Virus record (IMG/VR): IMGVR_UViG_3300025018_000105
Direction: 5' to 3' (one strand)
DNA length: 55,106 bases
Source: a virus
Shown here: positions 1 through 55,106 of the stretch, piece after piece
Numbering within the stretch: the stretch's first letter is position 1
How the letters are laid out: each line of letters starts with the position of its first letter
The notes under the pieces: model-generated
Database searches by the model: none
What the model saw: only the letters and a program-made list of their open reading frames with translations
What the model was told of the DNA's origin: nothing
Position numbers and translations under genes: made by a program

Positions 1-5
1 CACTC

Positions 6-88
6 TCTCAGACATGCGAAGCATCATCTCAGACATGCGAAGCATCATCTCAGACATGCGAAGCATCATCTCAGACATGCGAAGCATC
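6..88. repeat. 4 tandem copies of 21-bp unit TCTCAGACATGCGAAGCATCA
   Basis: Units start at 6, 27, 48 and 69; the last lacks its final base. Confidence 0.95.
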
Positions 89-115
89 GAATCACAAACA
101 GGAGACACCTCACAA

Positions 116-481
116 ATGCGTTCACCAACCACCGTCATCCTCGGCTTCCTTGCCTTGGTGATCCTCGCCTACCCGTTCTATCTCACGGCCTATTGGTCCA
201 CCGAGAAGGAATACACCTTTATCGTCCAGCGTGTCGATCGTGAATGTGATGCAGACGGCAAGGGCACCACGTGCCGCAACTTCGTCTACGGACGGGGCGG
301 TGAGGTGTTCACCAATTCCGATGACCTCTTCTACGGCAAGTTTGACAGCCGCACGATCCAAGCGGGCTTCGAGCAAGGCACCAAGACCACGGTGCGGGCC
401 GTCGGCTGGCGCATCCCGTTTCTGTCGATGCAGCCCAACATCATTTCGATCGAACGCCAGCCGGTCGGAGCAGATCAATGA
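116..481 (+). CDS. membrane-anchored phage protein (DUF1523-like)
   Basis: AGGAGA RBS before ATG116, N-terminal TM helix, GWRIPFLSMQPNI C-terminus. Confidence 0.7.
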   Translation: MRSPTTVILGFLALVILAYPFYLTAYWSTEKEYTFIVQRVDRECDADGKGTTCRNFVYGRGGEVFTNSDDLFYGKFDSRTIQAGFEQGTKTTVRAVGWRIPFLSMQPNIISIERQPVGADQ

Positions 482-951
482 GTAAGGGAATCCACTTCGA
501 CCTGATGGAAGCACGGCACCTGTGCTCTGACGCCATCGACTGGCTGGAAGCCAACCCCGAGCAGCACACCACTGGTGACTTCATCCGTTACCGTGCAACC
601 GGGGACGCTGTTTATCATGTCCCGGAACCGGGCCGCGAGCAGGATTACTGCTACTGCTTCCTCGGGCGGGTGGCGCAAGAAGCCCGCAACCGGCACCCTG
701 AGCAATGTGAGGGGATCATGGCGGGGTCGCTCGCTTGCGCTGTCATCGCGCCGCTGAGCCTTCCTTTCTCCGATGCTTTCAAGGCGAATGATAGGCTGCT
801 GCGGCTGGAGCGTGCTCCTTCGACGTGGAAGCGTCTGATGATTGCGCTTGATCTTCGCACGCCCCACGAAAACACCCAGACCATCGCCACTCTTCGCCAA
901 ACGTTAGCTGAGAACTATGCGGCTCAAGCCACCAAGGAGCTTTTGTCATGA
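478..951 (+). CDS. hypothetical protein
   Basis: ATGA-coupled ORF with GGAG RBS. Confidence 0.7.
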   Translation: MSKGIHFDLMEARHLCSDAIDWLEANPEQHTTGDFIRYRATGDAVYHVPEPGREQDYCYCFLGRVAQEARNRHPEQCEGIMAGSLACAVIAPLSLPFSDAFKANDRLLRLERAPSTWKRLMIALDLRTPHENTQTIATLRQTLAENYAAQATKELLS

Positions 952-1181
952 ACGTCGCCAATGATGATGACCAGCCGGTCATGATCCCGATTTCGATCAT
1001 TCGCAGCCGCCTCAAAAAGCGCATCGGGCAGTTCGACGAAGCCCGCAAGAAGCTGTCCTTCTGGCAGGCTAAGCGCTACATACTCTTGTCCGGTGCGATC
1101 GTCGCACTACAGGCGGAGTTGGAAGACATCACTGCGCTCGAAGTCACCGCCCGGATCGCCGGAGAAGAGACGATCTCGTGA
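948..1181 (+). CDS. hypothetical protein
   Basis: ATGA-coupled, AAGGAG RBS. Confidence 0.7.
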   Translation: MNVANDDDQPVMIPISIIRSRLKKRIGQFDEARKKLSFWQAKRYILLSGAIVALQAELEDITALEVTARIAGEETIS

Positions 1182-1208
1182 ACCACCAACAATCAATAGG
1201 AGTGAATC

Positions 1209-1316
1209 ATGAACCGTTTTATCGACGCCCTTGAAAAGATTCGCGAGTATTCGTGGCCTGATTGCGTGTTGATCTTCATCGTGACTTTCATCATCACGCT
1301 GGTTTTCATTTCCTGA
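1209..1316 (+). CDS. small membrane peptide (35 aa)
   Basis: AGGAG RBS, hydrophobic C-terminus. Confidence 0.55.
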   Translation: MNRFIDALEKIREYSWPDCVLIFIVTFIITLVFIS

Positions 1317-1318
1317 TC

Positions 1319-2308
1319 ATGGCTGCCCAACCGCTCTTCGACGATGGTGTGCATTTTGTCCGCAACGCCCACAAGAACGATCGCCATCCGCTTCGTTTTG
1401 TAGTCACGCATCACAAGGCGACTGACTCCAAGCGCAATCGGCATGTCGATACGTTGGTGAACGCGATCGAGGTCGCGAAGACCTTCACCAAGGCCGCCAT
1501 CGTCGAGAGCACAAACGACAAGGTGTTGTTTGAAGGGCACGGCAAACCGGCACCACACCCGGTTGCTGTGCCCAAGAAAAACGCGCATACCGCAAAGCCG
1601 AACGAAGCTACTACACCAAAACCTAAAAAAGGCGCGCTGCCAAGCTTTGCGTCGTCCTACTTTACCTGCAAAATCGCCAACCCAGCGGCACAGGTGTGGG
1701 AATGCACGGCGATGCCGGGTGAGCGTAAGTCGGCTGGTCGCAAGCACACCGGAGGCAAGGAGCCCACCGTCGCTCAGTTTAAGCATCGCAAGGGCGAGTG
1801 CGCTGTGCTTTTATGGCAAGTGCCGGTCCGGGATTGTGATGGGCACATCAAGGTCTTCACGAACTGGATCGAAGCAGACGAACATGCACAGGCGCTTTAC
1901 CGGGAAGCCTACGAAGAAGATGGTGCCATCACATGGCGCTCGGGCGACGTGGTTATCCAACGCCTGACCGATGTCGAGATTTGTTTCGATCCCTCGGAGA
2001 GCGTCCACAAGCCTTTCTACCTTGTGATCAACAAGCATGGGTTTCGCAAACCCTACTACCAATCGTTCCGCCCCCATAAGTATGCCACGGCATCAAAGAA
2101 CGCTGATGGTTCGGTGTATCAGCCTCCCAACCCGGAAGCCGCCGAAGCGATGGATTTCAATCGAAAGCTGAGGGCGATGGAAAATGAAGAATATCGCGGC
2201 TCTGGCCTGACCGAAGTGATTGCTCGTTTCAAGACTCCATGGGAAGCGGAAAAGAAAGCGATCGAACTGGAAATCACATATTGTGGAAATGGAGACCTTT
2301 ACTCATGA
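1319..2308 (+). CDS. hypothetical protein
   Basis: Long ORF in operon orientation; start uncertain. Confidence 0.7.
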   Translation: MAAQPLFDDGVHFVRNAHKNDRHPLRFVVTHHKATDSKRNRHVDTLVNAIEVAKTFTKAAIVESTNDKVLFEGHGKPAPHPVAVPKKNAHTAKPNEATTPKPKKGALPSFASSYFTCKIANPAAQVWECTAMPGERKSAGRKHTGGKEPTVAQFKHRKGECAVLLWQVPVRDCDGHIKVFTNWIEADEHAQALYREAYEEDGAITWRSGDVVIQRLTDVEICFDPSESVHKPFYLVINKHGFRKPYYQSFRPHKYATASKNADGSVYQPPNPEAAEAMDFNRKLRAMENEEYRGSGLTEVIARFKTPWEAEKKAIELEITYCGNGDLYS

Positions 2309-2682
2309 GCGACTACGATCCTGAGAAGATCATTGACTATCTCGAAAAACTCGTCGCTGAACAGCAACAGATGATTGCTGACCGCAACGATGCGATCCGA
2401 CTGTTTCGTCGTGAGTCAACCGATCGCCTATACATGATTCATGCCCTTGTCTCGCTGCTGGGTCCCAAGGCCTTACAGGTCTGGCGGCAATGGCAGGGGA
2501 AGAGCGTTCAGCGTATCCACCACGATTGGGGCCCGGAAGCCCACAATCTTGATGGTGAAGGACGGGCGCAAGTTTTGCTTGACTTCGAAGCTGCTTCGGT
2601 CAACAGCACATCCATCGAGGATGCGGATGCCCACATCGAATCAATTCGTGGCTCCGCTGATAAGCAAGGAGATGAGTTGTGA
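2305..2682 (+). CDS. hypothetical protein
   Basis: ATGA overlap, GGAG RBS. Confidence 0.7.
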   Translation: MSDYDPEKIIDYLEKLVAEQQQMIADRNDAIRLFRRESTDRLYMIHALVSLLGPKALQVWRQWQGKSVQRIHHDWGPEAHNLDGEGRAQVLLDFEAASVNSTSIEDADAHIESIRGSADKQGDEL

Positions 2683-2896
2683 AAGCTGGCGATCGCGTTC
2701 GCTGCATTCATCCAGCCGAAGAGAATGTCCCCTTGGTGGAAGGGGAGGTCTATATTGTTCGGCATATGGGACCTACCTCGCTCTGACGGGCGAGGAGCCT
2801 GAGATCAATATCGCAGAAAAAGCGGTTATCTTACAAGACAGGAGCGGCATTTACATGGAATCTCGTTTCGAACTTTTGGAGGAAGACGAATCATGA
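2679..2896 (+). pseudogene. small gene split by an apparent 1-bp frameshift near 2758
   Basis: VKAGDRVRCI...EGEVYIV continues in another frame as SAYGTYL...RFELLEEDES. Confidence 0.5.
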
Positions 2897-3330
2897 ACAA
2901 GTCCAAGGTCATTGGCTTCGCTGATCTGATTGGAGAAGCTGAGTTCACCATCGTGCCTCTGAGCCCGCGCCATCCGTTTGACAATGATGCGAACGGCGTT
3001 GCATTCATGCTGGGTGACACGATGTTCTTTTGCTTTGAAGACCCGGATGATGGGTATCGGGCCACGGCCGGGCCGTTGTTGACGGGACAAGGTGACGCCT
3101 ATGCATTTGGAAGTGGTTACACCACACAATACATTAAAGAACCGGTGCTTGTCGCTCACATCGACGACAACTACTGGGACATCCTGCGTGTTACCAGCCG
3201 CATCACGGGACAAGTGATCTTCGAGATCGGCACGTCGAACGTCGATGACTATTACCCGTGCTACCACGAGGAGTGGAACCCGGCTGGTCTTTCGGCTAAT
3301 GCTCGGGTTCGTATCAAGATGGAGGACTGA
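2893..3330 (+). CDS. hypothetical phage protein
   Basis: RBS GGAGG; FEDPDDGYR and GTSNVDDYYP motifs. Confidence 0.75.
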   Translation: MNKSKVIGFADLIGEAEFTIVPLSPRHPFDNDANGVAFMLGDTMFFCFEDPDDGYRATAGPLLTGQGDAYAFGSGYTTQYIKEPVLVAHIDDNYWDILRVTSRITGQVIFEIGTSNVDDYYPCYHEEWNPAGLSANARVRIKMED

Positions 3331-3678
3331 ATGGAAGGCATTTTGGTAGTTATCACCCAGACGGTCATGGCTTTTGGAATCTATTTCAGCGGCGCGCTGC
3401 TTTCCCTGACGTTCCGCAACGTGATCGGTTCTCCCTTCTTGGGCTTCCGCCCTTTGAAGTTTGAAGATGTGCTCCTTGATGGAATGTTGATTAAGCGAGA
3501 CACGGACTAGATGATGCTCTTTTGTTGGCCCGTCGCGATCGTGCTGTGGGACGTAACCCGGTTGCTTTTATCTTTACCAAAGCGCTTGACATTGCGAGTG
3601 GTTCTACTAACGAACAAAGTAGGTAATCGAATCATCGAAACGAAGAATCGCTACATCACCGGAGGACGCAATGACTGA
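3331..3678 (+). pseudogene. membrane protein gene with in-frame TAG at 3508-3510
   Basis: GGAGG RBS; frame stays open after the TAG to TGA3678. Confidence 0.5.
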
Positions 3679-3722
3679 ACTTTCCAAGATTGGAGCCGCA
3701 ATGGGTGCGCGGGGTGGTGAAT

Positions 3723-4088
3723 ATGTCTGACGAAAGTCTCACCCAGTCACCGACCAAGCGCGAAATCATTCTTCTGCTTATTGTCATCGCTTTTGCGCTG
3801 GCTTACGCTGCGTTCCTGTTGACCTCACCACCCAACGAGACGACAGCCGAGCAAAAGCCCGAGCAAGTGTCCGCCGAAGAACCGGCACTGCTGATCGTGC
3901 GATGTGGGTCGGCTGCAACCGAAGGTGCGGACCTTGCGATTAAGGCTACTGGCTTCATCGTCGAACAGGTTGATGGCGTCTTGGTGGTCACCACCTTCCA
4001 TCACAACCAACCTGTCCAGACGCAAGAAGGCGACGACCTTCTCTGCACCGTCACGATGGAGAACGACAATGAAACAGCCGCAGGGTAA
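3723..4088 (+). CDS. membrane-anchored hypothetical protein
   Basis: Single TM segment. Confidence 0.65.
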   Translation: MSDESLTQSPTKREIILLLIVIAFALAYAAFLLTSPPNETTAEQKPEQVSAEEPALLIVRCGSAATEGADLAIKATGFIVEQVDGVLVVTTFHHNQPVQTQEGDDLLCTVTMENDNETAAG

Positions 4089-4443
4089 TCGCGAGGCCAA
4101 GCTGGCGCTCATCAACACGATCCTCAACGCCTATCATACCACCCGCGTCTTTCAGACGGACCCAGCCGTTCATATCTTGAGCAAGCTGGGTGGTGATCTC
4201 GATCGTCGGATTACCGAGATCGCAGCCGGTGAGCCGGAACAGGCAGAGCCGACGACGGCCACACTGCTGGCACAGGCCATGCATGTCGAGCAGTTGCTTT
4301 ACGCGAACTTTCTGGACAAGAAGCGTGAGTCAATCGACTCCGAAGACCGGATGAAATATCAGCGTTACGCCCAGAGTTCGGCGGCGCGCATGGCCGCGCT
4401 CGAAAGCGTTCGTCTCCGCCAACGGCAGATGACGCAAACATAA
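4069..4443 (+). CDS. hypothetical protein
   Basis: GGAG RBS, overlaps upstream gene. Confidence 0.65.
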   Translation: MKQPQGNREAKLALINTILNAYHTTRVFQTDPAVHILSKLGGDLDRRITEIAAGEPEQAEPTTATLLAQAMHVEQLLYANFLDKKRESIDSEDRMKYQRYAQSSAARMAALESVRLRQRQMTQT

Positions 4444-4475
4444 AAAACACCAACAACCAATTAGGATCACTTTTC

Positions 4476-4757
4476 ATGTTCGACAACCCTCAATGGGTCG
4501 CAACCTCTTTGCGTCAATTTACCGCCTCGGTTGGTATTATTCTGGCTACGCTCAATCTCATCGAGCCTACGATATGGGACCAGATTGCACCAGCCGTGGT
4601 GTCCATCATCCTGATCGGCTACGAAATCTGGCACTCTCACGAACGGGAGATCGAGATGAACAACCTGCAACAATCCAACCACCTGTGGGCTCTGGCCGCC
4701 CGTAAGGCTGTCGATCCCATCGAGCGCGTCCAGATGCGGGAGTCCGCCCATGGCTGA
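4476..4757 (+). CDS. small 2-TM protein (holin-like topology)
   Basis: Two hydrophobic helices, charged tail. Confidence 0.55.
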   Translation: MFDNPQWVATSLRQFTASVGIILATLNLIEPTIWDQIAPAVVSIILIGYEIWHSHEREIEMNNLQQSNHLWALAARKAVDPIERVQMRESAHG

Positions 4758-5097
4758 TAACGTCCATCACTTGCCCACTACCAACGCCAACATCACCATG
4801 CCGGGCGACATCACACCGAGCGCCCGGCACCGGGCCGCTGAGTGCTGTCGTCAGGCCAAGTGGACGCCGCACATCTGTGACGAAATCGCCGAGGGCAAAC
4901 ATGATGGTTACACAATTGTGCAGGCCTTTGCCCATATCGAGAAGCTGGAGATGGCGATCATCGACTACGAGGAGGCCCGTCACCATAACGTGACACTGGG
5001 TAATGACGAATACATAGACGCCCATCTCGATACCTCGCTCCATATGCATTTTCTGGCTATCAATGGCTTTCCGCTATTGGAAGAAATAGGAAGATAA
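4750..5097 (+). CDS. hypothetical protein
   Basis: GGGAG RBS. Confidence 0.65.
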   Translation: MADNVHHLPTTNANITMPGDITPSARHRAAECCRQAKWTPHICDEIAEGKHDGYTIVQAFAHIEKLEMAIIDYEEARHHNVTLGNDEYIDAHLDTSLHMHFLAINGFPLLEEIGR

Positions 5098-5098
5098 C

Positions 5099-5458
5099 AT
5101 GCCACTGACCGCTCCCGCATACGCCAGCACATACAACGAGCCCGGAAGCTGGAGCCGCCTAAGCCAAGGGTGGCCTTCCACACCCTACACCGCTGGGAAG
5201 CTGCTGCTTTGCACGAAAGCCGGTGTGGTGCCTTATGGCTCTTACGTCATTGTTGGCGCGAAACGGAGCGACCCGGCTCCGCACACAGCACCGTATATGC
5301 GGGCACCGTCAGAGCATCCTTATTACGACTACAGCGAGGCGCTGATCCGCTGTGAAACCGAGGAACTACGTGATCGGCTGGAGGAAGTCCATCGTCAGAT
5401 GTTCGTCATTTGTCGTGGCCATTTTCTCAGCGAAAGAACCAATGGAGAGTTTGCATGA
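5099..5458 (+). CDS. hypothetical protein
   Basis: AGGA RBS. Confidence 0.6.
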   Translation: MPLTAPAYASTYNEPGSWSRLSQGWPSTPYTAGKLLLCTKAGVVPYGSYVIVGAKRSDPAPHTAPYMRAPSEHPYYDYSEALIRCETEELRDRLEEVHRQMFVICRGHFLSERTNGEFA

Positions 5459-5583
5459 AGCACAGCTTCCCGCCTGATAGCTACCTTCGCGGACATAATG
5501 ATAAGGTCGGTCAATACATCTACCGCTGCAACGTCGAGAAATTCCTTCACGACGGAGAGTCCGCAACAATCGAGGATTGGTAA
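5455..5583 (+). CDS. small hypothetical protein (42 aa)
   Basis: ATGA overlap, GGAG RBS. Confidence 0.5.
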   Translation: MKHSFPPDSYLRGHNDKVGQYIYRCNVEKFLHDGESATIEDW

Positions 5584-5747
5584 TGAGAACCCTTGCATAT
5601 CTTATCCGCGAAAGCCGCCCCAATATGGCTCCTTCGATTATGTGCGGCAAGATGTTCAAATCACGCGAGGCGGCCGAAGCCGCCGCTGAGCGCCTGTCTA
5701 ATCATTGGCGGACTTGCACGGTTGTCCCGGTCAAGGAGGTATTTTAG
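5583..5747 (+). CDS. small hypothetical protein (54 aa)
   Basis: TAATG coupling, GAGG RBS. Confidence 0.55.
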   Translation: MRTLAYLIRESRPNMAPSIMCGKMFKSREAAEAAAERLSNHWRTCTVVPVKEVF

Positions 5748-6184
5748 TGCCACACAAATGGGAACTCTACAAGGACAAGGCGGGCGAGTATCGCGTCCGG
5801 TTCAAATACAATTCCGAAGTGATGTTCGCGACCGAGGGCTACTCCTCTAAGCAAGCGGCTTTGGCCGCGATCCAAAGCGCCAAGAAAAATATGCCCGGTG
5901 CAGAAGTTTTCGACAACACAGGCTTCGAAACCAAACCGGTTAAGAAACCAAAGAAGACCCGCCTCCAACGCGCCATGGAAGAGCACAAGACCGAGATCAC
6001 GTCAGCGATGAATGAAGCGATCGCCGCCAGCCTTGTGGTGACCGCACATTGGGCCGATCCTATGACACAGGAGGGAATCATCATTGATGTCTGGGTAGGT
6101 AACAAGTGCGTCAAGTCAGTTCGTATGATCGACCTTGACAAGAAATCCCCCCACGGACTGTTTCAGCTTCCCGATAACGCTTGA
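5747..6184 (+). CDS. YegP/DUF1508-domain protein with C-terminal extension
   Basis: WELYKDKAGEYRVRF...EGYSSKQAA motif; AAGGAGG RBS. Confidence 0.8.
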   Translation: MPHKWELYKDKAGEYRVRFKYNSEVMFATEGYSSKQAALAAIQSAKKNMPGAEVFDNTGFETKPVKKPKKTRLQRAMEEHKTEITSAMNEAIAASLVVTAHWADPMTQEGIIIDVWVGNKCVKSVRMIDLDKKSPHGLFQLPDNA

Positions 6185-6209
6185 CATACCGGATAAATTG
6201 TCCTATCCC
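6181..6209 (+). promoter_or_regulatory. sigma70-type promoter with conserved GGAtaaATTGTCC spacer
   Basis: TTGACA-17-TATCCC; similar promoters at 11630, 13944, 19561, 22355, 29689 (+) and 32080, 39712 (-). Confidence 0.8.
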
Positions 6210-6241
6210 TGAATCACCGAAACGAAACAGGAGATAGACAG

Positions 6242-6511
6242 ATGAACAAAGAACGCCGCAAGCAGATCGATGGGATCATCGCCCGGATTGAACAGGAGCT
6301 TTCCCCTCTCGTGGATGAACTCCGTGGGGCGATCGAGGAAGTCCGCGATGAAGAGCAGGAATACTTCGACAACATGCCGGAGAGCTTGCAAGGCGGTGAC
6401 AAGGGCAACCTTGCTGAGGCTGCGGTCGATGCGCTTGAAGAAGCTGTGAGCGGGTTCGACGATCTCGATCTCGAAGGGCTGATTAACAACCTCTATACCG
6501 CGCAGGAATAG
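6242..6511 (+). CDS. conserved acidic phage protein
   Basis: MNKERRKQI...EEQEYFDNMPESLQ motif; strong RBS. Confidence 0.8.
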   Translation: MNKERRKQIDGIIARIEQELSPLVDELRGAIEEVRDEEQEYFDNMPESLQGGDKGNLAEAAVDALEEAVSGFDDLDLEGLINNLYTAQE

Positions 6512-6514
6512 CTG

Positions 6515-6997
6515 ATGGCTGACATCTCACAATGGTCCGAGACCCGCAAGGCTGACCGCCTCAAGATGGCCAACCATCTGGCGGTGGCGGCGTTCGATGC
6601 AGGGGCTATCGTCGCCATCGAAGACCGGGCGCTGACCCGCTTTCGCGACGGCTCTGGTAATCCCAAAAGTCGCGAGGTTTACGTCCGTATCGAGGCACCG
6701 GGCGGTGCTTACATCACCATCGAGTTCGACGGTGACACGTGCCAGAAGGGAGTCTACGTCGATACTTGGCAAGGACCGCGCGACGGTAAGCGCTGGATCA
6801 GTCCTCGGCTGGGTGACGTAAACCCGCATCATTGGTCCAAGCTCACACGGGCAGTGCAAGGCTTTCCGGCTCTGGTCAATATCATCGTTTGTGACATCGC
6901 GGCTTTTCGTGAGGGCTGGGGTTACCTGACCGAAGAAGACGAGCAGATCAAGGTGATGCGGACTCTCCAGCGTCAGCGAGGCTTGTCGCTGGTATGA
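6515..6997 (+). CDS. hypothetical protein
   Basis: Operonic ORF. Confidence 0.7.
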   Translation: MADISQWSETRKADRLKMANHLAVAAFDAGAIVAIEDRALTRFRDGSGNPKSREVYVRIEAPGGAYITIEFDGDTCQKGVYVDTWQGPRDGKRWISPRLGDVNPHHWSKLTRAVQGFPALVNIIVCDIAAFREGWGYLTEEDEQIKVMRTLQRQRGLSLV

Positions 6998-7133
6998 GGA
7001 AGCCGCATGAGCCGGTCTCTCGAAGAGCGCGCTCGGGAACTAACCGAGCGCGTCAACCTCGAAATTCGCTTCCAGTGCGCCGAATGGCTTGGCCGCTTGT
7101 TGTCGCGGTGGAAGCGTATCAAGCGGTAACTGA

Positions 7134-7532
7134 ATGAGTAACAACTATCCTCGAACTTACGCGTCTTTGAGAACCGCGAAGATCGCAATCAACAAGGCTG
7201 AACTTGGCCGCGAGATCGTGCGCTACGACCGGCTTGGTGAAGATACGGCCCATCGGCTTGCTCGCGTCCGTCCCGTCGTTCTGGTGGATGACGAGCAACA
7301 GGCACGTGAGGTCAAAAGCAAGGGATATGTCACCGAGATCAAGCCCACACGTTTTTGCGAAGGGGCAACCGTCCGACTCAAGGACAGCGTGCCCAAGCAG
7401 CGTATGGGAGAATTGGCGGTGATCGAGCGTTTTTTGAAGGGCTTGAAAGGCGTATATCTGGATCGTCCTATGGGAGGAACCCGCTACTGGAACCTCAAAG
7501 ATTTGGTGTTGATCGCACCGGGAGTTCACTAA
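7134..7532 (+). CDS. hypothetical protein
   Basis: Operonic ORF. Confidence 0.65.
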   Translation: MSNNYPRTYASLRTAKIAINKAELGREIVRYDRLGEDTAHRLARVRPVVLVDDEQQAREVKSKGYVTEIKPTRFCEGATVRLKDSVPKQRMGELAVIERFLKGLKGVYLDRPMGGTRYWNLKDLVLIAPGVH

Positions 7533-8218
7533 TGGCTGACACGCAAGAACCGATCATTGAGCCGGTTAAAGGACCGGGACGCAAGAACGCGACGAAGACC
7601 ATGCACCCGGCGTTTGCCCAAGTCTCCGCTTCGCGTCGCTCAGGACATCTAGCCCTTTATGGCTCGGATTTTGTTCACAACAACCACGTGGTTCTGTCCA
7701 TCTCGACGAGCGAGCTTCATCGCGATCTGTCGAATGACAGGCATTTCGATCGCGAAAAGTTGATCGAGATCGCTCTGAGCGCAGCACAGTGGGCGACACT
7801 CGTCTCCTCCCTCAACGTCGGCTCTGGCGTTCCCTGCACCTTGCAGTGGCACGGCGAACGCATCCCCGCCCTGCCGATGCCTTCCAGCCGGGCCGATCAA
7901 TTCGGTAAGGAGATGCAGAAGGATTTAGCAGAGGCAATCAAGGCGCTCGACACGCTGCTGGCCAGTATTGATGACATGAAGGTGTCGAAGGTCAAGAAGG
8001 ACGAAATTCGTCGCAATGCCGAGGTGGCCCGTTCGAAGCTCACCAGCGCCGCGCCTTTCGTCGCCAGTCAGTTCGGCGAACACATGGAAGAAGTGGTCGA
8101 AGCGGCGAAGATCGAGGTGCATGGCTACACCCAGAACTTGATCGCCCGTGCAGGGCTTCATACCATGACCTCAAACGTAAGTGATCCGCTCCAACTTCCC
8201 GACGAAACTGATGATTGA
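7532..8218 (+). CDS. conserved phage hypothetical protein
   Basis: HPAFAQ...LYGSD...QWATLVSSLNVGSGVPCTL motifs. Confidence 0.75.
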   Translation: MADTQEPIIEPVKGPGRKNATKTMHPAFAQVSASRRSGHLALYGSDFVHNNHVVLSISTSELHRDLSNDRHFDREKLIEIALSAAQWATLVSSLNVGSGVPCTLQWHGERIPALPMPSSRADQFGKEMQKDLAEAIKALDTLLASIDDMKVSKVKKDEIRRNAEVARSKLTSAAPFVASQFGEHMEEVVEAAKIEVHGYTQNLIARAGLHTMTSNVSDPLQLPDETDD

Positions 8219-8266
8219 CGCTGACCGCAACTTTTGTTAGACAAGCAGTGAATCAAGGAGACAACA

Positions 8267-8767
8267 ATGACCTTTACCCCATATTTCAAAGGCCTTACGT
8301 TGACTGTCGGGCTGCCCGGTGCGGGAAAGAGCACGTGGGCTGACAATCACCTGCCCCATGCGACGCTTCGCCTTGAACGTGATCGCGCCCGCGAGTGTCT
8401 GTTCGGTTCGCGCAAGGCCTACTGGAGCCATCCGCTGCCCAAGGAGGTTAAGTCGTTTATGGTCACCGACATGATGATGTCGGCCATGAAGCTGTGGCCC
8501 CAAGACTCGTGGGCCGTCACGGACACCGGCATGATGCTGGGCTCGTATCGTCCGTTCATCAGTTTTGCCAAGATGCGGAACGCTCCGATCAAGGTGATCG
8601 TGTTCGAGCGCACCGAGGAATACATCCACGAGATCAACGAAAAGCGCGAGCCCACCCACCGTGTTGACGGTGCAATCATGGAGGGCTTTCTGCAAGCCTT
8701 CAACGACCCGGATGCATGGTGGAAGAGCAACAAGGAAGGCTTCCAGATCATGGTGGACCGCAACTGA
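8267..8767 (+). CDS. polynucleotide kinase-like P-loop protein (AAA_33)
   Basis: VGLPGAGKSTWA Walker A, RDxxR motif. Confidence 0.8.
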   Translation: MTFTPYFKGLTLTVGLPGAGKSTWADNHLPHATLRLERDRARECLFGSRKAYWSHPLPKEVKSFMVTDMMMSAMKLWPQDSWAVTDTGMMLGSYRPFISFAKMRNAPIKVIVFERTEEYIHEINEKREPTHRVDGAIMEGFLQAFNDPDAWWKSNKEGFQIMVDRN

Positions 8768-9834
8768 TGCTGCTGACGACGCTTGCAATCCTGTTTGGCA
8801 CGGCTCTCGCCGCCGAAGCTGGCATCGCCACGTATGGGGCGCTGCGTCGTGAGTTGTGGGAGCCATCACTTGCCGAGTCGTTGATCAGACGCGACACTGG
8901 ATGGAAGCTCGTCGAGACGGTCGAGGTCTACCGCAATGAAATCATGCGTGGACAACACGACCACATACGCGATGACAGCTTTGACGTTGAAGTCGCCAAG
9001 ATAGCCAAGAAGCGTGACATCGATTACGACCACTATTCGATTGACTGGCGCTTCGGGTGCATTGACTCTGAGAACGGCGAAAAGCTCGGGCCGGGCTGGT
9101 TCCGTTCGCGGTATCCCTCAGACTATTTCCACGTCTTCTTCTACAAGGAACCGCCAGAACCCAAGCCAGAACCCAAGCCGATATTCGATCTATCAACCCC
9201 GTCGTTCGACATGGATGAAAAGATCGCCACGATCATCAACTTCATGCGACAGCCATCGGCTTTCTGGCTGGCCCCGGACTTCACAGGCGGGGCGAACCTG
9301 CGTGACGGTATGACGCCGTTCTGGTCTCGCAATCCTATCGTGCCGGTTCTCCGCTACACACGCAACAAGACGTGGTTAGCCGAAGACCACAATGGCTTGG
9401 AGCGTTACGCAGACCTTCACTGGGACGCGAACCACAAGATGAAGTTCAAGGTAATATACGACGACGAGAACCGAAAGCCATCTTACCATTACGACTTACG
9501 CGAAGCCATGTATGCGATCGGCCGCCACTTCGAGCGTTGCTTAGGCGTCGCGCCTGATGAGTTCATTGACATGGTTCGCTGGCAAATTGGCATCGAAGGC
9601 GATTGCCCGGAACAACACGCTCGTTTCCAGAGCGACGAATACGCAAAGCTGGTCCGGCGTCTTTCGCAAACAGGACTGTCGATTAGCGAATTTGAAAAGG
9701 CCTGCCGTTGGTTGAACCCGTCACGTGGCGTCGTGCCTTCACACTTCGCCGAACAGAGCGTGTCCATGATCGAAGGACCAAACGGCGTCGCTGAGTTTAC
9801 GGCAAGCGAGCGTTACCGATTGTTGCAAGCATAG
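8767..9834 (+). CDS. hypothetical protein with N-terminal signal/TM segment
   Basis: TGATG coupling, hydrophobic N-terminus. Confidence 0.65.
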   Translation: MLLTTLAILFGTALAAEAGIATYGALRRELWEPSLAESLIRRDTGWKLVETVEVYRNEIMRGQHDHIRDDSFDVEVAKIAKKRDIDYDHYSIDWRFGCIDSENGEKLGPGWFRSRYPSDYFHVFFYKEPPEPKPEPKPIFDLSTPSFDMDEKIATIINFMRQPSAFWLAPDFTGGANLRDGMTPFWSRNPIVPVLRYTRNKTWLAEDHNGLERYADLHWDANHKMKFKVIYDDENRKPSYHYDLREAMYAIGRHFERCLGVAPDEFIDMVRWQIGIEGDCPEQHARFQSDEYAKLVRRLSQTGLSISEFEKACRWLNPSRGVVPSHFAEQSVSMIEGPNGVAEFTASERYRLLQA

Positions 9835-9906
9835 AATTTTTAGGTTGCCAACTAAGATATATTTTCCTATGACCCAAGGACCCGAAGCAAAAGGAGGGAA
9901 TGAATT

Positions 9907-10608
9907 ATGTTGAAAATTACCAAGACCTACGGCGAAGAAAAGCCCACTTACTTCGTCGTCGCCGAAGGAGGCAACGCGCCGACCAAGCGGCATTTCTCCC
10001 GGATCGCCGCCAGCAAGGAAGCCCAGCGCCTCACGCGTGAGAACCCCGGCCGCGTTTTCCACGTCGTCAAGCTCAAGGAAAGCTATACCGCCGAGGCCGC
10101 GATCAGCGGCCAGCGCGAGGGCATGGTGGGTGGCTCCAGCGAAGCGATGCCGATCGGCGAGATCATCAAGCGGCTTGGCATTAACATCATCGCCGGTGTG
10201 TTGGCCGAAGCGATCCGTGAAGGCTCCCGTGTTCAGAATGGAGAAGACGAAGACGAGGAACAGATTGCAGAGTTCGACGTGGACTCGCCCGATCTGACGC
10301 CCGAAGAGCGCGCCGACAACGAGCGGACGCTGGCCAAAGCGCGTGAGCGGATGGCAGCAATGACGATCGGCGGCGACGTGATCGTCATTGCTGCCGTGTC
10401 GGTCCTGCCCGGACTGCTGCCGCACAATCTGGTGCGTGCCACCTATCTGGGCATGTCCTCCGATCCGGACTACGCCATGGTGCGCTTCAACGTCAAGGAT
10501 GACGATGGCAGCGTCAGCACCAAGGACGATCGCGTCAACATCTCGCGCCTGTTCGAAGAGAACGACGCCGAAATGCGCGACATGCTCGGTCTCTCGGCCG
10601 ACGCATGA
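9907..10608 (+). CDS. hypothetical protein
   Basis: Own promoter (TTGCCA at 9845), AGGAGG RBS. Confidence 0.75.
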   Translation: MLKITKTYGEEKPTYFVVAEGGNAPTKRHFSRIAASKEAQRLTRENPGRVFHVVKLKESYTAEAAISGQREGMVGGSSEAMPIGEIIKRLGINIIAGVLAEAIREGSRVQNGEDEDEEQIAEFDVDSPDLTPEERADNERTLAKARERMAAMTIGGDVIVIAAVSVLPGLLPHNLVRATYLGMSSDPDYAMVRFNVKDDDGSVSTKDDRVNISRLFEENDAEMRDMLGLSADA

Positions 10609-10964
10609 GCGAGCTTCAAGGAATCCTCTTTCTCCCGCCTGTAATGGTGCGGGAGATTGAACTAGCCTTCAAGGAAGGTGGGCTGGGTGATCAAAGTTTT
10701 GTCACTATTGGTGATGATGGTCGTCCCATTTTCGCCATCGATATGACGAACCACGTGGTTGCGCCGTCCGATGATATTCGCGACATGATCATTCATTCCG
10801 GCGCGCTTGCTGATATGCAAGTCGCGCTGGGTGAGGACGCATTCATCGCGGGCTGGAAAGCGGCTTGTGCGTTCCACAAGATCGAATACGACGCAGGTCC
10901 CGCCTACAATGTGGGCTGGGCTTCGTTCGTGCCTTCCGAGGATGTCATCAACTTCGAATTTTAA
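10605..10964 (+). CDS. hypothetical protein
   Basis: ATGA overlap. Confidence 0.65.
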   Translation: MSELQGILFLPPVMVREIELAFKEGGLGDQSFVTIGDDGRPIFAIDMTNHVVAPSDDIRDMIIHSGALADMQVALGEDAFIAGWKAACAFHKIEYDAGPAYNVGWASFVPSEDVINFEF

Positions 10965-10972
10965 GGACCACC

Positions 10973-11314
10973 ATGATCAAGAAAACTGAACGTGTCGATG
11001 AGGTGCCTGACATTCACATTAAACTGGGCGACATGGCCAAGGACATGATGAGCGGGCTTGAGGGACGGGTTACGATCATCAACGTCCCGTTGCACGGCGC
11101 GGTCCGCGTCTCCATCGACCCCTTGTGGGACAAGAAGGAGAAAAAGAACCCTGAGGCGTTCTTCGTCGATGCGCCTTTCGGCGAGGTCACCGAAGCGTGG
11201 GACAACCGCCCCAAAGCGGAGACCAAGCCCTCCACTGAGCAGAAGAAGAAGAAGAAGGAAAAGCCGGGCGCATGTCGGATGCCTTCTGAACGTAATCGGA
11301 CGATCCTGCGGTGA
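10973..11314 (+). CDS. hypothetical protein
   Basis: AAGGA RBS. Confidence 0.65.
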   Translation: MIKKTERVDEVPDIHIKLGDMAKDMMSGLEGRVTIINVPLHGAVRVSIDPLWDKKEKKNPEAFFVDAPFGEVTEAWDNRPKAETKPSTEQKKKKKEKPGACRMPSERNRTILR

Positions 11315-11628
11315 TCGTCACTGATGCCACATTCGATCAGGATGTTCTGCAAGCAACGAAGCCGGTGTTGGTTTTCTTCACCGCTTCGTTCTGCGGCCCG
11401 TCCGTGATGATGGAGGACTTGCTGAGTATTGACGATCCTGTCCTCGATCGCGTTCAGATCGTGAAGGTTGACATCGAGAAAATGCCCCAGACCGGCCAGA
11501 AGATGCAGGTCAAGGGCACACCACAACTCATGCTCATCAGCGATGGTAACGTGATTGCTAATCAGCTTGGGACCATGGATGAAGATAGCTTCTTTGCATG
11601 GCTCGAACGAGGCTTGAGAAAAATTTAG
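11311..11628 (+). CDS. thioredoxin-like protein (CGPS active site)
   Basis: TDATFDQDVLQATKPVLVFFTASFCGPS, cis-Pro motif GTPQ. Confidence 0.85.
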   Translation: MIVTDATFDQDVLQATKPVLVFFTASFCGPSVMMEDLLSIDDPVLDRVQIVKVDIEKMPQTGQKMQVKGTPQLMLISDGNVIANQLGTMDEDSFFAWLERGLRKI

Positions 11629-11691
11629 ATTGACTGACCGGATTATTTGTCCTATTAAATCTTTGCAACAACGTAAGGAGACAAACGAATC

Positions 11692-11985
11692 ATGTATGCG
11701 GTCAACAAGAATCGAATGCGAAGGCCTCTCAACCCGAGGGAACTGAGCGGCTTCGGCCCTGCACTCGCCTTCATGGAGGAAGCTGTCTGGAACTGCTACG
11801 CAAACGAGATCAGCGAACTTCAAGCTGACTTTGAGGAATTGCAGGCAGACGCCGGACCGGGCGGTCCGGATTGTCCTGTCACGCAGGAAATTCTCGACGG
11901 CATCAACGAAGAGATCGAAGCGCTCGCCCAGAGCGCCTACGATCGTGTGCAGGACTGGTCGGACGGATTAAGGGAGGTATTATGA
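11692..11985 (+). CDS. hypothetical acidic protein
   Basis: Promoter at 11630, AAGGAG RBS. Confidence 0.7.
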   Translation: MYAVNKNRMRRPLNPRELSGFGPALAFMEEAVWNCYANEISELQADFEELQADAGPGGPDCPVTQEILDGINEEIEALAQSAYDRVQDWSDGLREVL

Positions 11986-12341
11986 ATAGCGCACAAGCAG
12001 GACTTATCGGCAAACTCTTCGCTGGTGTGGTCGTATGGCTGATTGCCTTCGTGACCGGTTTTCTGAAAACGGCCTATCAAGCTTACGTGCTCGGTCAGAT
12101 GTGGGAGTGGTTCATCGTGCCAGCCGGACTTGGGCTGGAAACGCTCGCGTTTAGCGTCCGCGTGGGTGTGGTCTTGATTTTCAACCTCCTGCTGGTAAGT
12201 ATTGGCGCTCTGATCTCGATCAATTCCAGCAAAGAAAGCACCAATGCGATCGGCGTTGTCTTTACTGTTCAGATCATCGTAGTCATCGTCGTCACGATGG
12301 CGTGGATTGGTGCGGCTATCTGGGCGTGGCTTCTGTTTTGA
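11982..12341 (+). CDS. 3-TM membrane protein
   Basis: Hydrophobic helices, GGAGG RBS. Confidence 0.7.
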   Translation: MNSAQAGLIGKLFAGVVVWLIAFVTGFLKTAYQAYVLGQMWEWFIVPAGLGLETLAFSVRVGVVLIFNLLLVSIGALISINSSKESTNAIGVVFTVQIIVVIVVTMAWIGAAIWAWLLF

Positions 12342-13327
12342 TGATCTATAAACCAGCCAAGCAGATCGTTCGCATCCGGCACGGATCACACCTCTACGGC
12401 ACCAACACACCGTCCTCGGACCTCGATTACAAGGGAGTTTTTCTCCCTTCCGGCCGGGACATCGTGCTCGGCCGGGTGCCCAAGGTGATTGATCGTGGCA
12501 CCGGAGACGACACGCGAAAGAACACTGTGGACGACATCGACGATCAGTCCTATCCCTTGCAAAAGTTCTTCGATATGCTGGTCAAGGGTGACACCACCGC
12601 GACCGAAATCCTGTTCGCATCCGACGACGCGATCGAACTCATCACGCCCGAGTGGGAATACGTCCGCGAACAAGCGCCCGGATTCATCAACCGCGAGTGT
12701 AAAGGCTTCGTGGGCTACTGTCGGCAGCAAGCCAACAAGTATGGCATCAAAGGCTCCCGCATGGCGGCCTGTAAGGGCATTGTCGATCTGCTGGCCAAAG
12801 GGATGGAAGAGCTTGGAGGTAAGACCAAGCTGGGCGAACTTGACCCGGTTCTGGACGCCTTTTGTGGGATGCACGAGTTCTCCGAACTTGTGCCGATCAT
12901 GTCGCACGGTCAACCGATCATGCATCTTAGTGTGGTCAACCGTAGGTGTGGTTACACGACGACGATCAAGGATGCCCACGCAGTCTATGCCCGCATCTAC
13001 GAGAACTATGGCGAGCGCGCCCGTATGGCGATGACCAACGAAGGCGTGGACTGGAAGGCGATGAGCCACGCCATTCGTGTTTCTCGACAAGCGTTGGAGC
13101 TTTTGGCTACTGGCCGCATCACGTTTCCTCGCCCTGACGCCGAAGAGCTTCTGGCCATCAAGCTGGGTAAGTTCCCATTTTCGGAAGTTGGTCGCACGCT
13201 CGAAGAATTGGTCGAGAAGGTCGAAGCGGCTGCCGAAATATCCACGCTGCCAGAGGAGTCCGATCAAGACGCCATTGATCGGCTCGTTATCTACCTGTAT
13301 GATAGTCAATTGAGACACACTTCATGA
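12341..13327 (+). CDS. Pol-beta superfamily nucleotidyltransferase
   Basis: HGSHLYGTNTPSSDLDYKG motif; DWKAMSHAIR. Confidence 0.85.
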   Translation: MIYKPAKQIVRIRHGSHLYGTNTPSSDLDYKGVFLPSGRDIVLGRVPKVIDRGTGDDTRKNTVDDIDDQSYPLQKFFDMLVKGDTTATEILFASDDAIELITPEWEYVREQAPGFINRECKGFVGYCRQQANKYGIKGSRMAACKGIVDLLAKGMEELGGKTKLGELDPVLDAFCGMHEFSELVPIMSHGQPIMHLSVVNRRCGYTTTIKDAHAVYARIYENYGERARMAMTNEGVDWKAMSHAIRVSRQALELLATGRITFPRPDAEELLAIKLGKFPFSEVGRTLEELVEKVEAAAEISTLPEESDQDAIDRLVIYLYDSQLRHTS

Positions 13328-13809
13328 CCGCACTCTTGATCAAGCCTCCGCACCGCATTAGCGACGACGGAACAATGAATGTCCATACGGTCTTTTTGGC
13401 CGGGACCATCGACAACGGTGCGAGCCGAGACTGGCAACAGGAAGCCTACAACATCCTGAACAAGCTGGAAAAGCCGGTTCATGTATACAACCCGCGCCGG
13501 GACGATTGGGACCCGTCGTTGGAGCCGAGCGCGAGCAATAAGGTTTTCCGCGAGCAAGTCGAGTGGGAGCTTGACTACCTTGAAGAGGTGGACACGATCT
13601 TCATGCACTTCGAACCGGGCTCCAAATCTCCAATCACGTTGCTGGAACTCGGCATGTGGTTGGAGCGCGATCCTTACAAGCTGATCGTCTCATGCCCCGA
13701 TGGCTTCTGGCGCAAAGGCAACGTAGACATTACGTGCAAACGCGCCGGGGTGCTGGTCTTCGACGATCTCGACATGGCCTATCTTCAACTGGTGTCGGCT
13801 CTAAAATAA
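13324..13809 (+). CDS. nucleoside 2-deoxyribosyltransferase-like protein
   Basis: VFLAGTID, YNPRR, QVEWE, SPITLLELG motifs. Confidence 0.85.
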   Translation: MTALLIKPPHRISDDGTMNVHTVFLAGTIDNGASRDWQQEAYNILNKLEKPVHVYNPRRDDWDPSLEPSASNKVFREQVEWELDYLEEVDTIFMHFEPGSKSPITLLELGMWLERDPYKLIVSCPDGFWRKGNVDITCKRAGVLVFDDLDMAYLQLVSALK

Positions 13810-14005
13810 TGCCCGTCTACCATGATAAGCCACCGTTTCTTGAATGCTACTGGACTGTCGGATCGGTTCGGACGACCGGGGTCAGTCTGTTAAGAAACCG
13901 AACTTTGGCGCATACGAAGTTCGTGGAAAATGAACTGTAACATTTGACACATAGGAAGAATTGTCCTATCCCCTCCTCATCGACAACGAATCAGAGGAGA
14001 CAGAC

Positions 14006-14383
14006 ATGACCGTTCGCAAGAACATCGATCTTTCGCAGATCGCCGAACACTACCGAAATTTCCGAGTCGCGATGGAAGACGCGCCTGATGGCCTGTTTGA
14101 GGCGACTCGGAAGATGTTCCGATCGCTGGACTTCGGCGTGACCGAACTGCTGAACGGTTTCGATGCTGCCGGCCTCGTCTACGACAAGTGCGATCAGATT
14201 TTCGAGATCGAGGTGCAGCTTTTCCAGATGCTTCGCGAAAACAATCCGATACTCCAGAATGAAATTGAGAATGCAATCGGTCTCGGCTACATTCTGAGCA
14301 CTGGTTCGGCTGACACCCGTCGCCGCGTGCTTGTTGGGCTGGAACGTGATCGTGATTTTCTCGCGGAGAGGGTGGTGGTATGA
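14006..14383 (+). CDS. hypothetical protein
   Basis: Promoter at 13944, GAGGAG RBS. Confidence 0.7.
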   Translation: MTVRKNIDLSQIAEHYRNFRVAMEDAPDGLFEATRKMFRSLDFGVTELLNGFDAAGLVYDKCDQIFEIEVQLFQMLRENNPILQNEIENAIGLGYILSTGSADTRRRVLVGLERDRDFLAERVVV

Positions 14384-14497
14384 AACTTATGGAAGCCATC
14401 ATGTTCGTCCGTCGCCCTCTTCGCGAGATCACCCCCTAGGCTTGCACAACAAGTCAACGCCGCTATTATCACTTACCCAACACAGGAGGAAACACAA

Positions 14498-14812
14498 ATG
14501 CCGTTTCGTTACAATGCCTTTGGTGAAGCCATCATCCAGCCGGGCACCAACTTGGCCGAGATCGATGACCTCATGATGGATGCCAAGGGCATCGCCATGG
14601 CCGAGCCAACCAACGCTGACCTGTTCACCAAATACGATCCCAACTTCAAGATCGGCGGCGAACTGTTCATCTTCGGCCAGAACATCGAAGCCGAGGAAGG
14701 TGAAGACGATCCTCTCGAAGCCACCATCCTGTTCGATAACTTCGGCACGCTTGAATCCGCTAAGGCGTGGCTCGAATCAATAGGCTGCAACACCGTCACG
14801 GAGGTGGAATAA
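14498..14812 (+). CDS. hypothetical acidic protein
   Basis: AGGAGG RBS. Confidence 0.75.
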   Translation: MPFRYNAFGEAIIQPGTNLAEIDDLMMDAKGIAMAEPTNADLFTKYDPNFKIGGELFIFGQNIEAEEGEDDPLEATILFDNFGTLESAKAWLESIGCNTVTEVE

Positions 14813-15132
14813 TGGCTTCACGCGCACTACGACCCGTGCCTGAGATCGCCGCACAACTCGCCGATCTGGTCAACGCCGTCTCGATCCTGCGAGATCAGAT
14901 CATCAACGCGGTTGCTCTCAGCGACGCCATCAGTGACGCCCGCTTGTTGGTAGGTAAGGTGGATGGCTTCGACCTTACACTGGACCTCAAGACGAATGCA
15001 GCGCCCGACAAGGCCATCTTTCTGCTGGAGATGCAGCCGATCGAAGGCGTCCTGTTCAAGGACATCAAGGCAGGTGCGGCCAAGGGCGCATCCCACCGCA
15101 AGGTCATCACGGCCAAGGTGGTGGCAGCATGA
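14812..15132 (+). CDS. hypothetical protein
   Basis: TAATG coupling, GGAGG RBS. Confidence 0.7.
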   Translation: MASRALRPVPEIAAQLADLVNAVSILRDQIINAVALSDAISDARLLVGKVDGFDLTLDLKTNAAPDKAIFLLEMQPIEGVLFKDIKAGAAKGASHRKVITAKVVAA

Positions 15133-15357
15133 GCAACACGTGGCATTCATGGTTCGCATGGTATCCGGTCTGGATCATCGACGGCGATGACGAATACCTC
15201 GTCTGGTGGGAGCACGTCGTGCGCCGCCGCATCTGGGTCGAGGATCGGTATATCTGGCAATACGACTTTCACCGGGGAGGCGCATTTTTTGATTGACACC
15301 GGACACTGTTCTGTGTAGTGAAAATTGCCATAAGCGCAATTTGCTCTGGAGAATACT

Positions 15358-15543
15358 GTGGACGCAACCGTCAAACAAACCGCCCTTCGCTTCCTCGCAA
15401 CCGAGCGCAAGGAACGCCAACTCAAAGTGCAGAGCATCCGCAAGCCGTTCGGCGACAACCTGACCAAGGCTCTCGAAGCCCAAGTCTCCGAACAAGAGCG
15501 GGAGATCGAAGCGATCGATGCACTGGTCGCACTGGTCCAATAA
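15358..15543 (+). CDS. small coiled-coil protein, monocistronic
   Basis: TTGACA promoter at about 15293, terminator downstream. Confidence 0.65.
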   Translation: MDATVKQTALRFLATERKERQLKVQSIRKPFGDNLTKALEAQVSEQEREIEAIDALVALVQ

Positions 15544-15571
15544 AGTTTGCAGCGAAGCTGCGAGTGCAACT

Positions 15572-15603
15572 GAGGCCGGGCCAGTCCCGGCCTCTTTTTT
15601 TTT
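15572..15603 (+). terminator. intrinsic terminator
   Basis: GAGGCCGGG/CCCGGCCTC stem plus T run. Confidence 0.9.
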
Positions 15604-15671
15604 GTTTCGTAGGGTAACTTGCGCTTGACATAGGCGCAAATTTTAGTATGCATAAGAGCCAAGGAGACACC

Positions 15672-16001
15672 ATGAAACTCTCGCCGTCTGAACTCCGTTA
15701 CCTGATCCAAGAAGCCCGTGCCCGCACCCCGGTCGGTGCTTTCTTCAAGCACCGAAAGTCGGGTGCTATCTACAAGGTCACCGGACACCTGATGTGGGAA
15801 GGAAACCAGACTGTATCGACGCGCTACCGCCCGATCGAAGGACCTCTTGCTGCTCAAACCAACGACGAACTCGTAGAGTTCGCCCGACCGACTTCCGAGT
15901 TTTTCGAGGTGGTCGAATACACCGAAAACAATCACCCCAAGATCGGCTCGCGCTTCGTGCGGGTCGTCTATGAACAAGGCTACATGGAGAAAGGCGTATG
16001 A
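15672..16001 (+). CDS. DUF1653-like protein
   Basis: FKHRKSGAIYKV...ARPTSEFFE...RF motifs. Confidence 0.65.
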   Translation: MKLSPSELRYLIQEARARTPVGAFFKHRKSGAIYKVTGHLMWEGNQTVSTRYRPIEGPLAAQTNDELVEFARPTSEFFEVVEYTENNHPKIGSRFVRVVYEQGYMEKGV

Positions 16002-16480
16002 GCTACAAAGCAATCGCCGAGAAGGTCGCCTCGCGCCTGTCGGGCTTCTGGACGACGAAGCGGACCAAGCGTGAAGCCCAGATGCTCATTCATCTTCTGG
16101 CGGATGAATACGACATCAAGGCAAAAGAAGCGGAATCACTGGCAGCCGAAGCCAGCTTCGCTCGCGCCCGAGTCCGTGAGATCGAGGTATCCTCGGCGAC
16201 GATTGCCAAACGGGCGCTCCACGCCTTGACCGAACTTGGAGTGAACAAAGGCCACTCACCAACACGAGCGGAGAAGGCGGCCGCTGTGATTATGTCGCCC
16301 TACCAGTATGAGCAAGCACTGGGTAACGGCTACGTCGGCTTTCGCGGCGAGAAGGTCAAGACACTGCAAGGCTACCCGATTTACATCGCCAGCGGCATGT
16401 TTGGTCCCGTCTTTGTGACACAAGCCGCTCTGGACGGCCTTTCTCGGCAAGCACCTGAGTTGAACCTGAGGGCTCCGTGA
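15998..16480 (+). CDS. hypothetical protein
   Basis: ATGA overlap. Confidence 0.7.
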   Translation: MSYKAIAEKVASRLSGFWTTKRTKREAQMLIHLLADEYDIKAKEAESLAAEASFARARVREIEVSSATIAKRALHALTELGVNKGHSPTRAEKAAAVIMSPYQYEQALGNGYVGFRGEKVKTLQGYPIYIASGMFGPVFVTQAALDGLSRQAPELNLRAP

Positions 16481-16597
16481 TATGATCTATCACCCCGCCT
16501 ATTTGGCAGGTGATACAGCCGGGCCTCCAACACCACCTGATTACACTTGGATGATCATCGCTTTCGTCGTTCTTATTATTATTATCGCGAGCACCCT

Positions 16598-17056
16598 ATG
16601 ACGATCCGAACCTACTCCATGATCGATGTGCTCCGTGTTGAGGAGAGCGAGAAGCGTCCGCGTGGACCGGGCTGTCGCGCTTGCGTCACAGGTGGTCGGG
16701 ATTTCGAGGACCTTGGATTTGTCTGGTCCTTGCTCGATTCCTATCGCTTCTTCCATGACATCACCGAGTTCGGTTTTGGCTGCGCCACCGGCGTCGATCG
16801 CCTTGCATGGAACTGGTGCAAGCTCTGGGACATGCCATGGAGACGCTACGTTGCGGACTGGGATGGGCTGGACAAAGCCGCTGGTATCAAGCGAAACGGG
16901 GCCATGCTGCGCGATTTCCAGCCGGACATCTTACTGGTCTTCCCCGGAGGCACAGGCACCACCAATTGTGCAAAGCAAGCTCGCGGCTTGGGTATCCAGC
17001 GCGAATTTCTTGAAGTTGATAACGATCCGCTCAGCGCGGCCGATAAGTGGGGATGA
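16598..17056 (+). CDS. SLOG family protein (DUF2493/YspA-like)
   Basis: VTGGRDF, GCATGVD, AAGIKRNGAM, FPGGTGT motifs. Confidence 0.85.
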   Translation: MTIRTYSMIDVLRVEESEKRPRGPGCRACVTGGRDFEDLGFVWSLLDSYRFFHDITEFGFGCATGVDRLAWNWCKLWDMPWRRYVADWDGLDKAAGIKRNGAMLRDFQPDILLVFPGGTGTTNCAKQARGLGIQREFLEVDNDPLSAADKWG

Positions 17057-17057
17057 C

Positions 17058-18338
17058 ATGCTGACCGAAGCCTCTGCTCAAGGTATCCCAGCCGTTGCCA
17101 ATCTCTCCACGTTGTTTACGTGGGATGGCGCGTGGGCTTTCTTCGAAGATCAAGTTCTGAACAACCGTCTCAGCCAAGCCGCTGTGGTGGCCGGTATCCT
17201 TGCCGCCATCATCACGTGGGGACAGGAAATTCCCAAGAAGTTGTGGCGGATGATGACCCGCGTCACCACGACCACAGTCCGCTTCAACTCCGACTCGGCC
17301 GACTATGAAGCGGTCAGTCGGTTCATCACGCACAATGTGGTGTGGGATCGGTTCAGCCGGAACTTCAACTTCCAGACCGAGATCGGGTTCGACCATGAGG
17401 AATGGCGTGAGTATGCCAAGCATCGCGGCCTGACGGCAGGCTACGGCACACACATCGGCTTCTTCAAGCACTGGCCGATGCTGCTCGAACGCAGCCTTGA
17501 GGAGTCGCAACAAACCAAGGAGTTTAAGGAACACCTGACCGTGACCATCCTTGGCCGATCGCGCTCGCGTCTGGAGAAGTTTTCTCAGGCGGTCAGCGAA
17601 GCGGCGGGCGTGGCGGAAGCATCCTTCGACAAGGTGCCGGTGTTCATCAATGATGGCAAAAGCTGGAGCCGCATGGGCCGTCTGCCGCTCCGCCGGATGG
17701 ATAGCGTGATCACTCGCGACTATACAGGCGAGAAGGTGGTCGAAGCCATCAAGCACTTCGAAAACAAGAAGGAAGACCACCACCGGCTAGGCCTCCCGCA
17801 CCACCTTGGCATCATGTTACACGGCGAACCGGGCTGCGGTAAGTCGAGCATGGTTCACGCTGTCGCGGCCGAGACCGAGCGATCGATCTTCTACCTCAAC
17901 CTCGGATCGGTGGGCAACGACAAGGAACTGACCGCCCTACTTTCAGGCACGCGGGACTGGTCCAAAATCATTCTCGCGATCGAGGACATCGACGCGGCGG
18001 GCGTTAAGGTTAACCGTGAGGACGCCGAAAAGAAGAAGGACGGTAACGAAGAGAGTGGACCCCTCTCACTGTCGGCTCTCCTGAACGTCCTTGACGGTAT
18101 CTTGTGTCCTGACGGTCTTGTCGTGGTGGCAACCACCAACCACCACGAGAAGCTTGACCCGGCCCTCAAGCGCGAAGGACGCTTTGACAAGACTTTCGAG
18201 TTGGGCCGCCTGCGACACCAAGAGTTCCTTCGCATGGCCAACCTGTTTGAACTTGATCCAACCGACTTTGAAGTCACCAACGACATAGAGATGACGGGCT
18301 CAGCTATGCGTGCAATGTTCATGGAGAAGATTGTATGA
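17058..18338 (+). CDS. BCS1-like membrane-anchored AAA+ ATPase
   Basis: N-terminal TM, GEPGCGKSS, IEDID, LSALLNVLDG, TTNH, LDPALKREGRFD. Confidence 0.85.
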   Translation: MLTEASAQGIPAVANLSTLFTWDGAWAFFEDQVLNNRLSQAAVVAGILAAIITWGQEIPKKLWRMMTRVTTTTVRFNSDSADYEAVSRFITHNVVWDRFSRNFNFQTEIGFDHEEWREYAKHRGLTAGYGTHIGFFKHWPMLLERSLEESQQTKEFKEHLTVTILGRSRSRLEKFSQAVSEAAGVAEASFDKVPVFINDGKSWSRMGRLPLRRMDSVITRDYTGEKVVEAIKHFENKKEDHHRLGLPHHLGIMLHGEPGCGKSSMVHAVAAETERSIFYLNLGSVGNDKELTALLSGTRDWSKIILAIEDIDAAGVKVNREDAEKKKDGNEESGPLSLSALLNVLDGILCPDGLVVVATTNHHEKLDPALKREGRFDKTFELGRLRHQEFLRMANLFELDPTDFEVTNDIEMTGSAMRAMFMEKIV

Positions 18339-18592
18339 TCTACGAGACGGTCTTTATCGCTCCCAATTCGGACATCGCGTCGTCGTTGAACCATACCTAC
18401 GACCGTGAACTGTCTCCTCCCCGGACAGTGGCTTTTTCGGTGTGGTCCATCTGGCATGGCCGCGCTAAGAGGATTTACGTGCTGCCAATCCCCAAGGAGT
18501 TCGACGAGGATATGCGGCACAACTTCGAGACCTCGATCCGCGAGTGCTCGCAATGTCGCTTGGTTTCGGGAGGAGAGTTAATCAGGTTATGA
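18335..18592 (+). CDS. hypothetical protein
   Basis: ATGA overlap. Confidence 0.6.
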   Translation: MIYETVFIAPNSDIASSLNHTYDRELSPPRTVAFSVWSIWHGRAKRIYVLPIPKEFDEDMRHNFETSIRECSQCRLVSGGELIRL

Positions 18593-18885
18593 CCAATACC
18601 AGCACAATTACCATCGGACCTAAGGGCGGTGTCCTTCACGTCAATCGGCAATTCATCGCCATGAATGCCAAGGATGGAGGCAACCGCCCGGTCTTCACGC
18701 TCAAGCCGAACGGACCAAGCTCTGCGGCTGTCTATGCCCGCGACGCTGAATGGACCGGAACCAGCCGGGCTGTGGGCACCCATGGTCAACTCAGTTGCGG
18801 GGCCCGTGTATGGATCGAGATCGAGCCGGGCACTACGGTCACCCTGTATGATGAGATGAAGTTCAAGGCAGCAAAGGCAGCGTGA
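18589..18885 (+). CDS. conserved phage hypothetical protein
   Basis: LHVNRQ...LSCGARVWIE motif. Confidence 0.75.
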   Translation: MTNTSTITIGPKGGVLHVNRQFIAMNAKDGGNRPVFTLKPNGPSSAAVYARDAEWTGTSRAVGTHGQLSCGARVWIEIEPGTTVTLYDEMKFKAAKAA

Positions 18886-19156
18886 GTAAGAAGGAATGCC
18901 GTATCGGCATCGTGGTAGGCACGCCTCAACACGCTCACGATCTCCAGAGGCAGCTTGACCCAAAGCGACGTGAGTTCTGCGTGCTCCACCCAAGATGGAG
19001 TGGCGCGGCCTACAGTTCGAGTTCCTGTTGGTGACCGACAGCTACTACCACGAGGCCTATTATACCGGGAGCGCACACGGTAGGGACATGGGCCGCTGGC
19101 TCGATCATATCACGACGATGTGTAAACACAAAGGTGGTCGGGTGGTCCGTTTGTGA
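18882..19156 (+). pseudogene. small gene with apparent 1-bp frameshift near 18990
   Basis: MSKKECRIGIVVG...VLHP continues in another frame as MEWRGLQFEFLLVTD. Confidence 0.45.
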
Positions 19157-19240
19157 GACAAGCTGAATTTGACATTACACAGCAAGAATGGCATACCTGA
19201 GTCGTGGCTCAATGATGGGCCACAACAAAAGGAGAATGAC

Positions 19241-19489
19241 ATGACCCAATCAGCAACGATGGAAAAGTCCGGCTTTGGTAAGATCGAGGAAGGACAGGCG
19301 ACCGCATTCCTCCGCGAATCCGCCATCCTCAATCGTGGCCAGTCGCAGGCGCTTCCGGATGACCAAATCAACGCGATCCGCATGGGCAAGCAGGACCAGT
19401 CGCTCGGCTCCTCTGATTTCGTGTTCGGGCTGATCCACGCCGATCAGGTCTGGGATCAGGTCAACACCGTCGGCCGTCAGTCCACCTGA
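19241..19489 (+). CDS. small monocistronic protein
   Basis: TTGACA at 19169, AAGGAG RBS, terminator at about 19518-19550. Confidence 0.75.
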   Translation: MTQSATMEKSGFGKIEEGQATAFLRESAILNRGQSQALPDDQINAIRMGKQDQSLGSSDFVFGLIHADQVWDQVNTVGRQST

Positions 19490-19631
19490 TCACACCTCCG
19501 TAACGGTGCTAACGATGAGGCCTCGGCTCCGAAAGGGCTGGGGCCTTTTTGTATCTGCGCTTGACATGCCGGATAAATTGTCCTATCACCAACTCAATGA
19601 CAACGAATCAGTGAGAAGAAGGAGACAAACA

Positions 19632-19862
19632 ATGAGCCTGAATGCATTCATCACCAACACCCCAATCGGCCGCGAATATGGCTGGGACCGGCTGGCGGAA
19701 GTCGATCTGGAATTGCTCCAGAACAACCGCGCCGCCAAGATGAGCGTGATCGAGCGCCCCGGTAATTTTCCCAATGCCGACACCGACGCCTGCAAGCGGC
19801 AGGTTCGCGACATCGATGCGTTCATGAGCGAGTATGGTGAGCTTCTGGTGGAGTTCGCCTGA
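19632..19862 (+). CDS. hypothetical protein
   Basis: Promoter at 19561, AAGGAG RBS. Confidence 0.75.
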   Translation: MSLNAFITNTPIGREYGWDRLAEVDLELLQNNRAAKMSVIERPGNFPNADTDACKRQVRDIDAFMSEYGELLVEFA

Positions 19863-20026
19863 TGGAATTACGCCCCGGTATCAAGATCACTCTCATCCGC
19901 AATAGCGGCATGACGTGGGTGGCGTGGGTCGATAATGGCCGCAAATATCCTGAGCATATCGTAGGTAACTTCGGCACCGCCAATGAGGCGGTCGATGCCT
20001 TGCTGGAGAGAGTTGGAGAAGCATGA
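19862..20026 (+). CDS. small hypothetical protein
   Basis: TGATG coupling, GGAG RBS. Confidence 0.55.
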   Translation: MELRPGIKITLIRNSGMTWVAWVDNGRKYPEHIVGNFGTANEAVDALLERVGEA

Positions 20027-21945
20027 ACGACATAACGCGCCAAAACCTCGACCCATTCTTCGGCCAAGCAGATGATAGCTACAAGCTAGGCGAGTGGGTG
20101 TGGGTGATCACGACTAACCACCGGGGCGAAAAAAGTCGCTGGCTGGGCTGTGTCATGCATGTCGGCTCGAACTACATTGAAGTCCAGAGCCCTCCTGAGG
20201 GCCGCCACGGCTCATATTCCTCGGCTCGGATTCATTTCAACAAGCTGCATGAATGTGTGAAGAAGGCTCCGGAAGCTGCGGAGTATATCCACCGCTGTCT
20301 GGTCAATTCACAAACCGAAGTCAACGAACTCTTGAGAGAGATCAATGATGTCACCAAGCGCTTGGGCGTCGTGCCTACTCAACGTATCGTCAATGCCAAC
20401 GAAGAGGGCGGTAGTGCCCTCGCAGTCTTGTCAGAACAGGTGGACACTGATGCCTACAAGAACGCCTTGATCGAGGCGAAAGATGAAAAGCTTCCGGAAC
20501 TCTTCAAGCGCGTTGAGGAGGCCAACAATCGAGTCGCCCAGTGGATGAAAGCGCCAATCCTTCCGATGCAGGCATCGATCAAGCCCATGAAGCAGTCAAT
20601 TGCGGCGATCGAGGATCGCGTATTCACCGTCGAGATTTATGCTGGCCTGACCGAAGATGCTGTCAAGGTCCGCGACGGCGATCCGGCACAGACATACGAG
20701 AAGCTGCGTGTCATGCAGCGCCGTCATTACATGGATGAAGAATGCCTCGTTGACTACCAGACGGGTGGGATGACGATCCAAGAGATCGATCAGTTCGACA
20801 AGTTCATCGCTCAGGATCACGTCATGGAGCGCCTGTTGCCGTTTCCGCGCTGCTGCATCGCTTTTCGAGTTCGTCGCACTCAGAAGGAACGCAGCGCTGA
20901 AAGCATCGCTGATGCCATGATCAACATCCAGCTTGCACAGGCTGACAAACTCACCTTTCTTTATGTCCGGAACGGCGACCAGCTATGGCGCATCGAAACC
21001 GTCATCGAGTTCGATGACAAGCTTTTCCCGGACGAGGAGGATTTTGATCCTAGTCGCGAGCAAATGATCGAGATTTTCACGAGAGTCAAAAGCGTCTTCC
21101 CCAAGGCCGAATACGACGGCCTGATGGAGGAATACGAACGCAAACTCACCGAGTGGGAAGCGGAAAAGGACCCCAATGACAAGAGCAATTGGATGGGTAA
21201 GCCTTCTATGCCCTCCAAATGCTCCGGGGCCCAACCATTCAATCCGACGAGCGTCTATTACGACGATGCCTGTGAGCTTGTGGGCGAAGCCATGAAGCGT
21301 TTCAATCGTATCGGTATTGTTCTGCAAGGCCTTTTTGATCGTAGCCTCGTGCTTCATCCTCATCAACCTGTGAAGGTATGGGACCCAGTGAGTTTCGAGG
21401 CCAGTGTGGCGTTGATCTACGACTCTATGACTTTGACTTACGGCGATCCACCTGACTTTAAGGCTTTCCGTGCCAAGCTGAACGCAAGTCTTGGACCGGA
21501 CTCGATCGTGACTGGGCAGGAAGCGTATTGGCTGCGCCGCGAAGCTGAACGGGAGAATGCTCGTGAAGATCGTTCATTCCGTCGCGGCGGTAACCGCACC
21601 TATTACAAGTCGTATCGTCCTTACGGCGATTCCGCCCCCGGTGTTGTATCAGCTATCGACAAATGGATGCCACGCGCTCGGAAGGCCAAGTTCTTTTGGA
21701 ACCGCGATAGCCGTGACTGGCGCTCGGACTATAGCAAACAAGTTAGCACCTCTATTACGGTTCCTGAAAGCGCGCTGTTGAACGTGTCGGCCTACAAGCC
21801 CGGCGACTACCGACAATTCTTTCTCGATCCACGCACGCGGGCCGAGTATTTCAAGTGGGCCCCGATGCTGTTGGCGGCTGAGGAATACCACGCAGGTAAT
21901 CTCAAACTGGGCGAACAAGGCCGGGGAGGAACACAATGGGACTGA
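20023..21945 (+). CDS. large hypothetical phage protein (640 aa)
   Basis: Long ORF, ATGA overlap; no motif recognised. Confidence 0.8.
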   Translation: MNDITRQNLDPFFGQADDSYKLGEWVWVITTNHRGEKSRWLGCVMHVGSNYIEVQSPPEGRHGSYSSARIHFNKLHECVKKAPEAAEYIHRCLVNSQTEVNELLREINDVTKRLGVVPTQRIVNANEEGGSALAVLSEQVDTDAYKNALIEAKDEKLPELFKRVEEANNRVAQWMKAPILPMQASIKPMKQSIAAIEDRVFTVEIYAGLTEDAVKVRDGDPAQTYEKLRVMQRRHYMDEECLVDYQTGGMTIQEIDQFDKFIAQDHVMERLLPFPRCCIAFRVRRTQKERSAESIADAMINIQLAQADKLTFLYVRNGDQLWRIETVIEFDDKLFPDEEDFDPSREQMIEIFTRVKSVFPKAEYDGLMEEYERKLTEWEAEKDPNDKSNWMGKPSMPSKCSGAQPFNPTSVYYDDACELVGEAMKRFNRIGIVLQGLFDRSLVLHPHQPVKVWDPVSFEASVALIYDSMTLTYGDPPDFKAFRAKLNASLGPDSIVTGQEAYWLRREAERENAREDRSFRRGGNRTYYKSYRPYGDSAPGVVSAIDKWMPRARKAKFFWNRDSRDWRSDYSKQVSTSITVPESALLNVSAYKPGDYRQFFLDPRTRAEYFKWAPMLLAAEEYHAGNLKLGEQGRGGTQWD

Positions 21946-22358
21946 TCGAAAACGCACCAATTCTTTACGTGCTCATGCGGGAGGATGTGCCGGACTACCA
22001 ACCGGGTAAGGCATTGGCACAAGCCAACCACGCGGGCACTACATTCTGCATCGATGCCGGTCAGGTCTTCGGCCTCAACATAAACCACTTTCTCGTCGAA
22101 CCCTTCCGCGAATGGGTGCAGGAAGCCAACGGCTTTGGCACCTGTATCGTGCTTGGTTGTGACTACGCCGAGATGATCCGACGTGTCGAAATCGCCCGTT
22201 CCCACAACCTGATCGCTGGGGTAATTCACGACCCGACCTATCCAATCCGGGACGGGCACAAAACACATACGCTTCCGATCGACACCTGTGCCTACATCTT
22301 CGGCGGCCGTATCGATTGTGGGACGGCCACTGAGGGCTTGCGACTTTTCAAGGGTTGA
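21936..22358 (+). CDS. peptidyl-tRNA hydrolase 2 (Pth2)-like protein
   Basis: YVLMRED..PGKALAQANHA..W..CIVL pattern. Confidence 0.7.
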   Translation: MGLIENAPILYVLMREDVPDYQPGKALAQANHAGTTFCIDAGQVFGLNINHFLVEPFREWVQEANGFGTCIVLGCDYAEMIRRVEIARSHNLIAGVIHDPTYPIRDGHKTHTLPIDTCAYIFGGRIDCGTATEGLRLFKG

Positions 22359-22416
22359 CACACCGGAAAAATTGTCCTAATCAACGAATTACCGAAACAA
22401 AGAAGGAGACGGACAA

Positions 22417-22776
22417 ATGGCTCAGAAATTGATCTTGAAGAAGCAGATGGACAAACTGCGTGACAACGGTCTCAAGAGCGACCGCACCGGCGACGGCTCC
22501 AACCACTACCCGGTAGTCAAGTTCTTCAACCCGGACGCGGCCGCGACGTGGCTGATCAGCGAGATCGGCCCTGACGGCGATGCCATGTTCGGTTTGTGCG
22601 ATCTGGGCCACGGCACCCCGGAACTCGGCTATATCAGCCTCACCGAACTCGAAAGCGTTCGCGGACCGCTCGGGTTCAAGGTCGAGCGTGACATTCATTT
22701 TGAAGCGTCCGGCACCATGAAGCAGTATACCGACGCGGCTCGTCGCGAAGGCCGCATCGTGGAGAAGCTGGTATGA
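22417..22776 (+). CDS. DUF2958 family protein
   Basis: PVVKFFNPDAAATWL, FGLCDLGHGTPELGY, VERDIHF. Confidence 0.85.
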   Translation: MAQKLILKKQMDKLRDNGLKSDRTGDGSNHYPVVKFFNPDAAATWLISEIGPDGDAMFGLCDLGHGTPELGYISLTELESVRGPLGFKVERDIHFEASGTMKQYTDAARREGRIVEKLV

Positions 22777-23108
22777 TCGGAAACAACAGGATTATCAAAG
22801 TCTACGTTGTCCGCCTCACGATCGATGAATACGGCCGCACGCCGGGCATCATCGGCGTAACCCTCTTAGAGGAGGAAGCGAAGCGTATGGCCAAGAACAA
22901 GGGTTGGTTTGGTAGCGATGCAAGCATTGCTCAACAGCACGCGGTCTTTCTCAACAAGCGCGAAGGCAAAGCTGTGCTCTTGCTGGAAAGCCCGACTGAG
23001 TATCCGCTGAGCGTTGACATTCCCGAGGTGCAGCAGGAGAAACGCCGAGAAGCTTTGGCAAACCTTACTCCGGAAGAAATCGAATTGCTGGGCATCAAGG
23101 AAAAGTGA
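22773..23108 (+). CDS. hypothetical protein
   Basis: ALANLTPEEIELLG C-terminus. Confidence 0.7.
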   Translation: MIGNNRIIKVYVVRLTIDEYGRTPGIIGVTLLEEEAKRMAKNKGWFGSDASIAQQHAVFLNKREGKAVLLLESPTEYPLSVDIPEVQQEKRREALANLTPEEIELLGIKEK

Positions 23109-23323
23109 AAATGCAGGACAATCATGTCTACATCGAAGACGATGGTAAGGGCCTTATCACGGTCTACGATGACAGTGGCCGCATCGCGCCGGAACGAAAG
23201 TTTCGCTATGCTAGTCGATCCACCCGAGGTGAGACACGCCAACGCGCCGAGGACATCGCTGCATCACTCGCCAACAAGCTCGGCTGCGGCTGGGGTTGCA
23301 ACTACCGGGAACCTTCGCAATGA
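23105..23323 (+). CDS. hypothetical protein
   Basis: Coupled ORF. Confidence 0.6.
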   Translation: MKMQDNHVYIEDDGKGLITVYDDSGRIAPERKFRYASRSTRGETRQRAEDIAASLANKLGCGWGCNYREPSQ

Positions 23324-23499
23324 GCTTTTCCGTTACGCACGTCACCACGTTCGGCGCAACTACGGTGACCTATCTCGAAGAGACCGAGGCGCGCTCTCAC
23401 TATGCACTCATGCGGGCTACCCCCACCACGGCATATTGCCAGATCGTTGCCTATGGCAAGATCATCAAGCAGTTCAGCCGCAAACACATAAAGGACTGA
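23320..23499 (+). CDS. hypothetical protein
   Basis: ATGA overlap. Confidence 0.55.
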   Translation: MSFSVTHVTTFGATTVTYLEETEARSHYALMRATPTTAYCQIVAYGKIIKQFSRKHIKD

Positions 23500-23500
23500 T

Positions 23501-23905
23501 ATGAACGCTGCACTAGGATACATACCTCTGAACGACAAGGAAGCCGAGGCCTTGATGTGGGGACTGGCTCAAGTCGGGGACAACATCGACCGCGAAGTCG
23601 AAGACCGGACCGATCCGCTCTTTGATCTTCTGGCCATGGGATACGCCCGTCCGGCAATTTCCAAGGCGGTCGAGGGGTTGTGGGAAGTAGCTTACGGCCA
23701 CAAGCTGGAAGGCGGATGGACCGAACTGGAGGCAGCGATCCTGCAAGCGTGTGTCGAGAAGACCACGTGGATTAACACCTACCGTAACTTCGCGCCTACC
23801 AAGGATAGCCCGCCTCACATCGCCGAGGCGTTGGGGGCGCTCCGCACCCTCGCTGCCAAGCTGGACGAGCTTGGTATCGAGATCAACTTCATCGCGTTTG
23901 ATTGA
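23501..23905 (+). CDS. hypothetical protein
   Basis: AAGGA RBS. Confidence 0.7.
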   Translation: MNAALGYIPLNDKEAEALMWGLAQVGDNIDREVEDRTDPLFDLLAMGYARPAISKAVEGLWEVAYGHKLEGGWTELEAAILQACVEKTTWINTYRNFAPTKDSPPHIAEALGALRTLAAKLDELGIEINFIAFD

Positions 23906-23907
23906 CT

Positions 23908-24195
23908 ATGCTGGAACAAGACACAGTTGAGGCAGGACTCCTCGCGTGGGAGGCAGGATCACCTTATGATAAATTTCAATACCGGGACTGGTAGGAAGGT
24001 TGGTTTATTGGCCACCACGGTGATTTTTGGATGCGCCTAGCCGAAGCAATGAACGCTAAGTGTATTGGGTTCAGCTACGAAAATCGTGCCTCTTTCCTGT
24101 TCGCAGATAGGAGCACGGCGGAGATTTCTGGTGGACTTATCACTGAATTAAAGCGGCTTACTGGTATTACACCTCGACCAAGGAAGGAAAGTTAA
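23908..24195 (+). pseudogene. small gene with in-frame TAG at 23992-23994
   Basis: RDW*EGW; frame stays open to a TAA overlapping the next ATG. Confidence 0.55.
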
Positions 24196-25253
24196 TGTTC
24201 GACATCGCAGTTTTCGCAATGCGGGCTCGCCCATTCGGGCCTCAGCACTTGCACAACATCAACGAGGCGATGAAAGTCGCCCAGTATGTGTTCGTCATGA
24301 TCGGCTCGGCCAATGAGCCCATCAACTTTCGCAATCCATTTACGGCCGATGAGGTCAAGCAGATGGTTCGCGGCTCGCTCTCGGCGCTCGAAAACGATCG
24401 CGTCTACCTGTTCTCATTGGAAGATCAAGATTCCGATCTCAAGTGGGTGGCCGAGGTCCAGCGTCAGGTCAGTGGTGGCGCAAAACTGCTCTCACTCACC
24501 GACCCGAAAATTACCCTTGTGGGTCACTCGAAAGACCAGTCCGGATATTACCTCCGGCTGTTCCCACAGTGGGATCGCACGAACACGGCGGACTGGCGTG
24601 ACGGCTACTCTTCGACCGGTATCCGCAACACCCTCTACAAGCAGCCCAGCATCAAAACGCTCGAAGCGATGAAGCTGCCGAAGGGCAGTGAAGTGTTCTT
24701 GCGCCAGTGGTTGGTGTCCGATGCGTTCTGCCGAATGCAGGCTGAGTTCTTCTTCCACAATGAAGAGGCTGCCAAGTTCCCGCCGCACCCCTATCATGGC
24801 GAGGGCGCTGCGTTCCACCTGACCGCTGATATGTGCATGTTCCAAGCAGGTGGTGTCATTCTCGTGCGGCGCGGCTTCATGCCCGGTAAAGGGCTGTGGG
24901 CTCTTCCGGGCGGTCACATCAATTTCGAGGAACGCTTCGAGGCGGCCGCTATCCGTGAGCTTATCGAGGAAACGTCAATCCTCAAACTGAACGCCGATCT
25001 TACCGCCGACGATCTCAAACTGGCTGTGCGTGGTAGCAAGCTGCTCGACAACCCGTGGCGTTCGACTCGTATGCGGACGGTGGGCATGGCCTACGGCGGC
25101 ATTCTGCCGGGCACGCGGCGCTTGTTGGTGCGCGGTGCTGACGACGCGGCCGAAGCACGGTTTTGGAACATCGACGAGATCACTCGCGACATGATGTTCG
25201 AAGATCACTACCTCATCATCCAGCATTTCGCTGACACCCTCAACATCCAGTAA
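24195..25253 (+). CDS. nadM: bifunctional NMN adenylyltransferase / Nudix ADP-ribose pyrophosphatase
   Basis: IGSA, RNPF, LVGHSKD..YYLRLFPQW; Nudix box GGHINFEE..AAIRELIEET. Confidence 0.9.
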   Translation: MFDIAVFAMRARPFGPQHLHNINEAMKVAQYVFVMIGSANEPINFRNPFTADEVKQMVRGSLSALENDRVYLFSLEDQDSDLKWVAEVQRQVSGGAKLLSLTDPKITLVGHSKDQSGYYLRLFPQWDRTNTADWRDGYSSTGIRNTLYKQPSIKTLEAMKLPKGSEVFLRQWLVSDAFCRMQAEFFFHNEEAAKFPPHPYHGEGAAFHLTADMCMFQAGGVILVRRGFMPGKGLWALPGGHINFEERFEAAAIRELIEETSILKLNADLTADDLKLAVRGSKLLDNPWRSTRMRTVGMAYGGILPGTRRLLVRGADDAAEARFWNIDEITRDMMFEDHYLIIQHFADTLNIQ

Positions 25254-25264
25254 GGAGGCCAATC

Positions 25265-26749
25265 ATGTTCCCAGCCAAAAATGTGGGTGATTTGCTCACT
25301 CAACCCATCCTGAACGCTGACACCTACAAGGCCACGCACTGGACGTTCGAACACCCTGAGTTCGAGAACAGCTACGGCTACATCGAAGCGCGGCGTGGCG
25401 GCGAGTTCACCTATGTGCAATTCCTCGGCCTGCAATACGCTCTGCGTTACTTCCTGATGCAGCAAGTCACGCCTGCCATGATCGACGAGGCCGAAGCGGA
25501 ATTGACCGCCCACGGCATCCCGTTCAATCGCAAGGCGTGGGAGCGTGTGGTTGAGGTCCACAACGGTTTCATCCCTGTCCGCGTCCACGCGCTTCCGGAA
25601 GGCGTTGTCGTCGGCCAAGGCTGTGTGCTTGTGACCGTAGAATCCACCGATCCTGAATTGGCAGGTATGGCGGCTTATGTCGAGACCATGTTGCTGCGTG
25701 CCGTCCACTACCCGACCACGATCGCGACCCGCTCGCTTCGCTGGTGGAAGATGATGAACTCCTACTATACCGAGACCGGCGAGGCACCGGCCGACTTCGC
25801 GCTGGTCGATTTCGGCGCTCGCGGCGCTCACTCGACCGAGGCTGCGGCGCTGGGTGGTATGGCGCACCTCGTCAACTTCCAAGTGACCGACAACCTGATG
25901 GGCATTCGCTTCGCTAAGCACGCTTACCCGACCGACTCCATGCCCGGTTTCTCGATCCCGGCGACCGAACACTCGGTCACCACGTCATGGGGCCGGGACA
26001 ATGAGAAGGCTTTCTTCGAACACATCTTGGCGACCCACGGCGACAAAGCAATGCCGGATGGCTCGCGGTATCCTGTCTCGGTCGTCATCGACACCTACGA
26101 TCAGGACGAAGCGATCCGGATGTGGCTGACGCCTGAAAGCGAAGGCGGCTTGCTTGATCGTCTCAGGGAATCGAACATGCGTGTCGTTCTTCGCCCCGAC
26201 TCCGGCGACCCCATCATCAACGTCATCCACGTGCTTGATCTGGCGGGCTCCCTCATTGGCACCAAGACCAACGACAAGGGCTACCGTGTCCTGCCTGATT
26301 ACGTCCGGGTGATCCAAGGCGATGGCATCAACGAAGAATCGCTGCGCCGGATCATGGCACGGGCGGCCTATCACAAGTGGTCGATGGACAATCTCGTCTT
26401 CGGATCGGGAGGGGGGCTGCTTGTCCACCAAGCCGAACGCGACACGCACCGCTTTGCCATGAAAACCAGCGAGGTCGTCGTCGGCGGCGAACGTGCTGCG
26501 GTGCAGAAGGTCGTCGCGACCGATCCGACCAAGGCATCCAAGGCAGGCCGGTTCAAGGTGGTTCAGCCCAAGGCAGGTAGTCCGCTGATTACCTATGCTT
26601 ATCAGCCCGATTCCGACATCGACCCGTGGAGCGACCACCGGGATTGGCTTGCCCTCGTTTACGAAGATGGTCAGCTTTACAACCAGCAGTCGTGGGAATC
26701 GGTTCGCGAGCATTCGACCGCTTTTCGTGACCTGTTTGAGGGAAAGTAA
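25265..26749 (+). CDS. nadV: nicotinamide phosphoribosyltransferase (NAMPT)
   Basis: DTYKATH, DFGARG, SIPATEHS, RPDSGDP, IQGDG, FGSGG, RDT..FAMK. Confidence 0.93.
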   Translation: MFPAKNVGDLLTQPILNADTYKATHWTFEHPEFENSYGYIEARRGGEFTYVQFLGLQYALRYFLMQQVTPAMIDEAEAELTAHGIPFNRKAWERVVEVHNGFIPVRVHALPEGVVVGQGCVLVTVESTDPELAGMAAYVETMLLRAVHYPTTIATRSLRWWKMMNSYYTETGEAPADFALVDFGARGAHSTEAAALGGMAHLVNFQVTDNLMGIRFAKHAYPTDSMPGFSIPATEHSVTTSWGRDNEKAFFEHILATHGDKAMPDGSRYPVSVVIDTYDQDEAIRMWLTPESEGGLLDRLRESNMRVVLRPDSGDPIINVIHVLDLAGSLIGTKTNDKGYRVLPDYVRVIQGDGINEESLRRIMARAAYHKWSMDNLVFGSGGGLLVHQAERDTHRFAMKTSEVVVGGERAAVQKVVATDPTKASKAGRFKVVQPKAGSPLITYAYQPDSDIDPWSDHRDWLALVYEDGQLYNQQSWESVREHSTAFRDLFEGK

Positions 26750-27484
26750 ATGGGCAAGACCTCACGCGAACTGGAAGCCAAGTTGGCAAAAATGATCTTC
26801 GGCCACGGTGCGCTAATCACGCACCGTGGCATAGATGGGGCTGGTCATAATGTCATCAAATACCAGATGGGCGATGAACAGCGAAGCATCCATTATGCCC
26901 TGACACCACGTCAGGGAGGGCGAAGTGCCAAGAATACTATCACTCGATTGCGGCGCGATCTACGTGAATTGATCAAGATCGTTCCTCCAGATCAACGTCA
27001 CCACGAAAAGCCGAAAGCTAAGCCGGAACTCGTAGAACCTGAGCATGTCCCGACTCCGCCCAAGAAGTGCATCACAGCGGAGCGAAGGAAAGAAATGCTC
27101 AAGGCGTATCTTTCCATGGAGTCTATCGAGGAGTTCATGCAAACATACGATCTTTCGCTGAGTGCCGCCCAAACCATGATTCAAGGGCAAAAGGGCCACG
27201 CAACAGAAAAGTATCGCAAGGAATGCGCCCGCGCCCGCATGAGCGAACCCTACCAGCACGAAGCTCCGATGCGTGTTACAGAGCCAGCGCCCGAAGCAAG
27301 TGAAGAGACCCAACGTAAGACCTATCCTTCAAAGGGTATGTCACACGAACAAGTGCGGGCCCGTAATAGAAAGATTCAAGTATATTGCTACTACGGATTG
27401 AGCCGCGTAGAAGTAGCAAATATGTTTGGTCTCTCGCTTTCTCGCGTTCATCAAATATGTCAGGAGGAAATTCATGTGGGCTGA
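26750..27484 (+). CDS. putative DNA-binding protein (C-terminal HTH)
   Basis: RNRKI..GLSRVEVANMFGLSLSRVHQI. Confidence 0.65.
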   Translation: MGKTSRELEAKLAKMIFGHGALITHRGIDGAGHNVIKYQMGDEQRSIHYALTPRQGGRSAKNTITRLRRDLRELIKIVPPDQRHHEKPKAKPELVEPEHVPTPPKKCITAERRKEMLKAYLSMESIEEFMQTYDLSLSAAQTMIQGQKGHATEKYRKECARARMSEPYQHEAPMRVTEPAPEASEETQRKTYPSKGMSHEQVRARNRKIQVYCYYGLSRVEVANMFGLSLSRVHQICQEEIHVG

Positions 27485-28352
27485 TAAGCTTCCAGAACAT
27501 TTCGTGAAGGATGACTTCTATCATTCGCTCAAGGCGCTGTTTGACGGCACGCGGATGATGCAAATCCACAACGACGTGATCGAACACGCGGTGGACCTTG
27601 CAGCACGCGACGGCGACCGGCTGGCCAAAATAGCCCGCTTCGTGGTCTGGCCTGATTACGACACGTGGATGGAGTTCAAGCTGGCAGGCGTCCAGATGGG
27701 CATCTATTACCACGGCGAAGAAGGACGCAGCGTCACTCGCGGCATCGGCATGATCATCGCCCAGTTCCCCGGCGAAGTGAACCCGCACTTGGTTCCATTT
27801 AAGATTAGCTTGCCGGACTACAGCATGGAGTTCATCGATCTCCAGCAATACGCAGCCATCAAGGCTGATCGAATAGGTGTGGATGAACGCACTCGCAAGA
27901 TGTTCAATCTGGACCACCCTACGACGGAGGCGATCGGCGACCCCATTCTCGCAAAGATGCGGACCAATGACTTCCTGTCCCAGATGAAGAAGGTCCTGTT
28001 CACGCTTCTGGCGTTCCTGAACTCGCCGAAGCTGATCCGCAAGGATCACCACGACATGAAGAAGCTGAACGCGCGCCGCTTGAAGCGTGGCAAGTATCTC
28101 TACCACCCACACCACGAAGTCCGGCTCAACATCGACAAGCATGTGCTAAAAGTGCAGGAAGGGCAGGGAGACGGCCCTGAGCGGTGTCTGCACTTTGTCC
28201 GGGCCCATTTGCGGTATTTGGTCCACCCGCGCTACAAGAACGTCTCTGTCGTCCTTGTGCCACCCCACACACGGGGCAACCCGGAGCTTGGGATCACGGA
28301 TGCCAGCTACGCCATGGAACGCACCGGATCGAGGTGGAAGGAAGACGCATGA
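27474..28352 (+). CDS. conserved phage hypothetical protein
   Basis: LHFVRAHLR...PHTRG C-terminal motif. Confidence 0.75.
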   Translation: MWADKLPEHFVKDDFYHSLKALFDGTRMMQIHNDVIEHAVDLAARDGDRLAKIARFVVWPDYDTWMEFKLAGVQMGIYYHGEEGRSVTRGIGMIIAQFPGEVNPHLVPFKISLPDYSMEFIDLQQYAAIKADRIGVDERTRKMFNLDHPTTEAIGDPILAKMRTNDFLSQMKKVLFTLLAFLNSPKLIRKDHHDMKKLNARRLKRGKYLYHPHHEVRLNIDKHVLKVQEGQGDGPERCLHFVRAHLRYLVHPRYKNVSVVLVPPHTRGNPELGITDASYAMERTGSRWKEDA

Positions 28353-28455
28353 GTCGGCTTCGCCGACTCATGGAAAATTACCTGACTAATTATGTTGACT
28401 TAGGATAGCGAATCGCCTACTCCGTTCGTGTAATAACGAATCAGGAGACAGACAG

Positions 28456-29400
28456 ATGTGCGAGAAATATGACTTTGACGACGACATTGCAGACATCTTC
28501 GGGTCGTCCCAGCCTACCAACAGCGAGCGCGCCGATAAAGTGCTCGACTACCTGTCGCGCCACAAGGGTTCCGATCAGGTTTCGCGCGCCCCTGTGCAGG
28601 AGGAATACAAGGAAGAGTGCCCGAAGTGTAACGGCTCCGGCCGCTTCAAAAGCTACACCGGCCGTGTCGTTGGTGAGTGCTTCAAGTGCAAGGGCACCGG
28701 CTTCCTGACGTTCAAAACGTCGCCGGAATCCCGCGCCAAGAGCGCCGAGCAGCGGGAGGCTGTCAAGCTGCGTCGCCAAAAGGAGCTTGCCGTCAAGCTG
28801 TCGGCTTGGGTGGAGGAGCACACCGATGAATGGCGGTGGCTGGTCAAGAAGGCCCCGACTTTTGACTTCGCCAAGTCGCTGTTTGACTCGCTGTGTCAGC
28901 GCGGATCGCTATCGGAAAAGCAGCTTGTCGCCGTCCGGCGCTGTCTGGCACAAGACCTCCAGCGCGAGAAAGAGCGCGAGGAGATCACCAACCGCGCTCC
29001 GGACATCAACGCCGAAGCGCTCGACAAGATCATGCTGGCCTTCCATAATGCCCTCGATCAGTCGATCAAGTATCCGAAGCTGCGTCTCGACGCTTATCTC
29101 TTTTCGATGGTGCGTTCGGGGCGCAACGCTGGCTCGATCTACATCAAATCGATCGAGAAAGACGACATGGGTGAGCGCCAGTATTATGGCAAGATCACCG
29201 ATGGTCGGTTTTTCCGTGCCTTCAAATGCACGGACGAAGACGAGAAGCGGATCATCGAAGCCGCTTCGGACCCGGAGGCGGCCGCGATCGCCTTCGGACG
29301 CCGTGAAGGCAAATGTTCGGTGTGCAGCCGCACGCTGACCAAACACGTCTCGATCGAACGCGGGATCGGCCCCATCTGCGCTGAGCGCTTTGGGTGGTAA
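28456..29400 (+). CDS. Zn-finger protein (DnaJ-type CxxCxGxG plus DUF6011-like C-terminus)
   Basis: CPKCNGSG, CFKCKGTG, CSVCSRTLT..SIERGIGPIC. Confidence 0.8.
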   Translation: MCEKYDFDDDIADIFGSSQPTNSERADKVLDYLSRHKGSDQVSRAPVQEEYKEECPKCNGSGRFKSYTGRVVGECFKCKGTGFLTFKTSPESRAKSAEQREAVKLRRQKELAVKLSAWVEEHTDEWRWLVKKAPTFDFAKSLFDSLCQRGSLSEKQLVAVRRCLAQDLQREKEREEITNRAPDINAEALDKIMLAFHNALDQSIKYPKLRLDAYLFSMVRSGRNAGSIYIKSIEKDDMGERQYYGKITDGRFFRAFKCTDEDEKRIIEAASDPEAAAIAFGRREGKCSVCSRTLTKHVSIERGIGPICAERFGW

Positions 29401-29414
29401 TCAAGGAGGAAATC

Positions 29415-29672
29415 ATGAAGAATATCAATATCGCCATCGCACTGACTCTCGCCACGCTGGCGGTCCCAGTCTCCGCCGAGCCGGACCGTGAAGATCGCCG
29501 CGACCGGACCGAGCAGCGTGATCGAGCCGACAAGCGCGAACGCACCCGGACGCCCTACAGCAACCGGTCCCAGTTCGAACGTCGCCAGATTCGCGACGCG
29601 ATCCGGGAAGCCGACCGCCCGCGCCGTGGAACCTACCGTTTCCGCCGCGCTCGGGAGCGCGATCCGGGCTGA
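29415..29672 (+). CDS. secreted Arg/Glu-rich small protein
   Basis: Sec-type signal peptide ending VSA; AGGAGG RBS. Confidence 0.65.
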   Translation: MKNINIAIALTLATLAVPVSAEPDREDRRDRTEQRDRADKRERTRTPYSNRSQFERRQIRDAIREADRPRRGTYRFRRARERDPG

Positions 29673-29751
29673 GTTCAAAACTCCGGACTTGACTAACCGG
29701 AAGATTTGTCCTATACACTCCTTGTCAGCAACGACAAGAAGGAGACGAATC

Positions 29752-30360
29752 ATGAAAGCATACGGACCGAAAAGGGACAAGAGCCTGTGGGACCGGCTGG
29801 TGAACGAGAAGTTCGAAGGCCGGGCCCCGGTGCTCTCTCCCGAAGCGTCGGTTGAAGCGGCCCTGCGGCTCTACCGCAAGTTCATGGGACGTTAGTTTAC
29901 CGGATCGGTGAAGCTGGGTTCCGGTAATCGACGGACTTGGATACGTCAAGGCGTGCTCACGGTCAACCCGAACGATCGTGTCTTCAAAGGCCATGGTGGG
30001 CTGCGTGAGATCATCCATTCGATGAGTCACTTTGTCCACATGCGGCTGCATCCGGAGGATGCGCCGCACTCTAAACGTCAAGCCTCCATAGAAGGCCGTA
30101 TGGTCACTTATGCGATCCAGCGCGGCTGGTTGGAGCCCGATCACCTAAAGCCCACTCAGAAGACGCTGGCGCGGTTGGCCAAGCCAAAGAAGGCCAAGCT
30201 CAAAAGGAAGCCCGATCGCCACCTTTGGCCAAGGATGGGTGCTACAGCGAGTAGTCGAACAGCATTGACCCCGAGGGCAATTTTTGATAAGCCCTCGGGT
30301 CACTCATTAAGGAGCTATCATGGACGCGATCGATATTGGACCTCACCCCGAGGCTCCTGA
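29752..30360 (+). pseudogene. gene with in-frame TAG at 29893-29895
   Basis: Promoter at 29689, AAGGAG RBS; KFMGR*FTGSVKL stays in frame. Confidence 0.55.
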
Positions 30361-30649
30361 CTACTACCTCAAGATGGGCAAGCCCGAAAGCTGGTCCGAC
30401 GAAGATTGTAAGGTGCTGGGTGTCCGGCGCATGGCCGCTACCGGAGACATGCTGTGTGAACCGGCCGCGCGGATCAACCGGCACATCATGCCCTCAGGTG
30501 AGGAGGCTTATCCGGTTTTTGTATCGGAGTGGATGCCGACGGCGGAAGAGCTTGCGCGCCTGAACGCCGGTCAGCCAATCCGGCTCATGGTATCGGGCAC
30601 GTCCCTACCGCCCGTGGCGATGTGGGTGCGTAACGAGGAAGAGGTCTAA
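30320..30649 (+). CDS. conserved phage hypothetical protein
   Basis: SEWMPTAEELARLNAG..PPV motif. Confidence 0.8.
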   Translation: MDAIDIGPHPEAPDYYLKMGKPESWSDEDCKVLGVRRMAATGDMLCEPAARINRHIMPSGEEAYPVFVSEWMPTAEELARLNAGQPIRLMVSGTSLPPVAMWVRNEEEV

Positions 30650-30757
30650 ACGACATCGCCCCGGACCAGACGAACTGATCCGGGGCGAATGCCACCGAAA
30701 CAAAAGGGCGGAGACCCCTTGGCTTCACGAGCGTAATGCGCTCATTTACAACAGAAG

Positions 30758-31009
30758 TCAAGCCTCTTCGAGTTCCAATTCTGCCGCCATCTGACGCATG
30801 AGATCGAGCCCGTAGGCATCAGCGTAGGCAATAAGGAGCGAAACGTAATACGGCGCTCCTTCGGCCTCCCAGCGGCGTGTGGTGCGCCCCAGCGAAGAGA
30901 AGCCCATCAAGCGATCGGTCTCCGGCTGGTCGAGCCCATGTCGTTCCCGGAAGGCCAGCACAGCCTCCTTGGGCGTCGAAGGTTTCTTGGGCGTTGGTCG
31001 TTCAGACAT
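30758..31009 (-). CDS. small HTH DNA-binding protein
   Basis: FRERHGLDQ..LMG..RTTRRWE. Confidence 0.7.
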   Translation of the reverse strand: MSERPTPKKPSTPKEAVLAFRERHGLDQPETDRLMGFSSLGRTTRRWEAEGAPYYVSLLIAYADAYGLDLMRQMAAELELEEA

Positions 31010-31619
31010 TGCACATTTCCTTACGTTGCTTGGCAAAGCGCTCGCGAACCTCATCCATCGAGATCGGAGCAAAGTCGGTATGTTCGGCCGAAACGCAAAG
31101 GTAGTCCGGATCGATTTCCTGCGTCACATAGGATTTACCACGCTCGGTGAAGTGGCGCTGTCGCATCACGCGTTCCGTGTGCAGGTGTCCATGCAGGTTA
31201 CCTCCCCAACGAGCGATCTCGCTAGGGTGGACGGGGATGTGGGAGCACAAGAACCCGTCGTATACCTTGTAGGCCGTGATCTCCTTGAAGAGCTTCGGGT
31301 AATCTTTGTGGTAAAGATCGTGGTTTCCCGAGCGAAGCCGCTTTTTGCCGTTGAGGCGCGGGATCACTTCGAGCAACGGATGGCGGCCGATCGTGACATC
31401 ACCCAAGATGTCCACCTTGTCGCCCGGACCAACGACCGCGTTCCAGCGATCGATCATATCTTCGTTCATCTGAGCAACGCGCTCGTAGGCTTCCTCGTCA
31501 CTCATGTCAGGATCGACTCGTCCCCAAAGCGGACGAACAGGGCCTCCGCCCGGCTGGGCGAATTTGACCATGCCGCGATGCCCAAAGTGGGTATCGGCGA
31601 TGAAGAAACGCTCAGCCAA
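31002..31619 (-). CDS. calcineurin-like metallophosphoesterase
   Basis: DTHFGH, LGD, GNHD, SHIP, HGHLH. Confidence 0.9.
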   Translation of the reverse strand: MAERFFIADTHFGHRGMVKFAQPGGGPVRPLWGRVDPDMSDEEAYERVAQMNEDMIDRWNAVVGPGDKVDILGDVTIGRHPLLEVIPRLNGKKRLRSGNHDLYHKDYPKLFKEITAYKVYDGFLCSHIPVHPSEIARWGGNLHGHLHTERVMRQRHFTERGKSYVTQEIDPDYLCVSAEHTDFAPISMDEVRERFAKQRKEMCNV

Positions 31620-32022
31620 TTTTGTGTGTCTTTATGTCGAGAAACTTGCCGGTCAAGCCAGCGTCGTCCCAGATAGCCCTGCATTTCCCGCAAGCGTGGG
31701 ATTGCACGCGATCATTCTGCACGAGGGTGATCGCGGTGCCCCAGCGCCCCTTCACTCGGTTCGCGCCGTAGTTCTCCGCCACCTTATCGGCGACCTGTGC
31801 TGCCTCTTCTTGAGACAGAATCCGAGTTTGGTCCCTTCCGAGGTAATTACCTTCCGCGTCGAGCCAGTAGCCGCTCCCCTCGGTAAACTCGTGATAGAAG
31901 TGCAGCCAGATACCACCACCGTCTAGCTTGGTCCCGCAATTCGGACACGAGCCGCGCTCGCTTGGTGGTAGTGTGGCGATAACGCTGTCGCCCATCATCG
32001 CGACACTATGGTAATCAGGCAT
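31612..32022 (-). CDS. Zn-ribbon hypothetical protein
   Basis: CPNC...CGKC; promoter at 32080. Confidence 0.7.
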   Translation of the reverse strand: MPDYHSVAMMGDSVIATLPPSERGSCPNCGTKLDGGGIWLHFYHEFTEGSGYWLDAEGNYLGRDQTRILSQEEAAQVADKVAENYGANRVKGRWGTAITLVQNDRVQSHACGKCRAIWDDAGLTGKFLDIKTHKIG

Positions 32023-32084
32023 AGCTCCCCTTTCAATTGGTTAACACCAACCTTTTAGGATAATACTTCCTGTGTGTCAACGCA

Positions 32085-32114
32085 AAACGCCTCGACATCA
32101 CTGCCGAGGCGTTT
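32085..32114. terminator. intrinsic terminator (possibly bidirectional)
   Basis: AAACGCCTCG/CGAGGCGTTT. Confidence 0.75.
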
Positions 32115-32138
32115 GCTGGGAAACACTAGAAGCGCGGG

Positions 32139-32612
32139 TCAGCCGTAAGGCGGTTCATCAAGATCATCGCGGTTACGACGACGACGTGACGGTGGCGCAT
32201 AACCGCCACCTTGCTCGTGCGCTTGCGGCCCGCTGGTGGGTAGGTCAAGTCCCGGCTTGTCGGTTTGACGACCCCATGCGGGCATTATGATGCGCCAAAG
32301 CTGGGCGAAGGTGTTGATCGGGTTTTCCTTGAACTCTTCGGATGCGTTGAATAGGCCGAAGATCACGTTCTCTGCCATCACGGCCGCGATGCCACAATAC
32401 AGGTAGACGTAAGGCGAATCCGAGAAGACGTGCCCTGTAAGGGCGGCCGCCGCCCCGCCGATGATGCACGAGGCAACTAGCTTAAACCATGAGCGGCGCG
32501 TTCCGGAAAGGATCGATTGCAGCAGAACGAGGCTGGCACCGGCGACGCCGATCCAGACAAGTTTCTGTGTTTGTTCATCACGCAGAGTAACAAGGATTGG
32601 ATCGAACGGCAT
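32139..32612 (-). CDS. 3-TM membrane protein (holin-like)
   Basis: Three hydrophobic helices, charged tail. Confidence 0.6.
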   Translation of the reverse strand: MPFDPILVTLRDEQTQKLVWIGVAGASLVLLQSILSGTRRSWFKLVASCIIGGAAAALTGHVFSDSPYVYLYCGIAAVMAENVIFGLFNASEEFKENPINTFAQLWRIIMPAWGRQTDKPGLDLPTSGPQAHEQGGGYAPPSRRRRNRDDLDEPPYG

Positions 32613-32968
32613 TATTTTTGGCCATCACCCCAGAAATAGGTTTCGAGAAGATTATCATGGATAAGAGTGAAATGGATGATGGCGTGCGCTACGGTCAGAA
32701 GCAGGCCAACGGTGGCGTGTAACCAGAACCACATTTGGATAACGGGCCCGGTGCCCCACACAGGGTCAAGTATGTATCCAAAGTTCGCGGCCGTGTGGAA
32801 AAGAGAGAAAATTGACGAAAAGGTTACCCAGACATAGATGATCGCGTTGCGACGACCTTGGAGGATGTCTTTTGGCTTAAATTTCCAGTTTGATCCTTTG
32901 CCAACCGCTGCGATTCCTGTGATTAGCGCGATAAGGCTCAGGATCGCGGCGAGGACGACAACGGTCAT
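32612..32968 (-). CDS. 3-TM membrane protein
   Basis: Hydrophobic helices, TAATG coupling. Confidence 0.65.
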   Translation of the reverse strand: MTVVVLAAILSLIALITGIAAVGKGSNWKFKPKDILQGRRNAIIYVWVTFSSIFSLFHTAANFGYILDPVWGTGPVIQMWFWLHATVGLLLTVAHAIIHFTLIHDNLLETYFWGDGQK

Positions 32969-33053
32969 TGCGGTGGCTCCGAGGGCTTGCGACCCGATGA
33001 ATTTGGGTGAGTGCCAAAGTATAGCAAAAATTGCTGTCTAAAGCAAGCTAATT

Positions 33054-33383
33054 TTAAGGCTGGAGAACCTTCTTCATCATTGTGCCGCCCTTGGCGGCCA
33101 ACCGGTAGGTTGATTTTGCGAGGTCACCGTATTTTGGAATTTCGCGATGAACTAAGCTATTGTCTTCTAAGGCTTGAAGGACCGCAGTCGTTGTGCAAGC
33201 TGGTAAGCGTAGTCGAGTCGCAATATTGGCTGCGCTTGGTGGGTAATTTGGGGCTTCAAGGCACATCATCTTGATGGCGCATAGCACCTCAAGTTCGACC
33301 ATTCCGTAACCACGTTTGGTGAAATAGCTCAGGCCGTAAACGAAACCGCTCAAGACCTTGGCATTGGCGGCATCGTCCATCAC
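33054..33383 (-). CDS. winged-helix DNA-binding protein
   Basis: PSAANIATRL..TTAVLQALEDNSLVHR. Confidence 0.6.
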   Translation of the reverse strand: MMDDAANAKVLSGFVYGLSYFTKRGYGMVELEVLCAIKMMCLEAPNYPPSAANIATRLRLPACTTTAVLQALEDNSLVHREIPKYGDLAKSTYRLAAKGGTMMKKVLQP

Positions 33384-33808
33384 AGTTCTTTTACAAGCTC
33401 ACCTGACCCGTAGACGGCATCCATTTCGGCCACATGGCGGCAAATTGCATCGTAGATCAGCGGCGCTCGCTGGGGAAGCTCAGCCCGCTCAAGACCAAGC
33501 GTGGGCTTGCCGCCCACATTGACGGGGATGACAATCGTCTTGTCTTCATCCAAAAGTTGCCAGACAGCCGCGATGTCGTCCAGAACGGTCAGCATATGCG
33601 AAGGGATGGAATCCGAGAAAAACGATTCCTTGCTCATGGCGGGCAGAATTTTTGTGGCAATCCCAATTGCATTCGGCTGGTTCCGGATGATAGCTTGTCC
33701 GCCCATGCCAAACCGTTTGGTGTTGTCGCCGAATACGAAGAACTTGTCCCGGTGGTCCTGACACAGTTCCCGCGTATACCAGCCGGTGAACAGAATTACA
33801 TTACCCAT
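33380..33808 (-). CDS. conserved phage protein (VFGDN..G.GGQA family)
   Basis: FVFGDNTKRFGMGGQAIIRNQPNAIGIATK. Confidence 0.75.
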   Translation of the reverse strand: MGNVILFTGWYTRELCQDHRDKFFVFGDNTKRFGMGGQAIIRNQPNAIGIATKILPAMSKESFFSDSIPSHMLTVLDDIAAVWQLLDEDKTIVIPVNVGGKPTLGLERAELPQRAPLIYDAICRHVAEMDAVYGSGELVKEL

Positions 33809-34056
33809 CAATATCCTCCTCAAGCCGAAAGTCGAAGTGCCCGAGTGTCTTGACATCAGACCACGCTTTGCGGATGATTAGGGCGTCTCGGTTTTCGGGC
33901 ATTTGTCGTTCCCAGCGGTTCATCATCGCTTCGCGCATGGCCATAACTCGCGAGTAGCGGGACTACTCGGGCCGTTATTCTGCCACCAAAGAATGCTCAT
34001 AGATGACGCGATAGCATCATCCAGATCATCTTCGGAATATGAAATGTAGTCCACGA

Positions 34057-35298
34057 TCAGCCCTTCACGTTGAGGATTTGACGAAGACGGTGAACGACAT
34101 CGACCAGATCATCCTGAGCGTCCATCACAGCACCGATCGGCTTGTAAGCAGCCGGGCTTTCGTCGATCACATCAGCATCCAGTCGAGCCTCGATGCCCTG
34201 CATCGCTTCGCGGTGCTGGTCGAGCGTAATCATCTTCTTGGCCTTGACACGACTCATCACACGGCCAGCGCCGTGGCTGCACGAGTGAAAAGCTTGGGGG
34301 TTGCCCTTACCACGCACGATGAAGCTTCCGGTGCCCATGGAGCCCGGAATGATGCCCAGCGTGCCCTCACGCGCCTGCACAGCGCCCTTACGGGTCACCC
34401 AGACGTTCTCACCATAGTGGTTCTCACGCGTGACGTAATTGTGGTGGCATTCAACAGCGGCCGTCTCCACGAGGTGAGGTGGGAGCGTCTGACGCATCAC
34501 ACGCAGCACGGCTTCGAGCATCACGCGGCGATTGGCCAACGCGAAATCCTGCGCCCAGCCCACGGCGTTGACGTAATCGTCATAGACTTCCGTGTGCTCC
34601 ACGAGGTAACTCAGATCGGAGTCCGGGAGATAGGCGGCGATATGGTAGCGCTCCATCTCGCGCTTCGCCTGCTCGATGAAATAGCTTCCGATCGAGTTAC
34701 CAATACCACGCGACCCCGAGTGCAGCATGACCCACACACGGTCTTCTTCATCGAGACAGATTTCGATGAAGTGGTTGCCGGTGCCGAGCGTCCCCATGTG
34801 ATGCGACGGATCGCGGCGCTGTTCGATCTTCGGGTGCTTTTCGATAATGGCGCTGTAGCGCTCATACAATCCCTTAAATGCCTCTTCGGCATCACGCGTC
34901 GGCGTGGTGTGCGAACCGGGGTCAGCACCCCGACGGATTTGATCCATCGAGCCGCGCCCGTGCGGGACCGCAGCCTCGATCATGCCGCGAATATGCGACA
35001 GGCTGTCCGGGAAATCGTTTGAGGTGAGTGTGGTCCGAGCGGCCATCATTCCGCATCCGATGTCAACCCCAACAGCAGCAGGAATGATGGCACCCTTGGT
35101 CGCGATGACGGTGCCCACGGTCGAGCCCTTGCCCGCGTGAGCATCCGGCATCACAGCGACATGCTTGTGGATAAACGGCATCCGGGCCATGTTCTCAATC
35201 TGGGAAACGGCCTCATCTTCGAAGGGGTAGCCTTCCGGCTCCCACATCTTGATCAACTTCCTGCGCCCGAAAGCGTCTTCGACTTGATGGACTCGCAC
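34057..35298 (-). CDS. rtcB: RNA 3'-phosphate/5'-OH ligase RtcB
   Basis: MPDAHAGKG, VGVDIGCG, GTLGTGNHF, HSGSRG, HHNY, PGSMG, SHGAGR, DESPAAYK. Confidence 0.96.
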   Translation of the reverse strand: MRVHQVEDAFGRRKLIKMWEPEGYPFEDEAVSQIENMARMPFIHKHVAVMPDAHAGKGSTVGTVIATKGAIIPAAVGVDIGCGMMAARTTLTSNDFPDSLSHIRGMIEAAVPHGRGSMDQIRRGADPGSHTTPTRDAEEAFKGLYERYSAIIEKHPKIEQRRDPSHHMGTLGTGNHFIEICLDEEDRVWVMLHSGSRGIGNSIGSYFIEQAKREMERYHIAAYLPDSDLSYLVEHTEVYDDYVNAVGWAQDFALANRRVMLEAVLRVMRQTLPPHLVETAAVECHHNYVTRENHYGENVWVTRKGAVQAREGTLGIIPGSMGTGSFIVRGKGNPQAFHSCSHGAGRVMSRVKAKKMITLDQHREAMQGIEARLDADVIDESPAAYKPIGAVMDAQDDLVDVVHRLRQILNVKG

Positions 35299-35372
35299 AG
35301 GACCTCCTCTTGAACCAGATTGTTTCGGTTCCGGTTCACTATGACAATCCGCACTTTACGTCAAGGAAATTT

Positions 35373-38300
35373 TTAATCTCCGCGAATCCGGATCGCTTTG
35401 ATCGTTTCCTCAGGCATCGCGTCGATGTCAAGCCCCTTACGTTCCTTCAAGGTCTCGCGAACCTCAGCAAGCGGCGGGAAGATGAAGCAGCGTTTCTTGT
35501 TGGTCTGTCCATCCATCTGGACGAGCATTTCACGAGCACCGAACCAATCTGTGACCACGCTTGCGATGTCGTCGTAGCTGGCCTTGGCCCGATCAGACTG
35601 GAACTTGAAGCGCATGTAGTCCTCGATCGCACCCCGCACGGTGATGGCGAACACTTTGGTTTCGCTGTCTGTCGAAAGCTCGATCGGCTCGAATCGCTCG
35701 TCAGTCGGCTCGTAAACACCGGACTTGACCAGTTCAAGCATGAACTTCTGGAGCCCCGAAAGTGTCTCCACCTGTTGCTGTTGCAGGTAAGGCGTATGTG
35801 GCGGCGTGAACAGCACACCAAAAGTGCCTCCGTGTGGTTCCCAGTTCATGAGATCGTAGAGCATGGCTTCGAGCCCGCCCTTCTTCTCCATCTGGGTGCG
35901 AACGTCCTCCCAGAACTGGATGTCGCCACGCCGCTGGTTACCGCACCGAATCACAAAGAAGCGCCGTTCGTCTTTGAGAGAGGCCGGGACAACCCAGTCG
36001 TTGTTTGAGATCAATGCAAGGCGCGTGTAGTTCTGCGACTGGATCGGATCATAGCCCTTCTTTTCGATCAGCACGCTCTTGTTAGTGATCATGTCCTTGA
36101 GCACACCTTCGGCTTGTGGATCGGCCGCCCAGAACGCTTCCTCGCAGACCATAAGCAAGCAAGTTGCAAGGTGGCCATTGAACTGACCGACTATCTGTTT
36201 TCGCTGTGATACGGTGATACCGCAGCGACCGAGAAGTTGATTCAGGAAGTCGAATAAGGTGGACTTACCGGTCCCCTTGTCGCCGGTAATCACCACGGTA
36301 GAACCGGGCTTGGAGTCCGGGCGTTGAAAAAGCTGGGCCATCCAAGTCATGAACCAGTCGAACCATTCGTCGTTGTTTTCGCAAATGTTCTGGTAGAGGT
36401 GACCACGCAGCATCGACCAATCACCTTGGACAGGTTTGTCGTGGTTTTCCATCGGCTCTTTCCACGTCGTTTCCACGGGGTCATAGGGCCAACCACGGAA
36501 CAGGTTGTAGACATCCTTGGGCGTCTTGCGCCCCGGTGCGAAGACCACCGAGCGATAGGTGCGACGCTGATCCCACTCAAGCCAGCGCGAGAAAGCCTGA
36601 ACTTTCTGCACCGAAGTGCCTCCCTGCTTGTTCTTCTGTTCGATGAACAAGACGCGGGTTTTCTCGAAGAGCGACACATCGTTCTGAGTTTCGAATAACA
36701 CGTCTTCGTCGGGGGTTCGCGGCTCTACGAGAATACGCACACCACCAGCCGTCCGAATAACGGCGTAGCGCCGGTTGAACGCCTTGAGCATCGAGACTTC
36801 ATCGTCGCCGAAGTCATCATCGGCGACCTGTTGATCGTGCTCGGCCTCCCGCGCTTCGTCCGATAGCTGAGTGTGTCGCTTCTGCCGCGCGGGTTGGTGC
36901 CCGAACTTGGATTCCGGTTGGTCGTCCTCTTCCTCTTCCTCAAGCTCGATCATAAACTCGGGGTTGGACAAGTCCTCCCATGTGATTACCTCTTGCTCCA
37001 GCAACTCTCGAAGAAAGTCCAAGCGATCGCGGCCGGAGCACGCATCGTGGACGCAGGTGAAGGTAAACCCAGAATCGTAGCCTTCTTCGATATTGTCCGA
37101 AGCGCTGACTACGAACGTGCCCATACCACCGAAACTGGAATGCTCGGCTTCGAAGGGACACTCGACGTGGACACCGGGCTTGCCACCCCGATCCTCGCGG
37201 ATGAAATCGCCGCCGATGCACTCATCAAGCATCACTTCAATCTCGAACTTGTGAGCATATTTCTTCGCCCAGCTAAGGAGGCTCTTTCCGTCATAACTGT
37301 AACGGTCGCGGTCTTCGTCATCACTCGCCGATTCACCACCCGATGCATCTGTGAACGCGTTGGCCGCGTCAGTGCCGCGTTGGTTCTTGCGACGACGACT
37401 GATCTTCACTCGATCGTAATCATCAAGGTCGAGCGGATCACCGACAATTAGCCACGAGCCATGCTTCGTGTCGCCTTTGGGGTGACGTGGTAAATAGAAC
37501 AGACGCGCCGGATCGACGCACTTTTCGTCGAAGAAGAGCCCGAGTTCGGTGCAGAAGCCAGCGTAGCGTTCCTTCCATTCCGCAATGGCGTCTTTCTGGG
37601 TTCCGCCTCGTTTGGCGAAGACAAAGCTTTCCTTGAGCGGGAAGACCGCCCGGAACTTCGGCATCGGCTTGTGCTTGACTAGGATTACGATACCTTCCTC
37701 GGAGTGATGAGCGTCATCAAGCACTTCGATGTTTTCGACGATCGCAGGCAGGATGCCTTTCCACTCGATCAGGTAATCGCGGATGAGGTCTGGGTCCGCC
37801 TCGGTCGCATCCATCTTCTTCATGAAGTGGTCGCGTTTGATGACGCTGGTATCCTTCATGTGGCTGTGGGTGGTGTAGATCACCGCCTCAAGCCCATGCT
37901 TCTGGATCGTGTGCATCACCTCTTCGAGTGGAGCCCCGGAGTCTAGGTCCACGCCTAGAATTTCGTTGGCGACCATAGCGACCGCCTTACGTGTCCCGCC
38001 AGCAGCTTCACCTTGCAGGAAGCATGGACCATCCTTCTTGCCCGCTTGGTGATCTCGCAGCGCCGATGTGAACTGACCGAAGGTCGAAGCGACCGGCTTC
38101 CACTTGCCCTGATACTCGGAGCGGTTGCGGCCCGTCATCAACGTGATCGCACGCGTGGCGGCCTTGGTCGTCACGTCCAGATCATCGAAATCATACCATG
38201 GAATGTCATCGATCGAGCCAGCCTTGTCGATCGCTTCCTTGAGATCAACCAAGGGTAGCCAGTGAAAGTCCTGCTTGTCGCAGGTGATTGGATCGCCGTC

Positions 38301-38555
38301 CAACAGATAAACAGCGCCGTCTTCGAGCGCAACGGTCGGCTCGTTTATGAGAGCGTCGGCCTTACCGGCAACGAACATACCGATGGCTTCGCCCTTGTCG
38401 GTGACAAGATCGATCCATGGGTCATCACACTTGCTGGCATATTGGCCAACTTTGATGAGGTCGTTGCTGGAAAAGATTTCACCGTCATCATTGAGAACCG
38501 AGACGGCACCGGTAGTGTTTGCGAACAGGTCGCAGATAAGTTCTGTCAGGTGCAT
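35373..38555 (-). CDS. primase-helicase (AEP-type N-terminus, SF3/DUF5906 helicase C-terminus)
   Basis: VDLD, YTTHSH, RLFY, CPF..H Zn motif, GDKGTGKST, FNGHL, RRFFV. Confidence 0.85.
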   Translation of the reverse strand: MHLTELICDLFANTTGAVSVLNDDGEIFSSNDLIKVGQYASKCDDPWIDLVTDKGEAIGMFVAGKADALINEPTVALEDGAVYLLDGDPITCDKQDFHWLPLVDLKEAIDKAGSIDDIPWYDFDDLDVTTKAATRAITLMTGRNRSEYQGKWKPVASTFGQFTSALRDHQAGKKDGPCFLQGEAAGGTRKAVAMVANEILGVDLDSGAPLEEVMHTIQKHGLEAVIYTTHSHMKDTSVIKRDHFMKKMDATEADPDLIRDYLIEWKGILPAIVENIEVLDDAHHSEEGIVILVKHKPMPKFRAVFPLKESFVFAKRGGTQKDAIAEWKERYAGFCTELGLFFDEKCVDPARLFYLPRHPKGDTKHGSWLIVGDPLDLDDYDRVKISRRRKNQRGTDAANAFTDASGGESASDDEDRDRYSYDGKSLLSWAKKYAHKFEIEVMLDECIGGDFIREDRGGKPGVHVECPFEAEHSSFGGMGTFVVSASDNIEEGYDSGFTFTCVHDACSGRDRLDFLRELLEQEVITWEDLSNPEFMIELEEEEEDDQPESKFGHQPARQKRHTQLSDEAREAEHDQQVADDDFGDDEVSMLKAFNRRYAVIRTAGGVRILVEPRTPDEDVLFETQNDVSLFEKTRVLFIEQKNKQGGTSVQKVQAFSRWLEWDQRRTYRSVVFAPGRKTPKDVYNLFRGWPYDPVETTWKEPMENHDKPVQGDWSMLRGHLYQNICENNDEWFDWFMTWMAQLFQRPDSKPGSTVVITGDKGTGKSTLFDFLNQLLGRCGITVSQRKQIVGQFNGHLATCLLMVCEEAFWAADPQAEGVLKDMITNKSVLIEKKGYDPIQSQNYTRLALISNNDWVVPASLKDERRFFVIRCGNQRRGDIQFWEDVRTQMEKKGGLEAMLYDLMNWEPHGGTFGVLFTPPHTPYLQQQQVETLSGLQKFMLELVKSGVYEPTDERFEPIELSTDSETKVFAITVRGAIEDYMRFKFQSDRAKASYDDIASVVTDWFGAREMLVQMDGQTNKKRCFIFPPLAEVRETLKERKGLDIDAMPEETIKAIRIRGD

Positions 38556-38995
38556 GGAAGGCCTTCAACTTTGTGGGCGGTCACCGGGCCACCAGTTGCT
38601 TTGTCATGCCGAGAAGCGGCCATCACGGCTTCTTCGGCAGTGGCTCCGTGAGCCATAGCGCCCATCGCGATGAGAGCGCCTGATCCGATTGCGGTGTAAT
38701 CGGCGTGAACAGGGACAAGGTATCCGCTGTCAAACTCGTGTGCGAGACCGTTGGGAGCGACGATCAGTGCGGCAAACTTGTCTTGGTTATCGAGAAGCTG
38801 TTCTGGGACTTCATTTGGGTCACAACCAGCCCGAACCCACTCTTCGAGAATTGGTCGAACCCATGTGACTCCGGCCATCGCAACCAGATAGTCCCCACAC
38901 CGCTCGATCTTGTCACGTTCCCCATTTGTGATTGTATTGTAGGCAATCAGCGTGTCTGCGGCCAACACGCCGGATCGATAAGCGATGGTAGTCAT
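38546..38995 (-). CDS. Ntn-hydrolase (HslV/proteasome beta-like) protein
   Basis: MTTIAY..LAADT, AIGSG, D..TGG. Confidence 0.75.
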   Translation of the reverse strand: MTTIAYRSGVLAADTLIAYNTITNGERDKIERCGDYLVAMAGVTWVRPILEEWVRAGCDPNEVPEQLLDNQDKFAALIVAPNGLAHEFDSGYLVPVHADYTAIGSGALIAMGAMAHGATAEEAVMAASRHDKATGGPVTAHKVEGLPCT

Positions 38996-39129
38996 GTAAG
39001 GTCCTTGTCGGGAAAGGCGCTTATATTGTTACCGAAATGTGCCCTTGATGTCAAGCTAAAATTGCGGTTGTCAGGTCGTTGTATCCGCAGAAGTCCATGA
39101 CAGCCCACCTTGTTCATCAACCAGAAAGT

Positions 39130-39168
39130 AAAGACCCGCCTCGACGCTTTTCAGCGGAGGCGGGCCTG
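39130..39168 (-). terminator. intrinsic terminator ending the RNA island
   Basis: CCCGCCTC/GAGGCGGG stem plus T-rich tail on - strand. Confidence 0.7.
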
Positions 39169-39169
39169 T

Positions 39170-39680
39170 GCGTCTCGGATCATCGAAAGCGGAGACAAAC
39201 GTATCTCCGAGACGCGGTGACTGGCGGGCTTGCCGGGCCTGTCTTGCCCTCACTCACACCTTCATCGCCAATCGGTTCTCCCCGCTTAGGCTCTGGTTTA
39301 AGCTAGTCTGCAATCAGACAACTACCCGATAATTGGTCCCCGGACGAGGATTCGAACCTCGATACTACTGTAGAAGAGCAACCTTAGGGACGAACAGAAA
39401 CTTCCCTTATACGCTGTCTCTTCAAGAGCATCAGCACCACAAGCAGAGGTCGATTTAGCCGTTAAACTACCTTCTGTCTGTTCTGGCTTTACGCCACAGA
39501 AGGCTAAACCTCTATACCCGGCTGACCGGTGTTAGACGATAATTACTATCTTCATCAGCCCTGACCAATCTCCACGCACCATAGGCCGTTTCCATGGTCG
39601 GCTACCTTTGACCCGCTTCCACGATTTTTCGCCCGTCGGCTAGATCAGGTCTGACGAAGAGAGTGATTCGCTTCGTTGGA
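39170..39680 (-). ncRNA. large structured RNA candidate (GOLLD-like) with an embedded partial tRNA
   Basis: Own promoter (39712) and terminator, no good ORF, many hairpins, anticodon arm/T-arm/CCA at about 39334-39385. Confidence 0.5.
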
Positions 39681-39724
39681 TTGCTGATAGGACAATTTGT
39701 CTGTCCTGTCAACATCTAATTTCA

Positions 39725-39950
39725 ATCCCGGTGGTAGGCTGCTGCTTGCCGGGCCTCACGCGTATTGTCGGCTCCTACCTTCAACACCGTCGTCTTTGTG
39801 GCTTCCGACGGTGTAGCGCATCCAATAGTTGCCACGCGCTCCAACTTGGCGGACCCCAATTGCAAGCAATCTCGTCGCCTCACACTCAACCGGTAGCGAT
39901 CCGGCCTTATTGTATGACACTCGCGCATACTCGTAGGGGGTGCAGGGGCC
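39725..39950 (-). ncRNA. second structured RNA candidate, paralogous to the 3' part of 39170-39680
   Basis: Shared TGAAGGT and AGGCCCGGCAAGC motifs with a covarying helix. Confidence 0.45.
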
Positions 39951-39960
39951 ATAAAACTGA

Positions 39961-40310
39961 GTGGCCCGTCCTGTTGCTACGTGGAGCCATACGCCACCTA
40001 CGGAGTTGATCGCCGCAGGAATTTTGTCGCTTACGCGGCGAGGCGAACCTCATCACGGGCGACGACAACAGCGTTGTCGTTGACAGTTACGTCGTTGACC
40101 TGTCAAAGTCGGTCATGCTTGATCGCGTTCTCATTTCATCGGGCCAATCGATCCTAATTCGCCCCCATCAAGAACAGCCAGAACGTGGTTTTACCATTCG
40201 CTCTCGTGTAACAGCGTCCGGACGCCGGTTCCCGCTGGCTGCTCATGGTGGAGGCGGCGGGCTCTGCCCCCGCGTCTTGACCAAAATCAAATCGATCGAA
40301 TTACGATCAT
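39961..40310 (-). ncRNA. ssrA: circularly permuted two-piece tmRNA (alphaproteobacterial type)
   Basis: Acceptor piece ends CGCCTCCACCA at 40246; hairpin IVS; coding piece starts GGGGGCG at 40166 (G3:U70); tag ORF 40084-40031 VNDNAVVVARDEVRLAA*. Confidence 0.9.
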
Positions 40311-40365
40311 GTGATAATCATGTCAGATTGATTCGCGTATGTCAAGCAAAAAATGCTGACAACTC

Positions 40366-40443
40366 TGGTGCGGGAGGAGGGACTTGAACCCTCAGCGTGG
40401 GGGATTTTAAGTCCCCTGCGTTTACCAATTTCGCCACCCCCGC
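40366..40443 (-). tRNA. tRNA-Leu(TAA), short variable loop
   Basis: Cloverleaf, CCA encoded. Confidence 0.9.
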
Positions 40444-40560
40444 TCAGAGGAAGATGAGGAGGAGCCCGATGCCCAGAACAAACTTGACGACACCCCCTGC
40501 GAGTTCCCTGCCCCCGATCAGGTAAAGGCAGAATAAGAAAAACAGACCTCCAAGCAACAT
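40444..40560 (-). CDS. 38-aa membrane peptide
   Basis: AAGGAG RBS, own TTGACA promoter at about 40620. Confidence 0.6.
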   Translation of the reverse strand: MLLGGLFFLFCLYLIGGRELAGGVVKFVLGIGLLLIFL

Positions 40561-40628
40561 GACTTTCTCCTTTGATTCGTTTCGGTGTTATAACCGTAAC
40601 AACATTGGAAAACTTGTCAAGTGGAAAA

Positions 40629-40704
40629 TGGAGCCGGAGGTCGGATTCGAACCGACGACCTTCGCTTTACAAGAGCGCTGCTCTGGCCTCTGAGCTACAC
40701 CGGC
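40629..40704 (-). tRNA. tRNA-Thr(TGT)
   Basis: Cloverleaf, CCA. Confidence 0.9.
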
Positions 40705-40714
40705 ATATTTTATT

Positions 40715-40788
40715 TGGCAGGGGCGTAAGGAATCGAACCCTAATTACCGGGATTGGAAGCCGGGGTCTTACCATTAGACGACACCCCC
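40715..40788 (-). tRNA. tRNA-Trp(CCA)
   Basis: Cloverleaf, G73, C31-C39 mismatch. Confidence 0.8.
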
Positions 40789-40803
40789 ACAGTGTCTTTG
40801 ATT

Positions 40804-40878
40804 TGGAGCGACGGGCCGGAATCTCACCAGCGTCCTCTTAGTTTGCAGCTAAGTGTGATAATACTCCACCACCGTCGC
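40804..40878 (-). tRNA. tRNA-Cys(GCA)
   Basis: Cloverleaf, U73, atypical D and T loops. Confidence 0.8.
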
Positions 40879-40885
40879 ATCTATT

Positions 40886-40973
40886 TGGAGGAGCGTGGAG
40901 GCATCGAACCTCTGACCCATAAAGGTCACTACGGTTTAGCAAACCGCTTGGGGAGCCAACCCCAGCACACTCC
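40886..40973 (-). tRNA. tRNA-Ser(GCT)
   Basis: Long variable arm, CCA. Confidence 0.85.
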
Positions 40974-40976
40974 AAA

Positions 40977-41120
40977 TCACTTACACTTTCCGGCGATGAA
41001 CGCCTTGTTGATCTCGGCCGCTACATTGAACGGCTCTCCTGTTACCTTGCCTACCAGAATGAACGTGCCTTCCTTGCCGTCCACTGGAACTGCTCTCAGG
41101 CGGTCGATGGGTGCTGTCAT
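40977..41120 (-). CDS. small hypothetical protein (47 aa)
   Basis: ORF filling a tRNA spacer. Confidence 0.45.
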   Translation of the reverse strand: MTAPIDRLRAVPVDGKEGTFILVGKVTGEPFNVAAEINKAFIAGKCK

Positions 41121-41136
41121 CACTCGCCTACTTTTC

Positions 41137-41210
41137 TGGATGCCCCTGTTGGGATCGAACCAACATCTTCGCCTTCAAAGGGCGCTGACTTACCATTAGC
41201 CGAAGGGGCA
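41137..41210 (-). tRNA. tRNA-Gln(TTG)
   Basis: Cloverleaf, U1:A72. Confidence 0.9.
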
Positions 41211-41261
41211 TTAGGTTGTCGATCCGGGGTTGTGTTATCTGTCATTTAATCGTCTCCTAAC

Positions 41262-41338
41262 TGGATGCACGGAAAGGATTCGAACCTTTAACTTTCTGCG
41301 CTCAGAACGCAGCGGCCGGACCTACCAGCTACCGTGCA
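41262..41338 (-). tRNA. tRNA-Gln(CTG)
   Basis: Cloverleaf, U1:A72. Confidence 0.85.
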
Positions 41339-41347
41339 GTGAAACCA

Positions 41348-41421
41348 TGGTAGTCCCGTCTGGAATTGAACCAGCCTCTACCCCTTATGAGGGGGCAGCT
41401 TTACCACTAAGCTACAGGACC
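41348..41421 (-). tRNA. tRNA with CAT anticodon (Ile2 or elongator Met)
   Basis: Cloverleaf; identity not resolvable by eye. Confidence 0.85.
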
Positions 41422-41438
41422 ACAAGAATCACGGATTA

Positions 41439-41514
41439 GGGGTGACCGGTGGGTTTCGAACCCACTATATCTGGCACCACAAGCCAGCGCATCAACCAAT
41501 TCTGCCTCGGCCAC
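41439..41514 (-). tRNA. tRNA-His(GTG)
   Basis: Cloverleaf, C73, no encoded CCA or G-1. Confidence 0.85.
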
Positions 41515-41596
41515 ACCTAATCCGTGAACCTATATATTTGAACGTATATTCTTTATGATATATATGTCAAGACATATATCAACTTTGATATAACTT

Positions 41597-41670
41597 CGGA
41601 GCCGGATAAGAGAATCGAACTCTTGTCTTCGCGTTACGACGGCGTTGCTCTACCATTGAGCTAACCCGGC
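41597..41670 (-). tRNA. tRNA-Thr(CGT)
   Basis: Cloverleaf, weak anticodon stem. Confidence 0.75.
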
Positions 41671-41679
41671 ATTTAACTC

Positions 41680-41762
41680 TGGTCCGCGACCCCGGACTTG
41701 AACCGGGAAGCCTAAGCCACGCCCTCTCAAGACGCTGCGTTTACCAATTTCGCCAGTCGCGG
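41680..41762 (-). tRNA. tRNA-Leu(GAG)
   Basis: Cloverleaf, variable arm. Confidence 0.9.
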
Positions 41763-41770
41763 ATCGTGGT

Positions 41771-41848
41771 TGGTGCGCCTCCCCGGACTCGAACCGGGAA
41801 AACTCTCGGACCTGAGCCGAGCGACTTTACCAATTTGCCCAGAGGCAC
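41771..41848 (-). tRNA. tRNA-Leu(CAG), short variable loop
   Basis: Cloverleaf, CCA. Confidence 0.9.
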
Positions 41849-41867
41849 AAACCACAGTAATTTATTT

Positions 41868-41953
41868 TGGTGGGCAGAGAAGGAATTTGCACCTTCACAG
41901 CGGTCAAACGTCCGATTTACAGTCGGGTGGGCTCACTCATGCCCAGCCTGCCC
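41868..41953 (-). tRNA. tRNA-Tyr(GTA)
   Basis: Variable arm, atypical T loop. Confidence 0.85.
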
Positions 41954-41966
41954 TTAAAGTTGAAAC

Positions 41967-42003
41967 AAAAAAAAAGCGCCAGACCCTAGAAGGGACTGAC
42001 GCG
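41967..42003 (-). terminator. attenuator terminator of tRNA operon 3
   Basis: GCGTCAG-TCCC/GGG-TCTGGCGC hairpin plus T9. Confidence 0.8.
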
Positions 42004-42014
42004 GCGGAAAGCGC

Positions 42015-42101
42015 TGGAGGAGGGTGGAGGAATTGAACCCCTAACCTGTCAAGGTTAGCCCGGTTTTCGAGACCGGTTTGCACACCCGTGCGCCACCCTC
42101 C
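42015..42101 (-). tRNA. tRNA-Ser(CGA)
   Basis: Long variable arm, CCA. Confidence 0.9.
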
Positions 42102-42132
42102 TTACGTGGAAGTGGCGCGTCAGAACCACTCC

Positions 42133-42216
42133 CTAGAGGGATGAACTAGTGCTATACCAATGTTGGCATAGCAAAGCCTGCGTAAGCGGCTTCAAGAGGT
42201 GGGTCTGTTTGTTCAT
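42133..42216 (-). CDS. leader peptide of tRNA operon 3, MNKQTHLLKPLTQALLCQHWYSTSSSL
   Basis: ATG at the predicted TSS (leaderless); 21 of 26 residues match downstream tRNAs. Confidence 0.8.
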   Translation of the reverse strand: MNKQTHLLKPLTQALLCQHWYSTSSSL

Positions 42217-42223
42217 GAAGGAG

Positions 42224-42252
42224 AGTATATGAATATTCGAAGCGAAAGTCAA
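42224..42252 (-). promoter_or_regulatory. sigma70 promoter of tRNA operon 3
   Basis: TTGACT-17-TATACT. Confidence 0.85.
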
Positions 42253-42550
42253 TCAAAAAATGCACTAAGTGCAATTTTATTTTTGCGGCCTTTACCAGCA
42301 AACGCACCAAGGCCCAGCTAGCGTTTCTGGCCCGCCCCGACGATCATACGGGGCATGGCAAAGACAAACAGACTAGCTTCGAATGATGATTCGTTCGCTT
42401 GAGAAAGCGAAACCCCAGAGCGGCGACAACCGATCTGGGGTCTCTTTCACGCGCCCCTTTGTTCGAGAAAGGAGGGTGATGTCGTGCGCATTACTCGCGC
42501 TACGCAGCGTTATTACTTGACCCCGATATAGGAGTCCAGCGAAAATCGCA

Positions 42551-42675
42551 TCAATCGGTGAGCCTGAGGGTATCCACGTTCATCACGGCCAACACGGAAA
42601 GAAAGAAGTCTGCCGTGAAGGACCCTCGGCTCACTTTATTGCGTAGCGCGGCCTCCGAGAAGCCTTCTCCAGCCT
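42551..42675 (-). pseudogene. DUF6471-like 3' fragment
   Basis: SEAALRNKVSRGSFTADFFLSVLAVMNV; 5' end missing. Confidence 0.65.
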
Positions 42676-42678
42676 GCG

Positions 42679-42894
42679 CCAATCGGCCAACGCATCCACG
42701 CCAAGAGGCGCGAACTCGGCTTGTCGCAAGAGGGATTGGCCAACGAGGCGGGGCTGGATCGCAGCTATGTAGGTCGCATCGAGCGCGGCGAGCACAACCT
42801 GACATTTGTCTCGTTGGTCAGGCTGTGTCGGGCGATGGGGTGTGACGTGGCTGCGCTGACCGCTGGATTGCCGGTCGTTTCTGACAAAACCTGA
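42679..42894 (+). pseudogene. XRE-family HTH regulator lacking its native start
   Basis: RRELGLSQEGLANEAGLDRSYVGRIERGEHN; upstream stop at 42616 and no ATG. Confidence 0.75.
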
Positions 42895-43298
42895 GCAAAA
42901 ACTTGACAAGCATAACAAATTCTATTAAACTTCGCAGCGCTGAATTGCGAAGTTCGCATGGGCTTCTCCAACAATTCGAAATCCGGCAAAAATTGCCGAG
43001 AAAGGGCCACGCCGTGGGCTACGTTGATAAAGAACTCTTGGGCGCTCAGGACGCCTTCCCCCATCCCGCCGAGCGCCCAGCCCTAAGAGTCCGTTCGCCG
43101 CAGCAACGGTCTCGAAGCAATCCGAATGTGGTGAGCATTCAGGTGTGGTATGATGGCAGATGGCTCACTGAGGAGGAGGTGGAGGAATCTCTTGCCAAGG
43201 GTGCTGCTCGTGCTGCCCTTGAGCGAGAGCAAGGGATACTCCCTGATCATTCCAACTAGACGCACTCTTGGTGCGTTTGCTGGCAAAGACCGTATTTT

Positions 43299-43370
43299 TG
43301 GAGCCCCGGAGCGGAATCGAACCGCTGCCTGTGAGCTTAGAAGGCTCAGAGCCCGATCCACGGCCGGGGC
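43299..43370 (-). tRNA. tRNA-Arg(TCT), degenerate D-arm
   Basis: Acceptor, anticodon and T arms intact. Confidence 0.8.
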
Positions 43371-43374
43371 AAGC

Positions 43375-43431
43375 TGGTGGATCGGACCGGATTTGAACCG
43401 ATCGAGCGCTTCTCCGGACCACCGGCGACCC
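43375..43431 (-). ncRNA. 57-nt tRNA-like remnant (acceptor + T-arm + CCA, no anticodon arm)
   Basis: GGGTCG/CGATCC-ACCA, TTCAAAT loop. Confidence 0.6.
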
Positions 43432-43437
43432 ATAAAC

Positions 43438-43513
43438 TGGTGGTGACGGATGGGATTGAACCACCGACGCAGAACTTTTCAGGCTCCCGCTCTACCAACT
43501 GAGCTACGTCACC
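43438..43513 (-). tRNA. tRNA-Phe(GAA)
   Basis: Cloverleaf. Confidence 0.92.
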
Positions 43514-43514
43514 A

Positions 43515-43586
43515 TGGAGCCGCGTGGTGGACTCGAACCACCCCATTGACCTTCGGACGGTCACGCCCGTTCCAGCCGGACGCGGC
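43515..43586 (-). tRNA. tRNA-Arg(CCG), degenerate D-arm
   Basis: Acceptor, anticodon and T arms intact. Confidence 0.8.
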
Positions 43587-43599
43587 ACCTTATTAACTC

Positions 43600-43682
43600 T
43601 GGAGCCCTAGGAGGGATTCGAACCCCCATTTTCAACTCCAATTACGGGTCCGACGTTCGTAGCGTCGGTCGGTTACTAGGGC
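43600..43682 (-). tRNA. tRNA-Arg(ACG), D-armless with a 22-nt variable region
   Basis: 7-bp acceptor, 6-bp anticodon stem, canonical T-arm. Confidence 0.75.
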
Positions 43683-43700
43683 ATCAACTCGTTCATCACT

Positions 43701-43777
43701 TGGTAGCGCCAACGGGATTCAAACCCGCGTCCGAAGGGTGAAAGCCAACGTGTCCTAGATCGCTAGACGACGGCGCT
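43701..43777 (-). tRNA. tRNA-Glu(TTC)
   Basis: Cloverleaf, imperfect anticodon stem. Confidence 0.75.
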
Positions 43778-43785
43778 TCAACAAG

Positions 43786-43862
43786 TGGTGCCCCGTGCGA
43801 GGTTCGAACTCGCGTCCTCCCGGCTGAGAACCGGGCGTCCTTGACCGCTAGACCAACGGGGC
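43786..43862 (-). tRNA. tRNA-Glu(CTC)
   Basis: Cloverleaf. Confidence 0.92.
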
Positions 43863-43869
43863 GGTAAAC

Positions 43870-43944
43870 TGGCGGACACGACGGATTATGATACCGCGAC
43901 CTCCCGCGTGACAGGCGGGTGCTCTTCCTCTGAGCTACGTGTCC
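43870..43944 (-). tRNA. tRNA-Asp(GTC)
   Basis: Cloverleaf, atypical T loop. Confidence 0.85.
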
Positions 43945-43955
43945 TTGATAATTGA

Positions 43956-44031
43956 TGGAGCGGACGGACGGGCTTGAACCGACGGCCTTCTGGGTGGAAA
44001 CCAGACGCTCTACCAACTGAGCTACATCCGC
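43956..44031 (-). tRNA. tRNA-Gly(TCC)
   Basis: Cloverleaf. Confidence 0.92.
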
Positions 44032-44081
44032 ATCATCAATCATCACTATTAACTTGTAAACGCACGGCACTATTAACTTGT

Positions 44082-44257
44082 AGTCGGCTTACGCCAGCAC
44101 CCCGACGAGGCTTGTCGGACTACGATCCCGACACCTGACCCCTTGCCACCATGGAACGGCCGATTCGAACGGCCCTCGGTTTACTGTGCTTACACTTACA
44201 CCATCCTCTCTTTCACCCGACGCGTTCGGGAGGACGAGGCGCTGGCATAAGCCGACT
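44082..44257 (-). ncRNA. 176-nt structured RNA with tRNA-like D and T arms
   Basis: 23-bp closing stem; GGCCG-TTCGAAT-CGGCC T-arm. Confidence 0.65.
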
Positions 44258-44265
44258 GTTGTGAC

Positions 44266-44340
44266 TGGAGCGGGCGACGGGAATCGAACCCGTGTCTTCA
44301 CGTTGGCAACGTGGTGCTCTACCGATTGAGCTACACCTGC
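44266..44340 (-). tRNA. tRNA-Gly(GCC)
   Basis: Cloverleaf. Confidence 0.92.
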
Positions 44341-44355
44341 ATCCTGTCAAAATTT

Positions 44356-44432
44356 TGGTAGACCGGGTGAGGTTCGAACTCACGACGACGCGGATTAAAA
44401 GCCCGCCGCTCTACCCACTGAGCTACCGGTCC
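44356..44432 (-). tRNA. tRNA-Lys(TTT)
   Basis: Cloverleaf. Confidence 0.92.
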
Positions 44433-44450
44433 ACATGAACCGGGAACACG

Positions 44451-44484
44451 AAAAACGCCCCATCGGGCTTGCCGATAGAGCGTT
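44451..44484 (-). terminator. attenuator terminator of tRNA operon 2
   Basis: AACGCTCTATCGG/CCGATGGGCGTT hairpin plus T run. Confidence 0.75.
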
Positions 44485-44504
44485 CCTAAGAAGCTGATCT
44501 GTTT

Positions 44505-44580
44505 TGGAGGATGAGGTGAGGTTTGAACTCACGGCCTTCGGAGTAAGAATCCGACGCTCTACCCACTGAGCTACACATCC
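44505..44580 (-). tRNA. tRNA-Lys(CTT)
   Basis: Cloverleaf, flanked by an inverted repeat. Confidence 0.9.
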
Positions 44581-44618
44581 GTCAAAACAGATCAGTAGCC
44601 GAGGCACGCACTACCGAT

Positions 44619-44681
44619 CTACGAGGTAAAACCTCGTTCATCGCCTTCCCGGCGATCTCGTTTGGTGCGTTCAAAGGTCAT
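44619..44681 (-). CDS. leader peptide of tRNA operon 2, MTFERTKRDRREGDERGFTS
   Basis: AAGGA/GGA RBS; 15 of 19 residues match downstream tRNAs. Confidence 0.8.
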   Translation of the reverse strand: MTFERTKRDRREGDERGFTS

Positions 44682-44737
44682 AGCGTTTTCCAATTCCTTA
44701 AACTATTGTGCGGACCATTCCGCGTCAAGATGAGGGG

Positions 44738-44766
44738 ATGATATGCGATTCGGCTGGTGATGTCAA
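44738..44766 (-). promoter_or_regulatory. sigma70 promoter of tRNA operon 2
   Basis: TTGACA-17-TATCAT with CGAATCG in the spacer. Confidence 0.85.
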
Positions 44767-44958
44767 CAACTTTTTTCCATTCACCGCAATTTTTCTTACA
44801 TCGGGTAACGGCGGCCGGTCCTCAGTGATCGATCGTGCCTCACCGGTGTAAGGCGATCTGAGGCCGCGCCGCCGCCCCTTCTCGACGACAACCCAGCAAA
44901 GGGACGGCTCGCGAAGTCCGCTGCTATGCTCGGCTCATCTAGCCCCATCTAAGGGGAT

Positions 44959-45033
44959 TGGTGCTTCGTGGAGGTTTCGAACTTCCGGCCTTCCCCGAGT
45001 CAAGGGGACGCTCTACCACTGAGCTAACGAAGC
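44959..45033 (-). tRNA. tRNA-Val(GAC)
   Basis: Cloverleaf. Confidence 0.9.
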
Positions 45034-45335
45034 GTTGTTCCATCATTCTTGCGAAGCGTATCCTCGAATCCATCGCGGTAAGCTTCCCATGCCTTGTCCT
45101 TATCCACGACAGGTGTGGCAAGCAAGGCTTCTCGTCGCGTTGCAACCTCTTCGTCGAGATCGGCCTGAGCGTCTACCACGCCGCGATCGTAATCTTCCTT
45201 GTAGAGCCCATCGTAGCCCCGCGACCAGAACTGTCGGACGCCATGCCACGAGTTATCGGGCTTCGACGGCGGCGTCTCATAGCCGGAGCGGAGGCCGCCA
45301 CGACGATAGGACAATTTGAGAAGTTGTTGGCCCAT
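45024..45335 (-). CDS. hypothetical protein inside the tRNA cluster
   Basis: AAGGAG RBS; YDRGVVDA and AYRDGFED repeats. Confidence 0.65.
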   Translation of the reverse strand: MGQQLLKLSYRRGGLRSGYETPPSKPDNSWHGVRQFWSRGYDGLYKEDYDRGVVDAQADLDEEVATRREALLATPVVDKDKAWEAYRDGFEDTLRKNDGTTLR

Positions 45336-45352
45336 GAAAACTCCTTGTATAC

Positions 45353-45437
45353 TGGCTGGGTAGGTAGGGATCGAACCTACGCTCTTTCGAGGTCACCGGT
45401 TAACAGCCGGGCACAATTACCACTCTGTCACTACCCA
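45353..45437 (-). tRNA. tRNA-Asn(GTT) with a long variable arm
   Basis: Cloverleaf, G73, CTC-GAAA-GAG extra arm. Confidence 0.85.
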
Positions 45438-45474
45438 ATAGTATACATGAGTTGACCGGTCAAGTCAACGAAAC

Positions 45475-45550
45475 TGGTGGAGAAGGACGGGATCGAACCG
45501 ACGGCCTCCTGCTTGCAAGGCAGGCGCTCTCCCAACTGAGCTACATCCCC
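45475..45550 (-). tRNA. tRNA-Ala(TGC)
   Basis: Cloverleaf, G3:U70. Confidence 0.93.
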
Positions 45551-45582
45551 ATTGACCAAGGCTGTTCAGGTTGGTCGGAAAC

Positions 45583-45671
45583 TGGTAGTGAGAACTCAAC
45601 CTACTAAGCTAACTGGGAGTGCGAGTCGTCAACTCATCCGCCAGCGCAGGTTCGGTGCTCTTGTTCTCACT
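45583..45671 (-). ncRNA. ACCA-ending non-tRNA RNA candidate
   Basis: AGTGAGAAC/GTTCTCACT stem plus ACCA. Confidence 0.45.
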
Positions 45672-45722
45672 CTTACGAGGAGACTAACCCTCGCGTTTCA
45701 GGCATTGTTTCAGCCATCTATC

Positions 45723-45801
45723 TGGTCCACAGGGTAGGGTTCGAACCTACGCAATGACGCCGATTATCGGTCGGCCGCTCTACCAACTGAGCTACCCGTG
45801 G
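45723..45801 (-). tRNA. tRNA-Ile(GAT)
   Basis: Cloverleaf. Confidence 0.9.
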
Positions 45802-45811
45802 ATGTTAACTT

Positions 45812-45887
45812 TGGTAGGCGATGACGGGATCGAACCGCCGCTGACGGGACGTGTAAGGACCCCGCTCTACCGCTGAGCTAATCGCCT
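45812..45887 (-). tRNA. tRNA-Val(TAC)
   Basis: Cloverleaf. Confidence 0.88.
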
Positions 45888-45934
45888 ATGAACTTCTTTG
45901 TCCCTTCCGAGTTGACGGAAGTCGGGGACGAAAC

Positions 45935-46004
45935 TGGTAGCAGTGGGTGGAGGTGCGCCACCGACCTAAGGGTTATGAGCCCCCGGTCAAACTACTTCAC
46001 TGCT
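45935..46004 (-). tRNA. atypical tRNA-Met(CAT), initiator-like anticodon stem
   Basis: GGG/CCC anticodon stem, A1:U72, degenerate D-arm and T-loop. Confidence 0.7.
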
Positions 46005-46005
46005 A

Positions 46006-46084
46006 TGGTCAGGCGAGCAGGATTTGAACCTGCGATCCCCTCCGTCCGAGGGAGGTGAGGACGGCCAAACTCCTCTACCGCCTG
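46006..46084 (-). tRNA. tRNA-Pro(CGG)
   Basis: Cloverleaf. Confidence 0.9.
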
Positions 46085-46092
46085 ATGTAAAC

Positions 46093-46169
46093 TGGTCTGG
46101 AGTGGAGGGCTCGAACCTCCGATCCTCCCGGTCCCAAACCGGGCGCTCTACCGACTGAGCTAACCCCAG
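46093..46169 (-). tRNA. tRNA-Pro(TGG)
   Basis: Cloverleaf. Confidence 0.92.
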
Positions 46170-46205
46170 AAAAGGAAAAGGGCCTGTCACTTTCGTGAAG
46201 GCCCT
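46170..46205 (-). terminator. attenuator terminator of tRNA operon 1
   Basis: GGGCCT-TCAC-GAAA-GTGA-C-AGGCCC plus TTTTCCTTTT. Confidence 0.8.
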
Positions 46206-46234
46206 CTCCGGTAACTCGTGCTGTGGTGCGGACC

Positions 46235-46327
46235 TTAGTCCACATAGCCTTCCACATAAGCACGCGCCACCGCTGGGACCATAATGGCCACCGGTGCGGG
46301 GTTATTCATGGCGAATGCGTTGAACAT
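46235..46327 (-). CDS. leader peptide of tRNA operon 1, MFNAFAMNNPAPVAIMVPAVARAYVEGYVD
   Basis: 16 consecutive residues drawn only from A/M/N/P/V/I, the downstream tRNA set. Confidence 0.8.
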   Translation of the reverse strand: MFNAFAMNNPAPVAIMVPAVARAYVEGYVD

Positions 46328-46379
46328 GAAAAACTCTTTAATCCTCTAGTGTGCAGACTATTCCGCGTGTTGAGCCCTG

Positions 46380-46408
46380 ATGATAGCCGAATCAGCGTGG
46401 CTTGTCAA
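46380..46408 (-). promoter_or_regulatory. sigma70 promoter of tRNA operon 1
   Basis: TTGACA-17-TATCAT with TGATTCG in the spacer. Confidence 0.85.
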
Positions 46409-46578
46409 TAAAAAATTGCATCTAACGCAAAAATAATCCGGAGCCGGTAGGGAGAATCGAACTCAAGGATCGCAAAAACTGGGTGATCAATTCCCAGCCA
46501 AGTATCCTTCACGGACGGCCGCCTTGTCTATCAGGGGCGGCTTGGTAGCTCTGCCCTCCCTGATTCGCAAGCCCTAAA

Positions 46579-47055
46579 TCAGGCTGCCTTCTTCTTGTCT
46601 GCGAGCGGCGCTTCGAGTTCGACCTTGGCCTTGGCCTCCTCTTCCTTCGAAGCGCGCCAGACGCTCACGCCCGCAGTGGTCTTGCCATCGATCTCGACCT
46701 CATCCGAGCGGGCCCAGAACTTGCGGAGTTCCTTTCCGTCACGGCCGTTCCAGCGCTTGCGGTTTGCAGCGAGCACCCGCTGGGGATCGTCGCTGTCCGG
46801 GATAAAGAAGCTGGGGCCGATGCGTTCGCCGTTGACATCCTTCGAGTAGTCGAGCTTCGAGAACGGATACTTCTCCGGCTTGGCCGTGCGCCCCGAGAAG
46901 GTCGGCGTGACCACAGCCTTCATCACGATCGGCACGTCAGCGGTGCCACCCGAGTCGATCTGTTGGCCCTGCTTGTCCACATACGGGTCGGCACGGCGGG
47001 CAGGCGTCTTCTTGGCAGTTCCGGCTTTGCGGGTGTTCTTGTTCTGGGTAGTCAT
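46579..47055 (-). CDS. basic hypothetical protein, possibly DNA-binding
   Basis: KYPF..SFFIP..GVSVWR motif; AGGAGG RBS. Confidence 0.75.
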   Translation of the reverse strand: MTTQNKNTRKAGTAKKTPARRADPYVDKQGQQIDSGGTADVPIVMKAVVTPTFSGRTAKPEKYPFSKLDYSKDVNGERIGPSFFIPDSDDPQRVLAANRKRWNGRDGKELRKFWARSDEVEIDGKTTAGVSVWRASKEEEAKAKVELEAPLADKKKAA

Positions 47056-47137
47056 ATTTCCTCCTGTGTTGTTGGTGATTCGTTTTCGATGCTGGTTGTT
47101 TGGCTCAAACGGAAACCAAAGTCAACTCCTTTTTTCA

Positions 47138-47767
47138 TCAGATGGCGGCAACCAGACTACGCACATCTTCGCTCACGTCAATGTAAGCTTCGGTAGTTTC
47201 GAGGTAAGCGTGGCCCAAGCAACGCTGCACATCACGGATCGTGGTGTGCGTGTCCTGACCCACCTGTCGGGCAAGCTTGGTGCCGAAGGTGCGCCGACCG
47301 GAGTGACTGCTGACGCCCTTGAAGCCTGCTTCCTTGGAGATCGCCTTGTAGGCCACGCGAAGCGCGTCCACCGAGGCTCGGCGGTGCTGGGCATCGGCCG
47401 GGATAGGTTCGTTCCGGGCGAGAATCCAGCGGAAAGGCTGAGATGAGATAGCGACGAACTCGGCACTCGGGTAGGCGTCCATGAAGGATGCGAGAGCATC
47501 ACGAACCACAGGGTGCATGGGCAACACGCGCTCGCGGTGGTTCTTACCAACGTGCGAGAACACGGTGATAGTGTCGGCGATGTCGCCCTCAATGTCGAGC
47601 ATGTGGTCGAGATCGATCTTGGCGATCTCTCCGATACGTAGACCGGCCTTGAAGGATAGCGCCAGCATCAGGATGTCGCGCTCGGGCAGCGGCGAGGTGC
47701 GGCGAGCCACTTCGCACATCTTGGCTAACTGCTTGTCGTTTAGGGTCTTGGCACGCTTGGTAGCCAT
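47138..47767 (-). CDS. tyrosine recombinase (catalytic domain only)
   Basis: GLRIGE, K, HSGRR, LGH, TEAY catalytic set. Confidence 0.9.
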   Translation of the reverse strand: MATKRAKTLNDKQLAKMCEVARRTSPLPERDILMLALSFKAGLRIGEIAKIDLDHMLDIEGDIADTITVFSHVGKNHRERVLPMHPVVRDALASFMDAYPSAEFVAISSQPFRWILARNEPIPADAQHRRASVDALRVAYKAISKEAGFKGVSSHSGRRTFGTKLARQVGQDTHTTIRDVQRCLGHAYLETTEAYIDVSEDVRSLVAAI

Positions 47768-47855
47768 GAGTTCACTCCTCGTTGTTGTTTCGGTAACACC
47801 GGTATGCATGGTGAACCGATTCGTGTCAACAACTTTGTGAACTCAAGAAGTGAAC

Positions 47856-48236
47856 TCAGTCTGTAATCGAGAACGGAGGAGTAGGCACACCTATGGCGAG
47901 GTGTTTCTTGTGCCACTTCACGCGACGTAGAGCAAGGGCGATCGAGTCGCACTTTGGTTGAAATTCTTCTGGAGCGATGAAACCTGTGTCGAGGAGCTTG
48001 CGGTTGTAGGCAAGCTGCAACATGAGGTAGTGAATAGCCGCGTCAACCACCATAATGTCGGTTTCTTGAACGAGCATGGTAAGATCAAGCCCTTGACTGA
48101 GATCAATCGTCTGCACGTCCATGACGTTGCAGAAGAAGAGCGCCCGATCAGCATTGGAGCATCCATCGATACCGGGTTGGTCATCAAACAGAACTTGGCA
48201 CGCGATTGCGCGGAACGGGCTTTCAGGCTGATTCAC
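47856..48236 (-). CDS. hypothetical protein
   Basis: GAGG RBS. Confidence 0.6.
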   Translation of the reverse strand: MNQPESPFRAIACQVLFDDQPGIDGCSNADRALFFCNVMDVQTIDLSQGLDLTMLVQETDIMVVDAAIHYLMLQLAYNRKLLDTGFIAPEEFQPKCDSIALALRRVKWHKKHLAIGVPTPPFSITD

Positions 48237-48730
48237 TTTTTATACCTCTGAAACTCAGGACATTGACAGTGCTCGAACTCGGGGTCCGAATTATCGAGCA
48301 ACATCCCACCCCACGTGGGGCAAAAATGCAGAGACGGGTTCAGGAACTTGCATTCCTCAGGGATCACGCCGCTGCGCTCGATTTCGTTACACGTGAGGGG
48401 GTTCATTCCTGCGGGCATTCGTCGCCTCCCCGGCTGCTCCCATGGATGGGACATTCGATGTGGTATCGGATCATGTTACGCCAGCGGTGCTTTTGACGTT
48501 TTTCGTCCCAAATTCGGACTTGCACATCAACTCGCTTGTCATCCGGAACCTTACCTTGGCATAGGCACTCGTCATCTTCCCAATCCTCTTGCAGAGGACG
48601 CGATGAGACAACCCGCCCGGAAACTTGCTTCATACTACCAGCCATAGGTTGCACTATAGCAATTTTCGCTTGACAATGCAAGCTGATTTACGTAGGCAAC
48701 GCACGAATCGGAGACAGAAAAGGAGACATC

Positions 48731-50989
48731 GTGAAGTTCAAGACAGCCGACGCAGAAGCCCAAGCAGAGGGCTTTGGCCACACCCAATCGTTTTCCATTT
48801 CAGCTAACGGGAAGGCTTTTCGTGGTCTGATCGACGGCCTGTATTCTCGCAAGATTGAAGCAGCAATCCGGGAATTGGCGACCAACGCATTTGATTCCCA
48901 CAAGATGGCCGGGTCCATCGCGCCTTTCGACATGCACTTGCCGAATGCGCTTGAGCCCAGCTTCTCGATCCGCGACTACGGCGTCGGCATGAGCCACGAC
49001 TTCATGATGAGCCGCTTCGCTATTATGTTCGAAAGCACCAAAGACGGCCTCAACGAAGAGGACGCGGGCTGCAACCCGAACGATCAGGTTGGGATGCTAG
49101 GTCTCGGCCGAATGAGCTTCTTTGCCTACACTGACTCGTGCGCCATCACGGTCTGGAAGGACGGCCGCGTCAAGCTCTATTCGGTCTATATGGGCCCGAG
49201 CGGCGAGCCTCAGATTGCCTACGCGGGCGGTGACGTGAGTCACGAGCCCACTGGCGTCAAGATTGAGTTCCCAGTCAAGAACAAGGACATCGACCAGTTC
49301 GAGAAGTCGGCGATCCGCGTGCTTCGTGGCTTTCCATCCATCCCAAATGGCCTACGTCAGCGCGTCATTGACGAGCTTCGCGTCGAGCCACTGGAAGGCG
49401 GTTCGGTGTTCAAGGTCTACCCCGAGGAGTATCTGCCGGGCTCTGGTTTCTGGGCCAAGCAAGGCTGCGTTCTCTACCCGATCGATCTACTGGAGATCGA
49501 TGATCGCGCTACCAAAACCACGAAGCAAAAGTATGATCATACTATCGGCGGATACGTCGATGTCAAGATCGTGGAGCATTCCGAAAAGTTCACAGCCTTC
49601 AAAAACATGAAGTCCACCTTCATCATCGACTTTCCGATTGGCTCGCTTGAGTTCGACCTAGGCCGCGAGCGTTTGGCTTACACCGATGACACCGTTGCTG
49701 CGCTCAAGTCGCGTTGGCAGGACATGCTGGATGACGTGGGCATCCGACTTGATACCGTTTTCGACGGAGCCAAGAACGATTGGGAATACCTGAGTCTTGC
49801 CGGTTTCCCCGCTTTGGAAAGCATGGGCAAGCTTTATCGCCAGACCGCACAATATCAAAAAGCCGATGAGCTTCGAGCCAAGTTCCTCGCGTTTATCGCG
49901 CCCACCCGCAAGCAGAGAAGCCCGGCATATCCGATCTTCTCGATCGTCTACCGTAAGGAGGGCAGTGACTACTATTCGCTCGTATACGACCGTGACGATC
50001 CTCGCTTGAAAGACTTCACAAGTGGTGTCCCGAAAGACCTCCACAAGTCAGTTTTCATCATCCTCGACAGGACTGGTCAGAACAACACTCGTATCGGGCA
50101 TTACCTGACAAAGAACGATCTCGTTTACGGGTTCACGATCCAAGAAGCCGACTTCGACAAGAAGCTGCACAAGGCTCTGGGGACGCCTCCCATCATCAAA
50201 GCAAGCGATCTCGAACTGCCTCCCAAGCCCGAGATGCCACGTGATTCGAATGGTATCGAATACGCCTACGGTGGTTTCGATCGGATGAAAGTGTTCGAAG
50301 GAGGCCACCTCGTGGCTGCTCTGGATGAATCGGATTACGAGGGGCACTTGTTCGCTTACGTAAACTGCGGTGAGTGCTGGAACCCGGACCCGGACAAGTA
50401 TCCTGACCGGACACTTGCTGAGGTTAACACCCTCAACAAGGTCCTGAAAGAGTTTGGAGGGCCTACGATTTCGGTGATCAATATCCGGAAAAATGAGTTC
50501 GAAAAGCTGGACCGTTGGTCTGACTTTCCGCTCTATTATGGCGTGGAAGATACGATCGATGGGCTCTTGACTTTCCGCGACATTCGAGATATGGTGAACA
50601 TCCTCAATCACGAACGCTTCTACAATTCGCGCTACTACTGGGCCCTCCAACGGTGGAAAAGCGCCGGTATGGAGAAGACGGGGGAGCTTTACGAACTTGG
50701 CCGTTTCGAGAAACGCTATGACCAGATTCTGCGTGAGCGTCGTTCCAACCTCGACACTTACCTGCATATCTACCCGCCCTTGACGGAGATCGTCATCACG
50801 CGGGCACTCGCCTATGGCCTCGAAGTCCTCCCTGAGCAAATCCGCTACAAGAATTTCTACCCTTACCCGTTGATGTCACCGCGCTGGGAACGTTTTATCC
50901 ACCTCATAAACAAAGTCAATATTGTCGGCTCAGGGCCCCCGGAAAGCAAACTGGTATACACCGCAATTAAGGAGCAAATCGGATGCTGA
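48731..50989 (+). CDS. rIIA: rIIA-like protein (N-terminal GHKL ATPase)
   Basis: LYSRKIEAAIRELATNAFDSH, IRDYGVGM, GMLGLG, FAYTD. Confidence 0.9.
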   Translation: MKFKTADAEAQAEGFGHTQSFSISANGKAFRGLIDGLYSRKIEAAIRELATNAFDSHKMAGSIAPFDMHLPNALEPSFSIRDYGVGMSHDFMMSRFAIMFESTKDGLNEEDAGCNPNDQVGMLGLGRMSFFAYTDSCAITVWKDGRVKLYSVYMGPSGEPQIAYAGGDVSHEPTGVKIEFPVKNKDIDQFEKSAIRVLRGFPSIPNGLRQRVIDELRVEPLEGGSVFKVYPEEYLPGSGFWAKQGCVLYPIDLLEIDDRATKTTKQKYDHTIGGYVDVKIVEHSEKFTAFKNMKSTFIIDFPIGSLEFDLGRERLAYTDDTVAALKSRWQDMLDDVGIRLDTVFDGAKNDWEYLSLAGFPALESMGKLYRQTAQYQKADELRAKFLAFIAPTRKQRSPAYPIFSIVYRKEGSDYYSLVYDRDDPRLKDFTSGVPKDLHKSVFIILDRTGQNNTRIGHYLTKNDLVYGFTIQEADFDKKLHKALGTPPIIKASDLELPPKPEMPRDSNGIEYAYGGFDRMKVFEGGHLVAALDESDYEGHLFAYVNCGECWNPDPDKYPDRTLAEVNTLNKVLKEFGGPTISVINIRKNEFEKLDRWSDFPLYYGVEDTIDGLLTFRDIRDMVNILNHERFYNSRYYWALQRWKSAGMEKTGELYELGRFEKRYDQILRERRSNLDTYLHIYPPLTEIVITRALAYGLEVLPEQIRYKNFYPYPLMSPRWERFIHLINKVNIVGSGPPESKLVYTAIKEQIGC

Positions 50990-52044
50990 GTTTCACAATC
51001 AACCGTTCGTGCATCACTATCCTCTACAAGGCAGATGTTTTCTCGATCGACGAAAGCCATATCAACTACGGCACGATCCGGGACGAACTCAAGAAGCCGG
51101 TATCCGAGCGTGATGTTCAGAAGATCGTCGAATGGGCATCGGTCAAGCGCGCCGTCGAGATCATGTCCGAAGGACGCGTCACCGTCACGAACAGCGAAGT
51201 GTGCTTCGACGGACAGCCGGTCCACAACTATATGGCGAAGCGCATGATGGACCTGCTCCTCGACGGCTTCGACCTGACGCCGTGGGCCCGATTCATGAAC
51301 AATGTCTACGAGAATCCGGCGAAGTATGCTCACGATGAGCTTTACGAATGGATGGAAAAGGCGGAAATGCCGCTGACCGACGATGGTCACTTCCTCGCGT
51401 TCAAGAAGGTGCGTGAAGACTTCACGGACTGCCACACCGGTAAGTTCGACCACTCCCCCGGCACCATCATCGAGATGCCCCGCGAGCAATGCGATCCCAT
51501 CCGGACGAACCACTGCTCGACTGGCTTCCATTTCTGCTCGGTCGGCTACCTGTCGCAGTTCAGCGGACAGCGCGTAGTGATTGTGAAGATCAATCCGCGT
51601 GATGTTACCTCGATCCCGAACGACTACGGCTACACCAAGGGACGCTGCTGCCACTACGAGGTCGTCGCTGAACTGGCGTCGGAGAGCGCTGCGAGGGACA
51701 AGGTGTGGAAGAAGGGCGTCGTCAATCTCGAAGACCCGGCCGAGTTCCCGAAGGAGGTGCTTGCTCAGGTCAAGTTCCCTGCGGCGGCCGGTGAACCTGA
51801 GACGCTTTCCGACATCGTAGCCGAGGCGCTGGACAACGGCAGCAATGGCGAAGCGGATGTGACTTCGACGGAAGAACTCCCGGAAGCGAACGATCTTCTG
51901 TTCAAGACGAGCGATGGTCGGGTCTTCTCCCCCGAACAGGTGACCGCCGCTCTGGAAGAAGCGTCTGCGATCCGTGCCGCCGCTCGTGAACTCAACATCG
52001 GCGAATCAACTCTGAGGGGGTGGAAGAAGAAGCTGGAAGGCTGA
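50983..52044 (+). CDS. rIIB: rIIB-like protein with C-terminal HTH
   Basis: DGHFLAFKKVR, CSTGFH, VKINPRDVTSIP, RCCHYEVV. Confidence 0.92.
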   Translation: MLSFTINRSCITILYKADVFSIDESHINYGTIRDELKKPVSERDVQKIVEWASVKRAVEIMSEGRVTVTNSEVCFDGQPVHNYMAKRMMDLLLDGFDLTPWARFMNNVYENPAKYAHDELYEWMEKAEMPLTDDGHFLAFKKVREDFTDCHTGKFDHSPGTIIEMPREQCDPIRTNHCSTGFHFCSVGYLSQFSGQRVVIVKINPRDVTSIPNDYGYTKGRCCHYEVVAELASESAARDKVWKKGVVNLEDPAEFPKEVLAQVKFPAAAGEPETLSDIVAEALDNGSNGEADVTSTEELPEANDLLFKTSDGRVFSPEQVTAALEEASAIRAAARELNIGESTLRGWKKKLEG

Positions 52045-52065
52045 CCTCTCTCATTTAGAGAACCA

Positions 52066-53871
52066 ATGGAACTTGACCTCTACTATAAAGACGGACGGTT
52101 CCTCGCTGATGCCGCCGAAGAACACTGGGGCGATCTGAGAGGAGCTGGCTTTGTCTTTGACCGGATCAACCGTGTCTACCAGACTTCGGACTGGAAGAAC
52201 GCTGAGCCCTTTGTTGAATATGCTGCTGATGATGAGACCTACGATTATCTCAAGGGTCTCATCGACGAGCGTGACGAAGCGATGGAGGCGTCCTACTCGA
52301 TGTATGTGGACGCCGAGATCGCGGTTCCGGACATCTACAATCACAAGGGCGAAAAGCTCGATTATTTACCTTACCAAAAGGCTGGCATCCTTTACGCGGC
52401 CGAGCGACGAGACACATTGATCGGCGATCCGCCCGGCCTAGGGAAGACGATTCAAGCAATAGGACTGATTAATCACCTAGACCTTCGATGTGGCATCATC
52501 GTGTGCCCAGCTACCTTAAAGCTTAACTGGCTCAAGGAAATGGCGAAGTGGTTGTTCGATAAGGGCCTAACCGTGGGCGTCGCCTATGGCGGCGAAATCC
52601 CAGAGACCGATTTCGTGATCATTAACTATGACATCCTTAATCGCAACAAGGATGCACTGTGGGCGGAACATTGGGACATCCTGATCTGCGACGAAGCCCA
52701 GTATCTTTCCAATGGGGAATCGAAGCGAACACAGGCGATCTTTGGCACCTACAAATGGGACTACAAGTCTGAAAAATTTGAGCGCATGAAGCAACGAATG
52801 CGCTGCAACCACGTTGACAAATCCATACGGATGGCCTGTCTACGCGCCGAGTATCGCCTGATGCTGACCGGCACGCCGATGATGAAGCAGCCGAAGGATA
52901 TGTGGACGATAATCCGCGACTTCGACCCTCGCGGGCTTGGCAATAACTGGGAGCACTTTGCCTTCACTTATTGCGATGCCACCATGACCGCGTTCGGGAT
53001 GGACGCATCAGGCGGCTCGAACCTAGAAGAGTTGAACGAATACCTTCGACGAACCTTCATGATCCGGCGCTTGAAAAAGCACGTGCTTTCAGACCTACCG
53101 GCCAAGACGCGCGAAGTCGTGGTCTTCCCGCCCGAAGGGATGAAGCGGATCATCAAGACTGAGCGTGACAAGTTCACTAAAGCGCTGGCTATGCTCGATG
53201 CTGCCAACCTAGGAGAGGAATACAAGCCCGAGGTGGCGCTGGAAGAGCAAGACCCGGCATTTATACTCGATACAATGACACGGTTCCTTCCACAAGGATT
53301 CGATTCGCCCGAGATCGACCAGCTTGATCCGGGCGAGGTTCAGCCCGGTTTTGCTGCCTATTCCGAAGCGCGTCACGATCTGGCGCTGTCCAAGGTCCCG
53401 ATGGCGGTGGAGCACATCAAGCGCCTTGTGGACGCTGGAGAGAAGGTCATCGTCTTTGCAATCCACAAGGATGTGGTTGCCAAGGTCCATGAGGCTTTTC
53501 CCACGGCCGCCCGGATCATTGGCGGTCTAGGGGCCAAGAAAGTGGAGGCCGAAAAGCTTCGGTTTCAAGGCGATAACGACAACGGCATCGAGCCCGATCC
53601 GGAATGTCGGGTCATCATCTGTAACCTCAAGGCGGGTGGTGTCGGCCACACCCTGACCGAAGCCACCGTCGTTTGCTTCCTAGAAATGTGGTCGGTGCCC
53701 GGCGACATGGAACAATGCGAGGACCGCGCCCACCGCATCGGTCTCGAACACAATGTGCTGGTGCAATATCTCGTGGTCGATGGCACCATCGACGCCCTGA
53801 CAATTCAAGACCTCGTAACCCGCATTGCAATGGTGCAAGAGGGCGTAGATGGTAAACGTGCTGCTGCTTAG
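52066..53871 (+). CDS. SNF2-family helicase
   Basis: DPPGLGKTIQA, DEAQ, LTGTP, GVGHTLT, QCEDRAHRIG. Confidence 0.92.
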   Translation: MELDLYYKDGRFLADAAEEHWGDLRGAGFVFDRINRVYQTSDWKNAEPFVEYAADDETYDYLKGLIDERDEAMEASYSMYVDAEIAVPDIYNHKGEKLDYLPYQKAGILYAAERRDTLIGDPPGLGKTIQAIGLINHLDLRCGIIVCPATLKLNWLKEMAKWLFDKGLTVGVAYGGEIPETDFVIINYDILNRNKDALWAEHWDILICDEAQYLSNGESKRTQAIFGTYKWDYKSEKFERMKQRMRCNHVDKSIRMACLRAEYRLMLTGTPMMKQPKDMWTIIRDFDPRGLGNNWEHFAFTYCDATMTAFGMDASGGSNLEELNEYLRRTFMIRRLKKHVLSDLPAKTREVVVFPPEGMKRIIKTERDKFTKALAMLDAANLGEEYKPEVALEEQDPAFILDTMTRFLPQGFDSPEIDQLDPGEVQPGFAAYSEARHDLALSKVPMAVEHIKRLVDAGEKVIVFAIHKDVVAKVHEAFPTAARIIGGLGAKKVEAEKLRFQGDNDNGIEPDPECRVIICNLKAGGVGHTLTEATVVCFLEMWSVPGDMEQCEDRAHRIGLEHNVLVQYLVVDGTIDALTIQDLVTRIAMVQEGVDGKRAAA

Positions 53872-53880
53872 GAGTTTGCT

Positions 53881-54294
53881 ATGCGTTTTGGTAAGAAAAA
53901 TCTGTTCTCATTTCTTGATTGGCGGAAGGATGGTGGTGACAAAAGCACTGTCACAGGCTTTTTCTTCATCGCAATCAAGCCACTCTTTTCAATTGTTCTT
54001 CTTCGCTTCGACGGAGAGAGCCGAGAGGCATTTCACACGCACGCCTTTAACTGCATTTCATGGTTGGTGAAGGGTGAGCTTCATGAGGAGATGCGTGACG
54101 GCCGGACTTACAAGATCAAGCAATCGCTCTTTCCATTCCTAACGACCCGTAAGGATTTCCACAAAGTGTCTTCGGTGACTCCAGTTTCGTGGGTCTTCTC
54201 GATCCGAGGACCTTGGGCCAGTAAGTGGATGGAGCATCTACCGAACGAGGATCGTGACCGGACACTCACCCATGGTCGTATCGAAGTCGCCTAG
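53881..54294 (+). CDS. cupin-like hypothetical protein
   Basis: FHTHAF..GELHEE..FHKV..IRGP. Confidence 0.7.
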   Translation: MRFGKKNLFSFLDWRKDGGDKSTVTGFFFIAIKPLFSIVLLRFDGESREAFHTHAFNCISWLVKGELHEEMRDGRTYKIKQSLFPFLTTRKDFHKVSSVTPVSWVFSIRGPWASKWMEHLPNEDRDRTLTHGRIEVA

Positions 54295-54307
54295 CGTCAG
54301 CGTCCTT

Positions 54308-54478
54308 ATGGAGAATCCGACGGGCATTGACGAAGCAATCGCTCTGATGATCGGAGGCTTTCTGATCACCGTTATACTCGTAGCGTTCACTTACTACGAG
54401 ATGGACAACAAGATTTACCAAGGTGTTTCACGCGGCATCAAAAATGCATTCCGCTTCTTAGCTCGTCGCAAAGGGTAA
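54308..54478 (+). CDS. small membrane protein
   Basis: Single TM segment. Confidence 0.5.
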   Translation: MENPTGIDEAIALMIGGFLITVILVAFTYYEMDNKIYQGVSRGIKNAFRFLARRKG

Positions 54479-54541
54479 TTTTTGCTTGACAATCACCGCA
54501 ATTTTTACTAGAACATTACCACCTTAACCAAGGAACCTCCT

Positions 54542-55106
54542 ATGAATATGCCCCTGACGATGCCGCAAGCGCGCCGCACCGCGCCTGAGTGGCAAGCCAA
54601 GATCACTCGCAACAGGGCGATCGCAAACGCAACCGGTATCAATGGAGCGATCCAAATCTACAAGGGGCGTTATTTCTGGCCTCTGGTTCCATGCCATCCC
54701 GGTAACGACATTGACATCGAGACGATCGCACACGCCACTGCGACCTTACCACGTTGGGGCGGGCAGTCGGCAGACGAGAACGGTGACCCAATTCAGCTTT
54801 CGATCGCTCAGCATCAGGTCCATGTGTCCGAGATCGCCGAGCGCTCCTACACTGAAATCGTGCCCAAGTGGGACTGGACGGGCTCCGCCTCTCCGGCTCT
54901 CTATGGGCTCGTCCACGACGCCGCTGAGGGCTACGGGTTTGCGGATGTCTGTCGCCCGGTCAAGAAGCAGCTTGTAGGCTACTCCGAGGCCGAGAAAGCG
55001 CTGCTTGATGAAATCTGTCGAGTGCTCAAGGTCCCGCGAGATATGGCGATCGAAGAATGTGTTCGTCGCATCGATAACATGATGGTGTTCCTCGAACGCG
55101 ACGAAA
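54542..55106 (+). CDS. HD-domain nucleotidase (YfbR/YfdR-like), truncated by the window end
   Basis: IETIAHA..RWGG..SIAQH..GLVHDAAE..DV.RPVK. Confidence 0.85.
   Translation, partial: MNMPLTMPQARRTAPEWQAKITRNRAIANATGINGAIQIYKGRYFWPLVPCHPGNDIDIETIAHATATLPRWGGQSADENGDPIQLSIAQHQVHVSEIAERSYTEIVPKWDWTGSASPALYGLVHDAAEGYGFADVCRPVKKQLVGYSEAEKALLDEICRVLKVPRDMAIEECVRRIDNMMVFLERDE

Follow-up and report, generated by a model that had tools for sequence, protein, structure and literature searches.

Leader-peptide attenuators are known in enterobacteria from trpL, hisL, leuL and pheL, from the multivalent thrL and ilvL, and from pheM-pheST. T-box riboswitches, which head some Firmicutes tRNA operons, bring about antitermination on uncharged tRNA by binding the tRNA directly, without translation. 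Leaderless poly-cysteine attenuators have been described in mycobacteria (bioRxiv 10.1101/834739), and in Anabaena the trn operon, a long tRNA array, remains silent until translation stress, with rtcB co-regulated (PMC8421152; PMC10272220); the available part of the former Anabaena account mentions neither a leader nor attenuation. For Cbk-like phages, 23-39 tRNAs have been tabulated, and the vB_EliS-L02 paper, which covers the same arrays and repair genes, treats them in its accessible text by codon usage and late infection only, the strings 'attenuat' and 'leader' being absent from that text (PMC9127768). Candidate reasons for the large tRNA sets of phages are codon usage, the decay of host tRNAs and evasion of defence. 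The initial annotation of the locus considered here knew of no attenuation system for phage tRNA arrays, and our literature search likewise found no account of leader-peptide attenuation of such arrays.

The window is a stretch of 55,106 nucleotides (IMG/VR virus record IMGVR_UViG_3300025018_000105) from a Lacusarx/Cbk-like alphaproteobacterial phage. Its 33 tRNAs lie on the minus strand in three units, op1 (8), op2 (11) and op3 (14, Leu(TAA) included), and this recount agrees with the initial annotation: ARAGORN returned 29 tRNAs by default and added Tyr(GTA) (41868-41953) and Arg(TCT) (43299-43370) at a relaxed threshold, while an atypical CAT tRNA in op1 (about 45935-46004) and an atypical Arg(ACG) in op2 (about 43600-43682) were identified from sequence and folds. 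The TTGACx-17-TAxxxT promoter proposed at the head of each unit was recovered in all three cases (at 46408, 44766 and 42252) by a promoter scan that returned 15 promoter-like sites in the window, against 4.2 in shuffled sequence. Genes for tRNA repair or rescue are also present in the window, namely RtcB, an RlaP-family nucleotidyltransferase, a PTH2-like protein and a permuted tmRNA. The promoters, leaders and tRNA blocks are as follows.

46380..46408, minus strand: op1 promoter, sigma70-type, TTGACA-17-TATCAT (promoter scan; site shared with relatives)
46235..46327, minus strand: leader ORF 1, 30 aa, rich in P, M, V, I, A and N over its first 21 codons, its tail part of an RNA hairpin (composition, relatives)
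44959..46169, minus strand: op1 tRNAs Pro(TGG), Pro(CGG), atypical CAT, Val(TAC), Ile(GAT), Ala(TGC), Asn(GTT), then a 103-aa ORF and Val(GAC) (ARAGORN, sequence and fold reading)
45440..45468, minus strand: internal promoter adjoining tRNA-Asn in op1 (promoter scan; EliS-L02 has one too)
44738..44766, minus strand: op2 promoter, TTGACA-17-TATCAT (promoter scan)
44619..44681, minus strand: leader ORF 2, 20 aa, rich in K, G, D, E, R and F (composition, relatives)
43299..44432, minus strand: op2 tRNAs 3' of the terminator, Lys(TTT), Gly(GCC), Gly(TCC), Asp, Glu(CTC), Glu(TTC), atypical Arg(ACG), Arg(CCG), Phe and Arg(TCT) (ARAGORN default and relaxed, fold reading)
42224..42252, minus strand: op3 promoter, TTGACT-17-TATACT, ending 7 nt before the ATG (promoter scan)
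42133..42216, minus strand: leader ORF 3, 27 aa, rich in S, Y, L, T, H, Q, C and W (composition, relatives)
40629..41953, minus strand: op3 tRNAs 3' of the terminator, Tyr, Leu(CAG), Leu(GAG), Thr(CGT), His, CAT, Gln(CTG), Gln(TTG), Ser(GCT), Cys, Trp and Thr(TGT) (ARAGORN default and relaxed)
41543..41570, minus strand: internal promoter-like site 5' of tRNA-His in op3 (sequence; present in EliS-L02)
40366..40620, minus strand: separate unit with promoter (40593-40620), a 38-aa hydrophobic ORF (40444-40560) and tRNA-Leu(TAA) (conserved in EliS-L02)

Each of the three unit promoters is followed by a short ORF enriched in codons tied to the genes downstream. The leader-block matches originally reported were reproduced exactly: cognate residues make up 21/29, 15/19 and 21/26 of leaders 1, 2 and 3, with all classes of each block represented, whereas matches of a leader to the other blocks' sets number 0-6. 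Every leader ranks first for its own amino-acid set among the 460 short ATG ORFs in the window, and the summed match of 57/74 was reached by none of 1,000,000 random 6/6/8 partitions (mean 24.8). The varied synonymous codons claimed for the leaders hold for leader 3, with 18 distinct codons against 14.6 by chance (p=0.016), but variety above chance was not found in leader 1 (p=0.28) or leader 2 (p=0.93).

Leaders from related phages were hand-curated into classes A1, A2 and A3 (op1, op2 and op3 type) and B2 and B3 (Cbk-type), the genomes not being independent of one another. Conservation of the leaders was borne out, every amino-acid class being present in 13/13 A1, 12/12 A2, 12/12 A3, 8/8 B2 and 7/7 B3 distinct leaders, at mean cognate fractions of 0.74, 0.82, 0.89, 0.90 and 0.60, respectively. 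Reading frame, start and stop are kept across relatives, an indirect sign that the leaders are translated; every gap in the A2 and B3 coding alignments has a length divisible by three, and the stop-to-tRNA spacing is fixed at 37-39 nt (A2) and 32-37 nt (A3). In variable columns, distinct residues are still cognate in 77/115 (A1), 18/30 (A2), 62/73 (A3), 118/142 (B2) and 36/65 (B3) cases, against backgrounds of 0.31-0.40. Bipartite leaders have a mostly cognate head and a mostly non-cognate tail (248/267 versus 27/105 in A1; 104/121 versus 23/91 in B3). The leaders also follow two other tRNA groupings, those of phiCbK-type Caulobacter/Brevundimonas phages and of a Mesorhizobium phage, so that the proposal that composition tracks reshuffled arrays stood up to permutation: the phiCbK match of 60/75 was reached in 0/300,000 shuffles, the RB23 match of 52/69 in 2/300,000, and the Mesorhizobium split ranks 1 of 4,845.

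The association has exceptions. Lacusarx, alone among the 14 genomes having that region, lacks the op1 leader and keeps the block. No leader precedes the tRNA units of three roseophages (RcXuper and DSS3P8 screened by promoter filter only, DSS3_MAL1 by composition too) or the Cbk-type Trp/Gly unit, and the Cbk-type Glu/Asp unit has a conserved but unenriched ORF (0.14) without a terminator. The same scan on 247 units from 68 unrelated viral loci, drawn from 27 of 64 parts of the collection, gave 3 matches, the null rate (about 3 expected), and on this sample such leaders were rejected as a general trait of phage tRNA arrays. Candidate leaders at L055 and L123 were rejected, no terminator being seen, as was a match 5' of tRNA-Trp at L032, which is an alternative frame within a gene.

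The intrinsic terminator postulated after each leader was found by folding, as a predicted hairpin with a U-tract in all three units; a generic terminator scan had omitted these hairpins owing to its stem rules, and an 'arm sequestered' score, unspecific and with a high background, was replaced. The elements of the predicted switches are the following.

46353..46366, minus strand: 5' hairpin of the op1 leader RNA (folding; counterpart in op2)
46267..46281, minus strand: first predicted antiterminator strand of op1, in codons 16-21, which can pair with the stretch reaching to the terminator 5' arm (folding, relatives)
46246..46253, minus strand: second predicted antiterminator strand of op1, in codons 26-28 and specific to the window (folding)
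46175..46209, minus strand: op1 intrinsic terminator hairpin, then U-tract, -22.7 kcal/mol (folding)
44606..44616, minus strand: op2 antiterminator strand, 3-13 nt past the stop codon (folding; compensatory changes in relatives)
44505..44580, minus strand: tRNA-Lys(CTT) within the op2 attenuator, inside a long helix, 5' of the terminator (ARAGORN, folding)
44455..44483, minus strand: op2 intrinsic terminator hairpin, then U-tract, -18.4 kcal/mol (folding)
42108..42133, minus strand: 9-bp hairpin beginning at the op3 leader stop codon; loop bases 42117-42123 complement the 5' arm of the terminator, giving a predicted pseudoknot antiterminator (folding, relatives)
42015..42101, minus strand: tRNA-Ser(CGA) within the op3 attenuator, 5' of the terminator (ARAGORN, folding)
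41976..42002, minus strand: op3 intrinsic terminator hairpin, then T run, -17.4 kcal/mol (folding)

Comparison of relatives, through covariation and stall models, backs a mutually exclusive antiterminator in op2. It retains 8-10 of 11 pairs in 9/9 loci, three of them scored by eye, against 2-8 when slid; MAFFT misplaced the helix in Lacusarx, and pairs were therefore counted on anchored motifs. Two positions are altered on both sides across relatives, and a third in L040. In the stall models, 9/9 A2 leaders lose the antiterminator where the cognate residues end, and folding predicts that the switch point would lie at the stop codon and the two codons preceding it. The same coincidence is seen in 6/6 B3 leaders and in the two Mesorhizobium leaders, where another, partial register follows. 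Formal pair counts for B3 covariation do not clearly exceed those of shuffles (26-79 of 500). For B2, a scripted search gave a terminator in 4/6 loci, and scripted folding found no consistent antiterminator.

In op3, nested folding of the A3 leaders gives no switch, and the pseudoknot is probably used as antiterminator; its geometry and loop/arm complementarity, scored by geometry, are kept in 12/12 A3 loci. On this prediction, a ribosome arriving at the stop codon would open the hairpin on which the antiterminator loop is displayed. The promoter-to-ATG distance is 7 nt in 11/12 A3 loci, and with so short a distance the op3 leader mRNA is probably leaderless. In op1, by contrast with the initial proposal that each terminator 5' arm pairs at or near the leader stop, which holds for op2 and op3, the conserved main antiterminator is predicted to lie within the ORF (codons 16-21). 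This strand is picked in 6/11 A1 loci, and just 6/11 yield a single clean antiterminator; a 5' hairpin of variable sequence occurs in most A1/A2 leaders. Two antiterminator registers are predicted in the window's op1, with a blind spot around codons 14-18 that takes in its only Ile codon. Folding predicts a long op1 hairpin, the base of which pairs with the 5' arm of the terminator and which the ribosome would unzip. Full equilibrium folding lets the terminator win at every stall position in the window's op1 and op3, and their antiterminators must therefore be kinetic.

These observations make it highly probable, on sequence grounds, that the tRNA blocks are gated by ribosome-mediated transcription attenuators whose leaders are matched to the block. 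While a ribosome paused for want of a charged tRNA, the antiterminator would stay free and the matching block would be transcribed; the phage tRNAs produced would close a negative feedback loop. Because the leader-block match held despite regrouping in relatives, a block is likely made mainly while ribosomes read its codons slowly. Translation, termination in vivo and the trigger are the parts of this model that we infer; contig-level RNA data from four runs with a phiCbK-like stretch have flat depth and are uninformative on termination. The original attenuator reading draws strong support from the conserved leaders, their tracking of three tRNA groupings, the op2 compensatory changes and the predicted switch point, but the view that each unit is gated goes too far in two respects. 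First, Lys(CTT) of op2 and Ser(CGA) of op3 sit between leader and terminator and are therefore ungated. Second, three internal promoters may bypass the control: the two already suspected near 41570 and 40620 are present, and the list was incomplete, since a third, at 45468 in op1, likely drives the 103-aa ORF and Val(GAC) independently of the attenuator. A promoter-like site within 75 nt of tRNA-His was seen in the window and EliS-L02 and in none of nine other loci, and no terminator separates the 38-aa ORF from tRNA-Leu(TAA) in the unit at 40366..40620.

The most likely trigger would be any charged-tRNA shortage in the amino-acid families concerned, whether through host tRNA decay, starvation or nuclease attack. 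Leader codons readable by the block's own anticodons under standard wobble number 105/159 in A1 (88 expected from usage), 167/231 in B2 (158 expected) and 78/141 in A3 (94 expected), and the absence of enrichment in the op3 class led us to reject anticodon-level matching. As the leaders match amino-acid families and not the phage's own anticodons, anticodon-nuclease defence is just one possible trigger, and a general shortage of charged tRNA fits at least equally well. That the same switch evolved specifically as counter-defence, sensing host anticodon nucleases and freeing a replacement set, is a minority reading: host defences that cleave tRNA are on record in the available literature (PMC12409363), the window encodes RtcB, the RlaP-family and PTH2-like proteins and the permuted tmRNA, and tRNAs split into blocks would permit a targeted response, yet many leader codons are unreadable by the block's own tRNAs, as the counts above show, and almost all 20 amino acids are covered.

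It is improbable that the switch responds to tRNA modification (queuosine at G34, thio-uridine at U34) and not to tRNA amount. Clade A codons are skewed to wobble-read or rare ones tied to these modifications (Tyr TAT 15/15, Asp GAT 17/19, His CAT 14/18, Lys AAA 12/12, Glu GAA 25/25, Arg CGA 30/59), but these counts are phylogenetically non-independent, B2 has a weak or even opposite skew (Lys AAG 17/22), fresh unmodified tRNA could not fix a modification defect, and slow codons sensitise ordinary attenuators too. Marginally less probable again is a post-transcriptional or non-specific role for translated leaders, in tRNA processing, RNA stability, Rho access or as a translation-rate gauge; the first tRNA folded within the op2 and op3 modules, the terminator-less Glu/Asp unit with its leader-like ORF and the equilibrium dominance of the op1 and op3 terminators would suit it, whereas A2 conserves a U-tract terminator with a covarying competing strand, and a general gauge would not need block-specific composition. 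Finally, functional small peptides, or chance or relic frames beside constitutive terminators, are very improbable and already largely refuted by the regrouping test, since, for all that phiCbK gp083 and RB23 gp135 are leader ORFs annotated as hypothetical proteins and Lacusarx lost a leader while keeping the block, composition is kept while residue order is scrambled, permutation excludes chance, and unrelated loci match at the null rate.

Returning to the attenuator model, we offer with some reserve, as a conjecture a little short of evenly balanced, that Cbk-like phages take an encoded census of host decoding capacity, in which modular leaders, two or three in number, between them sample almost the whole set of 20 amino acids, each leader frees only the missing block, and sensor and block are re-matched at regrouping, as an on-demand counter to tRNA-destroying immunity. 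A sensor per block would show what kind of shortage the phage is equipped to sense, turning the question of large tRNA sets into a reporter assay. The system also occurs in phiCbK, where gp083 is one of the leaders; this is a laboratory phage, and its host is amenable to genetics. The leaders would also serve as natural multivalent reporters of tRNA supply and anticodon-nuclease activity.

Among known systems, the T-box shares with the phage model antitermination on uncharged tRNA, but the phage codons sit in a conserved open frame instead, and no T-box family, whose hallmarks are a stem I with specifier loop and an antiterminator bulge, occurs among the window's 36 Rfam matches at E<=1. Anabaena TrcR, as described in the accessible accounts, is unlike the phage system in being an RHH repressor that acts on direct promoter repeats covering the -10 box, controlling initiation of the whole array (PMC8421152; PMC10272220). 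The mycobacterial poly-cysteine attenuators resemble the predicted op3 and Cbk-type B3 in opening the transcript with a leaderless sensing ORF, whereas, in the available part of that description, they sense one amino acid and control a ribosome-binding site of chromosomal protein genes. The enterobacterial attenuators have the same promoter, short cognate-codon ORF, antiterminator opposed to an intrinsic terminator and switching by ribosome position, the last being predicted in the phage. In trp/his/ilv-type systems the regulated genes make the amino acid or charge its tRNA, being biosynthetic enzymes or a synthetase, whereas here they are the tRNAs themselves; the phage leaders cover 4-16 amino acids each, two of the modules incorporate a tRNA, and in op3 a pseudoknot probably serves as antiterminator. 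The phage locus would represent a new form of ribosome-mediated attenuation, here applied to phage tRNA blocks, and would take such control beyond enzymes to tRNA genes that exert direct negative feedback.

The pairing of a short leader ORF with each minus-strand tRNA block is a real, conserved feature. The 33 tRNAs, two of them atypical and identified by eye, along with the three promoters, leaders, and terminators, lie where the initial annotation had placed them. The leaders and the neighboring tmRNA are as follows:

46235..46327, minus strand: leader 1 (30 aa), heading op1 {P,M,V,I,A,N}
44619..44681, minus strand: leader 2 (20 aa), heading op2 {K,G,D,E,R,F}
42133..42216, minus strand: leader 3 (27 aa), heading op3 {S,Y,L,T,H,Q,C,W and a CAT tRNA}
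39960-40349, minus strand: permuted alpha-type (alphaproteobacterial) tmRNA, with its own promoter at 40345

The claimed matches between leader residues and the amino acids of the leader's own block (cognate residues; 21/29, 15/19, and 21/26) were reproduced, with binomial p values of 4.5e-6, 3.9e-4, and 2.2e-7 for leaders 1, 2, and 3 against the background of the window's long ORFs. Of 460 short ORFs, none matches a block's amino-acid set better than that block's leader does, and the total match of 57/74 was equalled by 0 of 1,000,000 random partitions. Variation among synonymous codons, also claimed, exceeds chance in leader 3 alone. The CAT tRNA of op3 (41348-41421, minus strand) has C4-G69 and C5-G68 pairs, which by the TilS rule suggest that it is Ile2; leader 3 lacks both Ile and internal Met residues, and in several relatives a CAT tRNA lies late in op1 rather than in op3. 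tRNA-like remnants occur within the arrays at 43372-43434 and 45578-45650.

The window comes from a large phage of alphaproteobacteria, with a tRNA region nearest to those of Erythrobacter phage vB_EliS-L02, Sphingobium phage Lacusarx, and Erythrobacter phage XM05. The adjoining tyrosine recombinase shares 73%, 46%, and 54% identity with their respective versions, and 30-38% with those of Cbk-like Caulobacter, Brevundimonas, Mesorhizobium, and roseobacter phages. Close to the tRNA region are RtcB, an RlaP-family nucleotidyltransferase, a PTH2-like protein, and NAD-salvage genes. Between op2 and op3, an XRE-type HTH ORF (plus strand) and a DUF6471 fragment (minus strand) are inserted at 42551-42894; in EliS-L02 and XM05, op2 and op3 lie less than 220 nt apart. 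L046, a contig of 126,565 bases from a Sphingobium sp. MK2 genome assembly, is Lacusarx-like and carries all three leaders, a hint of a carrier or prophage state.

The leader ORFs are conserved in Lacusarx-like phages (clade A), where classes A1, A2, and A3 correspond to op1, op2, and op3. Counts in this clade are not independent, because the genomes are related and the leaders were picked by position and then by inspection: an A1 leader heads op1 in 13 of the 14 distinct genomes or contigs showing its start, the 12 A2 and 12 A3 leaders, all distinct, each contain every class of their block, and where alignment columns vary, 77/115 (A1), 18/30 (A2), and 62/73 (A3) of the distinct residues are cognate. 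The op1 start of Lacusarx has a hairpin and no A1 leader ORF. Across the clade, the order of residues changes while composition is kept, and the stop codon lies 37-39 nt (A2) or 32-37 nt (A3) from the first tRNA. In A3, the ATG is 7 nt past the -10 box in 11/12 loci, a spacing that suggests a leaderless mRNA. Across clade A loci, an AGGA motif 13-17 nt ahead of the ATG recurs in A1 and A2 leaders, as does a 5′ hairpin. A similar DGGT-like tail, which makes up the stop hairpin, closes several leaders from different clades (A1, the Cbk-type class B3, and L006:3433-3630); this suggests that they descend from a single module whose sensing heads were exchanged.

In phages with regrouped arrays, leader composition was found to track the grouping. 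In the Cbk-type set (phiCbK, Colossus, RB23, Rogue, Gurke, Bambus, Bajun, and one uncultured contig), the blocks are {P,T,K,L,H,A,S} and {Y,F,V,I,Q,N,R}, and every class of the own block is present in 8/8 and 7/7 leaders. The phiCbK leaders score 60/75 under their own grouping (reached in 0 of 300,000 shuffles) versus 41 under the window's. Only in RB23 does the first block include tRNA-Trp, and the RB23 leader holds a Trp; among the other seven first-block leaders, only that of Bambus has one, adjoining the stop. Mesorhizobium phage Cp1R7A-A1 sets {P,V,I,E} (its Pro tRNA degenerate and identified by eye) apart from the remaining 16 amino acids, with matching leaders of 23 and 65 codons, the split ranking first of 4,845. 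That all three groupings are mirrored in their leaders is difficult to account for unless leader decoding is under selection.

In the putative switch of op2, the strand just past the stop is complementary to the terminator 5′ arm: 8-10 of 11 positions pair in 9/9 loci (2-8 when slid). At two of these pairs both partners have changed, in one case along with the terminator 3′ arm, and locus L040 adds a third compensatory pair. With ribosome cover taken as 10 nt, the folded terminator probability in the window rises from 0.01 at Gly17 and Phe18 to 0.96-0.99 at Thr19, Ser20, and the stop; full equilibrium also gives 0.64-1.0 at codons 6-9; when RNA is modeled only to the loop, the antiterminator is kept through the last cognate codon in 9/9 loci. 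In B3, the modeled switch is located where cognate residues stop (6/6; head 104/121, tail 23/91), with two covarying pairs, not clearly over shuffles. In op3, a 9-11-bp hairpin beginning at the stop codon, with compensatory changes, occurs in 12/12 loci; seven loop nucleotides, invariant in sequence, can pair with the terminator 5′ arm (7 pairs in 10/12, 5-6 in 2/12) with 1-2 nucleotides to spare, which we take to be H-type pseudoknot geometry. Nested folding, which cannot score pseudoknots, revealed no op3 switch. In op1, folding makes codons 14-21 a clean antiterminator in 6/11 loci; in the window, this register covers a ribosome stalled at codons 2-13, and another register covers about 19-29, the gap between them taking in the only Ile codon of leader 1. 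The op1 and op3 terminators prevail at equilibrium in folding, and their antiterminators would therefore need to act kinetically. Contigs from RNA runs that contain a phiCbK-like stretch had flat depth and are silent on termination.

The proposed gating of each unit does not extend to Lys(CTT) and Ser(CGA), which lie upstream of their terminators, so that terminated transcripts would still include both. Promoter-like sites are indeed present at about 41570 and 40620, where a bypass had been suspected, and another at 45468, all common to EliS-L02. The site at 45468 could free Val(GAC) from control, 41570 His through Thr(TGT), and 40620 Leu(TAA); in nine other loci, no promoter-like site was seen ahead of tRNA-His. 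Palindromes at 45450-45470 and 41560-41595 overlap internal promoters and may be operators. The 38-aa product of a Leu-rich hydrophobic ORF (40444-40560, minus strand) is probably a small membrane protein; the ORF is conserved in EliS-L02 and ends 1 nt before tRNA-Leu(TAA).

Leader codons readable by the own block's anticodons are mildly enriched in A1 (105/159 vs. 88 expected), B2, the other Cbk-type class (167/231 vs. 158), and B3 (48/66 vs. 41) and not in A3 (78/141 vs. 94), counts blurred by atypical tRNAs that ARAGORN missed. Clade A leaders prefer TAT, GAT, CAT, AAA, GAA, and CGA. We read the leaders as a putative sensitized gauge of charged-tRNA supply by amino-acid family, with nuclease attack as one possible trigger beside host tRNA decay and starvation.

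Leaders were not seen in three roseophages or ahead of the Cbk-type Trp/Gly unit. The Cbk-type Glu/Asp unit (L029:10082-10144 and homologues) has a conserved ORF of 20-21 codons, probably leaderless, with neither cognate enrichment nor a terminator; within it, a CGA codon often precedes a Glu or Asp codon, a hairpin lies at the stop codon, and tRNA-Glu is enclosed. Among 247 units in 68 unrelated viral loci, a scan gave three matches, equal to the null rate (115 of 9,140). One of them looks real: at L120:4966-5122, in an unrelated AT-rich phage contig (35% GC), the tRNAs are preceded by a terminator and by a leader that matches {P,N,D,G,T,A}.

Taken together, it is highly probable that the leaders would attenuate transcription of the tRNA blocks, and the purpose of phage tRNA arrays thereby becomes directly testable in phiCbK. 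The phage modules would work in the manner of trp/ilv-type attenuation, but there the regulated genes serve biosynthesis or charging, and here they are tRNA genes. A full-text literature search, with most subscription papers outside its reach, turned up no case of tRNA genes under leader-peptide attenuation, and the EliS-L02 paper does not mention it (PMC9127768). In the parts of the literature available, the known stress-induced tRNA array is the Anabaena trn operon, which is controlled by a repressor, whereas attenuators are proposed here (PMC8421152, PMC10272220).

Follow-up and report, generated by a model that had tools for sequence, protein, structure and literature searches.

We propose that the second operon (operon 2) of a phage tRNA array is probably governed by a leader-peptide-type transcription attenuator, whether the tRNA enclosed in the switch relays the decision or is passive. 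Through this attenuator, ten downstream tRNA genes are likely turned on by slow reading of Lys, Gly, Asp, Glu, Arg or Phe codons, and the phage likely makes the gated tRNAs only when ribosomes run short of them. The full version of the proposal, in which the fold of the enclosed tRNA would relay the decision to the terminator, draws on folding models, and we give it about an even chance of being right. A broader reading is more tentative, with the tRNA gene as a working part of the switch whose misfold would act as a memory setting termination ~135 nt later, and with three sensors through which the phage would poll all 20 tRNA pools and respond, one operon at a time, to host defences that cut tRNA. 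If the switch is real, phage tRNA supply would be under codon-specific feedback, which bears on why phages carry large tRNA arrays and when these are expressed.

The DNA analysed here (the window) is a stretch of 55,106 nt from IMG/VR record IMGVR_UViG_3300025018_000105. Its minus strand carries 29 tRNA genes called by ARAGORN between 40366 and 46169, and the best blastn matches to this array are in Erythrobacter phages vB_EliS-L02 and XM05 and Sphingobium phage Lacusarx, indicating by sequence similarity that the window derives from a Lacusarx/EliS-L02-like phage. It would be a large phage of sphingomonad-type hosts. Genes encoding RtcB, a tyrosine recombinase, a SNF2 helicase and NAMPT lie near the array. 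Aquifer metagenome runs hold near-identical DNA; one contig matches 44420-44800 (run X4) and another 43743-45543 (run X3), both without difference, and either run may belong to the source campaign. As far as these contigs show, the locus is not an assembly artefact. Contigs from an RNA run (X24) cover the leader, tRNA and terminator, but contigs say nothing about transcript ends, strand or level.

Promoters at 46408, 44766 and 42252, each with a short ORF and a terminator behind it, divide the array into three operons. Their tRNA sets are P/M/V/I/A/N for operon 1, K/G/D/E/R/F for operon 2 and S/Y/L/T/H/Q/C/W for operon 3, and between them they cover all 20 amino acids. In the window, the Met and Arg(ACG) genes were read from the sequence; ARAGORN calls both in relatives, and an extra tRNA-Met in operon 3 was left out of the operon-3 set. 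The Met(CAT)-like gene lies at about 45930-46005 and, uncalled by ARAGORN in the window, is called at the same position in four related loci (L001, L002, L028 and L071). The Arg(ACG)-like gene (43601-43686) has acceptor, anticodon and T arms and no D arm; it was missed by both ARAGORN and Rfam, and the Arg(ACG) genes of relatives are normal.

The promoter, leader ORF, antiterminator, clamp, tRNA-Lys(CUU) and terminator all lie where the initial annotation placed them, its six pairing motifs were all located on the minus strand at the places claimed for them, and the operon-2 cassette reads as follows.

44738-44766, minus strand: σ70-type promoter of operon 2, TTGACA-17-TATCAT, 11 of 12 matches, with the start site probably near 44731
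44710-44723, minus strand: 5' hairpin GCGGA-ATGG-TCCGC; a related hairpin stands at the start of operon 1 (direct repeat)
44689-44699, minus strand: candidate ribosome-binding purines seen in the sequence, AAGGA and GGA, respectively 13 and 7 nt upstream of the ATG, weak or of non-optimal spacing
44619-44681, minus strand: leader ORF of 20 codons, translated as MTFERTKRDRREGDERGFTS and a stop, its frame intact in 12 of 12 loci despite frame-keeping indels
44622-44656, minus strand: two hairpins within the leader ORF (−16.9 kcal/mol, z −4.3), candidate polymerase pause sites
44606-44616, minus strand: strand A, the antiterminator 5' strand CGGTAGTGCGT, which begins 2 nt past the stop and pairs with D and also with B
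44583-44599, minus strand: strand B, with three mutually exclusive partners (A, tRNA nt 1-11 and clamp strand C)
44505-44580, minus strand: tRNA-Lys(CUU), enclosed by the switch, with the best tRNA score in the window (70.9 bits)
44494-44504, minus strand: strand C, the clamp 3' strand AAACAGATCAG, which pairs with B and extends the acceptor stem
44451-44485, minus strand: intrinsic terminator, by folding and conservation, with 5' arm D (44485-44472), loop, 3' arm E and U5 (44455-44451)
43299-44432, minus strand: the gated tRNA genes Lys(UUU), Gly(GCC), Gly(UCC), Asp, Glu(CUC), Glu(UUC), Arg(ACG)-like, Arg(CCG), Phe and Arg(UCU), called by ARAGORN, with Arg(UCU) at a relaxed threshold and the Arg(ACG)-like gene read from the sequence

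The partner of strand A in the antiterminator, ACGCTCTATCG (44483-44473), sits within arm D, and the A:D helix comprises ten pairs, one of them G-U, and one U-U mismatch. The clamp joins CTGATCTGTTT (44595-44585) to AAACAGATCAG (44504-44494) on the minus strand and lengthens the acceptor stem by up to 13 bp, and the alternative A:B hairpin joins AGATCGGTAG (44620-44611) to CTACTGATCT (44598-44589) on the same strand; the part of the tRNA-Lys(CUU) 5' strand that B could capture is 44580-44570. As read from the sequence, this tRNA has a U6-U67 mismatch and U73. The terminator (−21.3 kcal/mol, z −4.8, with none of 200 shuffles as good) is followed by only five U and is absent from the list produced by a simple terminator pattern scan. 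The A:B hairpin (−16.7 kcal/mol, z −4.4) beat 200 of 200 shuffles, and the RNA past the stop folds as a nested A:D helix, clamp and cloverleaf (−60.6, z −5.2, a z score inflated by the tRNA), a structure that is the top inverted repeat of 42200-46600. No Rfam match to a T-box, riboswitch or leader family was found in 38900-47100 up to an E value of 1. A listing of direct repeats of at least 14 nt, such as might form a repressor operator of the Anabaena trn type, contains none over the promoter (44738-44766).

Every element of this cassette is kept in 12 distinct operon-2 loci with cassette identities to the window of 65-75%. These comprise the window, the three named phages (blastn), six loci found by a leader pattern and two found by an operon-3 pattern; no search pattern included strands A-E and, because six of the 12 were found by the leader pattern, conservation of the core peptide is partly circular. 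A TTGAC box lies upstream of the leader, and the stop codon 1-3 nt upstream of A, in all 12. The A:D core is 99.1% paired over nine pairs with two-sided changes at three of them (seven cells), a covariation reached by none of 500 shuffles, and slid controls were 26-57% paired; a tenth A:D pair is weak (7 of 12 loci). The inner clamp shows two-sided changes at five of six pairs, A:B is 98.6% paired with variation that is one-sided only, the terminator is 94.4% paired, and the GCT of B is invariant. The core of the leader ORF hardly varies in its DNA and shows few synonymous changes. In a tree of other tRNAs (a short alignment with missing data), loci with the U-A form of one A:D pair fall to either side of a well-supported branch, indicating that this form arose or was lost more than once. 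Across these loci, compensatory changes accompany the conservation of the leader ORF, codon match, antiterminator, clamp and terminator and, judged by sequence, the anatomy is real, conserved and selected for alternative pairings.

Pattern matches with an adjacent tRNA-Lys numbered four of six among viral sequences, one of them a duplicate of Lacusarx, and three of 43 in metagenomes; 42 pattern matches were dropped as chance. The leader pattern had no match in bacterial genomes, a recombinase search returned no related loci, an operon-1 pattern found 15 viral loci of which none had tRNAs, and plasmids gave matches to single tRNAs only.

In the mechanism that we propose, host polymerase would start at the σ70 promoter and a ribosome would read the 20-codon leader. 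With the ribosome stalled at Phe18 or earlier (ON), A would be free and would pair first with B; the tRNA would then fold, C would take B to form the clamp, and the freed A would pair with D, blocking the terminator. The helices of this state come from conservation, and we infer the order of events. With the ribosome at the stop (OFF), A is predicted to be covered as B and the 5' end of the tRNA leave the polymerase, B to invade tRNA nt 1-11 so that the tRNA and clamp come too late, and D:E to win even with the ribosome gone.

Folding models at the decision length, in which the RNA ends after D is out and before E is out, bear on where the ribosome must be. Without a ribosome, or with the A site no further along than stop-3, A:D exceeded 0.5 in all 12 loci; the number fell to nine at stop-2 and to zero at stop-1 and at the stop. 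The loss of A:D on masking A is built into the model, and the geometry is the informative part. A ribosome with Phe, the last in-set codon, at stop-3 was permissive in 11-12 of the 12 loci with four footprint sizes from +8 to +15; the two codons that end the leader (Thr/Ser, Ser/Leu) come from the set of another operon and lie at or near the masking boundary, depending on the footprint. The initial annotation held that a ribosome at the stop masks the antiterminator and that one stalled earlier frees it. The models bear out this geometry, with A:D lost at the stop or last codon in 12 of 12, but stop-masking by itself leaves a gap in timing, the terminator arm being made ~135 nt past the stop.

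Pairing between A and the ORF was at most 0.17 in 12 of 12 loci at decision length and was seen only in the full-length fold of the window, and an ORF-derived 1:2 pause or protector helix was rejected on this figure. Because A hardly pairs with the ORF, no trp-type 1:2 helix is predicted, and untranslated RNA is predicted to be ON. Equilibrium folding of whole transcripts gave a terminator of at least 0.87 without a ribosome in eight of the 12 loci (the start site was mis-picked for two), and two loci (L028 and L072) were terminated at every ribosome position; mapping of stall sites by such a whole-transcript scan was dropped as too noisy.

The composition of each leader follows the tRNA content of its operon. 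Own-set residues account for 21/29, 15/19 and 21/26 residues of the window leaders of operons 1, 2 and 3, respectively (binomial p of 4e-6, 4e-4 and 2e-7 against a background of 14 window genes), and the last two codons of the operon-2 leader (Thr, Ser) fall outside K/G/D/E/R/F. For 27 leaders from the 12 loci the corresponding counts are 167/231, 177/221 and 152/169, with backgrounds of 0.31, 0.39 and 0.31; the operon-2 count covers 12 leaders, Lacusarx operon 1 was left out, and the other gaps are operons beyond the fetched DNA. Because the 12 loci are related, the p values do not multiply. Only two residues of the operon-1 set occur in all operon-2 leaders taken together, and just one of the 460 short ATG ORFs of the window, presumably the leader itself, equals the leader in KGDERF richness. 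The Lys codon is AAA in 12 of 12 operon-2 leaders, compared with 79 AAA and 297 AAG in the window genes, and this all-AAA usage may be one inherited state. Under standard decoding rules a CUU anticodon does not read AAA. As the leader has no Lys codon other than AAA, the sensor would not be blinded by the enclosed tRNA.

Phages of the phiCbK family group their tRNAs differently from the window operons, and their leaders follow. Leaders of Pro/Thr/Lys/Leu/His/Ala/Ser blocks have 41/44 (phiCbK gp335), 35/38, 36/42 and 38/41 residues in set with a background of 0.40, and those of (Tyr)/Phe/Val/Ile/Gln/(Asn)/Arg blocks have 17/31, 16/29, 18/30 and 19/31; annotated terminators, behind gp335 and ahead of tRNA-Phe, precede the phiCbK tRNA blocks. 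In Mesorhizobium phage Cp1R7A-A1, a leader with 14/23 P/V/I/E residues lies ahead of Pro-like (read from sequence), Val, Ile, Val, Glu and Glu genes, and a second leader (31/42, p 0.10) is not significant. Backgrounds for the phiCbK-family and Mesorhizobium-phage leaders are those of the window's genes. No leader candidate was found in Ruegeria phage RpAliso.

The proposed relay turns on the third partner of strand B, a pairing absent from the initial annotation. In the window, B forms 11 pairs with tRNA nt 1-11 (−11.9 kcal/mol, z −3.9), and this helix is 93.5% paired over the 12 loci; its covariation is not significant (three cells, reached by 50 of 500 shuffles), and two lineage changes also fit B:C. 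With thresholds of −10 kcal/mol or lower and at least six cross pairs, a tRNA-invading hairpin lies ahead of 12/12 switch tRNA-Lys and 7/7 switch tRNA-Ser genes compared with 24 of 242 other tRNAs, seven of these 24 being the next tRNA-Lys(UUU). At full tRNA length, A:B with a folded tRNA dominated when A was free (at least 0.54 in 12/12), and B:tRNA dominated when A was masked (12/12 with a 12-nt mask, 11/12 with 9 nt). With B:tRNA forced and the ribosome gone, the terminator reached at least 0.98 in nine of the 12 loci; with B:tRNA not forced it stayed below 0.35 in nine, and six showed the full flip. In short transcripts with A free, B:tRNA already beat A:B in 11 of 12, and once C was out the clamp replaced B:tRNA in 11 of 12, so any memory would be kinetic only. 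Path barriers, which are heuristic upper bounds that include no pseudoknots or tRNA tertiary structure, were 16-24 kcal/mol from trap to clamp and 1-6 kcal/mol from A:B to clamp, and the barrier from A:B to B:tRNA (7-15 kcal/mol) overlaps the reverse barrier (12-20). In the trapped state before E emerges, A:D still formed, at 0.99 or more in ten of the 12 loci. With the trap, the ribosome would need to cover A only for the first ~50 nt past the stop, which would solve the timing problem.

These models shift three points of the initial annotation, in which the A:B hairpin was a competitor, the tRNA a folded spacer and the first tRNA constitutive. Because A:B converts to the clamp over so low a barrier, it probably belongs to the ON pathway and is not a rival; since B can invade the tRNA 5' end, the hairpin probably protects tRNA folding. 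The tRNA is probably not passive, B pairing with nt 1-11 in 12 of 12 loci, and the first tRNA may therefore be misfolded in the OFF state and need not be constitutive. A capturing hairpin (44420-44445, −13.0 kcal/mol) also precedes the second tRNA, Lys(UUU), in seven of the 12 loci.

The same attenuator could instead operate with the tRNA as a passive, always-folded spacer, tRNA-Lys(CUU) being constitutive and ribosomes that dwell at or re-arrive at the stop masking or melting A when D is made. We regard this as rather unlikely, although all of the helix conservation fits it, equilibrium folding favours the clamp as soon as C has emerged, A:D is lost in 12/12 models when a ribosome occupies the stop or last codon and, according to the available text of PMC3082878, basal read-through at pheL depends on ribosome release at the stop. 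It needs ribosome occupancy ~135 nt of transcription later, and it leaves unexplained both the complementarity of B to the tRNA 5' end (12/12 loci; 7/7 operon-3 loci) and the invariant GCT of B. A general sensor of translation flux or infection timing, opened by any slowdown (antibiotics, ribosome-targeting toxins, host shut-off) with codon identity minor, would agree with untranslated RNA being predicted ON in 12/12 loci and with the two RNA hairpins that also constrain the ORF core. A generic sensor has no need for leader composition to track tRNA content, as it does in three operons and in the differently partitioned operons of phiCbK-family and Mesorhizobium phages, and we consider it improbable.

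Roles in RNA maturation or stability, in which the clamp would be a stem for processing, translation of the leader would control tRNA folding and the terminator would set stoichiometry as a fixed, leaky step, seem distinctly improbable. The acceptor stem extended by up to 13 bp and the short U tract (U5) would suit such roles, and B:tRNA pairing would affect processing directly, but no tRNA separates leader and terminator in operon 1, and A covaries with arm D at three positions, of which terminator-side G-U pairs absorb two, as is expected only if A:D competes with D:E. That the ORF is untranslated or encodes a trans-acting peptide, the codon match being a by-product of GC content and RNA structure, is extremely improbable in our view: the ORF retains its start, frame and stop in 12/12 loci despite several indel patterns and always ends 1-3 nt ahead of A, and the composition match is seen again in 27 leaders and in distant phages, even if leader translation is a prediction and the near-invariant ORF-core DNA has few synonymous changes.

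Putative sister attenuators resembling the one proposed for operon 2 stand at the head of the other two operons.

46175-46408, minus strand: operon-1 sister attenuator, with promoter 46408, leader 46327-46235 (MFNAFAMNNPAPVAIMVPAVARAYVEGYVD) and terminator 46209-46175
41967-42252, minus strand: operon-3 sister attenuator, with promoter 42252, ORF 42216-42133 (MNKQTHLLKPLTQALLCQHWYSTSSSL), CTGACGC 42123-42117, enclosed tRNA-Ser(CGA) 42101-42015 and terminator 42002-41967

In operon 1 the terminator precedes the first tRNA, and the genes are Pro, Met-like, Val, Ile, Ala and Asn. In operon 3 the ATG lies 7 nt past the −10 box in the window (42216-42229) and 7-9 nt past it in 7/7 loci, suggesting that the leader mRNA is probably leaderless; this leader is written with rare codons, such as CTA, TTG, AGT and TCA. 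In pseudoknot-free folding, the operon-3 antiterminator of the window formed almost regardless of ribosome position, that of L071 at many positions and those of the other five loci scarcely at all (D was mislocated for Lacusarx), so that operon 3 shows no clean switching in models of this kind. A structured non-coding stretch lies between the promoter and tRNA-Pro of Lacusarx operon 1 (L002 2610-2920), in which no P/M/V/I/A/N leader was found. Distant-phage leaders have in common a C-terminal DGGT(R)V/F ending before the stop (L006 6652-6750, the L028 operon-1 leader and L004 3211-3342), which by its sequence is probably a conserved structural segment of the operon-1-type switch.

Leader-peptide attenuators with the same logic include trpL, hisL and the multivalent thrL and ilvL, and the E. 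coli pheST (pheM) attenuator provides attenuation feedback on charged-tRNA supply. The pheST attenuator controls a synthetase, senses a single amino acid and has no embedded tRNA, whereas the operon-2 switch gates tRNAs. The cassette has the features of the attenuator class, namely an in-frame conserved ORF between promoter and terminator, matching control codons, an intrinsic terminator and an exclusive antiterminator within ribosome reach, and it differs from the classical class in two features, the lack of an ORF-derived protector and its tRNA targets. As in pheL, according to the available text (PMC3082878), a short leader ORF with control codons precedes a mutually exclusive antiterminator and terminator, and ribosome position sets the outcome. 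In contrast to the trpL/pheL/thrL type, the operon-2 switch is phage-borne, answers to six amino acids, gates tRNA genes and not biosynthetic enzymes or synthetases, and has an antiterminator that spans a whole tRNA; it is also predicted to have no ORF-derived 1:2 protector and to be ON when untranslated. T-box riboswitches, as described in the sources available, likewise tie a choice between terminator and antiterminator to tRNA charging but bind the tRNA in trans with no need for a ribosome, whereas the operon-2 tRNA lies in cis inside the switch.

The Anabaena trn operon (L-array) is, in the accessible text of PMC8421152 and PMC10272220, a tRNA array that is likewise on when translation is impaired; unlike the operon-2 attenuator, it is controlled at initiation by a protein repressor (PMC8421152), and neither "attenuat" nor "leader" occurs in the accessible text of PMC8421152. 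Phage T5 tRNA-Tyr is described as countering retron-Eco7 and its tRNA-Lys as countering PrrC170 (PMC11555353, accessible text), and a phage tRNA is likewise set against the tRNA-cleaving PARIS defence in the accessible text of PMC11464382. Replenishing depleted tRNA is a plausible purpose shared with such anti-defence tRNAs, which a strong promoter drives with no feedback switch described in the accessible text of PMC11555353 ("attenuat" 0, "leader" 0). Neither word occurs in the main text of the Lacusarx (PMC5648845) or phiCbK (PMC3556154) papers, as far as these were accessible, and a full-text search, outside of which lie most subscription papers and supplements, returned among the matches listed no paper on leader-peptide attenuation of tRNA genes or on a tRNA inside an attenuator. 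If real, the operon-2 switch would be, as far as this search shows, the first trp-style attenuation of tRNA genes and would make a tRNA fold the relay of a riboregulator, and the leaders would list the tRNA pools that these phages expect to lose. The cassette is present in cultured phages (Lacusarx, vB_EliS-L02 and XM05), with sister leaders in the Caulobacter phage phiCbK.

Several further features of the array and its surroundings were observed. A structured non-coding insert at 44082-44257, between Gly(GCC) and Gly(UCC), is closed by a 23-nt inverted repeat, contains a T-arm-like hairpin and has no Rfam match. Between operons 2 and 3, inverted repeats of 26 nt (92%; 42286-42311 and 43267-43292) bound a 1-kb insert containing an HTH_3 gene (42721-42894, plus strand), which by sequence looks like a small mobile or invertible cassette; in vB_EliS-L02, Arg(UCU) directly precedes the operon-3 promoter. 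A permuted alphaproteobacterial tmRNA (39960-40349), the RtcB RNA ligase (34057-35298) and an RlaP-family gene (12302-13327) would together supply RNA repair and ribosome rescue next to the array. From the tmRNA to the gene that follows, a region of ~700 nt (39040-39760) has hairpins and tRNA-like ends, lacks any long ORF and has no Rfam match. Long non-coding stretches with an embedded tRNA-like gene also lie ahead of the EliS-L02 and XM05 arrays (L001 2050-3800, L003 6250-7740 and L004 4922-5384), where the Rfam matches are to tRNA only, and Cp1R7A-A1 has a match to GOLLD RNA.
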